DNA from: Scenedesmus sp. PABB004
Lineage: Eukaryota
Direction: 5' to 3'
NCBI GenBank assembly: GCA_014905635.1
Contig: CM026547.1
Location: forward strand, 4,216,001-4,280,000
DNA: 64,000 nt
Of the stretch, positions 1-64,000 are shown one piece after another. The number at the start of each line of letters is the position of its first letter. Position 1 is the first letter of the stretch. A program made the position numbers and the translations under genes. The notes below the pieces were generated by a model that was given only the letters and a program-made list of their open reading frames with translations, did not search any database and was not told where the DNA came from.

Positions 1-385
1 CAGCACCCGCGCGTGCGTTCGCGTGTACACGACCCTGGCGCGCCCCGCCGCGCACGACCAGGCGAGTCGCCTCGGTTTCGCCTAGAGTTGATCGAGCCAG
101 CTGTTGCAGCGCCGCGACGTGCGGCTCCCAGGCCGCGGGGGTCGGGCCGTGTCGGAAGGACTGCGCTCCCGTCGGCGGCGGCCGGGCGTCGGCGTTACCG
201 CGTCGCCTGCCGCGTCAGTAACACGCCCACCGGTGAGCAAGAAGAAGCAAGAAGTTCAGTGCGGAGTCAGCGTCCGACGCTGCTGTCAGGCGCAGCCACG
301 CGCGCGCAGGTCGGCGGCAGCGGCGCGATCCGCGCGCGCGCGCGCGCGCCCAGCAATGGGCGGTCCGGCCCGGTCCCCGGCGGCG

Positions 386-515
386 CTACAAGCCCTTGCC
401 CGGCGCCGCGGCGGCGATGTGCTGCTGGCGTGGCCGCGACAGCCCCGCGAGCTGCTGCGCCGTGCCCAGCGGCTGCGCGTGCAGCGCGCTCGCGTGCCCG
501 CCGCCGCGGTGCTCG

Positions 516-558
<43 letters not shown>

Positions 559-2387
559 GCTCCTGCTGCTCCAGCGTCGCGACGTACGGCTGGTGCGCGT
601 CCAGCTGCTCCTGCAGCTGCTCCTCGTCGCCGGGCGGCGGGCCCGAGAGCTTGCGCAGCGCGCGCGCGATGAGCTCAAAGCTCGTGAACGTGAGCGCCGC
701 GGCCGGCGTCGTGCGCAGCAGGTTGGTCCCGCAGCCCCGGTAAAACCCGCGTGCGCCGTCCTCGCGGAAGATCACGCGGCACGCCTCGCCCAGCCCCGCG
801 AGCGGCCCGCTGCCTGCGGCGGGCGGCGGGCGCGGGCGCGGGCGCGGGCGCGCGGTGAGCGCCCGGGCGCGCGCGGCGGCGGGCGGGCAGGGCAGAGGCC
901 TGGGCGCGGCGGCGCGGCATGCGGCGCCGTGCCTGTGACGTGCATGTAGGAGCGGATGACCTCGTGGGGGTAGGTGATGGTCGACGCGACCATCTTGCTG
1001 AACGCGCTCGTCACCACCAGCTCGCTCGCGGTCAGCTCGTCGGTGCGGCACCCGCGCTGCGACGCGGCGTGCAGCTGCGCGGCGCGCGGGGCGGCGTCGG
1101 CGTCAGGCGCGGCGCGCGGCGCGCGGCGCGGCGGCCGATGCAGCTGCCGCGGCGCGGCGCGGCGCGGCGCGGCGCGGCGTCCGGCGCGGCGTCGCGCAGC
1201 GTCGCGCCTTGGCTGCCTCGTAGAGCGGGAATTGGATGGCCACGTGGCAGATGCCGGCCATGCTGGGCGCGAGGCCGCTGTACAGCCCGCGCAGCCCCTC
1301 CTCGCGCGTGATGCGGCGCAGCGCGTCAAACGTGCCCCGGTACGGCCGCGCGCTCGCGGCGGCGCGCGTGAAGCCGATGTCCATGTGCTGCGTCTGCAGC
1401 CGCGTCTTGATGACCCACAGCGGGTTGGTCACCAGCAGCGTCGCCACGCCCGCGCCCGCGGCGGCGGTCATGTGGATCGCGGGCGTCGCGGGGATCGTGC
1501 GCCCTGCGGGCGCGCCGGGCGCGGGGGTCGGGGACCGGCGGGCGGCCGGGGCGCGGCCGGGCGCGGCCGGGGCGCGGCGCGCGGCGCGGCGGCGCGGCGA
1601 CGGGCGCGCACCGTCTGGCCGCGTGGTGAGCGAGGTCTTGAGGCGGCCATACACTGTGAAGTAGACCTGCGGCGGCGGGCGAGGGAGCGGCGCGGGCGTT
1701 TGGTGTAGGCGCCGCGGCGACGGCGCGCCCGTCTGCTGCCGCCGCCGCCGCCGGCCGCGCCGTGCGCGCCCCGCGCGCACCGCCCAGTTGGGCAGCAGCG
1801 CCATGAGCGTGGGCGTGAGGCCTCGGTAGAGCCCCCGCACGCCTTCCTGCTGCACGATGCCCGCCAGCCCGCCTGCACGGCGCGGCGCCGTGCGCGGCGG
1901 CGGCGCGGGGCGTCGGCGCTGCTCGCCGCCGCCGCGCGCTGCGCCCAGCTGCCACCGCCGCCGCGCGGGCTGTGCCCGCCGTCCGCTGCCGAGCCGCGCC
2001 CGGCGCCCGCCGCCGCCGGCGCACCGACGATGCCCACGCGGTGCGAGCTCGCGATGCGCTGCACCTGCAGCCGCGTCTTCAGCACGTCCAGCGGGCACAC
2101 AAACGTGGCCGTCAGCGCGCCTGCGGGGTGGGGCGGCCAGGGGCTCAGCGGCGGCCCGCGCCCGGCCGCCGCGGCGCTCGCGCGCGGGCGCAGCAGCAGC
2201 GGCGGCCCGCGCGCGGGCGCCGGCGCTGGCGCCGCGGCCCCCGCGCACCCGCGACGGCTCCCGAGAAGGCATTCACGATCTCCGGGTCCTGAAACACCTT
2301 GTTCTGCGGCCGCAGCGCGATGCTCAAGGGCGGTGGCCGGCCGCGCGCTGCTCCCGGGCGCGCCCGCGCGCGTACCAGGCCCGCCAT
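386..2387 (-). CDS. NDT1: Mitochondrial carrier family NAD+ transporter (plant NDT1/NDT2-like), 8 exons, polyQ C-terminal tail
   Basis: Spliced peptide MAGL|NKVFQDPEIVNAFSGAVAG|ALTATFVCPLDVLKTRLQVQ...GLYRGLTPTLMALLPNWA|VYFTVY...TNPLWVIKTRLQ...GICHVAIQFPLYE...TYPHEVIRS carries three carrier signature motifs Px[DE]xx[KR]x[KR], one degenerate (PLWVIKTR) as in NDT/folate carriers. The last two introns have GC donors (1207, 932). Confidence 0.88.
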
Positions 2388-2856
2388 CGCGCCCGCAGAC
2401 GCGCGCAGCTCCCCGGGCCGGCTCGCGCCTCGCCCGGGAGCGCGCGCGAGGGCTCCGCCTAGTGGCGCGCCGTGGCGGGCGCCGGCGTGCTGGCGCGTGC
2501 GCCGCGGGCCGTCACATCGGCCCCGGCCCCCCACGCCGCGCCCAGCGGCGGTGCTGCGCCGCGGCGGCGGCGCGCGGCGGCGACGGCGGCGGCGGCGGAC
2601 GCGACCGGGGGCGTGCTTCGCGCAGGGGGTGCGGCGGGCTGTGGCGCGGCGCGGCTACATTGACGGCCGGCGGCGAACTGGCTGCGGCGGCGGCCGCGCG
2701 CGGGGAAGCGGGCGACGCGGGGCTGCGCTTTTGCTGTCGTCGCCGTCTGCTCGCGCGCCGCGCCGCGATCAATTGCTGCGCCGCCCGCCCGCCCCCGCCC
2801 GCCCAGACCCGCACCCCCCGCCCAGGCCCCCGCCCGCCAACGCCCGCGCACACACG

Positions 2857-3797
2857 ATGGCGACGCCGCCACCGCCGCAGGCGCGCTGCCGCGGCCTCCT
2901 GCTGTATCGCCAGGCCGGCGGCGCCCTGGAGCTCCCGGCCTCCGCACGGTGCTGGGGCGTGACGGACACGGTGCACGCGGCCGGGGAAATTGATCTCCAC
3001 ACGCACCACAGTTCTCGGGATGTGCCTGCAGCCGCGCACGCTGCCGCGCTCACGGAGTTTGGCTGCCTGGGCAGCGCGGTCTTCCAGTCGGGCCCGGCAG
3101 AGGTGCGGGGCGCTCGGCGTGGGGGCGCGGGGGCGCTCGGGGCGCTGGGCGGGTGGGGGCCGGGTGCATCCGGTGCTCCGGCCTGCTCCCGCTCGCCCCG
3201 ATCGGGCGTTCGCGCTGCACACCCTGCGCCCTGACGGTTCCAGGCGATCGCACAGCGGCCGCGCGGCCGCGCGGGGGGTCGCAGGGCGGCGCACCGCGGC
3301 GGCGTGTAGTAGCTCAAAGCCGCGCCGCCGCCGCCGCCGCCGCGCAGGGCGCGCAGGCGCCGCCGCCGTTCTGCCTGGGCGTCGAATTTCTCCGCTACGC
3401 GCAGGGCGTGGCCGAGGCCACCGCCGCCGGCGCGCACCACCACGACGCGCACGCGCGCGGCGCCGGCGCCGCCGCGTACGCGCGGCAGAGCGCCGCCGCC
3501 GACGCCGCCGGCGGCGTCGCGCCGCTGGCGCAGCAGCGCGTGCAGCAGCAGCAGCCGCGCGGCGCCGGCGCCGGCGCCGCGGAGCAGGAGCTCCCGCGCG
3601 AGCGCCCGGGCGTGCTGGGGCGCCTGGCGGAGCTGGGCGAGCGGCTGGAGGGCGCCGACCCCCTCTGGTTTGGCAAGGCCTTTGCGCACCGCGCGTCGCT
3701 CAACCTCGCGTCCATGCGGCGCATGGCGGGCGAGATGGCCGCCGCGGCGACGGGCGGCGACGTGAGCAGCTGGGAGGAGCACGACGAGACGGAGTGA
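2857..3797 (+). CDS. Hypothetical protein, at least 2 exons
   Basis: Exon 2857-3102 (MATPPPPQARCRGLLLYRQ...SGPAE, donor GTGCGG) joins in phase to an acceptor at 3347 (GAQAPPPFCLGVEFLRY...WFGKAFAHRASLNL...EEHDETE*). Coding-like composition and a TGTAA at 4233. No family recognised. Confidence 0.6.
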
Positions 3798-4232
3798 AGG
3801 CACGGAGCGGCGCGGCGCGCGCCCTGAGCGCGGCCGCTGTAGAGTGTACATGTCCTTGGTGCCACTGCGCTTGAGAACTGGCGGCCGCGGCGCGGTTTGC
3901 TTGCGGGGCGCGATCCCGCGCAGCAGGCGATATGCTTGCGCCCCGCCGGTTTTGGTCGCACACGTGGCGCGCGCGCGCGAGCGCGCCTGTATACAGCCCG
4001 TCGCGAGAGCGCTGTTCGCAGAGCGGTGAAGAGGAGGGAGGGCGGCGCCCGTCGCGCCGCGCGGATGCGCCGGCATGCGTCGGCGGTCCGAAACGCATGC
4101 CTGCCTGTTCACACACAAACTGGCTGAGCGGAGGGGGGCTGTGTCTGGGTGTGCGGCGTGATCCCGCGCTGAAATCTTGCCTGCCGGGGCTGCAGCGACG
4201 GCGGCGCGCGTGCGCCGCCCTGCCGAGGTCGC

Positions 4233-4237
4233 TGTAA
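4233..4237 (+). terminator. Chlorophyte poly(A) signal TGTAA of the hypothetical gene
   Basis: TGTAA about 435 nt after the stop; the established chlorophyte near-upstream element. Confidence 0.6.
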
Positions 4238-4312
4238 ATGCTGTTTCACTCTCGGCGCCCGGACAGCACCAGCAGCACAGTCACCTGGCAGCAGCCCCGC
4301 CCGCGCACCCTC

Positions 4313-7300
4313 TCAGCGCGGGTGCAGCGGCGGCTTGAGGCCCGACGGCTGCGAGCGGAAGAGCGTGCGCGCGAGGCCCTTGCTGCCCTCGCTCTCCGCG
4401 CGACCGCCGCCGCCGGGTTCCGCGTTCTCCTGCCCCTCCTCGCCGTCCTCGCCGTCCTCCGGCTCGTCGCCCTCCTCGCCGCCCGCGCCGCCGCCGCGCC
4501 CGCCCTGCTCCTCCTGCTCCGCCCCGTCGTCGTCGCCGTCGAGCTCTGCGGCCCCGCCGCTTGCCGGGCCGCCCGCGCGGCCGCTGCCGCCGCTGGCGGC
4601 GCTGCCGGAGCGCGCCGCGCCGCGGCCGCGGCCGCGGCCGCGGCCGCGGCCGCGCCCGCCGCCGCGCCCGCCGCGCGCGCCCGTGCCCGCACCCGCGGGC
4701 GGCGGCGCGGCCGCCGCGCCGGCGGCGGCCTCGGTGAGCTTGAAGTCCCGGATCGCCGCGCGCCGCGCGTCCTTGAGCAGGTTCTTGCCCGCCGCGCGGC
4801 CCGTGGCGACGAGCTGCTTCTCCCAGGCCTCAATGTTGTACACGAGGCTGCGGCGCGGGGGCGGCGCGCGCGGTGCGCGGTGCGCGGTGCGCGGTGCGCG
4901 GTGCGCGGTGCGCGGTGCGCGGTGCGCGGTGCGCGGTGCGCGGTGCGCGGTGCGCGGTGCGCGGTGCGCGGGGCGCGGTGCGCGGGGCGCGGGGCGCGGG
5001 GCGCTGAGCGGTGGGGCCGCGCGGCGCGGCGGCCCCCGCGCGCGCCGCCCGCCGTACCCACCTCGGCACCAGCTTGGCCTCGCGCTTCACGCGCGCGAGC
5101 GCGACCTTGTTGTTGCGCTGCGCCTGCGCGGCGTGGTGCAGCGCGGGCATGGGCGCGGCGGGCGCGCTGCCGCAAACGGGCGCGGGCGCGCCGGCGCGCG
5201 GTGGTGGCCCGCGCCCGCCTGCCACCCCCTGCCCACACGCGCACCTCCTGCTCGTCGACGAGGAAGCTGTAGACCCGGGGCGTGAGCTCCTTGTGCACGC
5301 CCGCGACGAGGGCCTCAAGCTCGGCGCTCAGGCCGCGCGCCGCGCCCTCCCCGCCGCGCGGCGGCGCGTGCGCGCGCGCGAGGGCCGCGAGCACGCGGTA
5401 CGCGCGAGTCAGCACGCGCGTCTGCGCGTCGACGACGCCCGGCATGTGGTAGACCGTGTTGGCCACGACGACGAGGCACGCCACGAGCGCCGACAGCCGG
5501 CGGCACACCGCGGCCGCGAGGCGCCGCCGCTCGCGCGCGGCGTCGCCGACGTCGCCCTCTGCGCCGCCGCGCCGCGCGCGGTCAGGCGCGGCCTGCGCGC
5601 GCGCGCCCCGCGTGCCCCCCCCCCCCCTGTTCACGCCGCGCCGCTCACCCTGGACCAGCCCGCCCTTGAGCGAGGCCGCGAGCAGGCGCTCCAGCTGGGC
5701 CAGCGCCTCGTCGGCGTAGCCGAGCGCGACCGCGCCGCACGGCTGCGCCGTCTTGGTGCCCGTGAGCAGCGGCATGCGCGTGCCGTGCAGCTGCGTGGCC
5801 TGCCCGGCGCGGCGCGGCGTGGGGCGGGCGGCGGCGGGCGGGCGGGCGCAAGCGCCTCAGAGGCCCACCGCCGCGGCAGGTGCGCGTGTGCGCCGGGGCA
5901 GCGGCGTCGTGCCTGCGTGTCCTTCTCCTCCGTGTCGCCCACCAGGTCCTTCAGCTCCTCCACCACCACGCGCAGCGCCGCGATGTCGCCGCCGCCTGCC
6001 GGGGCGCGCCGCGCGCGGCCAGGTGCGGTCGGGCGGGGCGCTCGCGAGCGGCGGCGGCGGCGGCGGCGGCGGCGCAGCCCTCTGCGCCGAGCCATGTGAG
6101 GGCGGGGCGGGGCGCGCACCATGGAAGCGGATGAAGAGCTCCAGCAGCGCCTTGGCCAGGCCCACGGACTTGACCTCGGGCTCCTGCTGCTGCAGCGCCG
6201 TGTCGGCCGCCCAGCGCGCGAGCTGCGCCGCCGCCGGCGCCGGCGGCGCCGCCGCGCCGGCCGCCGCCGCCGCGCCGGGCGCAGGCGCGCCGAGCTGGCG
6301 GCCGAGCAGCAGCAGGCACTCGGCGACCGTCTGCGCCTCCCTGAAGCAGCTGTTAGCCATGAGCCGCTCCGCGCACTGCTCCAGCTGCGGCAGGCGCGGC
6401 GCGACCGCCGCGGCGACGGCCGCCGCGCTGCCGCCAGCGCCCGCGGCGGGGCCCGCGCCGGACGCCCCCGGCGCGGGCTCGCCGCCGGCGCCCGCCTCGT
6501 CGGCGCCCGCCGCAGGCCCGCCCTGCGGCGGCGCCTCCGGCGGCAGCGAGCCGTCCTCGAGGGGGAGGCGGCTGAAGAGCGGCGCGAGCTGCTGCGTGGC
6601 GTCGGCGAGCTTGAGCAGCTGCAGCAGCGCGTTGGCCGACAGCTGCTCCAGCGAGTCATGGCCGTCGGCGCCGCCGCCCTCCGCGCCGGCGCCGCCGCCC
6701 GCGCCGCCGCGGGCGGTGGCGGGCTTGCTGCACCCGCCCGGCGCGCTGCGGCCGCCGGGCGCCGCCGTCTGCATCACCAGCTGCGGCGGGGCATGCGGCG
6801 CGCGGCGGCGCGCGGCGGCGCGCGTGAGCGCGGCTGCGCCGGTGGCTCGCAAGCTGCTGCTGCTCGCCCCGCGCGCGCGCCCGCCCCGGCCGCACCTTGA
6901 CCGCGGCAAAGAGCGCCGGGCCCAGCCTGAGCACCTCGTCCGTGGCCGGGCCGTCGCCGCTGCCCGGCCGCACCTCCAGCAGCGCCGCCGCGGCCGCGGT
7001 CGACTGCGCGCCCTCCAGCAGGTTGGCACAACTGGGCGGTGGCGGCGGCGGAGCAACGGCGGCGTGGGCGCGCGCGCGCTGCGCCCGAGCAGCCGCGCGG
7101 CCTCTGCCGCACCTGCGCAGCACGAAGCAGCGGAAGGCCGCGTCGCGCGCCAGCTGGACGTGCCAGTTGGGCGCGAGGGGGTCGGCGTCTTGCGGCAGCT
7201 GCAGCAGCCCGTCCTCCACGATCGCGCCACACAGCAGCGCCAGGCAGCGGGCCGACAGCGCGGGCGGCAGCCGCTGCGCCGGCACAAAGTTGCTCGCCGG

Positions 7301-10300
7301 CTTGCCGCGCTTCTGCCCCACCATGCCGCCCTGGTGCCGGCGGCGGCCGCGGCGGCACGGGCCGTGCGCTGGCCGGGGCGGGGTGGCGGGGCCCAGCAGC
7401 ACCCACGGCGGCGCGCCCCGCACCTGCTGCTCGCCGTCGCCGACGGCGGCGCCCGGCTTGCGCCCCGGCTTCTTGGCGCTCGCGCGCGCGCCCTCCACGG
7501 CCAGGGCGTACGCGCGCGAGTGCAGTTCGCACAGCTTGACGAGCCGCTCGCCCAGCCGGCTGACCTCGCCGCCGTCCTGCCGCGCCGCGCCGCCGGCGTC
7601 AGCCCTCGCCGCGCCGCCCGCGCACGGCCCCCGCGACGCCGCCGCCCTGGCGCAGCGCCGCGCGCACCAGCTGCTCCGGCGCCGCGGCGCGCTTGAGGCG
7701 CTCGGCGCGCAGCACCACGTCCTCGATCGCCACCTCCAGCGCGCCCAGCAGGTTGGCGGCGTGCAGCTGGCCGACGAGGCCGTCCGGCGTGAGCGGGCTG
7801 AGGTCAGTGGGGCCGCCGAGCTGAAAGTGCTCGAGCTCGCACTCGCAGAGCGCGGCGACCATGGCCGAGAAGCACGCCTGGCGCGGCGGCGGCGGCGGCG
7901 GCGCGGCGTGCGTGGGTTGGCGCCGAGCAGCGGCGGCGCGTTGACAGCCGACCGGCGCCACGCACCTGCAGCGCGGCGCTGCTGTTCTGCTCGCCGCCGC
8001 ACAGCCCGCTGGCGGCCGCCCAGTCGGCGGTGCCGGGCGCCGCCTGCTCTGCCGTCGCGAGGCGGCGCACGCAGCGCAGCAGCGCCGGCAGCGGCTCCAG
8101 CAGCACGGGCTCACCCTGCAAGGACGGCGGTGGCGGCGGCGGCGGCGGCGCGTCGGCCCCGGCCTCTGCGCCCTGGCCCCACCCGCCCGGTCCGCGAGCA
8201 CGGGCCACGCCGCCCGCTCACGTTGACCACCTCCGCGCAGCGCTGCAGCCGCAGTGGCGGCAGCTGCTGCTGCCCGTCCTCGCCGGGCGCGGCCAGGACG
8301 CCGCGCAGGTGGGGCAGGAGCAGCTCGGACAGCAGCTCGTGCGAGGCGGGGTCTGCCGCGAGCACCTTCAGGAGGCCCGTGTAGAGCGCGTCCCGCACCG
8401 GCGCGTTCTGCGTGAGCGCGCGGCGCAGCACGACCGACAGCTCCTGCAGCAGGTTGATGCCGCCGCTGCCCGATATCGACGACGCCTGACTCAGCGACGC
8501 CTGCACGACGCAGCGGCGCGGCGGCGCGGCGCCGTGGGCGGGTGCTGAGCGGTGGCGGGAGCGCCCGCGCCGCGGCGGCCGCCGCCGCCGCCGCCCGACG
8601 CCGCCGCCGCCGCGCCTGGCTGCAGCCCGCCTCGCCCGCGCTGCCCGCGAGCAGCGGCGGCGGGGGCGGCGCGTCGCCGAGGTGCTGCAGGATGAGGCAG
8701 AGGAGGCCGCGCACGGCGACGAGCCGCCCCGCCACGTCCTGGCGGTGCATCATCTTGCGCAGCAGCATGACCACGTGGTCCTGCAGGTCCGACCGCACCC
8801 TGGCGCGGCGCGCGCGCGCAGCGCCCGGCGGGCGGCGCGTGAGCGCGGGCCGGGCGCCGCGCGCCGCCGCCGCCGCGCCCAGTGCGGCGCGCACCTGCAG
8901 AGCGGCCAGAGCGCGAGCAGCAGCACGAGCGCGGCGTCGGCCGAGAGGCCGGCGAATGACCCGAGGCACTCCTTGAGCTGCGGCACGTGGCTCGCCAGCA
9001 GCGCGGGCTGGTCGCGGCAGATGCTGGACAGCAGCAGCACGTGCGGCAGCGCGCCGTCCAGGCCGCCCGCCGTGAGCTGGCCCTGCGCGGCGGGGCGCGG
9101 CGCGGGTGGCCGCGCGCCGGCCGTCGGCGACGCCCGTTCAAGCCGCCGCGCCGCGACCGCCGCGTCGCACCTGGGCGAGCTTGAGCACCTCGCTGCGCGC
9201 CTCCTGGTGCGCCTCAAACACCTCCTGCAGCAGCAGCAGGCCCAGCCGCACCGCGCGCGCGCCGGCGGGCGCCTGCGGCGGCAGCGCCCCGCCGCGGCCG
9301 CGCCGCGCCGCGAGCACCAGGTGCAGCGGGCAGCTGCAGGGCGTGGACAGCAGGCCAGCGGCGAGCTGCAGGAGCCCCGGGCACACCAGCTCGCTCGCGT
9401 ACGTGCTGCACCTGTGGGCAGGCAGGGGGGGGGGGGGGGGCGGCTGGGCACGGCGCCGGGCTCGCGCGCGACCGCGTGGCGCCCCCGCACGCGCCGCCCA
9501 CCTGACGGCCTTGAGCAGGCCCGTCTCCAGCTCCCGCAGGCTGTGCCCCCGGCGCTGCAGCGCCAGCTCGCCCAGCCAGCGGTGCGCGGCGCCGGCGGTG
9601 CCCTCGGCCGCCTCCTCCTCGGCCGCCTGCAGCACCACGCGGCGCAGCAGCTGCTGTATCGGCGCCTCGAGCTTGTGGTGGCGCGCCATTGTCAGCGCCA
9701 CCTGTGCGGGCGCGGGCGCGCGCGGTGGCTCGCAGGAGGGCGCGCGCGCGCGCACACACACCCGGCGGCCGCCCCCTTGCGCCGCCGCGCGCGCCTGCAG
9801 CTGGAAGTGGTTGGTGCTGACGCCGGTCGCGCGAAAGTGCTTGAGCCACTCGGCGCCGAGCGTGGCGTCGTACTTGAGCAGCGTTGAGATGTGCATCAGC
9901 AGCGTCGCCTGCACCTGCAGCAGCGTCGCGCTCGGCAGCGCGCCGCCGCCGGCGTGGCCCGGCGCGCGGGGCGCCTGGTGCGTGCCCGCCCGCTGCTGCT
10001 TCTCCAGGAACTCGAACAAACCGGTCAGCCCTTTCAGCGCGAACGCGCGGTCGCCGCTCGCCGCCAGCAGCAGCACCTGGTACAGTATCGGCGGCAGCTG
10101 CTGCAGCGGCGCGGACCTGCGGCGGGCGGCGGCGGGCGTGAGCATACGCGAACCGCGCTCGGGCCGCGCGTCCTGCGAGCCCCCGAGAGCCCGCGCGCGC
10201 CCGTCCCTCACTTGCAGGACGTGACCGCCTTGCGCACGACCTTGTTGAGCTGCTCCGGCGTCATCGGCAGGCCCTTGAGCACCTGCAGCAGCTGCCCCAG

Positions 10301-11067
10301 CGTGTTGGGCGGCCAGGTGCACGCGAGCAGGCGCGCGACCGCGACGTCGCGCGCGCCTGCGGCGTCCATGGCCGCCTCCTCCGCGTCCAGCTCCATCTCA
10401 TCGCCCCCTGCCGCGCCGCCGTCCGCCGCAGCCGCGGCCGCGCGCGCGGCGCCGTCCGCGGCGAGCGCGAGCACGCACGCCGGCGCGAGCTCGAGCAGCG
10501 CCACGGCGTGGCGCGCGCCGCCCTCCACGCCTGTCAGGGTCGCGTACAGCAGCCGCACGAGCTCCGCGGCCGGCAGGCCCTCCAGCTCGGGCTGCGCCGC
10601 CGCCACGAGCTCGGCCGCCGCGGCGCCGGCGTCGTCCGGCAGCGCGTGCAGCCAGCCGGGCAGCGCGCCAAAGAGCGCGGCGCGCGCGGCGGCGCAGGCC
10701 GCCGCGTCCGCGGCCGGCGGCGCGCGCGTGACCGCGAGCACCAGCTTCAGCGCCTGCGCGCGGCCGGCGGGCGGGCGCCGGCGGGCGGGCGCCGGGTGGG
10801 CCGCGGCGGATGAGGCCGTCGACACGCGCCGCGCGCGCTGCGCGGCGCGGCGCCCACCTTGCAAGCGTGCGGCGACGCCGCGGTCACCTCGGCCTGCAGC
10901 GCGGTGAGCACGCCATCCTGGCCGCGGTCCAGCACCAGCCGGCGCGCTGCGTCGAGCCCGCCGCCCGATTGGGTGCCGAATGCCGCTGGCTGCTGCTGCG
11001 TCCCGCCGCCGGCCGCGCGTCCGGCGGCCAGCAGCGTGGCGACCCAGTCGGCTGAATCGGCTGCCAT
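4313..11067 (-). CDS. FANCI: Fanconi anemia group I protein homolog, about 19 exons
   Basis: Segments LQQLPPILYQVLLLA, DLQDHVVMLLRKMMHRQDVAGRLVAVRGLL, LRRALTQNAPVRDALYTGL and C-terminal REAKLVPSLVYNIEAWEKQL...NLLKDARRAAIRDFKL match remembered FANCI solenoid and C-terminal motifs (RDFKI). Confidence 0.9.
4868..5001. repeat. Intronic 7-bp tandem repeat (GCGCGGT)x14 decaying to GCGCGGG
   Basis: Directly visible in the last FANCI intron; it produces the RCAVRGA repeats in the ORF track. Confidence 0.95.
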
Positions 11068-11274
11068 TGCTGCGGGGCGGCAAGGGGGCGCGCTGTAGGG
11101 AGGCAGCGGGCCGCCGCGCTCCACTGCTGCGCGGCGCTGCGGCGCCCTTCCCGGTCGCGGCGGCCGCTGGTCGGGCCCCTCAGATCGGGGAGCGCGAGCG
11201 GACGGTGTGGGCGCGGCGGCGCGGCGCGGGCGGGCTGTGGCGGCGGCGCGCGCGCGGGGTGCGTTCAAAGTCCG

Positions 11275-12013
11275 TCACTTGCGAGAACCCCGGCCGCCGG
11301 CCTTGCTGCCCGCCTTTGCGAAGCCCGTGCCCGTCACCACGACGCCCTCGAGCGTCACCTCCAGCTTGTCGGCGATCGCCGCGATCCAGGCCTGGTCGAG
11401 GCGGCTCAGCCCGCGCAACGTGTCGGTGCCGACCACGAGCACGCCGTCGGCGCCGACCGGCTGCACGATCACGCCCTGCGTCTCCTCGGGCAGGTACTGC
11501 ACAAACTCCTGCCGCCCTGCGGGCGCGGCCGCCGCCGGGCGGCGCGCGGTGCGGCTCGGAGGCCGCGCAGCGCGCGCTGCGCGCGCTGGCCGCCGCCGCC
11601 GGCGCCGGCCGGGCGAGCGCGGCAGCAAGCCGCGCCCCGCCGCCCCGCCGCGGCGGCCCGCGCACCTGGGTAGAGCACCAGGTTGGCCAGGTAGTTGCCC
11701 TTGCCGCTCTTTATCGCCTTGGCGGCGACCTCGCCCGCCGCCGCGCTGCCGAGCGCGTGGCCCGCGCGCGCCATGCCGGCGTGGAACACATTGCGACCCC
11801 TGCGCCGCCGCGCGGCAGGCGCACCGGTCAAGCACAGCGCCGCGGCAGCGGCACGTGCCCCGCGGCAGCTGGCGCCACCGCCACCCCGCCGCTCACTGGA
11901 AGATGACGACCAGCGACGTGGCGCGCGAGGTGGCCTGCAGCGACTGCCACGCCCTGCGCGTGACCGGCGGCACCGGCTCGCACGCGGCGGGCGCGGCGGC
12001 CGCGGGCGGGGCG

Positions 12014-12049
<36 letters not shown>

Positions 12050-12741
12050 ACCAGCGCATCTCCTGCACCGCCGCCGCGGGCAGCTTGACGTCGGGGTTGA
12101 CGTAATCCACCGCCACGCCGCTGAGCGGCACCGCGTCGACGGGCTTGGGCTTGAGCGCGAGCCACTGCAGCCCCGTGAGCAGCAGCACCGCCGAGAGCAG
12201 GATGCCCAGCACGTCGGCGCGGCTCTGGCTGCTGCCGGCGTCCACGATCGGCGCGATCTGCGGCGGCGGCGCAGCAGCGCGTGTGTGAGCTTCCGTGAGA
12301 GCCGCAGCCGGCAGCTGCGCGCGCGCGCAGCAGCGCGCGCAGGCAGGCGCGCGGCGCCAGCGCGTGGGCGGCGCCGCACCCCGGAGAGCGAGCGATTTGC
12401 CAGCAGCGCCACGAAACCCGCGCCGCCCGCCCACAGAGGCAGGCTGCGCACCAGGCCCGCGTTCTGGGCCACCCACCCGTAGCTCGCGTCCGGCACCTGC
12501 GCGCCGGCGGCGGCCGAGCAGTGGTCGTCGGCGGCCGCAGCCGCGCGGCGCCGCCCCACCGGCCGCCAGCGTCCACCGCCCGCACCTGCTCCTCCATCGC
12601 GCCTGCCAGCACTCGCCGCGGCTGCTGGGCCGGAGCGCGGCGGGCGCAGTGCGACGGTGGCCGCGGGCGAATCCGCTGCTGCTGCTGCGCCGGCCACAGC
12701 CTGCCGCTCGCCGTGGGCGGGGCGGCGCGAAGGACGTGCAT
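11275..12741 (-). CDS. CCB4: Cytochrome b6 heme c' attachment factor CCB4 (system IV), plastid-targeted, 6 exons
   Basis: VRSLPLWAGGAGFVALLANRSLSG|IAPIVDAGSSQSRADVLG...GNYLANLVLYP|GRQEF...TQGVIVQPVG...DQAWIAAIADKL is typical of CCB4. Arg/Ala-rich transit-peptide-like N-terminus. Confidence 0.92.
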
Positions 12742-12996
12742 TGAGAGCGGCGTTCCTGGAGGCGAGGGCCCGGACGGCGGGCGGCAGCAGCAGCGGCGGC
12801 GAGCTGCGGCGGCCTCTGTGCGCGGCGTGCAATCAGGTCACCGCGCGCCCCCCTGATGATGAGCGTGGTCTGAAAACCACTGACCACGCACCACTCGCAA
12901 GCACACACGCCGCCCGCGCGGCAAAAAAATGCCGCCGCCCGCCCGCCTGCCCCGGACCGCAGCGCCGCCGGCGCTGACCCCGCGCGCCCCGGAGCC

Positions 12997-15900
12997 TCAT
13001 TGCGACTTCTTGCCGTCGCCAGCCGCCGCCGCCGCCTCGCCGTTGGCCGCGGCCGCAGGCGCGGCGCCCGCGAGGGGCTTGCGCCGGCGCGCCGGGCCCG
13101 CCGCGTCGGCGTCCGCCTCCGCCTCCGCCTCCTCCTCGGCCGCGCCCGGCGCGGGCAGCGCGCCCGGCGCGGCGCCGCCGTTGGCGACCGCCGCCGCGGC
13201 CTTGGCCGCCTCCGCCTCCTCCGCCTGCGACCCCGAGAAGCCAAACTCGTTGACGCGGGTCATGTCCACGCGGTAGATCCAGCGCTGGTAGATGTAGACC
13301 AGGAACACCAGGTCGTCCCTGGCGGGGCGCGGCGCGGCGCGAGCGCGGGGCGAGCGCGGGGTGAGGCCCGCGCCGCGCCGCGCCGCGCCGCGCGGCGGTC
13401 ACACGCACGCACGCGCGCGCGCGCGCGCGCGGCCGCGCGGCCGCGCGGCCGTCACCTGAACACGCTGAGGCGGTGCAGCGTGGGCATCTTAATGACAAAG
13501 GCAAAGAGGTCGTCAATGATAGTGTTGAGGAACTTGTACGTCATCTGCCGCCACGGCAGGTGCGCGACGCTCTTGAGCTTGTAGTTCAGGTACAGCTGGA
13601 GGGGGCGGGAGCGGGCGGGCAGGGCGGGGGGGGGGGGGGGGGGGGAGCGGGTGAGAGGGGGTGCGCGCGCGGCGCGCGGCGGCCGGGGCGCGGCGCCGGC
13701 AAAGGAAGCGGCGCGCGCGCGCGCGCGCGCGCGCGTGCTTGCCTGGGGGCACATGAGGATGAAGCCAAACATGTAGACCGCGCCCACGAGGCTGCCCATG
13801 ACCCAGCTGTACCAGCTCTTGTGAGACTCGTACATGAGCGTGTAGATGCTGTACCCAGCCACCTGGCCGACACGCAGGGCGGGCGGGCGGCCGTGGGCGA
13901 GCGCGCGTGGGCGCACGTGGGCGGCCGGTGCGGGCGGGAGGCGACGGGCGGCCCCGGCGTAAACACTGGTGGCGGCCGGCTGCGGCTGGCTAGCCGCAGC
14001 TGGCTGGCGCGGCGCGGCCGCCACCACCTCCAGCCCCACACTGCGCCGCGCGCCGCGCCGCGCCGCACCAGGGGGTAGAGCACGTAGCTCAGGTAGCGCA
14101 TTGCCGTCGCGTCGTGCGCGCGCGTGTCGTTGGCCGAGTAGCTCGCGCGGTCCTTGATGTGCAGGTAGGGCCACGACCCGCTCACGCTCACGTCCATGGC
14201 CTTGGTGACCTTCCAAAACTCGATCGCCGTGCCCACGCCTGCGCGGCGGCATGCGCCCGCGGCGCGTCGGCGGCGGCGCGCGCGCCGCCGGGCGCGCCGG
14301 CGAGCGGCCGCCCGCGCGCGCCCCCCTGCCACCACAAGCACAGCCCCTGCCACACGCGGGCGCGGCAGCAGCGCGGCGCGTCGCGCGCGCGCCCGCTGAG
14401 AAGAGGACGACCATGGAGGTCTCGTTGTCGAGCAAGTACAGGAAGATGACGAGCTGGCAGAACGCGTTGACCACGATCGACCGCGCCGACAGGCCCTCCA
14501 TGCTCTTGTTGTCGCGCCAGAAGCCGATGTCGTTCTTGAACGCGAGGAAGTCAAAGACCGTGTGCAGCATCGAGACCGCCATCGTCACGCCGAGCAGCAC
14601 CGGATTGCCTTCGATGAAGATGCGCTTCACCTCGTCCGCCTCGCCCTCCTGCGCGAGGCCGGTGCTGATCTGCAGCGCGAACGACTGCTCCATCTGCGGC
14701 GCGGCGGCGCGGCGGCGCGGGGTGCGGGTGCGGCGGCGGGTGGGTTGGCGGGCGGGCCGGCGGGCGGCGGGGGCGGGCGCGTCGGCGGGGCGGCGCCGGC
14801 CGCGGGCCCGGCGCCGGCCGCGGGCCCGGCGGCGGCGGCGCGCCTGGAGCATGAGCTGCATCCACCAGAACGACTGGGTCTTGAGCGTGAGGTGCAGCGG
14901 GAGCGGGCCCTCCACGCTCGCGTTCATGGGGACGTGCTTGTCGCGGAGGAGCCAGAACTCGTCAAAGTAAAACAGCGGGTACTGCTGCCCGTCCGCGGTC
15001 AGCAACAGGTGCGGCGCGAGCTACGCGGCGCGCGCGGGGGCGGGCGCGGGCGTGGGCAGGCGCGGGCGCGGGCGTGGGCGTGGGACGGCGCGGGCGCCGG
15101 CGCGGGCCTCGCGCGGCTGTGCGGCGCGCTGCGCAACGGCGCGGCGCGGCGCGGCGCGGCGCGCACCGGCGGCGGGATGGCGTTCATGGGGTAGGCCTGC
15201 CAGTGGTCCACGAGCGCGATGGTGAGGTTGGGCTTGTAGAAGCTGATCCACGGCTCGCTCGCGTTGCTCTGCCGCGCGGCGCGGGCGGCGCGGGCGGCGC
15301 GGGCGCGGGCGGCGCGGGCGTGGGCGCGCGCGCGGGCGCGCGTGACCGGCGGCGGTCAGCCCGCGCCGGCGCTGCACGCGGGCGGCGCCGCCGCTGCGCT
15401 GCGGGCGTCCCGGGGGGTGGCAGGCACCTTTTGCGTGGTGAAGTTGCCGCCCTCCTTCAGCAGCTTGGTGCCCGTCTTGTTCACGCGCTTGGCGCCAAAC
15501 GTGATCAGGCCTGCGCGCGCGCCGCCGGGCGGGCGGCGCTCTCGGCGAGGTGCGCGCCGGTGGGGCTGCTGCGCCCAGGTGCTGGCCGTCCCTCGCGCAG
15601 CTGCGGCGGCACGCACTGTGGGTCTTTGAGAACACCGAGTGCGGCGGCAGCTCCTCGCTCGGCGCGTCGGGGTCGACGCCCGCGCGCGCGAACACCACGT
15701 GCGCGTAGAGCGTGCCGTTGTTCTTGACCGCCTGCGGCGGCGCAGACCGCGCGCGTGCGGCGGTTGGCAGCAGCGCGGCGGCTGCGGGCGGTTGCGCCGC
15801 GCCGGCGGGCGCCCGCGCGGCGCGCGCGCGCCCGTGCGCGCGGCGCGGATCGACGCATGGAGGGGTGCCCACCTCTGAGGGCTCGTAGTCGTAGGTGAAG

Positions 15901-16214
15901 CTGCGCTCCTCGACCGTCGCGAGCCCCACGCCGCGCTGCGCCCACACCAGCTGCGCGCCGCCGCGGTCGCCCAGGAGCGGCGCCTCGCTGATGTAGACGT
16001 ACATGTCCACCGGGTCGCCCTTGCGGTACAGCGGGGCCGCCGCGCCCACGGGCGCGCCCCCGGGGGCCTTGGGCGCGGCGCTGCCGCGCATGTAGCTCAT
16101 CACCCACCACATCAGCGCGAAGCGAGCGAGCGTGGCGAACAGAGTGTTGCCGGCAGCCGGCGCGGGCGCCTCCCCGGCCGCGCCGGGCGCCGCTGCTGCC
16201 TCGCGGGGCGGCAT
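12997..16214 (-). CDS. CLPTM1: CLPTM1 family multi-pass membrane protein (lipid scramblase CLPTM1/CLPTM1L-like), about 10 exons
   Basis: VKNNGTLYAHVVF, YFDEFWLL, LHTVFDFLAFKNDIGFW, GFILMCPQ|LYLNYKLKSVAHLPWRQMTYKFLNTIIDDLFAFVIKMPTLHRLSVFR|DDLVFLVYIYQRWIYRVDMTRVNEFG are hallmark CLPTM1 motifs. Confidence 0.95.
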
Positions 16215-16418
16215 CGTGTGATGGGAGCGCCTGGCGCGGCCACCTGCGCACGCCGGGGCTGGTGCGGGCTGCCGGGAGCTGGCGCGGAGGACCCCGGAGG
16301 GACTGGGGACCTCCAGGCTCCTGGCACCGCCGACTGGGGCTTTGCGTCGCAGCCCCCGGGCCGCCGCCACGACGCGCGGCCGCGCGGAGCGCCGCCACGC
16401 CGCTGCGGTGTGGCCGCG

Positions 16419-16423
16419 TTACA
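16419..16423 (-). terminator. Poly(A) signal TGTAA of PSY (3'UTR about 950 nt)
   Basis: The only TGTAA I found on the minus strand between the PSY stop and the CLPTM1 start. Confidence 0.55.
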
Positions 16424-17367
16424 GAGGCCTCACGCGAGCGCCCTGCCTACTGCCAACCAAACGCGCCGCCAGGGGATGGGAGCCCTCCCGGGCCCTGCCG
16501 CCGGCCGGCGCCGCCCTGCCCGCGCGAGTCGGGCGCCGCGTGAGCCCGGGCCCAGCACAGCACCACGCAACGGCACACCGCTCTCGCACGCCCCTCAGAC
16601 TCAACCTTCTTCGCTGCGCTGCAGGCTGCGCGGCGCGGGCGGGGCGCCGGCGCCGCGGGGCGGCAGCACGACCGCCGCGCGCGCCGCGGCGCGCTACACC
16701 AAACCAAACCAGACCGCATCCTGAGCCGCGTCCGCACCGTGCCTGGCCGCGCGCTGCACACACAATGCGGTGCGCCCGCCTGCCCAAAGAACGAATACCC
16801 GCGCCGTCTGCCGCGGGCGGGGTCGGCACCGAGGGCCGCGCACCCGCACCGCGCGCCGCCACGCCGCGCCGCGCCGGGCGGTCGCAGGGCCAGTCGCCGC
16901 CGCCGCCGCCGCGCCCAGGAGGGCGCCGTGGCCGCCCGGCCGGCGCCGGCCCCCCGCCAGCCAGCTCGCCAAGCTGCCCGCCCCCCTCCGTAGTAGTATT
17001 GCACTGGGCGGCCCAATGCGGGCCGCCCGGTCGCCGCCGTCGGCGCTGGCCGGGGGGCAAGAGCCCCCGCGCCCCGCGCGCGGCGGCGCTAGTTGCGGCG
17101 CGGCACGCGCGCAGCTGTGCCGCAGACGTCAAAGCGATGCCGGCAGCAAATACAGCAGTTCACGCGCCCGCTGCGTCGCGGCCCGCCCGCTGCTGCGTCG
17201 CGTGGTTCACCGCCGGCGGCGGCGCGGCGCGGCGCGGCCGGGCGCACGCGCGGCACGCGCCGCCCCGCCCGCCCAGCCGCGCGCCCGCCCGCCCGCCCGT
17301 GCGCCCCCGCCCGCGCCGCCCTGCTGCCGCCGCGCCGCCCTGCCGCTGCCGCCCGCGGCCCAGGCCT

Positions 17368-19133
17368 CTACTGCCGCGCCGCCATCAGCGCGGAGTAGCC
17401 GGGGTTGAGCTGCGGCAGCGCCGCCTTGGCGAGCGCGACGGGCAGGGACGCCATCTTGCGCCACTTGGGCACGTACGCGCGGCGGCTGAAGTTGTCGTAG
17501 CCGTTGGCCTCGATCGCGTCCAGGATCTGGCGGTAGAGGATGAGCGCCGACCACACCGGCCAGCGCGCCTTCTGGTCCAGCAGGTCGACGCCGGCCTCCG
17601 CGTCGGCAAAGCACTGCCGCGCGCGCGCGATCTGGAAGGCCATGAACTCGCGCCACCGCGCGTCGGTGCGCCCCGCCGACGGGTTGAGCGCGCCGCTCGC
17701 GAGCTCCTTCTCGGAGATGCCGAAGCGGTCGAGCTCGTCGGAGGGCAGGTAGATGCGGTTCCGCGTCTCCAGGTCCTCCCCGACGTCGCGCAGGATGTTG
17801 GTCAGCTGGTTGGCCGTGCCCAGCGCGAGCGCCGCGCGATACACCGGCTCCAGCGGGCCCTGCGCGGCGCGGGGCGACGTGCGACACGCGGCGACGTGCG
17901 ACGCGCGGCGGCGGGCGGGGCGTCGGCGCGCGGCGCGCCGGCGGGCGCAAGCCTGCCCGGGCGCTGGCGCAGGCGCTGCCGCCGCGGGCGCGGGCGCACA
18001 CACACACACGCACACGCGCGGGCACACCCACACACACCCCCACACACCTTGTACGCCGGGTCGACGCCCATGACGGGCACGCTCATGAGCGCGACGGTGC
18101 CGGCCACGCGGTAGCAGTACTCGTACAGCTCGTCGTACGTCTCGTACCTGCGGTCAGGCAGGTGACGGCGCGCGGGCGCGCGCGCGTGAGCTTTCGGGCG
18201 CAGGGCGCGCGCGAGGCGGCTGCTGCCGCCCCGCCGCCTGGCAGCGCGCCCCGGCGCGTGCCCCAGCGCCCGCCCCCAGCGGCGCCGCGGCCGCGGCACG
18301 CGCCTGCACTTGACGAGGTCCATGCGCATGCCGTCGATCATGTCCCGGAACGGCTGGATGTCGACCGGGAACTGGCTGATCGTGTCGGTCAGCGCCGCGT
18401 CGAGCTCGTCGTACGGGCGCCCCTCAAACAGCGCCTCGAGGCGCTCCTCCCAGCGGTCGAGCGCCTGCGTGACGGCGCGGCGCGCGGCGGTCAGCGCGGG
18501 CGCGCGCGCGGGCGTCGGCCGCGCGCGCCGCGAGGGAGCCGCTGCCGCCGCGCTGCCGGCCGCGCCTGGCCGCGCGCCGCTGGCGCCGCTGGCGGTCGCT
18601 GGCGGCGCGCGCCGCTGCGGGCGCGCCGCCGCCGCCGCGTGCGCCGCGCCGCTGCCGCCGCCGCTGCCGCGCGCCTTTGGCGTGATGCGCGACGCGTTGG
18701 GCCCGTCGACGAGCTCGTCGGTGCGCCTGCACCAGACGTAGATCGCCCAGATGGCCTTGGCCTGCTGCGGCGTCATGAGCTGCGTGCCGAGGTAAAAGGT
18801 CTTGGCGTACTCGCTCGTGACCTCGGCGCAGCGCTCGTACGCCTGGTCCAGCAGCGCCGGCTCCCAGCGCGGCATCGGGATCGCGAGGCCGCCGGGGTGG
18901 CTCTGCTGCAGCTGGATGCAGCGCCACATGGCGGCCTCCTCCACCTCGCGGCCGCGCAGGCTCTTGCTGCTGCGCTGCTGCAGCACCGTCGCGGCGGCGA
19001 GGCTGCTCGGGTCGGGGCCGACCAGCGTGTTGGCCACCGCCACCGCCCGGCGCGCGGCGCGGGCCGCGCCGGCGGGTCGCGCCCGGGCGGACGGCGCGCG
19101 CGCGCGCGCCGTCAGGCCGCCGGCGGCGCGCAT
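17368..19133 (-). CDS. PSY: Phytoene synthase
   Basis: [37 protein letters not shown] (DELVD), [27 protein letters not shown]. Start at 19133 (MRAAGGL..., transit-peptide-like) is inferred. An upstream GT-AG intron ends at 19141, so either a 5'UTR intron or an N-terminal extension from the ATG at 19554 is possible. Confidence 0.95.
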
Positions 19134-19863
19134 CGGGCCCCTGCAGGCGGGGCGGCATGCGGCGCCGTCCCGCGCGTCAGGCGGCGCCCGGCGACCTCGC
19201 GCGCCGGCCGGAGCGACGCAGGGGCGCCCGCTGCAGCGCACGGCCGGCGCGCCGCCCCGCCAGGGTGCCGCACCTGGTCGTGAGCGCTGCCGGGCGCTGC
19301 TGCTGCTGCTCGCGGGCTGCTGCGCCGCGCGACCCCGGCGGGCCCGGAAACACTCGAAGGGCGCGAGGGGCGGTGCGGAGACGGCGCGCGAGCGCAATTG
19401 GCGGCCCCGGCGCGTGGCGCAGGCGCGGGCTGCGCGACTGCTCTGGCGCGGGTCGGGCCGGCGTGCGGGAGGGGCGAACGCGACGACGGCGAGCGCGCGG
19501 GGGCGGGATCTCGGCAGGGTGAGGCGCGGGCAAGTGCTGCGGTGTCCGGCACATCGACCGCCCGCGGCCCAGCGCACAGGGCTCAGCAGCGGCCGCGCCG
19601 TGCACCGCGTCACGGCGACGCAGCGCAGGGGCGCACAATGCGCCCCGCCGGCAGCGGCCGCGCTGCGCGGGCCGGCCCGCCGCGCAGCGCGCCCGCCGCG
19701 CAGCGGTCGTCGCCGCCACGCGCGCCGCCCGCTGCGCCGCCGCCCGACAGCCCCCCCCCCTGCCAGAGGAGAGTGGGACGCTGTTCGCAGACAGCCCGCC
19801 GCGACGGTCGGTCGGTGGCACCACGCGTGCGCGCGTCGACGGTTGCAACCGTCGCAATTGCGG

Positions 19864-21084
19864 CTACAGCCGCTTGCCGCCCGCGTCCCCCGCCTCGCCG
19901 TCCCCGCCGCCCCCGGCGCCGCCGCCGGCCCCGCCGCCCCCGCCGCCGCCGGCGCCCCCGCCGAGCGCGACCCACGCGGCGTCGGCCTCGACAAACGCGT
20001 ACCAGAGCGGCGTCAGCGGCACCGTCGCGGCGTGCCACGCCGCGTGCGCGTCGAGCAGGCCGCCCAGCGGCGGGAAGTCGAGCACCTCGAGCAGCATCGC
20101 CGCGTGCAGCGCGGCCATGAAGCCGTACACCGTCCGCCGCGCGGGGTGCCGCACCGCGGCGACCCAGCCGAGCCACGCGCCCGCCGTCGCGAGCCCCGCG
20201 GCGATGCAGAGCGCGACGTTGTAGCCGTAGTCGAACTTGATCGCCGCCATGTAGTGCACATGCTGCGCGAGCCCTGCGCCGAGCGCGAGGCCGACGCAGC
20301 CGAGGCCCGCGCGCGAGCGCAGCCCGAGCACGCGCACCGCCGCGGCGCCGAGGCCCGCCGCGACGGCGAGGTCGGCCGAAAAGTAGTCGAGGCGCTCGGT
20401 CAGCCACGTGTCGCGCGTGTGGAACACCGCGCTCCACAGCCACGCGTTGACCTGCGTCGCGCCGTACGCCAGCCAGAGCCAGTGGTAGGGGTAGGCGGCG
20501 TGGCCGCCGCCGCCGCCGCCGGCGCCGTGCTGCCCGGGCGCCGCGGGGCCGCCGCCGCCGCCGCCGCGCTTGCCGCCGCCGCCGCCGCGCAGCGCGCGCA
20601 CGCGCGTCGCGTAGCGCCGCAGGCAGGCCGCGTGCGCCGCGAGGTTGGCGAGGCTGAGCGCCACGCTCGCCGCCTCCTGCGCGCCGAGCACGCGCGTGAA
20701 GGGCCACTTGCCGTGGTACTTGACGACCCGCCCCGGCGGCGCCGCGGCGGCCTTGGGCCCCTCGAGCGCCCACATGCAGTGGTAGGAGCAGTCGGCCGCG
20801 CAGTCCCAGCGCGTGAGCCGCAGCGACAGCGGCGCGCGGTACGCCGACGCGGCGCAGACGGTGTCGCACGTGTTGGCCGGCCCCGGCGCGCGCGTGCACC
20901 CCGTCGCCACGCACGCGGCGGTGCAGGCCCGGTACGCGGCGCTGGCGTCGCCCTCGCTCGCCGCCGCGCGCGGCGCGCGGGCGGCCAGCGCCGCGAGCGC
21001 GAGCAGCAGCGCCAGCAGCGAGCTGCGCGGCCGCCGCCGCCGGCGCTGCCGCGGCGCCGCCGCTGCCCCTGCTCCCCCCATCAT
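19864..21084 (-). CDS. PER1: Per1/PGAP3 GPI-remodelling protein, intronless
   Basis: Signal peptide followed by [86 protein letters not shown]...[11 protein letters not shown], all in one uninterrupted ORF. Confidence 0.95.
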
Positions 21085-21349
21085 GCTGGAACGGCGCAGC
21101 TGCGCCCGCTGATCGTCGGGGCCGCGCGGTTGCCCAACTGTCGGCGCCGCGCGGTTGCCGAGAGCAGCGCCACGCCAACCGCTGTCCAACCGCTGCTGCT
21201 GCGCTTGTTGCGGGCTCGCGCGGGGGGTCGTCGGGTCAGCGAGCTCCGCGTGGAGAGCTGGCGAGGTCGCGAGGACGAGGAAGCGGCGGTGTGCGGCGAC
21301 GAGACACTCGAGCCGTCACAATTGCCTGCCCCAGACATTTGCCCACCCC

Positions 21350-21352
21350 TCA

Positions 21353-21383
<31 letters not shown>

Positions 21384-22425
21384 CGCCCCTCGGCCGCGCC
21401 GCCGCCGCGCCGCGCCGCGCCGCGCCGCGTGCCCTGCTGGCGCAGCGCGCGCGTCCACTTGGCCAGCGTCTCGTCGACCGCCGCGTCCATGCGCGTGCCC
21501 TCGCCGCCCCAGACGAGCAGGTGCGGCAGGTCTGCGAAGAAGCCGTTGCCGCCGACCCGCCGCACCGGCTTGAACCCAAAGAACGCGTAGTAGCGCACCA
21601 GGCGCTCGTGCCACGCGTCTGCGGGGCGGCGGCGCGCGGGCGGTCAGGTCGGCGCGCGCGCGGCCGCCGCAGCCGCAGCCGGGCCCACGCGGCGGCGGCG
21701 GCGGCGGCGGCGCACCGTCGTCGTTGATGGCCAGGATCTCGGCCTTGGCGCAGCCGCACGCGCGGCCGTGCGCAAAGACCGCGCCGCCGAGCAGCAGGCC
21801 CAGGCCGAGCGGGCTGCCGCCGCCGCGCCCGCCCTCGCCGGCCGCCGAGCTGCGCGGGCGCGGCGCGGCGCAGTGAGCGCGCGCCCGGCGTGCCGGCGCG
21901 CCGAGCGCGGCACAGCAGCAGCGGCAGCGCAGCAGCAGCGGCGGCGGCGGCCGGCGGGGCGCACCCGCGAGCAAAGACCTGCAGCGTGTCGCAGTGCATG
22001 AGCCCGAACGCCGGCGCGACAAAGCCGTCCGTCGTGCCCAGCACGCGCCCCGCGGCGCCGCCGTCGCGCAGGGTGATGCGATAGAAGGGGCCCAGCGTCT
22101 TGAGCGAGAGGTGCAGCCCCCGCGCCGCCGCGATGGCCTGCACCTCCTCCAGCGTCACCAGGCCCTGCTGCGGCTGCGGCTGCTGCTGCGCCGGCGGCGG
22201 CGGCGCGGCGCCAAGCGGCTGCTGCTGCGGCTGCTCCTGCTGCTGCTGCGGCTCCTGCTGCTGCTGCTCCTGCTGCTCCTGCTGCTGCTCCCGCTGCTCC
22301 TGCTGCGGCGGCGCCGCGCCGCAGGGCGCCGCGCCGCGCCGCTGCCGCGGGCGCGCGGGGCAGTGCCGCCCAGCTGGCGAGACCGCGGGGCAGCGCGCTG
22401 TGCGGGAGCGTGACAGCGGCAGCAT
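21350..22425 (-). CDS. Conserved uncharacterised plastid/cyanobacterial-type protein with GNAT-like motif, 3 exons
   Basis: GLHLSLKTLGPFYRI...MHCDTLQV...LGLGLLLGGAVFAHGRACGCAKAEILAINDD|DAWHERLVRYYAFFGFKPV...LLVWGGEGTRM resembles a plant/cyanobacterial family I remember without a name. The YxxxGF motif is GNAT-like. Transit-peptide-like and polyQ N-terminus. Confidence 0.75.
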
Positions 22426-22728
22426 CCTGGGGCGGCGGCGGGAGTGGAAGTGCCGGCAGCAGCGCAGCGCGGTCGGGGCGGCAGCGGCGGCGTCACGAGG
22501 CCGGGGCGCAGCGGCGCGGCTTTGGGGCGCCCTGGTCGCTGGCCCGGCGCGCGCTCCAGCGCACACGTCCACCGCACCACGCCCTGCCTCACGCCGCCCG
22601 CACGCACCCGCGGCCCGCCCCGGCCATCAGCCCGCTGCTGCTGCCGTCGCCTCCCGCGCGGCCACGCGCCGGCGCCGCTCCTTGCGGGCTCCCCGACCCG
22701 CGTGAGGCCCCTCGCGGGCGGCAGCGCC

Positions 22729-23362
22729 ATGGCGGCCGCCGCTGCGCCCATGAGCGTGGACGAGCGCGAGGCCAAGGAGGCGGAGGAGTTCCGCACCGGG
22801 CCGCTCAGCGTGCTCACCACCAGCGTGAAGACCAACTCGCAGGCGAGCGCGGGCGCCGGCGGCGGCGGCGGCGCGGGCGCGGCGCGCGCGGCGCGGCGGG
22901 CGGCGCGGCAGCAGCGGCGGCGGCCGGTCGCCGGCGGCGCGGGCCGATCGCGCCGCGCCACCGGCGCAGGTGCTGATCAACTGCCGCAACAACCACAAGC
23001 TGCTGGGGCGCGTGAAGGCGTTTGATCGGCACTGCAACATGGTGCTGGAGAATGTCAAGGAGATGTGGACCGAGGTGCGGGCGGCGGGCGGCGGCGCCGG
23101 CAGCGCTCTCTCTCTCGCGCCAGCGGCGGGCGTGCTGGCTCCAGCGGCCGGCTGCTGCGGCGCAGCGGCGGCGCTGCGGGCTGGCGCCATGCGCAGGCGG
23201 GGCGGCCGCCAACGCGCGCCGCCGCGCTCTTGCCGCGCCGCGCAGATCCCCAAGACAGGCAAGGGCGCCAAGGCGTCGCGCCCGGTGAACCGCGATCGCT
23301 TCATCAGCAAAATGTTCCTGCGCGGCGACTCCGTGATCCTGGTGCTGCGCAACCCCAAGTGA
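22729..23362 (+). CDS. SMD2: Small nuclear ribonucleoprotein Sm D2, 3 exons (22729-22842, 22970-23074, 23246-23362)
   Basis: [58 protein letters not shown]...[22 protein letters not shown]. Intron 1 has a GC donor (CAG|GCGAGC). Confidence 0.98.
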
Positions 23363-23609
23363 CGCGCAGCGCCCGCAGACGCGGCGGCGCGGCGCTCGCG
23401 TGCGCGGGGCGTGGCGGCAGCGGCGAAGGCACGGCGGCTGCCGCAGGGCGGGGGGCGGGGGGGGGGGGGGGGCAGGGTGGGCCGATGCTGGGGGCGGGGA
23501 GGGGGCGGCGCGGGCGGCTGGCATCGGACGGGCGCGCGCACAGCGCCGCGGCGGCTGTTGCGGTAACACGCCGGCGCGCTTTTCGCAGCACCGCAACGCT
23601 CAACGCGTG

Positions 23610-24198
23610 CTAGCGCTTGAGCCACTTCGGCACCTTGCGCTCGCCGCCTGCACCACTGCTGCCGGCGCCGCCGCCGCCCTCCCTGCTTGCCGCCGCTGCG
23701 GCGCGCAGCGCGCGCTGCGCGTCTGCCACCGCCGCCGCGCCGCTCGCGCCGTTAGAGTCGCCCGCCGGCGCCGCGGGCGGGGCGGCGGCGGCGCTGCCGC
23801 CGCGGGAACGCCCTCCTGCATCAAGGCCTGCACCTCGGCCCGCAGGAGGGGTGCGCCCGCGCCCGGCGCCGCGACGCCGGGCGGCAGGCGCGCGGCGTCG
23901 AGGCCGACGTGGATGTGCGCGGCGGGCACGAGCTGCAGCGCGTAGAGCGTGGCGGCGCCGTCCCGCAGCACCACCTTTGGCGGCGTGGTGTACAGCTGCA
24001 GCGCGGGGGCCAGCCCCGGCGCCGCGACGGCGGACACGAGCGCCTGCACGTCGCCGAGCGTGTCGGTCGCGCGGAACTGCGCCTGCAGCAGCGTGCCGTC
24101 CGGGAAGTGCAACCGCACGCGCACCGGGCCCAGCCGCGCCGCGCGAGCCGCGCCCTCCGCCTCGCGCGACGCGCGCGTGCGGAACACCGCCTCGGCCT

Positions 24199-24229
<31 letters not shown>

Positions 24230-25353
24230 TCACGGCGCGCGTCTCTGCCGCGCCCGGCCGGCCGCGGCGGCGGCGGCGGCGGCGGCAGCAGGGTGCGCGC
24301 TGCGGCGCCGCACGCCTTTTTCTTGGCGTTGGCGTTGTGCTGGAGCATCGCCAGGTCGTCAGGCGTCAGCTCAAAGAACTCGTCCGGCAGGTCCACCGCC
24401 ATGGGGCTGCGGCGGCGGCGCGAGCGGCGGCGGCAGATTCGGCCACGCGCCGCGCGGGGAGGCGCCCGCGCTGACGCGCCGAGGCCCGCCCCCGCGCTCT
24501 GCCCGCAGGTGCGCGCCCGCCCACCTCGGGGCCGCGGCCGCGGCGGCCTCCAGCGCGCGCTGGTGGAATACGACGACCGGCACGCGCACGCCGAGCGCCG
24601 CCAGCGCGGGCGGCACGTCCGCGCTGGGCTCCGGCGCCGCCGCCGCCGCCACTGCTCCTGCTGCTGCTGCGCTGCTGCTGCCCGCCGCCGCGCCTGCGCC
24701 ACCGCTCGCTGCGCCCGCTGGCAACGCTGCGGGCGCCGGCGGCTCCGGCTGCGCGAACGCCACCTGCTTGGCCGCGGGCGGCGCGGCTGCCGCGTCTGCC
24801 GCTGCCGCCGCTGCGGCCGGCGGCGCCTGCACCGCTGCCAGCGCCTCGGCGGGCACCGCCGCCGCTGCCTGGCTCGGCGCGCCCGGCGCGGCGCCGCCGG
24901 GCTCTGCGGCAGCGCCGGCGGCGACGGCGTCGGCAGGCGCTGCGGCGCCGCGGGTGCATGCACGCGCCCGCGCCCCCGCCCGCCCTCCCCGCGCTGCGCT
25001 CACTGCGCGTGATCTCGAGCTTGCTGCCGGCGGGGACGTTGAGGAGGCGGAAGGGCGTGGCCAGGTCGAGCGCCTTGCCGCGGAGCGACAGCGACACGCC
25101 GCCGGGCGCGAGCGGCGGCCTGAACTTGCCCGCCGCGCCGGCGAGGACGTCGGCCAGCGTCTGCATGGCCGTGACCTTGACTGCGTGCTTTTGCTCTGTG
25201 TGTGCGGCGCCGGCCGGCGGCGCGCGGCGGCGCGTGGGCGCGCGGCGCGCGCAGCAGCGGGCGGCAGCGCCGCTGCCGGACGCGTGCGGCGCGTGCGTGC
25301 GTGGGCGGGGCCCCACCCGGCGGCCCGAACCAGGACAGCGTGAGCGTGGTCAT
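23610..25353 (-). CDS. TUG/ASPSCR1 (UBXD9)/PUX1-type p97 adaptor with N-terminal UBL and UBX domain; apparent frameshift near 23803
   Basis: HAVKVTAMQTLADVL...LDLATPFRLLNVPAGSKLEI (TUG-UBL1), DLPDEFFELTPDD, VRVRLHFPDGTLLQAQFRATDT (UBX) and terminal KVPKWLK. The terminal motif lies in a different frame from the UBX exon. Confidence 0.88.
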
Positions 25354-25778
25354 GGTGACGGTGCGCGGCCGCGTGCGCTCGGTGGGCGCTCGGCGCCCAA
25401 GATGTCTCGGCGTGGCGCGAGCTGGGGCGCGCACGCGTCGGCGGCAGGGCAACGGTGATGCGCTGAGGCTGACGCTGGTGCGATCGGGCGGCGCGGTGGT
25501 GCGCGACGAGGCCCGGTCGCGTGGCAGGCCGGGGCGCAAGCCCCGCAAAACTCGAGCGGCACCACGCGAGCCGCCCGCCCCGCCTCCCCCTGCCTCGCCC
25601 CCGCGCGGCACCGCCGAGCCGCACTCCCGGCGTGCGCCCGCATCGCTCCCGCCGCCCCGCCCGCTCCCTGGGGCCGCAGGCAGACGGTTGCCGGCCGGTC
25701 GAGCCATCACCCCTCCAGCGCTCGCGCGCGGCCGCCCCCGCCCCTGCCGCGCGGCCGGGGGCGCGAGCGCGTGGCGCC

Positions 25779-28103
25779 ATGGCGGCCGTGATGGCGCCCA
25801 GCAGCGCCGCGGGCCTGCTGACGCTGCTGGACGACGACAGCGATGAGCTCAAGCACTACGCGCTGGTGCACCTGAACAAGCTCGTCCACGACTTCTGGTT
25901 CCAGATTTCCAGCTACATCGCCTCCGTGGAGGCCCTGTACGAGGATGACGGCTTCAAGGACCGCGAGCTCGCCGCGCTCATCGCGAGCAAGGCGCGCGAG
26001 CGCCGCGTCCGCTGCTGCTGCCGCCGCGCGCCGCCCGCCGCCGCCGCGCGCGCCCAGCCCCGGATCCGGGCGCCGGCGCAGGTGTTCTACCACCTGGGCG
26101 AGCTGGACAGCGCGCTCACGTACGCGCTGGGCGCGGGCGCGCACTTCAACGTCGACGAGCAGAGCGAGTACGTGCAGACGCTCATCGGTGAGCGCGCGGC
26201 GGCGGCGGCCGCGCAGCGGTGGCGGCGCAGCGGCGGCCGCCGCGCCGCGCCGCGCCACGCACGCACGGCGGTGGCGGCGCCGCGGCGTCGTGCGCGCGCG
26301 CTTGCCGCGCGGCGCAGCAGCAGCGGCGGCGGTTGGCGCGCGCGCCCAAAACGCGCCGCGGCCGCACCCGCGCCGCAGCGCGCTGCCTCGACCAGTACTT
26401 TGAGCTGCGCGTGAAGGAGGTGGAGGGCAAGGAGGAGGTGGACATCGACCCGCGCCTGGTCGCGGTGGTGGAGCGCATGATGGACCGGTGCGGCGCCGCC
26501 GCCGGGGCGGTTGGCGCCGGCGCTTGGCGCGGGGCTGGCGCGCCCCGCTGCGGCGGTCGCGGCAGCGCGCGCGCCGACGCGCGGCCGCGCCTGCCGCCGC
26601 GCCGCGCCCGCAGGTGCTGCGCGCAGGGCCAGTTTGAGCAGGCCGTCGGCCTCGCGCTCGAGGGGCGGCGCCTGGACCGGCTGGAGGCCGTCGTCGCGGC
26701 GTCGCCCGACACGGCGGCGACGCTCACCTACGCGCTGCGCGTGTGCCAGCGCCTCGTCGTCAACCGCGACTTCCGGCAGCAGGCGCGCCGCCGCCGCCGC
26801 GGCCCGCCGCCGCAGCAGCAGCGCCGCGCGGGCTCGCGCCCATCCCGCACGTCCTCGCGTCGCGCGCCCACGCGCCGACGTCCGCGCCGTCGCCGCGCCA
26901 GGTGCTGCGGCTGCTGATCCGGCTGTACGAGGAGAGCGCGGCGCCCGACTACGGCGTCATCTGCCAGTGCCTCATGTTCCTGGACGACGCGCCAGAGGTG
27001 GCCAAGATCCTCGGCCGCCTCATTGACGGCACGCCGGTGCGCGCGCCCGCCGCGCCCGCCGCGCCGCCCCCGCCGCGCCGCCCCCGCCGCGCCGCCCCCG
27101 CGCCCGCGCGCCCGCCGCCGCGCGCGCCCGGTCGGCGCCGCGGCGCCGCCGGCGCGGCGTCGCTGGCGCCGACGCGGCGCCCGCGCGCGCGCGGCCGCCG
27201 CAGGACGACGTGCTGCTGGCGTACCAGATCGCGTTTGACCTGGTGGACAACGAGCTGCAGAGCTTCATCCTCGAGGTGCGGCCAGCGCAGACGCCGGCGC
27301 CGCGGCCGGCCAGGGGCCCTGGCCAGGGGCCACTGGCCGGGCGCGCGGGCACGCGGGCGCGGCGCCGCGCGCGCCTCACGCGCCCATCCGCGCTGCGCAG
27401 GTCCAGGAGCAGCTGCCCAAGCCGCCGGAGCCGCCCGCGCCCGCGGCGGCCGCCGACGGCGCCGCCGCCGCCGCGCCGCCCGCCGCGGCCGCGCCGGGCG
27501 ACGCGATGGACACCGACGCGCCCGCGGCGCCGCCGGCGCCGGCCGCGGCCGAGGCCAACGGCGGCGCGCACGGCGAGGCGGGCGAGGAGATGCCGGCGGA
27601 GCGCGTGGAGCGGCTGACGCGGCTGCGCGACATCCTCAGCGGCAAGACGCCCATCGCGCTGCACCTGGAGTTCCTGTACCACCACAACAAGGCTGACCTG
27701 CAGGCACGACACACACAGGGCCCGCCTGCACCGCAGCAGGCGGCCGCGCCGGCGCCGGCGCCGCGCCCGCGCCCGGCGCCGCGTTGCGCGCCGCCCCCGC
27801 CCCCGCGCCCGGCCGCCCTCACGCGTGCCCCCCCCCCCCACACACACACGCACACGCACACGCGCACGCACACGCACACGCACGCACACGCAGATTCTGA
27901 AGAACATCAAGGCCAGCGTCGACGCGCGCGTCAGCGTCGCGCACAGCGCGACGATCCTCGCCAACGCGCTCATGCACGCGGGGACGTCGATCGACACCTT
28001 CCTGCGGGACAACCTCGAGTGGCTCGCGCGCGCGACTAACTGGGCCAAGTTCAGCGCGACCGCCGGCCTCGGCGTCATCCACCGCGGCCAGCTCGAGCAG
28101 GGT

Positions 28104-28141
<38 letters not shown>

Positions 28142-28265
28142 GCGCTCTCGCGCGCGCGGCCTTGCTCGCACGCGCTGCCTGCAGCGCCCGCCCGCCCGCC
28201 CGCCCGCCCGCTCTCCCTCTCGACCCACGCGCCGCCGCCCCTCCTGCCCCTCCCACTCACACGCG

Positions 28266-28316
<51 letters not shown>

Positions 28317-31300
28317 GCACGCACGCACGCACGCACGCGCACACGCGCGCAGGCAAGGCGCTGATGGCGCCGTACCTCCCCCGCGAGGGGCACAACGGGT
28401 CGCCGTACAGCGAGGGCGGCGCGCTCTACGCCCTGGGGCTCATCACCGCCAACCACGGCGCCGGGCTGCGCCCCTTCCTCGCGCAGAGCCTGCGCGACAC
28501 GGCAAACCCCATCATCCAGCACGGCGCCTGCCTCGGCCTCGGTGCGCGACGCGCGCCCGCGACGCGCGCCACGCCCGCCGCCTCTGCCGCACATCACCCC
28601 TCATCACCCCCCTCATCACACCCCCTCACACCCCCTCACACCCCCTCACAACCCCTCACACCCCCTCTCACCCCTCACACCCCCTCGCACCCCCTCACGC
28701 CCACACACGCACACGCCCACCCACCCACCCACCCCCCAGGCCTGGCGGGTCTGGGCACGTGCTGCGACGAGGTGTTTGAGGACCTGAAGAACGTGCTCTA
28801 CACAGACGACGCCGTCGCGGGCGAGGCGGCGGGGCTCGGCATGGGCCTGCTCTGCTGCGGCGCGGGCGCGGAGCGCGCGGGGGAGATGCTCGCGTACGCC
28901 CACGACACCCAGGTGCGGGCGGTGTGCGGGGGTGTGGGTGGGTGTGGGGTGGGGTGTGGGTGTGTGGGGGGGGGGGGGGGGCAGCACAGCACGGCCTGCT
29001 GCGGCGCCCGGCGGCGGCCCCGCGGCCCCGCGGCGCTCCGCCCGACCTGCCCCGCAACACCCCACAACACCCCACACTCACGCTCACACACTCACACGCA
29101 CACACACACGCCACACACGCGCATCACGCCGCGCCGCAGCACGAGAAGATCATCCGCGGCCTCGCGCTCGGGCTGGCGCTGCTCTCGTACGGCATCGAGG
29201 AGGCGGCCGAGCCGCTCATCGAGCAGATGGGCCGCGAGCAGGACCCGATCCTGCGTTACGGCGCGATGTACGTCACGGGCCTCGCCTACCGCGGCACCGG
29301 CAACAACGCGGCCGTGTCGCGCCTGCTCCACTTCGCCGTCACCGACGTCAGCGACGACGTGCGCCGCGCCGCGGTGCTCTGCCTCGGCTTTGTGCTCATG
29401 GGCGCGCCGGAGCAGTGCCCCCGCATCGTCGGCCTGCTCGCGGAGAGCTTCAACCCCCACGTCCGCTACGGCGCGGCGATGGCGGTCGGGCTCGCCTGCG
29501 CGGGTGCGGCAGCGCGCGCGCGCGGAGCGGCGCGCGGGCGCGGGCGGGGGGGGGGGGGCGGGCGCGGGGCCGCGCCCCCTGGCGCCGCCGCGCCCCACGC
29601 CCGCGCGCCGCCGCGCTGCACCGCGCAGGCACAGGCCTGCGCGAGGCCGTGTCGCTGCTGGAGGGCATGCTGGGCGACTCGACCGACTTTGTGCGCCAGG
29701 GCGCGGCGATCGCGCTCGCGCTGGTGCTGGTGCAGCAGCCCGAGGCGGTCGTGGAGCCTTTCAGGAACAAGGTGCGCACCCGCACCCGCCGCGGCGCTGG
29801 CTGCTGTGGGGGCGGCACGGGCTGTGTGGGTGTGGTCGCGGGCTGTGGGCTGTTTGTGCTGTGTGTGGGAGCGGCGCCCGCGCGCTGCGCCGGCGCGCCG
29901 CGGCGCCCCACACCGCTCACACCCCGCGCCCCCGCGCCGCCGCCGCCGCTCACACCCCGCCGCCACCGCTCACACCCCGCCGCCGCACGCGCGCCCGCGC
30001 CACACCACAGCTGGCCAAGGTGACGTCTGACAAGCACGAGGAAGTCATGGCGCGCATGGGCGCGATCATGGCGGGCGGCATCCTCGACGCGGGCGGCCGC
30101 AACGCGACGCTCGCGCTGCGCAGCGCGAGCGGGTACTTCCGGCGCACGAGCGTGGTGGGGCTGGCCGTCTTCACGGGCTACTGGTACTGGTACCCGCTCA
30201 GGTGTGGTGCGGTGGGTGTGTGTGTGTGTGTGGTGCGGTGTGTGTGTGTGTGTGTGGTGGGCGGGTGGGTGGGTGGGCGGGCGGGTGGGTGGTCGGGCAG
30301 GCGGGTGGGTGGGCGGGCGGGTGGGTGGGGTCCGGGCTGTGGGCGTGGGGACGAGCTGACCGCCCCCTCACCCTCCACACCCCCCCCACACACACACACG
30401 CACACACCCACGCCCCCCCCCTCCACACACCCACACCCACAACGCCCCTCCTCGCAGCTACTTCCTGTCGCTCGCCCTCGCGCCCAGCGCGGTCATCGGC
30501 CTCGACGACACCCTGCGCCCGCCCAAGGCGCAGCTGCTCTGCGCCGCGCGGCCGAGCCTCTTTGCCTACGCCCCGCCCGTCACGCAGGAGGCCAGCAAGG
30601 AGGTGCGCGCGGCCGGCCGCGCGGCCGCCGCGGCGCAGCGCGGCGCAGCGCAGCGCAGCTTAGCGCAGCGCGGCGCGGCGCGGCTGCGGCTGAAGCTGCA
30701 GCTTACCTCCAGCTCGGCAGCTGCAGCTGCGCTGGAGCTAAGCTCTGCTGCTGCAACGCAGCCAGGCAAAGTTTCAGGAGCTGAGCTTACCTCCAGCGCA
30801 GCTGCAGCTGCTGAGCTGCTGGAGCTGCAGCTGCTGCGGGCTGTCGGCGGCGCGGCGCCACACGCCGCGCGCCGCCTCCCCCCCCCCCCCCTCCCACTCA
30901 CCCACCCACCCACCCACCCCTCGTCCCTCCAACCAACCAACGCCCCCCCCCCCCCACACACACACACACACACGCGCGCAGGTGGCCAAGGTCGCCAAGG
31001 CCGTGCTGTCCACGACCGCCAAGGCCCACGAGCGTCAGAAGAAGAAGGACGCGGAGAAGGCCGCCGCCGCGGGGGGCAAGGACGCTGCAAAGGACAAGGG
31101 TGCGGCGGGCCCGGCGCACACCGCGGCGCCGGCGCGGCGCCCGTGCGCGGCCGTGCACTCCCTGGCGCCGCCAGACCCCCGCGCCGGCCCCCTGACGCGC
31201 GCGCGCCCTGCCTGGCGCCGCCGGCCGCCCGCCGCCAGGCGCCATGGAGGTGGACACGCCCGCCGCGCCCGCGCCCGCCGACGCGGCGGCCGCCGGCGCG

Positions 31301-31900
31301 GGCGGCGCCGAGGGCGGCGCCGCCGCGGCCGCCGACGACAAGGGCGGCGAGGCCAAGGCGGGCGACAAGGCGGCGGAGCCGGCGAGCTTCACGCTGACCG
31401 CGCCCTGCCGCGTGGTGCCGCACCAAGTCAAGTACATGTCTTTCCCTGAGGGTGGGCGGCCCCCGCACCGCACAGCGCACCGCGCCGCGCGCCGCGCCCA
31501 CCGCGCGCCGCGCTCGCTGCTGGCAGCCCAGCACGCGCGCGCGTGCGCTGACAAATGCGCGCTGGCAAACACGCAGGCTCGCGCTGGGCGCCCGTGAAGC
31601 GCGGCGCGGCGCTGTCGGGCATCCTCGTGCTGCGCGACCTCACGCCCGGCGAGCCGATCGAGTACGCGACCACCACCGGCGCCGGCGGCGCGCCCGGCGG
31701 CGACGCCGCCGCTGCCGCCGCGGCGCCGGCGGCCACGGCCGCCGCGCCGGCGCAGGAGCAGGAGCCGGCGCCGCCGGCGGCGTTTGGTGGGTGGCGGCGC
31801 CGCGCTGGGCTGCGCTCGGGTGGAGGGCTCGGGGCCGCCGCGCTGCCGCGCTGCTGCCGCCGACGCCCCCCTCCTCCGCCCCGCAGAGTTCGTGCCGTGA
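25779..31900 (+). CDS. RPN2: 26S proteasome regulatory subunit RPN2/PSMD1, about 18 exons
   Basis: [12 protein letters not shown]...[111 protein letters not shown], final [12 protein letters not shown]. Confidence 0.97.
28273..28345. repeat. (CA)n/(CACG)n microsatellite in an RPN2 intron
   Basis: Direct observation; further CA/GT-rich runs at about 27840, 28590-28735 and 30216-30255. Confidence 0.95.
30694..30832. repeat. Intronic inverted repeat (about 55-bp arms, about 30-nt loop) in RPN2 intron 30603-30981
   Basis: AGCTCGGCAGCTGCAGCTGCGCTGGAGCTAAGCTC is nearly the reverse complement of GAGCTTACCTCCAGCGCAGCTGCAGCTGCTGAGCT. AGCTTACCTCCAGC also occurs twice as a direct repeat. Confidence 0.85.
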
Positions 31901-32281
31901 GCGGGGCCGCGACGGAGGGGGCGGTCGAGGGCGGCTCGGAGCGCACGCTGCAGGCGCAGCGCTGCGCGTGGCGGTTGCCGGTTGGCGGCGGGCGCGGCGG
32001 CGCGCGAGCGTGTGCGTAACAGGCCGCCGGCTTGCGAGCCTCGCTGAGCGCGCGCCCGGCAGCCAGCCCGCACACGCGGCGCATTGCTGCGCCACCGCCG
32101 CCGCCAATCCATAGCATCCTCGTCACTGCCGCACAATGCCCATCGCATGCTGCGCGCCCGCGGCAGCGGTCACTGCTGCCGCCGCTCCCGTCGCCTCGCC
32201 CCTCTCCTGCCTGCCTGCCTGCCGCCTGGCTGCTCGGCCCCGCCCCGCCCAGCCCCGCCGGCAGAGCACCGCCGCGGCCGC

Positions 32282-34024
32282 TCACTCGCGGGAGAGCGCG
32301 AGCTGCGCCTTGGCCGCGTGCGCGACCGCGCCGCTCGCGAGCAGGCGCACCTCGTCCTGGTACGTGTCGTACCTGCGCCGCGCGGGGCAGCGGGCGGCGC
32401 GGCACGGCCGTGTCACTCCCTGCCCCACGCGCTCTCCACCCGCAGCTGGCGCCACGCCGCGCGCAGCACGCGCAGCGCGCAGCACGCGCAGCACGCAGCA
32501 CGCGCGGCGGCGCGGCGGCGCGCCTGAAGCGCATGCGCAGGTTGGGCACGTTGGTCTTGTGGATGTCGTTGCCCTCCGGCCCGGGGCGCCAGTACTCGCC
32601 CGACACCCAGTGCTTCTTGCACGCGTGCGGGAAGCCGCTGTGCAGCACGCCGTTGCGCGCGACCTCGCAGAGGTCGGTCGAGGACAGCTTCCACACCTGC
32701 GCCGGCCCCAGGCAGCGCGCGGGCGCGGGCGCGGGCGGGGCGCGGGCCGGGCGTGGGCGCGCTGGGCGGGCGCGGCCGCAGCGGGCGCGGGCCCGCGCGC
32801 GGGCGCGCCGCTGCGCCGGCGCGCGTGCCGGGGCCGCGGCTGTGTTGTCAGGGGGGGGGGCCTGGCCTCCCAGCGCAGCGCGGCGACCCACCTGCGCGGC
32901 GACGCTGTACTCCTCGACCAGGGGCTCCTTGGTGAGGTGGATCTGCAGCGGGTCGTCGGTGGAGAGGCTCACGCTGAGCCCGCGCGCGAAAAAGGCGGGG
33001 AAGGGGTTCTTGTGGTAGTCCAGGAACAGGCTGTTGTTGCTCAGCGGGCTGGTTGGGGAGGGGCGGGCGGGCGGGCGGCGGCGGGGCGCGTGTGAGGCGG
33101 CGCGGCGCGCGCGTGCGGGGGCGAGCGCTGTGCGGCGAGGGCCGGCGCCGCCGCCGACGCTGCGGCGCCGCCCCGTCCCGCTCGATCGACCAACGACTCA
33201 TCCAACAGCAATGCCTCGTCAAACAAACAACCACCAAACGCGTCCATTCTCACCTCATGCAGAGGCCGATCTGGGCCATGTAGAAGAGGTACTGCAGGCA
33301 GGGGCTCTTGCGCAGGTTGATGCCGTGCGCAATGTTCTCGCACAGCAGCAGCGCCGACACGAGGTGGTCGATGTCGCCCGCCTCGCCCGCGTGCGGCCTG
33401 CGCGCGCGCGCGCGCGGCGCGGGTGAAGGTGTGTGTGGGCGCGCGGCGGAGAGCGGGCGGCAGGGAGGGCGGCGCCGCCGGCGGCGCCGCGTGCAGCTGC
33501 GCCTGTGTGTGCACACGGGTCTGCGCCCGGCCGCGTGCCGCGCGCGCCTGAAGGTGAAGGTGTTGAGGCCGCGGCTCTCGCGCAGCTTGTTGAGGGCGTA
33601 GAGGTTGGCGTAGATGTGGTACGCGTAGTAGCTGAACGCGGCGTTGTGCTTGCTGCACCAGTCCTGCGAGGGGGGGGGGTGTGCGTGCGAGCGTGCAGGT
33701 GTGAGAGTGCGGGTGTGTGAGAGGTCGAGTGAGAGTGTGTGTGACAGTGTGAGTGTGTGAGAGCGCGCGGGGTGCGTGTGAGAGAGAGAGAGTCTGTGTG
33801 TGTGTGTGTGGCGCGTGGTGGGCTGTGAGCGCGCACGGGCGGCGCGCGCCTGCGGGAGCGGGCTGTGCTTGGTCGGGCGGCGCTCGGGCTTGGACTCGTC
33901 GTCGACCATGTCAAAGCCCACAACCTGGGAGAGGAAGCAGTGCAGCTGCGGGTGGCTCGACGGGTCGACCGTGACCTCAAAGAGCGGCAGGAAGATGTTC
34001 TCAAGCATCTGCACGCGCGCGCGC

Positions 34025-34078
<54 letters not shown>

Positions 34079-37000
34079 CACAAGGGCGGAGGCGGAGGCG
34101 GGGGCGGAGGCGGAGGCGGGCGCGTCGGCGGCGGCGCGCGGGGCACAGGCGGGCCGGCGCGCGGGCCGCCCGTCTGGGAGGGAGGGAGGGAGGCGCGCGG
34201 GCGCGCGCGCGCTGCTCCGCCGCGGCGCGCCGCGCCTGCGCAAAGTTTTCGATGATGCCCTGGTCGCGGTAGACGTTGTAGAGGCGGGGGATCTGGATGA
34301 GCCAGACGACGTTGTTGCTCGCGAGGTTGTTGGCCACCACCCACGCGGCGAGGATGTCCCACTCCACCTGCCAGCGACGGCGCGAGCGGTGCGAGGGGTG
34401 GCGCGAGTGTGGGTGCGAGTGTGTGTGTGTGTGAGAGAGAGGCGTGCGTGGTGTGTTTGCGCGCGGAGGTGCTCGCGGCGCGCGCGGGCGCGCATGCCGC
34501 CGCCGCCGCGGGGCGGTGTGCGAACCAAGCACGCGCCTGCTTGCGGCCGTAGATGGAGATGCGCATCTCCGCGTGCTGGTACTTGCTCGCCTCGAGGTCG
34601 GTGAACACCTCGCGCGTCAGCTCCGCCAGGAAGCGCCCGCGGATGAGGTTGTCCTGCAAGGCAGCGACGAGCGGCGCGGCAGGGAGGGCCGGGCGGCGGG
34701 CAGGCGCGGGCAGGGGCGGGCGGCCGCTTAACGGAGGGGCTGCGCGGGGCGCGCGGCGCGCGGGCCCGGCGTGCGCTGCGCTGTGCGCGCTGAGCGTGCT
34801 GTGCGTGTTGTGTGCGCGGCGGGTGTGCTGCGCGCCTGCTTTATGAAGATCTCGCGCAGCCGGCTCTGCCCAAAGGGGTTGTACTTCAGGTTGAACTTGT
34901 CAAACCTGGGGCGGAGAGTGGAGTCGGCAGTCAGCAGTGAACTGCTAACTGTTGTGTGAGAGCATCAGCGCGTGAGAGCGCGAGCGCGCGAGCGTGCGCA
35001 CACGCTTGCGCCACGCGCGCGACGCGCCGGCGCGGCCGGCGGCAGGCGGGCGGGGCGCGGTTCGCTGCGGCGCAGCGCGGCCCGCCCACGGCCCTTCCCC
35101 GCCATCCCCTCCTCCCGCGCGTGGCGCGAGCCTGTGGAAGGTGTTTTTGTCGGCGTGCATGTCGAGCGTGTCGACGTTGAGGTCGTACCCCGTCATGCGC
35201 AGGCTCTCAAACACCTCGCGCAGCGTCAGCCACTTGCCGTCCCTGCCCGCAGCGCGCCGGCGGCGGCGCGTCGGACGCGGCAGGGCGCGCGGGCGGCGCG
35301 CGGGGCCGGGCGCCGGGAGCGGCGCGGCGTGACGCGCGCGCCGGCGCGCGAGGGGCGTGCGGGCGCGCGCCTGAAGATGACGAGCTCGTCCGGCTCCTTG
35401 CGCAGCTTGGACTTGATGAAGCGCAGCAGGTGCTTCTGGTGCATGCACGCGCTGTGGTGGATGTGCGTGTCGACCTGCGGCGCGGCGCGCGCGTGCGGCG
35501 CGCCGGCGCCGGCGGCGTGGCGCCCAGCCCGTGCACCCTCCGGCGCCGCCGCCGAGCCGCCGCCGCGACGTGGCCCCCGCCGCGCCGCCGCGCCGGGGCG
35601 CCGCGCGCGGCGTCACCTTGCGGACGTTGTAGAAGTCGCGGTGCGGCGCGCTCTTCTGGGCCAGGAACTCCTTGTCGGCGTTGAGCATGACGTGGAGGTT
35701 GAACTTCTGCTCCAGCAGCATCAGCCTGGGCGGACGGAGTGCGCAGTTTGCAGCCGGGGCGGGGCGGGGCGGCGGCGGGTGGGCGGCGGCCGGGGCCGGT
35801 GCCGCGGTCGGCGACGCGCGGCCCGCAGCGCCGTGCTCTGCCCCGCCGCGCGAGGGGCGCGCCGGGAGAGGAGGGGCCGCGGCCGCAGCTGCGCCTGCGT
35901 GCGCGCCTGTGGTGGCAGAAGCTCTTGACCGGGCCGAGGCTCGCGTAGCGCAGCACGCGGTGCATGTCGGTGAAAAAGTCGGCCATGGTGCCGGGCAGCG
36001 CAAACAGGTCGCCGCCGGGGACCTGCGCGGCGGCGGCGGCGTCGGACGCGGCGGCGTCGGACGCGGCGGGCGGCGGGGCGCGTCGGGCCAGCAGGCGGGC
36101 GGCGGGGCGGCGCGCGCGGCGCGCGCCTGGTTGCCGTCGGCCCACACGCGCACGACGCCGTCGACCATGGCGTACGTGTGCCCGCTCGCGGGCAGCGGGC
36201 GGTAGCTGAACGGCTCGGGGTCGACCTCCAGCGGCACCGCCGCCTCCTGCTCGTGCTGCGCGGCGGCGCGGCAGCGCGGCACGGCGGCGGCGCGGGGCGG
36301 GGCGGGGTCTGGGCCGCCGCTCCGGATCGCCGCGCGCGCCAGCCGCCCGAGCGGCGCCGCGCGGCGCGCGCACCCGGCGCTGCTCGGGCGTGAAGCGCGG
36401 CTTGAAGAGCCACTTGCGCCGCATCTCCAGGCACTCCACCAGCATCGCGCACACCTGGGCGCGCGCGCGCATGGGGGCGGCCGCGCGCCCGGCGTTTGCG
36501 GCGGCGGCGCCGCGCGCCCGGCGGCGGCGGGGTCGCCTCGAGCAGCCAGCGCGCCCCGCACCTCCTCGCTCTCCTCTGTCAGCAGGTTCTCCGGCGTTAT
36601 AACGCGGCAGTAGTCGTCATACATCGTGGCCGCCTGCTCGATCGCCTGCGAGCAGCGCCCCGCCGCCGGCGCGGCGCCCCGTCGTCGGCGCGGCGGCGGG
36701 CGCGGCCGCCTGCGACGCGCCGCCGCGCCGAGCGCGGGCGCGGGGCGCGCGCGCCGCACCTTGCCGGTGTCTGCCAGCTTGTCGGCGGAGCTGGGCATCA
36801 CGACCACGTGCTGCGGCAGCGGCGACGCCGCGAGCTGGCCCATGCCCACGCCGCCGCTCAGGCCCGCCATGTTGGCCGCCAGGCTCAGTGCGTGGCCCGC
36901 GCTCGTCGCGCGCAGCAGCTCCGCGCCCGCCGAGCTGCTCGCCTGCGCGGCGGCGGCCGCCGACCCCGGCGGCGGCTGGCGCGGCGACGGCTGCTGCTGG

Positions 37001-38021
37001 CCGGGCTGCCCGGGCGGCCCGCCGCGCTCGCCCGAGGGCGCGGGCAGCTGCGAGGGGCTGACCGGCGGCAGCAGCGTCAGCGGCGGCTGCGGGCGGCGCG
37101 CGGGCGGGGGCGGCGCCGGGCAGAAGGGCGCGTCATCGGCGCGCGCCGCGGCGCGCGGCGCCACGCCGCTGGCACACATGGTCGGCCGCCGCCGCCGCCC
37201 CGCCGCCGCCGCCGTCCCGCTCGCGCCGCACCTTGAGCTGCTCTCCCTGCTGCTGCCCCGTAGCCAGCCCCGCGACCTGCGTGTCTGCCCTGCTGAAGCT
37301 CGGCACGCCCCCGCTGACACTGCCGCCGCGGCCGGCGGCCCCCGCGGCGGCGCTGAAGGCCTGCCAGTGCTCCGGCAGCGCGCTGCTGGAGGGGCCGGAG
37401 TAGTAGGCGTCATCGTGGTCCACGTCCTCCTGCGAGCGCGCGGGCGCGGCGCGCGCGACGTGAGCTGCACCGCACCGCCGCGCACCGCCGCGCGCTGATG
37501 CCCCTCTCGCCGCGCCGAGCACGCCGCCGCCCTGCCCCCACCCCCGCCGCGCGCTCACCCGCGCGAGCCACTCCACGCGCGGCGAGCCGTCGGGCGCGCG
37601 GCCGCCGGGCGCCGCCGGCTGCGGCGCGCGGCGCGGCAGGGCGCGGGACTGAGCGCGGCGACGAGCCGGCAGCGGCCGCCACTGCCGCCCGGCCCCTCAC
37701 CTGCTGGCGCATGCCGTCGGGCGCGAGCGACAGCGGCGCGGCGCGGGCGCGCGGCGCTCCCCCGCGCCGGCTGGGGCTTGCGGTCCTGTGCGCGGCGGCG
37801 CCTGGGCGTCAGGCCGGGTGCGAGGCCTGCCTCACGCGCGCACGGCGCGGCGCAGGGCCGCACCTGGGGCGCAGCGCCCCCTGCGCCGCCGCCGATGCTG
37901 CGCCGCGCTGCTCGGCGGCGAGCACCGCCGACGTCGCCGCGTAGGCCGCGCCGGCGGCCGCCGCGGCTCCCAGCACGATGCCGCCCCCGAAGAGCGCCCA
38001 GCGGGCGCCGTCTGACGACAT
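32282..38021 (-). CDS. AMPD: AMP deaminase with plant-type N-terminal transmembrane anchor, about 21 exons
   Basis: [94 protein letters not shown]-terminal hydrophobic [20 protein letters not shown]. Confidence 0.97.
34026..34077. repeat. (GT)n microsatellite, about 26 units, in an AMPD intron
   Basis: Direct observation. Confidence 0.97.
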
Positions 38022-38691
38022 GGCGACGTGGGCTGGCGGGGGCTGTGCGGCAGGCCTGGCGGGCGCGACAGACGAGCGCCTGCGCCAGGCAGGGCTGGCG
38101 CTAGGCCCCGATCAGCAGCCCTGGAGCGGCCGCTGCTTTGTGGCGGGCGCCTGGCGCGTGCGGAGCGCGGCGCTGCCCGGCAGCGGCGGCGGCGCGTGTG
38201 AGTGAGGCCGCTGCTCGCGCTCCCCGGGGGCGGCGGCGGCGGGGTGGGCCTCCCTGCCCTGAGTGAGACGCGGTGTGGCCGGCCCGGCGAGTTCGGGCGG
38301 CTCAGCCAAAACCCCGCCGCGCGCGCCGCAGGGAGCTGCGAACATCTGATCGCGGCGACGCCGCCACACACAGCGCATGCGGTTACCGCCGACCGCTCAC
38401 GCGCTGGGCTTGCGCGCAAGGCAGGCAGCAACTGGCGGCTGAGTGGGGCGCGGCCGCCCCGCAGCGCATGCAGCTGCTCACGAGCCCCGCGGCGGCGCGG
38501 CGCAGCCTCCGCTGCTGCAGCCGCCGGCAGCGGCGGCCAATGCGCCGCCGCCGCGACCGGGCACCGGCGGCACCCTCAGGTGTGTCGCGAACGCGTCGGC
38601 GTCCGGGCGCCGCCCCTCCGCGCGCTGCAGCCCTGCCCGGCTCGCAGCGCGATTTCCTTCCATCCCTCTACCTGACGCCAGCAGCAGCTGC

Positions 38692-39955
38692 TTAGTCGCC
38701 CTTCCGGCGGAACGAGCAGCCTGGCAGGCGAGCGGGCGGGCGGGCGAGCGCGCGGCGGGGAGCGCGTCAGCGCCGGCCGCTGCCGCCGCCGCGCGCGCGC
38801 TGCCCGGCGGCCTCCCGCCGCCCGCCACACATGGCCAGCCGCTCCCCGCGGCTGCGGCCGCCGCGCGCGCGCTGCCGCCGGCCGCTCACCCTCCGTCAGG
38901 CGCGCGCGGCCACCCGTGGGCGTGCACAGCACCGTCGAGCAGCTGCCGCACAGCACCACAGACTGCGGGGCACGCAGCGACGGCGGGGCGTCGGCGAGCG
39001 CGCGCAGCGACGGCGGGGAACGCGCGCGCACACGCTGCGCTGCGGACCGCTGCCGCTGCCGCTGCCGCTGCCCAGCCGCCGGCCGCCGGCCGCCGGCCGC
39101 CTGCGCCGCCGCTGCTGCCGCCCGTGCGCCGCCGGTGCGCAACGCACCTGGCTGTGGCTGAACACGGTCGTGCTGCGGGGCGCGGGCGAGCGCGGCAGGG
39201 CGGCGGCCGGGGGTCAGCGTCGGCCGGCGCCCGCGCGCGCGCGCATGGCCGCGGCACGCCGTGCGACGGCACCCGGCGTTGTGTGTGCGCGCGCGCGCGC
39301 AGCTGCCGCAGCCCGCCGCGGCCCACCCCCCGCGAGCGGCGGCGGGGGCCCCGAGGCCGGCGCCGCTGCGCTGCTGCGCCGTGGCCGTGGCCCTGCCGCT
39401 GTCGCTCACATGCTGAAGCAGCCCGTGCACTTCACGTCCATGAAGAAGCTGTTGGGCGACTGCACCAGCCGCTTGAGCTTGTGCTTCTGCTTCTCCAGCG
39501 AAGCAGGCGGGTTCAGCAGGTCGATATCCGAAGAGAGCACCTGCGGGGAGGCGCCGGGCGGTCCCGCGGGGGGTGGGCGGCCCGCCGCGCGGGCGGCCGA
39601 ACGCGCGGCGCCCCCGCCGGCCGGCGGCCGCAACAGCGGCGGCTGCCGCGCGCGCCGCCGGCGCCTGCGCGCCGCTGCCGGCGGCCCGGCGGCCGCCATG
39701 GCCGCGCGCCCCGACGCCGACGGCCACGGCGCCGCCGGGGGCGCGGCGCGGGGCCCGGCCGGCCGCCCGCCGGCTGCTCGAGGCATCAGGCGCACGCCGC
39801 CGCCCCGCGCCGCGCTGCCGCCGCGCCGGTCGCCGCCCGGGGACACGAAGGACGCGGGCGGGCCGCCCTCAGGGCGCGAGGGGCGAGATCGAGGCGGCTG
39901 CTGCCCCCTCCTGATGGTCCCCGCCCGCCCGCGCGCCGCGCCGCCCGCGCACCAT
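38692..39955 (-). CDS. RPS27: 40S ribosomal protein S27 (eS27), 5 coding exons; the first is the ATG alone
   Basis: [86 protein letters not shown]. Confidence 0.98.
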
Positions 39956-40798
39956 CTTGGCGTCTCAAGCGGGGCAGGCTTGAAACGTCAGCGAAAGAGG
40001 GCGAGTCCAGCGCCTGCGCGCGCCATAGCAGGCCGAAGCGAGCGCGGTTCAGGTGTTAAGCCTGGAGGCGGCTGGCGCAAGGAGGCCGCCCGCCCGGCCG
40101 GGCGCTCGAGACCGCGACGCCGCGCTGCGGGGCTGACCGGGGAGGTGCCTGGGCTTGCGCTGGCGTGGGGGCACGCTGCTGGGCGCCCCAGTGGTGTGGC
40201 TGTGCCTGGCGTGGCGCCGTGATCGCGCGCGCTCTGCAGGGACAGGCAGCCGGCAGCCGCGCCGCGCCGCCGCCGCCCCGGACGACGCGCGGCCGCCGCC
40301 GCGCGGCAGCGCGCCTTCACGCACACACGCCTGCGGCTTGCGCCTGCACTCCCTGCCCCGGGCAGCAGCTGGCGGTGGCCGCAGGAGCCGCCGCCGCAGA
40401 GGCGCCGCCGCCGCGGCGGCCGGTCCCGCGCGCGCCGCGGCGGCCGCGGCGCGCCGCTGGTCGGCCCCCCCGCCGCGGAAGCACGCGGCGCGCCCTGTGG
40501 TCCTCAGCGCTCCCCAGCTCCTCACCCGTGACGTCGGCGGCGCGCGGCAGCCAGCCGGCCCGCGCGGCGCTGGCCGCGTCGCAGCGTTCGCGCAAAAGCC
40601 TGACGACAGCTGCACCGCCGCCGCGTGCCAGCCCCTCCCTGCCCGTGCCTTCAGAGCGCAAGACACGCGCCGCGGTCCGCGCGGTGCCAGACCGCCCAGC
40701 GCGCCCTGCACGCACGCAGCAGTCCGGCGCCCATCCCTGGCGCCGCCGCGCCCCGCCGCCGCCCGCCCGCCGCCCCTGCGGCTCCCCGCGCCCGCTCC

Positions 40799-43700
40799 AT
40801 GGCCGCCCCCGGGGCGGACACGTTTGAGGCCAACCAGCTGCGCTATGAGGCGTACAGCCGGCTCCAGGCGGCGGCGGTCGCGTTTGGCGAGCGCTGCGCG
40901 CTGCCCATCCCCGAGATCGTGGCCATCGGCGGCCAGAGCGACGGCAAGAGCAGCCTGCTGGAGGCGTTCTTGGGGGTGCGCCAGCCGGCGCCGGCGCCGG
41001 CTCGGGCACTGGAGGTGCTGGCCGCCGGCTCACGCGCCGCCCCACGCGCCGCCCCGCGCGCCGCGCCGCAGTTCCGCTTCAACTATGCGACGTCCGAGAT
41101 CGGCACGCGGCGGTGCGCGGCGCCGGCAGCCGGTCGCCGCCAGGCCGGCCCGCGCGCGTGCGCGCGCCGCCGACCGCCCGCGCCCGCACGCGCCCGCGCG
41201 CTCGCGTGCGCAGGCCGCTGATCGTGCAGATGGTGCACGACCCCTCGGCGCAGGAGCCGCGCTGCCGGCTGCAGGACGAGGACAGCGAGGAGTACGGGCC
41301 GCCGATCGTGCCCGAGACGGGCGTCGCGGACGCGATCCTCGCGCGCACGACGGAGCACCTCCGCGCGCGCGGCGGCGTGTCGGTGAGCGCCAAGCCCATC
41401 GTCATGCGCGCCGAGTTTGCCTTCTGCCCCAACATCACCATCATCGACACGCCCGGCTTCATCCTCAAGGCAAGGCGCGGCGCGGCGCGGCGCGGGCGGC
41501 GCGCGCGCGGCCGACGGCCGACGGCCGCTGCCGCCGCCGCGGCGCCGCAGGCGCGCAACGGCGAGCCGGACAGCACGCCGGACGAGATTATGGCGATGGT
41601 CAAGGAGCAGGCGGCGCCGCCGCACCGGCTGATCCTGTTCCTGCAGCAGAGCTCGGTCGAGTGGGCGAGCTCGCTGTGGCTGCGCGTGGTGCAGGAGCTC
41701 GACGCCTGGAACCGCACGGTGCGCGGCGGCAGACGACCGCGTCGCGCGGCCGCGCCGGCGCCGGCCGCGCGCGCAGCCGCAGCCGCGGCCGCCGGCGCCA
41801 CTGAGCGCGGCGCGCCCGCGTGCCGGGCGCGCGCAGGTGATTGTCGCGAGCAAGTTTGACAACCGGCTCAAGGAGTTCCAGGAGCGCTGGGAGGTCGACA
41901 AGTACCTCTCGGCCACGGGCTACCTGCCGGCCAACGTCAAGCCCTTCTTCGTCGCCCTGCCCAAGGCGCGCGCGGGGCGGCGGCGGGCGGGGGGGGCACG
42001 GCGGGGCCGGCCGGGCGCGCCGGGCGCCGCCGCCCAGCCCCGCGCCGCGCCGCGCCGCACCGCGCAGGAGCGCAACATCCAGAGCAGCGCCGAGTGGCGC
42101 GGCGCGATGGCGGCGGTCGACGCGGGCGTGCTGGAGCACATGCGCGGCGCGATCAAGGGCGGCTTTGACGAGGAGCGCCACGGCCCGCGCATCGGCTTTG
42201 CCAACCTCAAGCGGTGCGCGGCGCGGGGCCGCCGCCGGCGGCGGGGCACGCCTGAGCGCGCGCGCACGCGCGCCCGCGGCGCTGACTGCCCCGCCTGCCC
42301 GCACGCGTGCCCGCCCGTGCCCGGGCAGCTTCCTGGAGGACGAGCTCGCGCGGCGCTACCGCGAGGCCGCGCCGGGCACGCTCGCGCTCCTGCAGGAGCG
42401 CTGCGAGGCTCTGGGCAAGGAGCTGCTCGCCGTGGACGCCCGCCTGAGCGCGTGCAGCGACGTCGCCGCGATGCGCCGCCTGGGCATGCAGCACGCGGCG
42501 GCCACGGCGGCGACGATGGCGGAGGTGCTCGCGGGCTGCGTCGACCCCGACCCCGCGCAGCACGGCATGACGAGCGAGGAGGAGCGCGCCGCGTCCAACG
42601 TGCCGGTGCGGCGCGCGCGCCTCGGACGGCCCGCCCGCTGGTCGCGCCGCCGCCCGCGCGCGCCCGACCGCGCCCGCCGCCGCCGCCGCCCCGCGCGCGC
42701 GCAGTGGCCCGGCTGCCTCGACGCCGTCAAGCCGCCCAACGCGGGGCTGCGCCTCTTTGGCGGCGCCGCGTTTGAGCGCTGCCTGAATGAGTTCCAGGTC
42801 GCCGCCAACACGCTCGCCTTCCCCTCGGGTGCGCGCCAGCTGCCGCCGCGCCTCGCGGCCGCGCCTCGTGGCCGCGCCTCACGACCACGCCTCACGGCCG
42901 CGCTCCGCGCCCGCCGTGCGCGCCCGCCGGCGCAGCGGCCGTGGCGCGCGACCGCGTGGCCAACGTGCTGCTCGCGTACAAGGGCAAGCACCACCTGGGC
43001 GGCGCGGCGCGCGCCGCCGAGGACATCGCGCGCCAGACCGCGCGCGAGCTGCTGGGCCCGCTGCTCGACGCCGCGTGCGCGCGGCTGGGCTTTGTGCTGC
43101 GCTGCGCGCTGCAGATCGCGGCCGACAAGAGCATGCGCACCGGTGCGCCGCGGCGCCGGCGGCCAGAGCGCGCGCGGCACGCAGCGTGGCGTGGGCGCGC
43201 CCCCCCCCCCCCCCCCCCACACACACACGTCGCCCGCCCGCCTGCCGCGCCGGGCCGCGCCGCAGGCCCCGGCAAGGAGGCGCTCGCGCCGTACGTCGCC
43301 TTCCACGCGGCGCTGCGCTCTGCGCACCTCGCGTTCGTCGCCAGGCTCGAGGCCGGCGCGCGCGCGCAGCTGCGGCAGCACCTGGACACCTCGACCAGCG
43401 AGTTTGCTCTGAGCATGATGGCGGCCATGCCGGATGTGCACCTGCCGCCGCCGGCGCCCGTCGCCGCGCTCGGCAGCCAGGCGCACGGCCGCGGCGGCGG
43501 CGACGACGCGGAGAACGTGCCGCCGGGCGACGAGGCGGCCGGCAGCGAAGCGGGCGGCATGGCTGTGCGCGCGCGCGCGCGCGCGCGTGGGGTGTGTCCT
43601 TTGGCTGCCCCGCCGCTCACCCACACTGCGCCTGCCCGCGCTCGCGCGCGCCCGCGCTCGCGCGCGCCCGCCGCGCGCAGCTGGGCGCGCTGGCGCAGCG

Positions 43701-44433
43701 CACGCCGTACCGGCCCATCCAGATGACCGTCCCCGAGACGCCCTCGCCGGAGCTGCTCGCCGCGCAGGCCGCCGCGGCGGCGCGCAAGGCGGGCGGCCCC
43801 GGGCGGCACGTCAGCGACACCACGCCCAGCAAGGGCCGCGTCGCCAAGGCGGCGCGCGTCGAGGAGCCGCACGGCGCCGCTGCCGCCGCGCACAGTGAGC
43901 GCGCGGGCGCCGCGGGCGCCGTGGCCGCAGCACCGCAGCCGCCGCCACGCCGCCGCCGCCGCCGCCTTGCTCGCGCGCAGGCGCGCTGTACGAGGGCCGC
44001 GGCACGTACGCGGACGTCGTGGCGTACGCGGAGCGCCTCTTCGGCCGCATCCTGCAGGCCGTCGCGTGCACGGCGGCGCCAGCGACGCTCAAGGCGGCGT
44101 TCCTGGAGCCCGCGGCTGCGAGCGGCGAGATGGCGTGCGAGGTCGCGCTGGAGCTCTTTGCGCGCAGCGACGCCGACTACATGCAGCTCTTCACCGGTGC
44201 GAGGCCGCCGGGGCAGCTGGCGCGGGCCGCCGGGCAGCCGCCGCACCGCGCGAGAGCTGGCTGCTGACGCCGCCGCCGCGCGAGCTGGGCGCTGACGCCG
44301 CCGCCGCGCGCCGCGCCGCGCAGCCGCGGGCGCAATGAAGGCACTGCAGGCGAAGCGCGACACGCTGCACCGGCGCTGCGAGGGCCTGCTCAAGTGCAAG
44401 ACCGAGTTTGCGGAGCTCGCGCGCTGCCTGTGA
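40799..44433 (+). CDS. DRP5A: Dynamin-related protein DRP5A (cytokinesis-type), about 13 exons
   Basis: YEAYSRLQAAAVAFGE..LPIPEIVAIGGQSDGKSSLLEA (G1), GTRRPL (G2), IDTPGF (G3), LFLQQSSVEW.SSLW, SKFDNRLKEF (G4) match plant DRP5A rather than ARC5/DRP5B. Confidence 0.93.
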
Positions 44434-44942
44434 CGCCCCGCGGCGGAGTAAAAACAACGAGCGCGCGGCCTCGACCACCGGCGCCAGGGCTCCGGCCGCT
44501 GCACCCCGCGCCGCCGCCGCCGCCGCCGCGGGCTTCCCGCAGCGCCTGGCGCGGTCACGCCACCTTTTCGCGCGCCCTCGAGCGCGACGCCCCCGCGCTG
44601 ACGCCGGCCAGCGGGCAGCCCCGACCTGCACGCCCCGCCGCCCAGCTCCGCGCCTCCTCCGCTCCGTGACCAGCGCGTCGTCGTGAGAGGTGCGTCGGCG
44701 TCGCGCGAGCTCAGGGGCGGCCTGGACGCGCGCGCGGCGCCGCGGCCGGGCCGGAGGCGCGCGATGGCACGCCGGCGGCGCCCGCAGCGCCCCCACGCGC
44801 GCGCCGGCGCGCGGCCGGGTGGGGGAGTCAGCCCAGCCTGTCCGCCGCGCTGCGCGAGCGGCGCGCCGCAGCGCCGCGCCGCGCCGGCGGGCGGCGGCCC
44901 ACGCGCCGCTGCCGCCGCCGCCGTCGCCGCGCCGCAGGGGCC

Positions 44943-45836
44943 ATGACGGTCGACGCGAGCGCCGCGGCGGCCGCGGCCGCCAAGGAGGCCAAGCTGGCCA
45001 AGAAGCTGGCCAAGCTGCAGGCCAAGGCGGCGGCCGCCGGCGGCGACGCCGACGCCGTGGCTGCGGCGGCCAAGGCCGCCAAGAAGCTCGCCAAGGCGCG
45101 CGCCGCGGCGGCGGCCGCGGCGTCGCCTGCCGACACCACGCCCTCCACTGAGAGCGAGGACAGCGCGGTCGCGCTCGCCGCCGAGAGCGGCAAGAAGAAG
45201 GGCAAGGCCAAGAAGCGCGCCCGCGACGCAGCAGGTGCGGCGTGGCGGCGCGGGCGGCGGTGTTGGTGTTGTTGCGGGTGCTGGCCTGCTCGCCAGCAGC
45301 GCGCAGCCAGCGAGTTAGCAGCGCGCAGCCAGCGAGCCGGCCAGCCGCCACATCCACGGGTGGGCCCGCGGGCGCCTTTAGCCGGGCGCCTGCGGGCCGT
45401 AAACCAGGAGCACCCGGCCAGCGTGCGGGGCCAGGGGCGCGCGTCAGCGCCCCCTGCTCCCCGCCCGGCCGCCCCTCGTGGGTGCACAGTCCGTGAGCTA
45501 AACACCCGAGAGCGACGGCGCGCGGTCGAGCCCAGCCCGCGGGGTTCCCGTGCGCCCGCGACTGCTGATTCCATCACCTTGGGGAGCCCCGTCGGGGCAG
45601 TTACCTCTTGGGTCTTACCCAGCATGCGACACGCGCGGCGCACAGCACGCAGCGCAGCACGCAGCGCGCCCGCGGCCGGTGACCGCGGCGCGGCCACGCT
45701 CTCTCGCGCGCGCGCCCGCTCACCCGCCCCACTGCCACGCCCGCCCCGTCCCGCGCCGCCCCGCCACGCCACCAGCGGCTGCGGCCGACGAGCCCGCCGC
45801 GGCCGGCGGCAAGCAGGCCAAGAAAGCCAAGAAGGG

Positions 45837-45886
<50 letters not shown>

Positions 45887-47722
45887 CGGCGGCCGGCGGC
45901 GGCAAGAGGGCGCAGCAGCATGCGGCGCCGGGCGGCAGGCGACCGCTCGCCGTGGTCGGCGACGCCGCGCTCGCGGCGAGCCGCCCGCCCATCGTGCGCG
46001 CACTGTACACGGAGCACCCGGACGTGTCCGCGCTGAGCGACGCCGCGGTCGCGGCGCTGCGCGCGGAGCGGCGCACCGCGCTCGACGGCGCCGACCTGCG
46101 CCCGGTGCTCGCGTTTGAGCACACCGGCCTGCCCGAGGCCATGCTGCACGCGACGCGCGACTTTGTGTCGCCGTCGCCCATCCAGGCGCAGTGCTGGCCG
46201 GTCATCCTGTCTGGCCACGACCTCATCGGCATCGCCGCGACGGGCAGCGGCAAGACGCTCGCGTTTGGGCTGCCCATGCTGCGGCACATCGTCGCGCAGC
46301 GCGACGCGCCCGGCGGGCCGCCGCCGGGCAAGGGCCCGCGCGCGCTCGTGCTCGCGCCGACGCGGGAGCTCGCGGTGCAGATCGCGGCGGTGCTCGAGGA
46401 GGCGGGCAGCCGCTGCGGCGTGAGCTGCGTGTGCGTGTACGGCGGCGTGCCAAAGGGGCCCCAGGTCTCGGCGCTGCGCGCGGGCGTCGACATAGTCGTC
46501 GGCACGCCGGGGCGGCTCGAGGACCTCATGCAGGACGGCGCGTGCAGGCTGCAGGTGCGCGCCGAGCTTCTTCTGCCGCGCACAGCCCACGCACCGCCGA
46601 GCGCCTGCCCCGCGCGCCTGCCGCGCGCCTACACGCGCCGACGCGCGCGCCCGCGTCCCGCCGCCGCGCCGCAGGGCGTGACCTACCTGGTGCTGGACGA
46701 GGCCGACCGCATGCTCGACCTGGGCTTTGAGCCGCACATCCGCGCGATCGCGGGCACGGTGCGGTCGGACCGGCAGACGCTCATGTTCTCAGCGACCTGG
46801 CCCTCCGCGGTGCAGCAGCTCGCGGCCAACTACCTCGCCGCGCCGGCCAAGGTCACGATCGGGTCGGCCGACCTCGCGGCGAGCCACAGCGTGACGCAGC
46901 ACGTCGAGGTCGTCGACGGCGCCGCGCGCGACGACCGCCTGCTCGCGCTGCTGTCCAAGCACCACGCGAGCCGCGCCAACCGCATCATCATCTTCGTGCT
47001 CTACAAGCGCGAGGCGCCGCGGCTCGAGGCGCTGCTCAAGCGCAAGGGCTGGGCCGCCGCGGCGGTGCACGGCGACATCAGCCAGGCGCAGCGCAGCGCC
47101 GCGGTCGACGGCTTCAAGGCGGGCACCTGCCCGCTGCTCATCGCGACCGACGTCGCCGCGCGCGGGCTGGACATCCCCGACGTCGAGGTCGTGGTCAACT
47201 ACTCCTTCCCGCTGACGATCGAGGACTACGTGCACCGCATCGGCCGCACCGGCCGCGCGGGCAAGAGCGGCACCGCGATCACGTTCTTCGTCGGCGCCAA
47301 CGACAAGCAGCGCGCGGGTGCGCGCGCGTGCGGGCCGCGGGCCGCGGCACCGCGCGCGGCCGCGCAGCGCTCGGCGCTGACCGCGCATGTCCGGCGCCGC
47401 CGCCGGCGCGCAGGCGAGCTGATCAACGTGCTGCGCGAGGCGAAGCAGAAGGTGCCGGACGCGCTGCTCGCGTTTGGCACGACGGTCAAGAAGAAGGAGC
47501 ACAAGCTGTGAGCGCCGCGCGCGCGCCGCCGCCCCACCCTCTCACTCCCCCTGACTGCTCAGCGCGCCGCGCCGCCGGACCCTGGTCAGGCCTGCTGCGC
47601 CCTGCGCGCGCCGCCCATGCTCCCGCCCGCCGCGCGCCCGCGCGCTGCGCAGGTATGGCGCGCACTTCAAGGCTGGCGTGGACATGTCCAAGAAGGCCTC
47701 CAAGATCACCTTTGACGACTGA
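44943..47722 (+). CDS. DBP3: DEAD-box RNA helicase DBP3/RH5 (ribosome biogenesis), 5 exons, Lys-rich and polyQ N-terminus
   Basis: PSPIQ, AATGSGKT, PTRELA, GTPGR, LDEAD, MFSAT, ATDVAARGLDIP, HRIGRTGR and the DBP3-type C-terminus FGTTVKKKEHKLYGAHF...KITFDD. Confidence 0.94.
45350..45634 (+). ncRNA. Candidate intronic box H/ACA RNA, U17/snR30-like (may be one long RNA or two adjacent H/ACA RNAs)
   Basis: Lies in the long, lower-GC DBP3 intron 1 (45235-45775). 14-bp hairpin 45363-45398; ANANNA (AAACCA) 45401-45406; hairpin GCACCC/GGGTGC 45410-45485 followed by ACA; 3' hairpin TGCTG-ATTCCAT-...-CTTACC-CAGCA-TGCG followed by ACA at 45629-45631. Confidence 0.55.
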
Positions 47723-48670
47723 GCTGCCAGCTGTCAGGAGCGTGCGCGCGGCCGGCGCGGCAGCACGGAGCTCCTCCTGCTGCTGCGGAGAGGGCGACCC
47801 TCGCGAGTAACCGCCCGTGTGTGTGTGTGCCGCTGTTGCGAGCTCGCGCGATCAGGGTTTACCGCCAGCAAGTGTCTCTCAGCGCTCGCTCCGAGGCGTG
47901 CGCGCCGCCGCCGCGCTCGCCGCGCCCGTCGCTGGTCGCGGCCTCTGCCCGCATGGCTGGCTGCGGCCCGCTGCGCCGCACACGCGTGCGGCTGTGCGCG
48001 GCGGCCCGCGCAGCATGCGCGCGCCAAGGGCCGCCCCGCGCGGGGGCGCGGCCGGGCCCGGCGCCGGCGCGCGCACAGCGTTGGGCGCTCTTGCCGCGCG
48101 GCAAGAGCAAAAGGGAAAGCAAATGTATCGCAAAGAGGGCCCGGCCACAACCGCGGGAGGCGCGCGCCGCGCGCGGCCGCTCTGCACAGAACCCTCACCC
48201 AGGGCCGCGTGGTCGCTGCTGCCTGCCTACCCTGGGTCGCGCCGGTCATCCGTTGGTTTTGAGTTTTGCGCCCCAGAGCGGCCGACGCTATGTGCGACCC
48301 CAAGTTCCCCCCTCACACACGCGCGCGCACAAGCGCGCATACTTGCACGCACACACACACGCGAGCACGGCCGAGCGCCGCGCCCGGGTGGGCCGCCGCC
48401 GCGTGCCTGCCTGCCTGCCTGCCGCGGCGCGGGCACGCGCCGCGCCGCGCCGCGCCGCGCCGCGCCGCGCGCTGCGCGCGCGCGCGCCGAGAGGGGAGCG
48501 CCTGCGCCCCTCTCCGACCGGCCGCGCCACGCGTGCGCGCGGCGGCGCAGCGCCGCCCGCGCCCGCGCCCGCCCTGCTGCTGCTGCCGCGACTGCTCCCG
48601 CCGGCGGCGGCCGGGCCGCGGCGCAGCCGCTGCTGCGCCCGCCGCGCCCGCCCGCCGCGGCGCCGCCTCG

Positions 48671-51132
48671 TCAGCGGCGGCGCAGGCGCAGCCAGCCCCA
48701 CAGCAGCGACCGCCGCGCGTCGCGGCGCGCGTGGCGCTGGCGCAGCTCCTCGCTGTCCTGCCACCAGGGCAGCGCCTTGACGCAGTTGCGGATGCCGTCG
48801 TCGAGCAGGCTCGTGTAGTTGCCGGCCTGCATCTCGGCGGTGACCTTGTCCCGGAAGCGGTGCGTGAGGCCGGCGAGGTTGTTGTTCGGCCGCTCCGCGG
48901 TGACCTTGCCCGCGTTGACGTCCTGCTCGTAGCCCTTCTTCTGCGCCTGGTACATCTTGTCCGCGTTGCTCCGCGAGTGCTGGCGGTGCACGATGAAGCC
49001 GGTCGGGTGCGCCAGGAACTTGTACCTGCGCGGCGCGCGCCGGCGCGGCACGCGCGTCGGCGCGGCACGCGCCACCCGCCGCGCGCTGGCGCCCGCCGCG
49101 CGCTGGCGCCCGCCGCTGCTGCAGCCGCCGCGCCGCTGCAGCCGCCGCCGCCGCCGCGCCAGGCCGCTGCGCACTTTTGGTAGAAGATGTTGATGACGTG
49201 TGAGACCTTGTTCCAGCCGTACCCGCGGAAGCTCACGTCGTACCAGGGGTTGTTGAAGCGGTCGATGATGAACCAGGGCTCGTAGCCGTCGTGGTACTCC
49301 ACCGCGTAGGGCTGGTCCGCCTTGAACCAGCGCGCGTAGTCGGTGCAGTTGTGGCCCTGCGCGCGCGCGCGCGGGGCGGCCCGCGGCGCGGCGTCGGCAG
49401 GGGCAGCGCGGCGTCGGCGCGAGCGCCGGCGGCACGGCGAGCACACAGCCAGCCGCGCGCGGCGGGGCCGCGCAGCGCGGCGCAGCCGGCCGCAGAGCCG
49501 CACCTGTCTGAAGAGGTAGAGCGCAAACTGGTAGACCAGGCGCTTCTGCACGAGCCGGCCGAGCTGCTCCTTGGTCATCATCGCCGCGCTGTCGGCGAGG
49601 TCGTGCGCGAGGCTCATGTTGCGCTGCGGCGCCGTCTCAAACGCGGGCAGCACGACGACGCTCTTGCCGCGCGTCATCTCGCGCAGCTGGTCGTAGCTGC
49701 AGCGGCGGCGGCGGCGGCGGCGGGGTGAGGCGCGGCGCGGCGCGGCCGACGCGCTGCGCGCCGCCGCCGCTGCTGCCCGCGCTGCGCGCCGCTGCCCGCG
49801 CCCGCCGCGCGGCGCGCCGCCGGCTCACTTTTTCTGCTCCAGCAGCCACTGCAGCAGCGCGTTGGAGACGATGAGGTCGACGTCCACCATCGCCACGAGC
49901 GGCGTGCGCGCCTGCGCCGCGACGCAACGGCGGCGGCGGCGGGGTGGGCGGCGGGCGCGCCGCCGGGCGCCGCCGGCGCTCCTCCCAGCGCGCGGCTGCC
50001 GCCGCCGCCGCGGGGCTCTCGGCCGCGCGGCGCGGGGCGCAGGTGGCGCGGCTGTGTCACCTGCAGCAGCGCGTAGTTGCGCATGGTGTTGATGGGGAAC
50101 ATGACCTTCATCACCTCATCCGACACGGTCTCATACAGCAGCATCACGTCCAGCTGGCAGTTGTCGGCCGCCTCCATCCTGCGCGCCCGACCCCGACGCG
50201 CGGCGGCGGCGACGGGGGAGCGCGCGCCGTGAGCTGGGGCGCGCGCGAGGCGCCGCCGCGGCCGCGCGCGCCGCGCCCGCCCCGTTGCTGCTGCTGTCGC
50301 GCCGCGCTGCGCGCCGTTTGTGGAAGGCGTCGACCACCTCCTCCGCCTCGCGCAGCGTGGCCTTGTGCTCCTCGCTGAGCCCGGGCGTCTTGTCCGGGTT
50401 GAACAGCACCACGTACACGGCCGCGCTGATGGGTCCCTTGTAGCTGGTGCACTGGCTCTCCAGCTGGTTCACGCGCCCCGGGTTGAGCCCCGTCACGATG
50501 GTCACCTTGACCACGGGCGCCTTGGCCGACCACCAGGCCTTGTGCAGCTTCATGCTGCGGGCGCGCGCGGGGACGGCGGGCGCGGGCGCGGCAGGCACGG
50601 CGGCGGCGGGCGCGTCGGCGGCGCGCGCGGCGCGGCGCGCGGCGCGGCCGGCCCGCGCCCGCGCCGCCTGCGGCACGGGCGCCGGCGGGGCGCCGGCGGC
50701 GCCCCGCGCGCGCCGGCGGGCTGGGCGGCCAACCGCTGCCGCGGCGGCGCCGCACCGCGCCGGCTTCTGGTACGCAAAGTCGCGGTACGTGGTCAGCTGG
50801 CTGTCGAATCCGTCGTTGATGCAGCTGAACAGCTCCGGGGGCGGCGGCACGGGCGCCGGCGCGGCGAGCAGCGCCTTGGCGGGCTGCCTGCCGGGGGCTG
50901 CTGCTGCTGTCCGGCTCCACAGCGCCACCCCCGCCACCAGCAGCAGCGCCAGGCCCCCCAGGCGCGCGCGTCCGGCCCAGAGCCAGCCCATGGCCTTGAG
51001 CTTGGGGTCGTAGGCCTCGCGGCCGGCCCCCGGCGGGCCCCGCGGCGCGTGCGCGCCTGCAACGTCCGGCGCGCCCGCCTCGCTGAGCGCTGCGCTGCTG
51101 TTCTTGCGGTGCGAGGGCACGAAAACACTCAT
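48671..51132 (-). CDS. LARGE-like type II membrane glycosyltransferase (GT49), 7 exons
   Basis: N-terminal TM (LGGLALLLVAGVALW), GPISAAVY, FPINTMRNYAL, DVD (DxD), VLPAFE, GHNCTDYARW, YEPW, FRGYGWNKVSH, FIVHRQH are typical of the LARGE glucuronyltransferase/B4GAT1 domain. Confidence 0.88.
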
Positions 51133-51891
51133 CCACGTCAGGCTCCCCGGGCCATCATGGTCGCGCGGGGGCGGGGCGCGCTGGCGGGCGCGGCGCTGCC
51201 GGGCGCGGCTGGGGCGAGCGCGGGGCGACCGAGCGCGGGCCGGCCGATGCCGCGGGGACCGAGACTGTGAGCCGGCGCGGCGCCCGGGCGAGCGCGGGGC
51301 GGGCCTGCGGCCGGCGGCGGCGGTGCGGGGCGCGTGACGGGCGGTTGGCCGCCGCCGCTGCCCGCGCTTTTTTCGGGGCGCAGCGCGCCGCGGGCTGCCC
51401 CGCGCCGGATTCGGTCGCGCCCGGCCGCTCGCAGCTCAGTCACACACGCTGGCACGGGACCAGCCAGCGCGCGCCCGCCGGCGCGCGGGCGCAGCGTCGG
51501 CGTGCGCAGCTCAACGCACGTGCGGTGCCCGCGCGGCCGTCAATCCGTCAGATGCGCCTGCCTACGACCCGCGCGCAACACCTGCTGCTCCGCCGCTGCC
51601 TGCTGCTGCTGATGCGCCGCGGCGCGGCACGGCGGCCGCCGTCCCAGGGGCGGCCGCCCGCCGGCCGCCCGGCGGTGAGTGACGGGACACGTCCCTCGGC
51701 CGCTGCCCCGGCGCGCGCGCGCCGCCCGGCCGCCCGCGGCGCGTTGGCCGCGGGCGCGCCGGCGCAGCGCGCCACTGCGCAGTCCCCCGGCGCCGGCGCG
51801 CGCGGCCCGCGCGCCCCTGCGCGCACGTGCGCCCGCTCCCCCCAACCCCCCGATCCCTGCTGCCCCATGCTGCCGCTGCCCGCCGCGGCGC

Positions 51892-53425
51892 TCAGCGCTG
51901 CGGCGCCTGGTTGAACTTGCTGGGGTCCTTCTTGGCGCCCGCCTTCTTCGCGCGCGCCTTGGCCTCCGCCGCCGCCGCCGCAGCTACGCTCTTCTTCTTG
52001 GCGTCCGAGGCCTTCTTCTTGGCCGCCAGGCGCGCCTTGACCTGACGCACGCGGCGCGCGCGGGCGGGCCGGTCAGGCGCGGCCCCGCACCGGCGCCACC
52101 CGCCCCCTGCGCGCGCCCCTCGCCCGCCGCGCGCCGTGCGCGCCGCACCACCGCGGGGTCGACCGTCTCGCCGCCGCCCTCCTCCTCCTCCTCCTCCGGC
52201 TCCGGCTCCGGCGGCGGCGCCGCGGCCGCGGCGCCCGGCTGCTGCTCGCCGCCCTCGGCGCGCTTGCGCTCCTTGTCCTTCTTCTTCCGCCGCTTCTCCG
52301 CCGCCGCCTCGGCGGCCGCCTTCTCCTCGGTGCTGATGCCGAGCTCGCTGAAGATGGCGTCCAGCTCGTCCAGCTCCTTCTTTTTCAGCTCCTGCGGCGG
52401 CGCGGCGCGGCGCGGCGCGCGCGCGTCGGGCGGGGCGGCGGGGCGGGCGCGGCGCGGCGGGCAAGCCGCGGCTGCTGCACGGCGGCGGGCGAGGGAAGGA
52501 GCGCGGGAGCGGCGGCTGCGGCGACGCCGCACCTTCTTGGACAGCTGCTTCTCGGGCTCGGCGGCGGGCTTGGCCGCGGCCGCGGCGGCGGCGGCGGCGG
52601 CGGCGGCCTCGTCGCCCTCTGCAGCGGGCTCTGCGGTCGGCGGCCGCGGGCGCGCGCGTTCGCTGGGCGCGGCGGCAGCCGCCGCCGCCGGCGGCGCTGC
52701 CGCGTGCGGCCGCGGCGCGGGTGGGGCGCGCGCGGCGCGCGCGCACCTTCGTGCGGCTCGTCCTCGTGCTCCTCGTCGTCGTCGTCGTGGTCGAGCTCGA
52801 GGCCCAGCTCCTTCTCAATGTCCACCTCCTGCGCCCGCGGCCGCCAGGCGCCGGCGGCGGTTGGCGGCGCACGGGCCGCACCGCGCGCAGCGGCTGCGGC
52901 GGCGGCTGCGAGCGCCGCCGGCGGTCGCTGCGCCGGCCGTCGCTGCTGCCGCCGCCCCGCGCGCGCGCGCACCTCGCTGTCCTCGTGCTCCTCGTGCTCC
53001 TCGTGCTCCTCGTGCTCCTCGTGCGCCTCCTCGCCGGCGGCGGCGCCGTTGGCGGCGCCGGCGGGCTGCGGCGCGGCGCGGCAGCAGCGGCAGCAGCGGC
53101 GGCCGCGTCGGCGGCGGCCGCGCGTCGGCGCCGGCCGCGCGTCGGCCGGCCGGGCGCGCCGCGGCGCCAGGCTGGCCGGGGGCCGCACCTGGTCCCAGGT
53201 GGAGGGCAGGCTGGGCACGGCGTAGTCGTCGTCGTCCTCGTCGGCCCAGCTGGTGATGTTGATGCTCGGCTGGCTGAAGATTGCCTTCTCCAGCTCCGCC
53301 GTGGACACGGTCTTCTTGTCCTTCTTCTTCTTCTTGTCGTGGTCCTTGCCCGAGCTGCTGCTGCCCGCCTTCTTCTTGGCCTTTTTGGCGTCCGCTAGCG
53401 CGGCGAACGCATTGCTCGTCTGCAT
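51892..53425 (-). CDS. Conserved green-lineage Lys/Glu-rich uncharacterised protein, 6 exons
   Basis: SNAFAAL, SWADEDDDDY, EKQLSKK|ELKKKELDELDAIFSELG and terminal KKDPSKFNQAPQR resemble a plant expressed-protein family. Contains an (EEH)n repeat at about 52981-53025. Confidence 0.8.
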
Positions 53426-53837
53426 GGCCGCGCGGCCCGCGGTGACACCAGATCTGGCCCCCTGATCGCGCTGCGCGCCCAGCGGCCGCTAATGTCGGCG
53501 CCGGCCGCAGCAGCAGCAGTGCGAGCGAGAGGGGTCGCGGCGGAGGCGGCGCGGCCGCGCAGGCGATCGCGGTGGCGTCCTGAGGGGCGTGAGCGAGGAG
53601 GCAGCGGAGTGCGTGTGGCGCCGCGGGCGCGCGGGCAGCTCGGCCGCGCCCTCCGGCAAGCAGGCGGGCGGCCGCGTCACGCCTGGCTGCTTGACGCGGA
53701 GAGCAGCGGGCTGCGCAGTCCAGCGGTCCAACGAACGGTCACCGCCCGCCGTGCCGGCAGCCGCGGCCGCCCCGCCGCGGCCCGCCGCCGCGCGTGCCGT
53801 GCCGCGCGCGGCACGCCGCCGCCAACGTGCCGCGCGC

Positions 53838-55585
53838 TCACTCGCTGTCGCTGGAGACGTAGCCGCCGTCCAGCACCGCCGGCGCACCCTCCAGGCGCGC
53901 CCGCGGCCGGCGCGGCGGGCGCTCACCCCCGGCGCCGCCGCGCGCGCCGCGCCGCTCGGCGCACCGCGCGTCGTCGCGGCCCCGGCCGCTGTCCGCCTCA
54001 TCGTCCCGGGGGCGCGCGCCGTCGCGCTGCCGCTGCAGCTCCGCGCCGGCGTGCGCGTGGGGCCGGGGCGCGCGCACGCCCGGCGGCGGCGCGTGCGGCG
54101 CGGCGTGCGGCCCGGCCCGCGCGGCCGCCGCCGCGCGGCCGCGCGCCGCGGCGGCCGCGCCCTGAATCGCCGCAATCGCGGCGGCGCCCCGGGCGAGCCG
54201 GTCTTCGGCGCGCGGCCGCGCCCGCGGCCGCCGCTCCGCGCCGCCCGCTCCCTGGCCGCCGCCGTCGCCGGCGCCGTCGCTCGGGAGCAGCTCGTCCGCG
54301 CCCCACCACGCGTCAGGCTGCTGAAACCAGGGCAGCTCCCGCGGAGGCGCCAGCTCCGCCAGTGGCGGCGGCAGCTGCAGCTGCGACCAGATCGCCAGGC
54401 TCGGCGGCGGCGGCGGCGAGTAGCGCGGCGGGCTCGGCGGCGGCGGCGGCGAGTAGCGCGGCGGGCTCGGCGGCGGCGGCGGCGAGTAGCGCGGCGACGC
54501 GTCGCCCAGGCCCGCCAGGATGGCGGCGGCCGCCGCGTCGGCGGGCGCCGCGCCGGCCGGGCCGGGCTGCGCCCCGCCGCGGCCGCGCCGGGCGTCGCGG
54601 CCGTTCCGCGCGGACGCGCCGTGCTGCGGGTGGCGCCACGGCCCCCCGGCGCCCGGGCCGCGCAGCGCGCGCGCCGCGTCGGCCGCATGGCCGGCCGCCG
54701 CGGCTGCTGCCGCGGCGGCGGCCGCCGCCGCCGCGCCGGGGTCGTCGCCGCCGCCGGCGGCCGCCGCGCGCAGCGGATACGCGCTGCCGCGCCTGCTGCC
54801 GGGGCCAGGGCCGCCGCCGAGCCACGGGGGCAGCGCCCCGGCGCCGCGGAAGTCGGCAGGTTCGAAGGCGTGCGCGCCGCGCCGCACGGCGCGCGCACCG
54901 GCGCGGTGGCCGCCGCCGCCGGGCGGCGGCGCGAGGCTGGCCAGCATCCCCTCCAGGACCTGCAGGCCCAGCCCGCCCAGGCCCAGGGCGTCCATGCCGT
55001 GCTGCTCCGCGCCGCGCTCGCGCCGCTCGCGCTCGAGCCGCTGCCGGCGCGCTGCGGGCGCGCGGGCACGCGCGGGCGCGCGTGGGCGCGCGGGCGCGGC
55101 GCTCCGGCGTCGCCGCCGCGCGCGGTGCGCTCGGCCACGGCCGCCGCACCCTGCTCCTGCTGCTTCACCTCCGCCTCGCGCGCCTCGAAGCGGCGCGGGA
55201 AGAGCTTGCGTATCAGGTCCTGCGCGGCGCGTGCGCGCGGGCGGCCCTCGGCGCCGGCCCCGGCGCCGCCGCCCGCCGGCGCCGTCGCGGCGCCGCACCT
55301 TCAGCCTGATGCACACGCCTGCGGCGGCGGGCGCCGCGGCCGCGCGTCAGGGGCCGCCGCGGGCAGGCGGCGCGGGCGGCGGCGGCGCGGCGCCTCACCA
55401 AACTCCTCGCGGCGGCCGAAGTGCGGCGCCAGCGCGGTGCGGCAGACGGGGCAGGTCGGGCTCTTGTCGGCCCAGTCCGCGAGGCAGGCCCGGCAGACGT
55501 CGTGCCCGCACCTGAGCACCACGGGGTCGTAGAGCAGGTCTGGCGAGGGCGGAGCGGCAGCGGCGGCGTCGCACGCTCCTGTCCA

Positions 55586-55617
<32 letters not shown>

Positions 55618-55820
55618 ATGCGCCTGAGCGGCGGGCGGCCGCCGGAACGCTCACCAAAGCACACCACGCACTCAAACTCGTTCACCGCCAGCACCGCCAC
55701 CTCGTCCTCCGCTTCTGGCCCTCGCTCGGCATGTGCCTCTGCCTCCGCTCGCTGGCGCTTCGCACTGGGCGTCTCGCCCCCCTCACGCGCTCCAGAGACG
55801 ATGACTGTGCGCTTCTGCAT
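53838..55820 (-). CDS. RING-HC (C3HC4) finger protein, putative E3 ligase with long low-complexity C-terminus, 5 exons
   Basis: FECVVCF|DLLYDPVVLRCGHDVCRACLADWADKSPTCPVCR gives C-x2-C...C-x-H-x2-C-x2-C...C-x2-C, followed by LK|DLIRKLFP. Confidence 0.85.
54398..54496 (-). repeat. Coding 33-bp tandem repeat x3 (SPPRYSPPPPP)
   Basis: GGCTCGGCGGCGGCGGCGGCGAGTAGCGCGGCG occurs three times in tandem inside the RING gene last exon. Confidence 0.95.
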
Positions 55821-56028
55821 TCTGCGGAAGGCAGCTGCACCAGCGGCGAGCGCAACAGCAGCGCAACAGCAGCTGCTGCTGCCGCCGCCGGGCCGACAAA
55901 GGAGGCGTGCTGTGGACTCCAGGTGCTGCGGTGGGGACAGTGTTCCCAACGGGTTTGCGCGGCGCGGCGCGGTCCGTCGCTGTCCGGCAGGGCACAGGGG
56001 CGCAAGCTGCGGCGCGCGTTGCCGTGCG

Positions 56029-59000
56029 TCACGCCGGCCCCGCCCACGCGGCGCGCGCGGCGACCGCGGCGCGGCGCACGGCGCGGCGGTCGTCGTCCAG
56101 CGCGGCCGTGAGCGCGGCGAGCACGGCGCGCCGCCCCGGGTGAAGCAGGTGGTACGGCAGCCCGTCGAGCGCCGCGGCGAGCCCCGCGAGCGCGGCCTCG
56201 CGCACCGCCGCCGCGCCGGCGGCGAGCTCCGCGCGCGCGGCGGGGCCGCCCCCGGGCTCCGAGGCGCACCCGTCGCCGCGCGGCGGCGTGAGCGCCGAGA
56301 GCGCGCACAGCACGCGCAGCAGCTCCTCCGCGCGCGGCTCCAGCAGCGCCGCGGACGGGCTGCCCGGCGCCAGCAGGTCGCGCAGCATCCCGAGGCAGCC
56401 GGCCAGCAGGCGCGCGTGGCCAGGCGATGCGGCGCCGGCGCCGCCGGCGCCGCCGGCGCCGAGCTGCGTGAGGCACTGCAGCAGCAGCGGCACCGCCTGC
56501 TCGCGCGCCCCGGCGGCCACCGCCGGCGGCGCGGCCACGAGCAGGCTGGCGGCGGCGAGGCAGAGGCCCTGCGCCGCTGCGCCGCTGGCGGCCGCGCCCA
56601 CGGCGTCTGCCGTCTCCGCGAGCGCACGCGTGAACGCCCGCTGCTGCCACAGCGGCCGCCCGCAGAAGTGCTGGCTCAGCTGCAGGCCGAGCGCCAGCCC
56701 GCCGTCTGCGGCCGCCGACAGCGGCGCGCTCGCCGCCTGCGGCGACCCGCTGTTCGCGGCCCCGGCGGCGCCGCACGCCGCCGGCGGCGTGGCCAGCAGC
56801 ACCGCAAAGAAGCGCGCCGCAGCCCACGCGAGCGCGCCGCCGGGCTTGGGGCCGGCGGCCAGCAGCCGCAGCACCAGCCGCATGAGCGGCTGCCAGCCGT
56901 CGTGGCGCTGCATCGCCAGGCCCCGCGACAGCCAGGCCGCCGCGCGCAGCGCGCCCAGCACGCTGCCCTGCTCCTGCTCCTGCTGCCCACCGCCCGCCGC
57001 CGCCGCCGCAGCCGCCGCCGCCGCCTCCAGTGGCGCTTGCAGCGACGGCAGCGACGCCGCCAGCAGCGCGTCGGGCGTCGCCGCGCTGGCGGCGGTGCCG
57101 GTGGTCGCCCTGGCGCTGCAGGCCACGCACTTGTGCACGACGCACGCGAGCGCGACGCCCGCTGCCGCGCTGTCCAGCCAGCCCGCGCCGGCACTGCTCC
57201 GCGTGGCGAGGGCGGCCAGCGCTGCCACCAGGTCCAGCACGCTGCCGGCCATCAGCAGGCCCGGCCGGCAGGCCGCCAGCACGGCGGCTGCCAGGCAGGG
57301 CGGGCCCGCCACGCCCGGCACGCCCGCCGCAGCAGCGGCCGCCCACTCACAGCCCGTGAGCGCCAGCGGGTCCTGGTCAGCGGCGCTGCAGCGCGCCGCC
57401 AGCTGCGCCAGCAGCAGGCAGGCGTGGTATGCCGCCGTGGCGCCGTGCCCCTGCGCGCCCAGGCCCCCGCTCGCCTGCCAGGCGCGCAGCAGGTCCGCGC
57501 AGAAGGCGGCGGCGGCCGCCGAGTCCGCCGCCGGCAGGTCCGCAGGCAGCGCCGGCGCGCAGCGGGCGTGCAGGATCGGGAGAACCGTAGCGAGGCCGGC
57601 CTGGGCGGGGCAGGGAGCGCGGCACGGGCGTGAGCTCAAGCGACGGCCAACAGACAACGCCCGCCGCTGGCTCGCGCGTCGCCGCGCGCCGCTCACCACG
57701 TCGCCCGCAGTGACCTGCTGCAGCACCAGCGGCTGCAGCCACTCCTGCACCCGCCACGCCGCCGGCGCGCTGCTGCAGGCCACCGTCGCCAGCAGCTCCG
57801 CCGCCGCCGCCGCGGCGTCGCCGCCTGGGCCGCCCGCCTGCAGCATGCCCAGCAGCAGCGGTGCCGCGTGCGCCTGCAACGCCTGCATGCCCGACGCACT
57901 GCCGCCGCTGCTGTCCGCGCCGGCGGGCCAGCACGCCATGCGCGCGAGCGCCGCCGCCGCGGCGCCCGCCACGCTGCAGCCGTCGCCCGCGTCGCTGCCG
58001 CCCGGGCACAGCTGGAGCTCGCGCTCCTCCCGCTCGCTGTGCAGCGCGAGGGCCACGAGGCGCTGCGCGGCGGCGTCGACGTCAGCCTGTGCCAGGCGCG
58101 CGACGCCAGCCGGCAGCACGAGCAGGCGCTGCCACAGCAGCAGCGTCCACAGCTGCAGCTGCTCGGCCTGCGCAGCCTCGGCGGCGGCGCTCGGCGCGGC
58201 CACCGCATCGCCGCCGCCTGCACCGCGCGCCAGCGCCTGCCGCGCGAGCGCGTCCATGCGCTGCAGCGCGTCCATGCGCTGCAGCGCGGCAGCGACGCTC
58301 GGCGCGAGCTCCGCCAACGCTGCGTAGCCGTCGCCGGCGCCGCTGCCGCCGGCATCGGCGCCATCGTCGTCCAGCGCCTCACCCACTGCCGCGAGCGTGT
58401 GGTGCAGCACGCACAGCACGCCGCAATTGGCCTGCAGCGGCCGCAGCTGCGCGGCGTCGTCGAGCAGTGCTGTCACCGCCGGCCGCAGCAGCTCCGCGCA
58501 GACCGCCGCGCAGCTGGCGCCGCCGGCCGCTGCCACCTGCGGCGTGCGGCGCGGGCGGCTCGCACGGCAAGGCACCCCACGCACGGAACAAGCCGCCGGC
58601 GGCGCTCGCGCGCTCCGCCGCCGCTCACCGCGCCGACGGTGCGGGCGATGCAGGCGAGGCGCCGCTGCGCGCGTTCAGGCAGGTCCCAGCCCTCGCCGCC
58701 GCCGCCGCCCCCGCTCGGCGCGCCGGGCGCTGCATTGACCCAGGGCGGGTTGGTGAGGCCCAGGAACTGCTGCAGGTCCTCCACCGCCACGTCAGACAGC
58801 ACCTGCCGGTCCAGCTGCCCGGGGCCGAGCGCCGCGACGCAGCGGCGCAGCGCGGCCGCGGCGTCGCACGCCGCCGCGCGCCGCGCCGCGGCCTGCTCGC
58901 CCAGCAGGCCGTCGGCCGCCGCTGGCGCCATGAGCTCGTGCTTCAGCATGAGCCAGACCTGCGTGCGTTGGGGGCGGGTGCAGCAGGTGTGCCAAGCTGG

Positions 59001-60581
59001 GTGCAGACCCGCGGGGCAGGCCGACGCTCGGCCGGGAGCCAGCGGCGCGTCACGCGGCGCACCGCCTGCAGGTGCGGGCGCACGGCGGCGGGGCCCCAGC
59101 CCCGGCAGCACGCGGGCAGCGCGGTGAGCGAGTCGGCCTTGGCCTGCCTGCAGCGACGGCGGCGGCGTCGGTGCCGGCGGCGGCGGCCGCGGTGTGGGCA
59201 CCGCCCCGGCCCGCGCCGCGCGGCCGAGGTCGCGCCGCGCCCCGCCGCCGCGCACTTGAGCGACGAGCTGAGCTTCTCGCTCAGCAGCGGCACGGCGAGG
59301 CCAGCAAAGCCGGGGCAGCCGGCCATCGCGGCGACGACGCCGCCGAGGAGCTGCGCGCGCGTGATGCCGCCGGGGTCGCGCTGCTTGGGCGGCGTGAAGA
59401 CCATGGGGAAATAGGGCAGCACGCCGACGTCAAACAGCTCCTCCAGCGCCGCCGGGCCGAGGTGCCCCGCGCCCGCCGCGGGCGGGGACGCGTAGAGGGC
59501 GCACACCGCCTGCGGCGGCGGGCGCGGCGGGCGCGGCGGCGGGCGCGGCGGCGGCGCGCGAGCGGGTGTGCGCCGCGCGTCGGCGGCGCGCGCGGACGGC
59601 GGCGGCGCGCCAGGGCCGGGCGGGCGGGCGCGGGGCGCGGGGCGCGGGGCGCGGGGCGCGGGGCGCGGGCTCGGAAGCATGGGGCGTGCGCGCACCCGCA
59701 CGCACTCCAGCGAGAGCAGCAGGCACCGCGGGTCCCCCTCGTTCTCGATCGCCGCGACCGTGAAAGCGGCGAGGTCGACGCCGGGCAAGGCGAGCGCGGC
59801 GGGCGCGCCGTAGGGCCCCTGCCGTCGGCGGCCGCGGCGGCGGGCGTGGGCGTGGGAGGTGCAGCAGCCGCCGCGCAGCGCCCGCGGCTGCGCCACGGCG
59901 ACCGCCGCCTCTGCGCGCGAGCGCGCGCCTGCAGGGCCTCCAGGAGCAGCCTGTAGCAGGCGAGGCGGCCGCGGTAGTCCAAGGCCTGGGGGTTGACGGC
60001 GGCGAAGCGCCGGACGAGCGCCACGGCGTCGGGCTCCGGCAGCGGCGCGAGCGCCGGCTCGCGGTGCCGCGCCAGCAGCGCCAGGCAGCCAGGCAGCGCG
60101 GGCTCGAGGCAGCGCCAGTCCTGCAGCTTGGCAGCCAGAAACTCTGCCAGCACGCCCACGTCGCCCTGCTTCAGCGCCGCCGGCGCGTCGGCGGCGGCCT
60201 GCGAGCGCGCCGCGCGCTTTGTATGGGTCTGCATGGCACCGCGGGCCCGTGCTGCTGCGGCCGCGGCCTCCCTCCAGCCAGCCAGGGGCCAGCTCACCGA
60301 GGAGAGCAGCTGCACCGCGCGCGCGCGGGCCTCGTGGTCCTGGTCGTCCGTGAGCGGGCGCTGCAGCAGCTGCACCTGCGGCCGGCGGCAGCAGCGCCAG
60401 CAGCGGCAGCGTCGGCGCCGGCCGCACGCCGGTCGAAGGCAGCGCGTCCCGCGGCCTGCGGGCGCCGCACCAGGCCCAGCACGCTCAGGGCGCCGCCACG
60501 CAGCGCGTCGAGCAGCGCCGCTGCCGCCGCCGCCGCGGCCGCCGCCTCGCTGCCGACCGCCTGATCCGCGAGCGCCTCCAT
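56029..60581 (-). CDS. MMS19: MMS19/MET18 cytosolic Fe-S assembly targeting factor, about 9 exons
   Basis: ARARAVQLLS, FLAAKLQDW, IENEGDPRCLLLSL, ELFDV..PYFPMVFTPP..DPGGITR.QL, PLLSEKLSS and C-terminal VREAAL..L...LPYHLLHP...VL.AL..ALDDDRRAVRRAAV.AR..W. Confidence 0.93.
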
Positions 60582-60813
60582 GGCTGCGATCACAGCGCGC
60601 GGCTGGGGCGGCGCGGTGCGCGCCGCGGCGGGATCGCGGCCGGGCCCCCGCGCGTCCGCTGCGAGCGCTGGCGGCGCCGCGGGCGTGGCGCGGAGGGATC
60701 CGTCCGGCAGGAGGTGGTGATGCTGGGGCCCGCCGTGAGGGCACGCCGGCAGACGCAGCGCCGCCGTCCGCAGGGCTTTGCGCAGGTGCACCACGCGGCG
60801 CGGCACGCGTGCT

Positions 60814-61028
60814 CAGTGGTGTCAGCGTTGGTAATCTAGCAATCTGGGTAGTCTGGGGAGTAAGCTTTTGCGGGCCGGTAATCTGCACAGAGTACGGTTT
60901 TTTGAGCGCTGGCGGGCTGTCTTAATCTGGCACAGCAGGCCGGCGGTTGCGCCGCCCTGGCCCAGATTGAGCGTCTGCGGGCTCATACTCTGGCTGGAGT
61001 AGGCCCCACAGCAACGCTGACACCACTG
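60814..61028. mobile_element. Non-autonomous hAT-type MITE, 215 bp
   Basis: Perfect 17-bp TIRs CAGTGGTGTCAGCGTTG (60814-60830) and CAACGCTGACACCACTG (61012-61028), identical 8-bp TSD CGCGTGCT (60806-60813 and 61029-61036), internal AATCT repeats, lower GC than flanks. Confidence 0.92.
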
Positions 61029-61104
61029 CGCGTGCTGCTGACCCGCTCGCCGCATCGCGGCGGCGGCGGCGCCTTCGCGGCAACGGAATGCCATCAACCA
61101 GGAG

Positions 61105-61109
61105 TTACA
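61105..61109 (-). terminator. Poly(A) signal TGTAA of the subtilase gene
   Basis: TGTAA about 660 nt downstream of the stop, just before the MITE. Confidence 0.55.
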
Positions 61110-61770
61110 GCTGCTCTGCTGCTCCAGCCAATCTAATTTGTCGTAGGTAAGAAAGGCAAGAAAGGTAAGGTAAGTAAGAGAGCATGAGCGACCAACGCCA
61201 TCAACGCAGCCGGCGCAATGAACGCGCTGGGCTGCTCTGTGCTCCGACGCCCCCGGCCTAGCTGGGCAACAAGCCGCCGAAGCCGCATGCCTTGCAGGAC
61301 TCAGTGAGCATGCTCATGCGGGGCCGCTCCCGAGGACCCGCGTGCGCCGCGGTGCGGGGTGCCGCAGGGAGCGTCCGCCGCGAGTTGGGTTCGTTGGTGT
61401 TGGCCGCGCCCACAGGGGTTGGTTGGTCAGCTCACCGCGGACCAGCCGGCCCCGCTGGCTGCAGCGCGCTGCATCCACAGCGACCACACTGCAGGAAGGA
61501 AGGAATGCTAATGATGAGCGTGCTGTGCGTGCTAGGCGCGCGCAAAAGAAGGCAGAAGGCAGGAAGAATGGCCAACCGAGGCGCCCAGTGCGTGGCAGGT
61601 CCGGCTGGATGGGCATGGGGGGAGCGAGCCAAACACTGCAAACCACGGCTGCTCACTACTGAGTCTGTCCGGCCAAGAAGAACACTCCTTCACAGCAATG
61701 ACCGACAAGCAGTCGGGAAGATCAAGCATCGAAGCACGCGTCCGCGCGCGCAGCAGCTCAGGGCCTGCGC

Positions 61771-64000
61771 TCAGTAGCGGCTGGTCGACAGGCTCATGGC
61801 CGAGGCCGTGGTGTCCAGGGCGTAGCCAGCCAGCGTGACCGAGCGCACGCTGAGCGTGCACGACGTGCCGGACTTGCGCCCGGTCGCGCGCTTCGTGGGC
61901 ACCCACGCGCTCGAGGTCGTGGCGGTGCCGTTGGACGCGGTCGCCCCGCTCGCGGTGTAGGGGAAGGCGTTGCCGGGGTCGGTCACGCCGTCGTCGGGGC
62001 TGAGCGACACGCCCACGCTCACGGCCGCGCCGGGCAGGGTCAGCCCGCTGACCGGGTCGGCCACGGTGACGGTGAAGGCGCAGTAGAACTGTGTCGCGTA
62101 CTTGAGCGAGTTGTTGATGTAGACGGTCGCCGTGATGCGCGACACGACCATGCGCGCCGGCGCCGGGTTGGGGTCCGGGGACGGCGACGGCGCCACGGGC
62201 GCGGGCGACGGCGGCGGCGACGGCGCCACGGGCGGCGCCGCCGGCACGGACGCGAGCAGCGCGGCGACGTCGAGCTGCTTGCCGGTCACGCACTTGCCCG
62301 CGAGGTTGGCGTTGGCCCTGCCCGTGCTCAGGATCGCCGACTTGATCTGCGCGGCGCTGGGGTAGGCGCCCGTCTTGGCCTTGTAGCCCGCGGCGTACAG
62401 CGCGGCGGCGCCCGTCACGTGCGGGGTGGCCATGCTGCGCGGCGGCGGCGGCGGCGGCGGCGGCGGCAGAGGCGGCGGCGGCAGCGCGTCAGGCGCGGGC
62501 GCGGCGCGGCGTCGCGCGCGCTGCCGCAGCTGGGCAGCCGCCGGCCTCTGCCCTCCCTCCCGTCCCGCCCGCCCCGCCCGGCCGCCGCTGATCGGACCCG
62601 CACCTGGTGCCGGAGTAGCTGCCGTAGGTGTTGCCGGGCAGGGTGCTGTAGATGGAGCTGCCGGGCGCAAAGATGTCGACGGTCGTCGCGCCAAAGTTGC
62701 TGAACGAGCTCATCGCGCCGGAGCTGGTGATCGAGCCGATGCTGAGCACGTTGCTGACCGCGTAGGCCTGGGGGTAGAAGAGCGTGACGTCGCTGTCGGC
62801 CGCGCTGTTGCCCGCGGCGGCGATGAACAGCACGCCGGCCGTGTTGTGCGCGGCGATGGCGTCGAAGAGGGCCTGGCTGTAGCCGCCGCCGCCCCACGAG
62901 TTGGACGTCGCGACCAGGTTGATGCCCTGCTTGGTCTTGAGGTTGAGCAGGTAGTTGAGCGCCGCGACCGCGCCCGCCGTGGAGCCGCCGGTGTCGCCGA
63001 GGAACTTGGTCGAGATGAGCTTGATGCCGCGCTGGCACACGCCCGACACGCCGATGCCGTTGTTGCCGACGCCCGCGATCGTGCCTGCGCGCGCGCGGGC
63101 GCGGCGGCGCGGTGAGCTGCTGCCGCTGGCCGCTGGCCGCTGGCCGCTGGCCGCTGGCCGCTGGCCGCTGGCCGCGCGGCGCGTGCGCGGCGCGCGCGCG
63201 CACCGGCGACGTGGGTCGCGTGGTCGTCGTTGGGGCCATCGTACGGCGTGTTGTCGTTGTTGAAAAAGTCTGGGTTTAGGGGCGGCGCGGCGAGCGGGCG
63301 CGGCGCAGTGAGCGGGCGCGGCGCGGCGAGCGGGCGCGGCGCAGTGAGCGGGCGCGGCGCGGCGAGCGGGCGCAGCGCGGCGAGCGGGCGCGGCGAGCGG
63401 GCGCGGCGAGCGGGCGCGGCGAGCGGGCGCGGCGAGCGGGCGCGGCGAGCGGGCGCGGCGCGCGGGCGCGGCGCGCGGGCGGCGCGCGTGCGCCCTCGGC
63501 CGCGCCCCGCGCGGTCCGCCGCGCGCGCACCCCAGCCGTAGTAGTCGTCCACGAAGCCGTTGCCGTCGTTGTCGATGCCGTCGCCGGGGATCTCGCCCGG
63601 GTTGGTCCACATGTTGGCGGCGAGGTCGGGGTGGCTGTAGTCGATGCCCTCGTCGACCACGCCGACGTAGATGTTGCTGCAGTCGGTGTAGCCCGCCGCC
63701 CACGCGCCGGCCGCATTGGCGCCGCCGGCGGTGTTGCCGAGCATGCCCCAGAGCTGGCCGACGCTCGGGTCGCTGGTCTGGCTCGCGGTGAGCACGTAGT
63801 TGGGCTCCACGTAGTCGACAGACTCGTCGTCGGCGATCGCGGCGGCGGACGCGCGCAGGCGCGCGCGGTCGGACGCCTGCGGCGGCAGGTCCTTGACCTT
63901 GACCACCACGAGCTCGCCCAGGTCGCCGGCCTCGCCCGCGAGCGTGCCGGCGCGGCCCATGCCCACGGGCTTGCGGTCGGCCTTGCCCTTGGCTAGCGCG
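61771..64000 (-). CDS. Subtilisin-like S8 serine peptidase with Ser/Pro linker and C-terminal Ig-like domain; 5' end lies outside the window
   Basis: Catalytic D (VGVVDEGID), H (DHATHVAG|TIAG), oxyanion N (AAAGN) and S (YSGT|SMATPHVTGAAAL, serine codon split by an intron). WTNPGEIPGDGIDNDGNGFVDDYYGWDF insert. VDYVEPNY prodomain end. Confidence 0.93.
63124..63470. repeat. Intronic minisatellites in the subtilase gene: (CGCTGGC)n at about 63124-63175 and GCGGCGAGCGGGCGCG-type units at about 63285-63470
   Basis: Direct observation. Confidence 0.85.

Follow-up and report, generated by a model that had tools for sequence, protein, structure and literature searches.

A probable intron-borne H/ACA-type RNA family with a U17-like layout in a predicted DBP3-type helicase gene of Scenedesmus

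Host gene and features of the intron

The window analysed here is a stretch of 64,000 nucleotides from Scenedesmus sp. PABB004. A gene on its + strand starts with an ATG at position 44943 and has a Lys/Ala-rich exon 1, which stops at 45234 ahead of the GT of intron 1. Exon 2 is in frame with a DEAD-box core (Pfam DEAD, E=1e-31). The nearest named relative of the helicase core is a protein of Scenedesmus sp. (75% identity), followed by proteins of Volvocales and Trebouxiophyceae, and the nearest solved structures are those of DDX17 and DBP2. Given the Scenedesmus relative and the names DBP3 and RH5 carried by relatives at JGI and in plants, respectively, it is reasonable to regard the host, judged from its sequence, as a DBP3-type helicase gene of a green alga. 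The intron is present with the length of 541 nt given in the original prediction, which had placed an H/ACA RNA in it. Features of the locus are as follows.

45235..45775, + strand: host intron 1 of the DBP3/RH5-type DEAD-box helicase gene, 541 nt, GT..AG, with the frame kept across the junction
45355..45634, + strand: conserved RNA of ~280 nt, with ends predicted at the base of the closing stem Pa and 3 nt beyond the ACA
45357..45362, + strand: 5' strand of Pa, CGGGUG, pairing with 45503-45508 in the minimum free energy (MFE) fold of all four copies; three of the six pairs are compensatory
45363..45398, + strand: HP1, a perfect hairpin (the 5' hairpin of the original prediction); a hairpin lies here in all four copies, with a different sequence in each
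45406..45493, + strand: HP2, GGA-GCACCC ... GGGUGC-ACAG-UCC, with a species-specific insert and a non-conserved ACA at 45486-45488
45503..45508, + strand: 3' strand of Pa, CACCCG, pairing with 45357-45362
45509..45514, + strand: H-box-like hexamer AGAGCG, directly 3' of Pa and at the same position in all copies
45517..45555, + strand: HP3, internal hairpin GG-UC-GAGCCC ... GGGUUC-CC of the RNAalifold consensus, with compensatory pairs in locus L025
45557..45628, + strand: 3' hairpin with the basal stem P1 (CGCG-AC-UGCUG / CAGCA-UGCG), conserved in four copies
45568-45575 and 45614-45619, + strand: loop strands of the 3' hairpin, AUUCCAUC and CUUACC, respectively
within the 3' hairpin, + strand: upper stem P2, ACCU/GGGU plus GGGG/CCUC
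45586-45598, + strand: apical stem-loop of the 3' hairpin
45629..45631, + strand: ACA box, found in all four copies with a constant spacing from P1, with similarity ending right after it

The motifs named earlier were all found at their places, namely the hairpin at 45363-45398, AAACCA at 45401-45406, the hairpin at 45410-45485, AUUCCAU at 45568-45574, CUUACC at 45614-45619, and ACA triplets at 45486-45488 and 45629-45631. The core of the intron had also been described as less GC-rich and structured. Its G+C content is 66% in 45540-45634, as compared with 78.5% for the window, and for 45350-45640 the fold of the + strand is better than that of shuffled sequences (z=-2.99, equalled by 0/200 shuffles; z=-1.42 and 12/200 for the - strand). 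These z-scores, together with G-U pairs in the conserved helices, favour the + strand.

Extent, conservation and fold of the RNA

Relatives were sought in metagenome sequences with an 18-nt motif taken from the most shared stretch, which returned 47 loci. Four of these, L001 and L031 (identical in the RNA), L019 and L025, are true homologs, and the other 43 are chance matches. The 3' halves of three copies (the window, L025 and L019) served to derive a covariance model, R1, which in 200 kb matched only the window and the four related loci. L001/L031, which lay outside the training set, reached 83.7 bits (E about 8e-16), while the remaining 43 loci yielded no match. Thus, the conservation of the intron feature and the selectivity of R1 place it beyond chance. 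The element is single-copy within the window, and motif scans of viral contigs and genome contigs gave 0 matches.

One RNA is therefore common to four independent loci, with lengths of 280 nt in the window, 228 nt in L025, 219 nt in L019 and 365 nt in L001/L031. Sequence similarity between the copies stops at the foot of Pa on one side and immediately 3' of the ACA on the other. We consider it very probable that a discrete, intron-borne and conserved RNA family of H/ACA type, with unusual size and a U17-like layout, is real.

In L019, a Lys-rich exon lies upstream of the RNA and a helicase with 72% identity over 204 aa lies downstream, as in the window, and the two introns are therefore orthologous. 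The L025 copy lies ~1 kb downstream of an open reading frame that matches Pfam U3snoRNP10/UTP10 (E=1.7e-7; 32.1 bits, under the curated cut-off of 34.4 bits), and no helicase was found within 2 kb in L031. The presence of the element in a helicase gene (window and L019) and in a UTP10-like gene (L025) indicates that it moves between ribosome-biogenesis hosts, as snoRNAs do, and the difference between these hosts speaks against an element that acts in cis on a single pre-mRNA.

RNAs of the box H/ACA class consist of a hairpin, a hinge with the H box, a second hairpin and an ACA located 3 nt from the end, and are bound by Cbf5/dyskerin, Nop10, Nhp2 and Gar1. The MFE folds of all four copies share a common plan, in which a closing stem around two hairpins is followed by an H-like hexamer, an internal hairpin, the 3' hairpin and the ACA. 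Covariation, which had been put forward as a check, was found among the four copies as compensatory pairs in Pa, HP2, HP3 and P2: changes on both sides of a pair affect three of the six pairs of Pa, two pairs of HP2, and one each of HP3 and P2. RNAalifold on the 3' halves gave 35 pairs, four of them with changes on both sides.

In the 5' domain, HP1 and HP2 are enclosed by Pa to give a three-way junction. Across the copies HP2 has the form GGA-GCNCCC...GGGNGN-4 nt-UCC, each of the two stems containing one compensatory pair, and the 4-nt bulge reads ACAG, AUAG, GCAG or ACAU. The hexamer directly 3' of Pa is AGAGCG in the window and L001, ACACUA in L025, and AGAAUA in L019. It fits the H box consensus ANANNA in two of the four copies and has G as the sixth base (ANANNG) in the other two, so that A-N-A-N-N-R accommodates all four. 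The H box had originally been placed at AAACCA (45401-45406), which is not conserved and lies inside the three-way junction; the conserved hexamer is that at 45509-45514. The internal hairpin has to be moved likewise, as the one proposed at 45410-45485 is not conserved in the relatives and the conserved one, HP3, occupies 45517-45555. HP3 is greatly expanded in L001.

The 3' hairpin is the most uniform part of the RNA. In a MAFFT alignment of the four copies, 60 of the 73 positions in 45559-45631 are invariant, as compared with 23 of the 208 positions upstream, where L001 is poorly aligned. The 3' loop strand reads C(U/C)UACC across the copies, the U to C change in L019 being the only substitution in the loop, and P2 has one G-C to C-G swap in L001. 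From the base of P2 to the ACA there are 15 nt, which is within the range for the target uridine of a canonical guide. The loop is separated from the ACA by 9 nt (CAGCAUGCG) in all four copies, a distance that becomes 7 only if the top two pairs of P1 are counted as loop.

Four sequencing runs were compared with the stretch at 80% likeness, two of which, X2 and X4, are metatranscriptomes of one sample; the share of the stretch present in each of 16 runs was 0.20 or less. X2/X4 contigs, which carry no information on strand, ends or expression level, are identical to 45369-45530, 45371-45530 and 45501-45581, and together cover 45369-45581. At least seven further RNA-library contigs contain diverged copies of 45553-45630, and the last of the RNA-library contigs ends at 45630. 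The unaligned upstream ends of diverged contigs form a hairpin GAG(C/U)CC..GG(G/A)UUC that corresponds to 45528-45549 of the window with a C-G to U-A swap, and at least three of the contigs show GAGUCC(C)..(G)GGAUUC at the place of HP3.

The original prediction had offered as an alternative a separate H/ACA guide at 45350-45491 that ends with the ACA at 45486. This ACA is not conserved, reading AUA in L025 and being absent from L019, and the exact contigs bridge 45491, which argues against a guide ending there; the alternative was rejected.

Neither the exons nor the remaining intron had a contig from X2 or X4, and the missing cover was given no evidential weight. Low-depth contigs from the DNA runs X1 and X3 lie at 45053-45203, 45226-45360 and 45257-45407.

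Comparison with U17/snR30 and complementarity to rRNA

U17/snR30 (SNORA73) is an essential, non-modifying H/ACA snoRNA of 18S processing that binds Utp23, Kri1 and Krr1. Its elements m1 (AUAUUCCUA) and m2 (AAACCAU) are located in the loop of the 3' hairpin, each on the side next to P1, and pair with the 18S sites rm1 (GGAAU...) and rm2, which with the intervening rRNA helix gives a three-way junction in yeast, and the m1/m2 element is "invariant" 7 nt upstream of the ACA. The distal 3' hairpin of snR30 is described as essential (PMC2664660), and the sizes given for U17/snR30 are 203-606 nt (PMC7601244, table 1).

The RNA described here is like U17/snR30 in its H/ACA-type features and in size, 219-365 nt being within the range of 203-606 nt and well above that of ordinary guides. 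As in yeast snR30, the H-like box and the 3' hairpin are separated by an internal hairpin; the 3' hairpin is nearly invariant including its distal part, which echoes the essential distal element of snR30; and the location is intronic, as reported for mammalian Snora73 (PMC7038934). The AUUCC core of m1 directly follows P1, and the loop is complementary to the rm1 site of 18S in the inverted topology. Comparison of UGAUUCCAU with m1 revealed agreement at five of nine positions, i.e. the AUUCC core, in a P1-proximal place that is invariant in the four copies.

In contrast to U17/snR30, m2 is absent. Of CUUACC only ACC had been described as conserved, and indeed the strand C(U/C)UACC shares only these three bases with m2. 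The loop ends 9 nt before the ACA and not 7, it is small (8+6 nt), the equivalent of rm2 (UGGCCU in L074, see below) is unpaired, and the 5' domain is a three-way junction. Furthermore, the U17/snR30 models of Rfam, named in the original prediction as a check, did not match. At gathering thresholds no match was obtained for the window with 4227 Rfam models, and at E<=10 a search of 45150-45850 and of L019, L025 and L001 gave no H/ACA family and only chance matches of miRNA models on long hairpins. Hence the proposed intron-encoded H/ACA RNA with a U17/snR30-like layout stands as regards the conserved RNA, the layout and the AUUCC core, and fails as regards m2, the pairing with rm2, the 7-nt spacing and Rfam.

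Alteration of one of the two recognition motifs is shared with the snR30 of Trypanosoma brucei as it is portrayed in PMC2664660, where m1 is altered, with compensating changes in 18S, and m2 is invariant. Here, the core of m1 is kept and m2 is replaced.

The 18S reference consisted of green-lineage fragments contaminating bacterial assemblies, and not of the host alga's own rRNA; the fragments were fetched via the target of a published probe, which gave 77 loci. Among the 61 loci with enough upstream sequence, the place of rm1 reads AUGGGAU in 54 and AUGGAAU in two (L072 and L074), and five are not rRNA. Of the 77 loci, only L074 has a signature of its own in the part downstream of the probe site, which we take to be that of chlorophyte-type 18S. 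A second, two-motif scan for chlorophyte 18S again gave only L074, with none in viral contigs. In the Rfam alignment, GCAUGGAAUAA of L074 falls on the consensus GCAUGGaAUaA, which is the GGAAU motif of rm1, and UGGCCU falls on the consensus ugguuu, the complement of m2.

The complementarity of AUUCCAU, in the position of m1, to AUGGAAU was borne out: the two form 7 Watson-Crick bp at the rm1 site of 18S, both in the chlorophyte-type fragment L074 and in L072. On the other side of the loop, CUUAC pairs over 5 bp with GUAGG, ~34-40 nt downstream of AUGGAAU in L074. This match lies 6 nt downstream of the rm2 equivalent, leaving a 5-nt linker, and UGGCCU itself has no complementarity to the loop. 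In this pairing model the U to C substitution of L019 converts a U-G into a C-G pair with GUAGG. The intervening 18S segment of 34 nt folds as a hairpin (-8.1 kcal/mol), as in the yeast three-way junction. Extent, conservation, fold and motifs of the RNA, and its complementarity to one chlorophyte-type 18S, are direct observations of this work.

When the inverted match was allowed to lie at any place in the 572-nt fragment of L074, 162 of 1000 shuffles did equally well. A pocket covering GGAAU together with a downstream match of at least 5 bp to the 3' strand was found in 188 of 20000 composition-preserving shuffles and in 30 of 20000 random pockets. Since the locus had been picked for its likeness to m1 and a genome holds some 100 pockets, coincidence is not negligible. 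The complementarity statistics for the 18S target are weak.

The statistical weakness of the target inference, the lack of a match to any known family and the contig-level nature of the RNA evidence, which comes from one sample, would also suit a conserved H/ACA-like RNA with another role (orphan, regulatory or Cajal-body) or a conserved, structured part of the intron that yields no stable RNA. We regard this as improbable, as the ends of conservation coincide exactly with the stem base and the ACA. The telomerase-RNA reading was rejected as no conserved telomere-template-like stretch was seen, and the Cajal-body reading as the apical loops lack UGAG, the type of motif that constitutes the Cajal-body box.

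Plant rDNA was taken from two contaminant contigs that included 18S in its full length, 5.8S and the initial two thirds of 25S; in a further contig, L131, no LSU was found. Both loop strands have a perfect inverted Watson-Crick match of 7+6 bp in domain II of plant 25S (AUGGAAU-N25-GGUAAG in L125 and L126); over the ~4.2 kb of plant rRNA compared, 41 of 1000 shuffles reached this level. L127, a fragment of eukaryotic LSU that comes from the same assembly as L074, contains GGUAAG too. One may therefore envisage an H/ACA-type chaperone that would bind domain II of large-subunit rRNA in the inverted, non-modifying topology. However, the AUGGAAU arm is variable, L127 reading AUGGGGG there (6 bp, two of them G-U), and with CCUACC of L019 the 6-bp arm would be interrupted by a central C-A mismatch. 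To our knowledge, an H/ACA-type chaperone of 25S is without precedent, and we find such a role quite improbable.

A canonical site, in which the order of the rRNA segments is that of a pseudouridylation guide, was found as well. The best is ..CUGG-UC-GAUGGAAC at ~1873-1882 of plant 25S, with 7+2 bp, whereas canonical sites in the chlorophyte-type fragments did not exceed 5 bp. Because the loop matches plant 25S both in the inverted (7+6) and in the canonical (7+2) order, matches of the AUGGAA type are not unique.

The loop might be that of an ordinary guide, which would bind (complement of C(U/C)UACC)-U-N-(complement of AUUCCAUC) in rRNA, snRNA or another RNA for conversion of the U by Cbf5, the 5' domain and internal hairpin being lineage-specific decoration. 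What keeps this possibility in play is the canonical geometry, with 15 nt from P2 to the ACA, together with the departures from U17/snR30 in m2, in the contact with rm2 and in spacing, and the negative outcome with Rfam. The target U of canonical guides lies 14-16 nt from the box, and PMC2664660 gives 14-15 nt as the required distance. Both loop strands are invariant up to P2, the last C of the 5' strand would pair, and a location in introns of ribosome-biogenesis genes is common to many guides. Like canonical two-hairpin guides such as those of the CrACA series, the RNA has H-like and ACA boxes and a loop flanked by P1 and P2, and, like the CrACA guides of Chlamydomonas, it is encoded in an intron of a chlorophycean alga.

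Nevertheless, an ordinary guide seems somewhat less likely than a role like that of snR30. Its best canonical match in plant 25S is no better than shuffled sequences (141/1000 as good) and has 2 bp on one arm; near this site the Arabidopsis table holds only 2'-O-methyl U1882 and no pseudouridine beginning U186-, U187- or U188-. None of the rRNA examined gave a convincing canonical target. The length of 219-365 nt is 1.5 to 2.6 times that of the H/ACA records of Chlamydomonas, which are ~140 nt among the records listed in the supplement of PMC5122169; the loop motifs searched for were in none of the 71 CrACA records covered. Unlike canonical guides, the RNA has a 5' domain with no conserved loop, and its invariant P1, P2a and apical stem-loop are unexplained by guiding alone. 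The RNA snoR99, predicted for the unmapped U803 of 18S beside rm1, was considered and set aside, as its partial sequences have no evident likeness to the RNA.

Candidate function

The layout of the RNA and its invariant distal hairpin, along with the core of m1 and the match to rm1, favour a role like that of snR30, as a non-modifying chaperone of 18S, to which we assign a probability of roughly 0.4. In this role, 45355-45634 would represent an unusually large intron-borne snoRNA of the box H/ACA class, which would be freed by trimming after splicing, with its 5' end at the foot of Pa and its 3' end 3 nt beyond the ACA. We infer that one set of H/ACA core proteins would assemble on Pa and the H-like hexamer and another on P1 and the ACA.

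The working part would be the nearly invariant 3' hairpin, whose loop strands may bind expansion segment 6 of pre-18S: AUUCCAU would pair with AUGGAAU, at the site homologous to yeast rm1, and C(U/C)UAC with GUAGG downstream. As the order of the rRNA segments would be inverted relative to that in a pseudouridylation guide, no uridine would be presented to Cbf5. In this case the RNA would behave as U17/snR30 does, assisting 18S maturation as a required but transient chaperone, and the invariant apical stem-loop may serve as a docking site for specific assembly factors.

More tentatively, the RNA may be the missing U17/snR30 of the green lineage, or at least of chlorophycean algae, and would then be an essential, non-modifying chaperone of expansion segment 6 in which the m1 core and the inverted binding mode with its three-way junction were kept and the second contact was rewired. 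The rewiring might go together with the change of rm2 in the lineage, from the consensus UGGUUU to UGGCCU. A 2021 survey states that snR30/U17 had not been identified in Arabidopsis (PMC8351944), and the terms snR30, U17 and SNORA73 do not occur in the accessible parts of an Ostreococcus snoRNA survey and a plant snoRNA-family survey. The original prediction knew of no well-described snR30 of the green lineage, in agreement with the Arabidopsis survey and with the literature searched, in the accessible parts of which no report of such an ortholog was found; an earlier description in Chen et al. 2008 (Chlamydomonas snoRNAs) or Atzorn et al. 2004 is possible.

A conserved RNA with the layout of U17 and a loop complementary to rm1 provides a concrete candidate for research on ribosome biogenesis in plants and algae. 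Should it be a modification guide, it would still represent an H/ACA family of unusual size, not catalogued before, whose copies have moved from one ribosome-biogenesis host to another. The covariance model derived from the copies can be used to scan other green genomes.

Pairing potential in rRNA

The two strands of the 3'-hairpin loop of the RNA (window 45355–45634, + strand) are perfectly complementary to plant 25S rRNA in the segment AUGGAAU-N25-GGUAAG, located at ~1096–1133 in both L125 and L126, with inverted topology, i.e. with the order of the rRNA segments reversed relative to that in a pseudouridylation guide. The first arm of this match (AUGGAAU) is not conserved in L127, a eukaryotic LSU fragment from an assembly that also holds chlorophyte-type 18S rDNA.

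In Arabidopsis 18S rRNA, U803 immediately adjoins rm1, the site that pairs with the m1 motif of U17/snR30. Supplementary table 3 of PMC8351944 lists U803 as a predicted, unmapped pseudouridine assigned to snoR99, and snoR99 might be a land-plant rm1 binder.

Short contigs with plant-type 18S rDNA are present in many bacterial genome assemblies (among L048–L124, from genome_contigs), which looks like reagent or sample contamination. Examination of 61 of these loci identified 56 as rRNA.

Host genes and upstream hairpins

The intron that hosts the RNA has complementary ends (45227–45254 and 45750–45777; 79% across 28 nt), which could draw the splice sites together. Exon 2 of the helicase gene encodes a poly-glutamine tract by a CAG run (45838–45886). 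In the metagenome locus L025, which carries a homologous copy of the RNA, positions 382–924 match Pfam U3snoRNP10 (E=1.7e-7, under the cut-off); the host there looks like UTP10/HEATR1, a further small-subunit processome gene.

A long, near-perfect hairpin (45265–45358), which includes a 22-nt tandem duplication (45284–45327), lies directly 5' of the RNA, and a comparable hairpin (L025 1618–1709) is located ~135 nt 5' of the L025 copy. The miRNA-model matches that both hairpins draw are due to chance.
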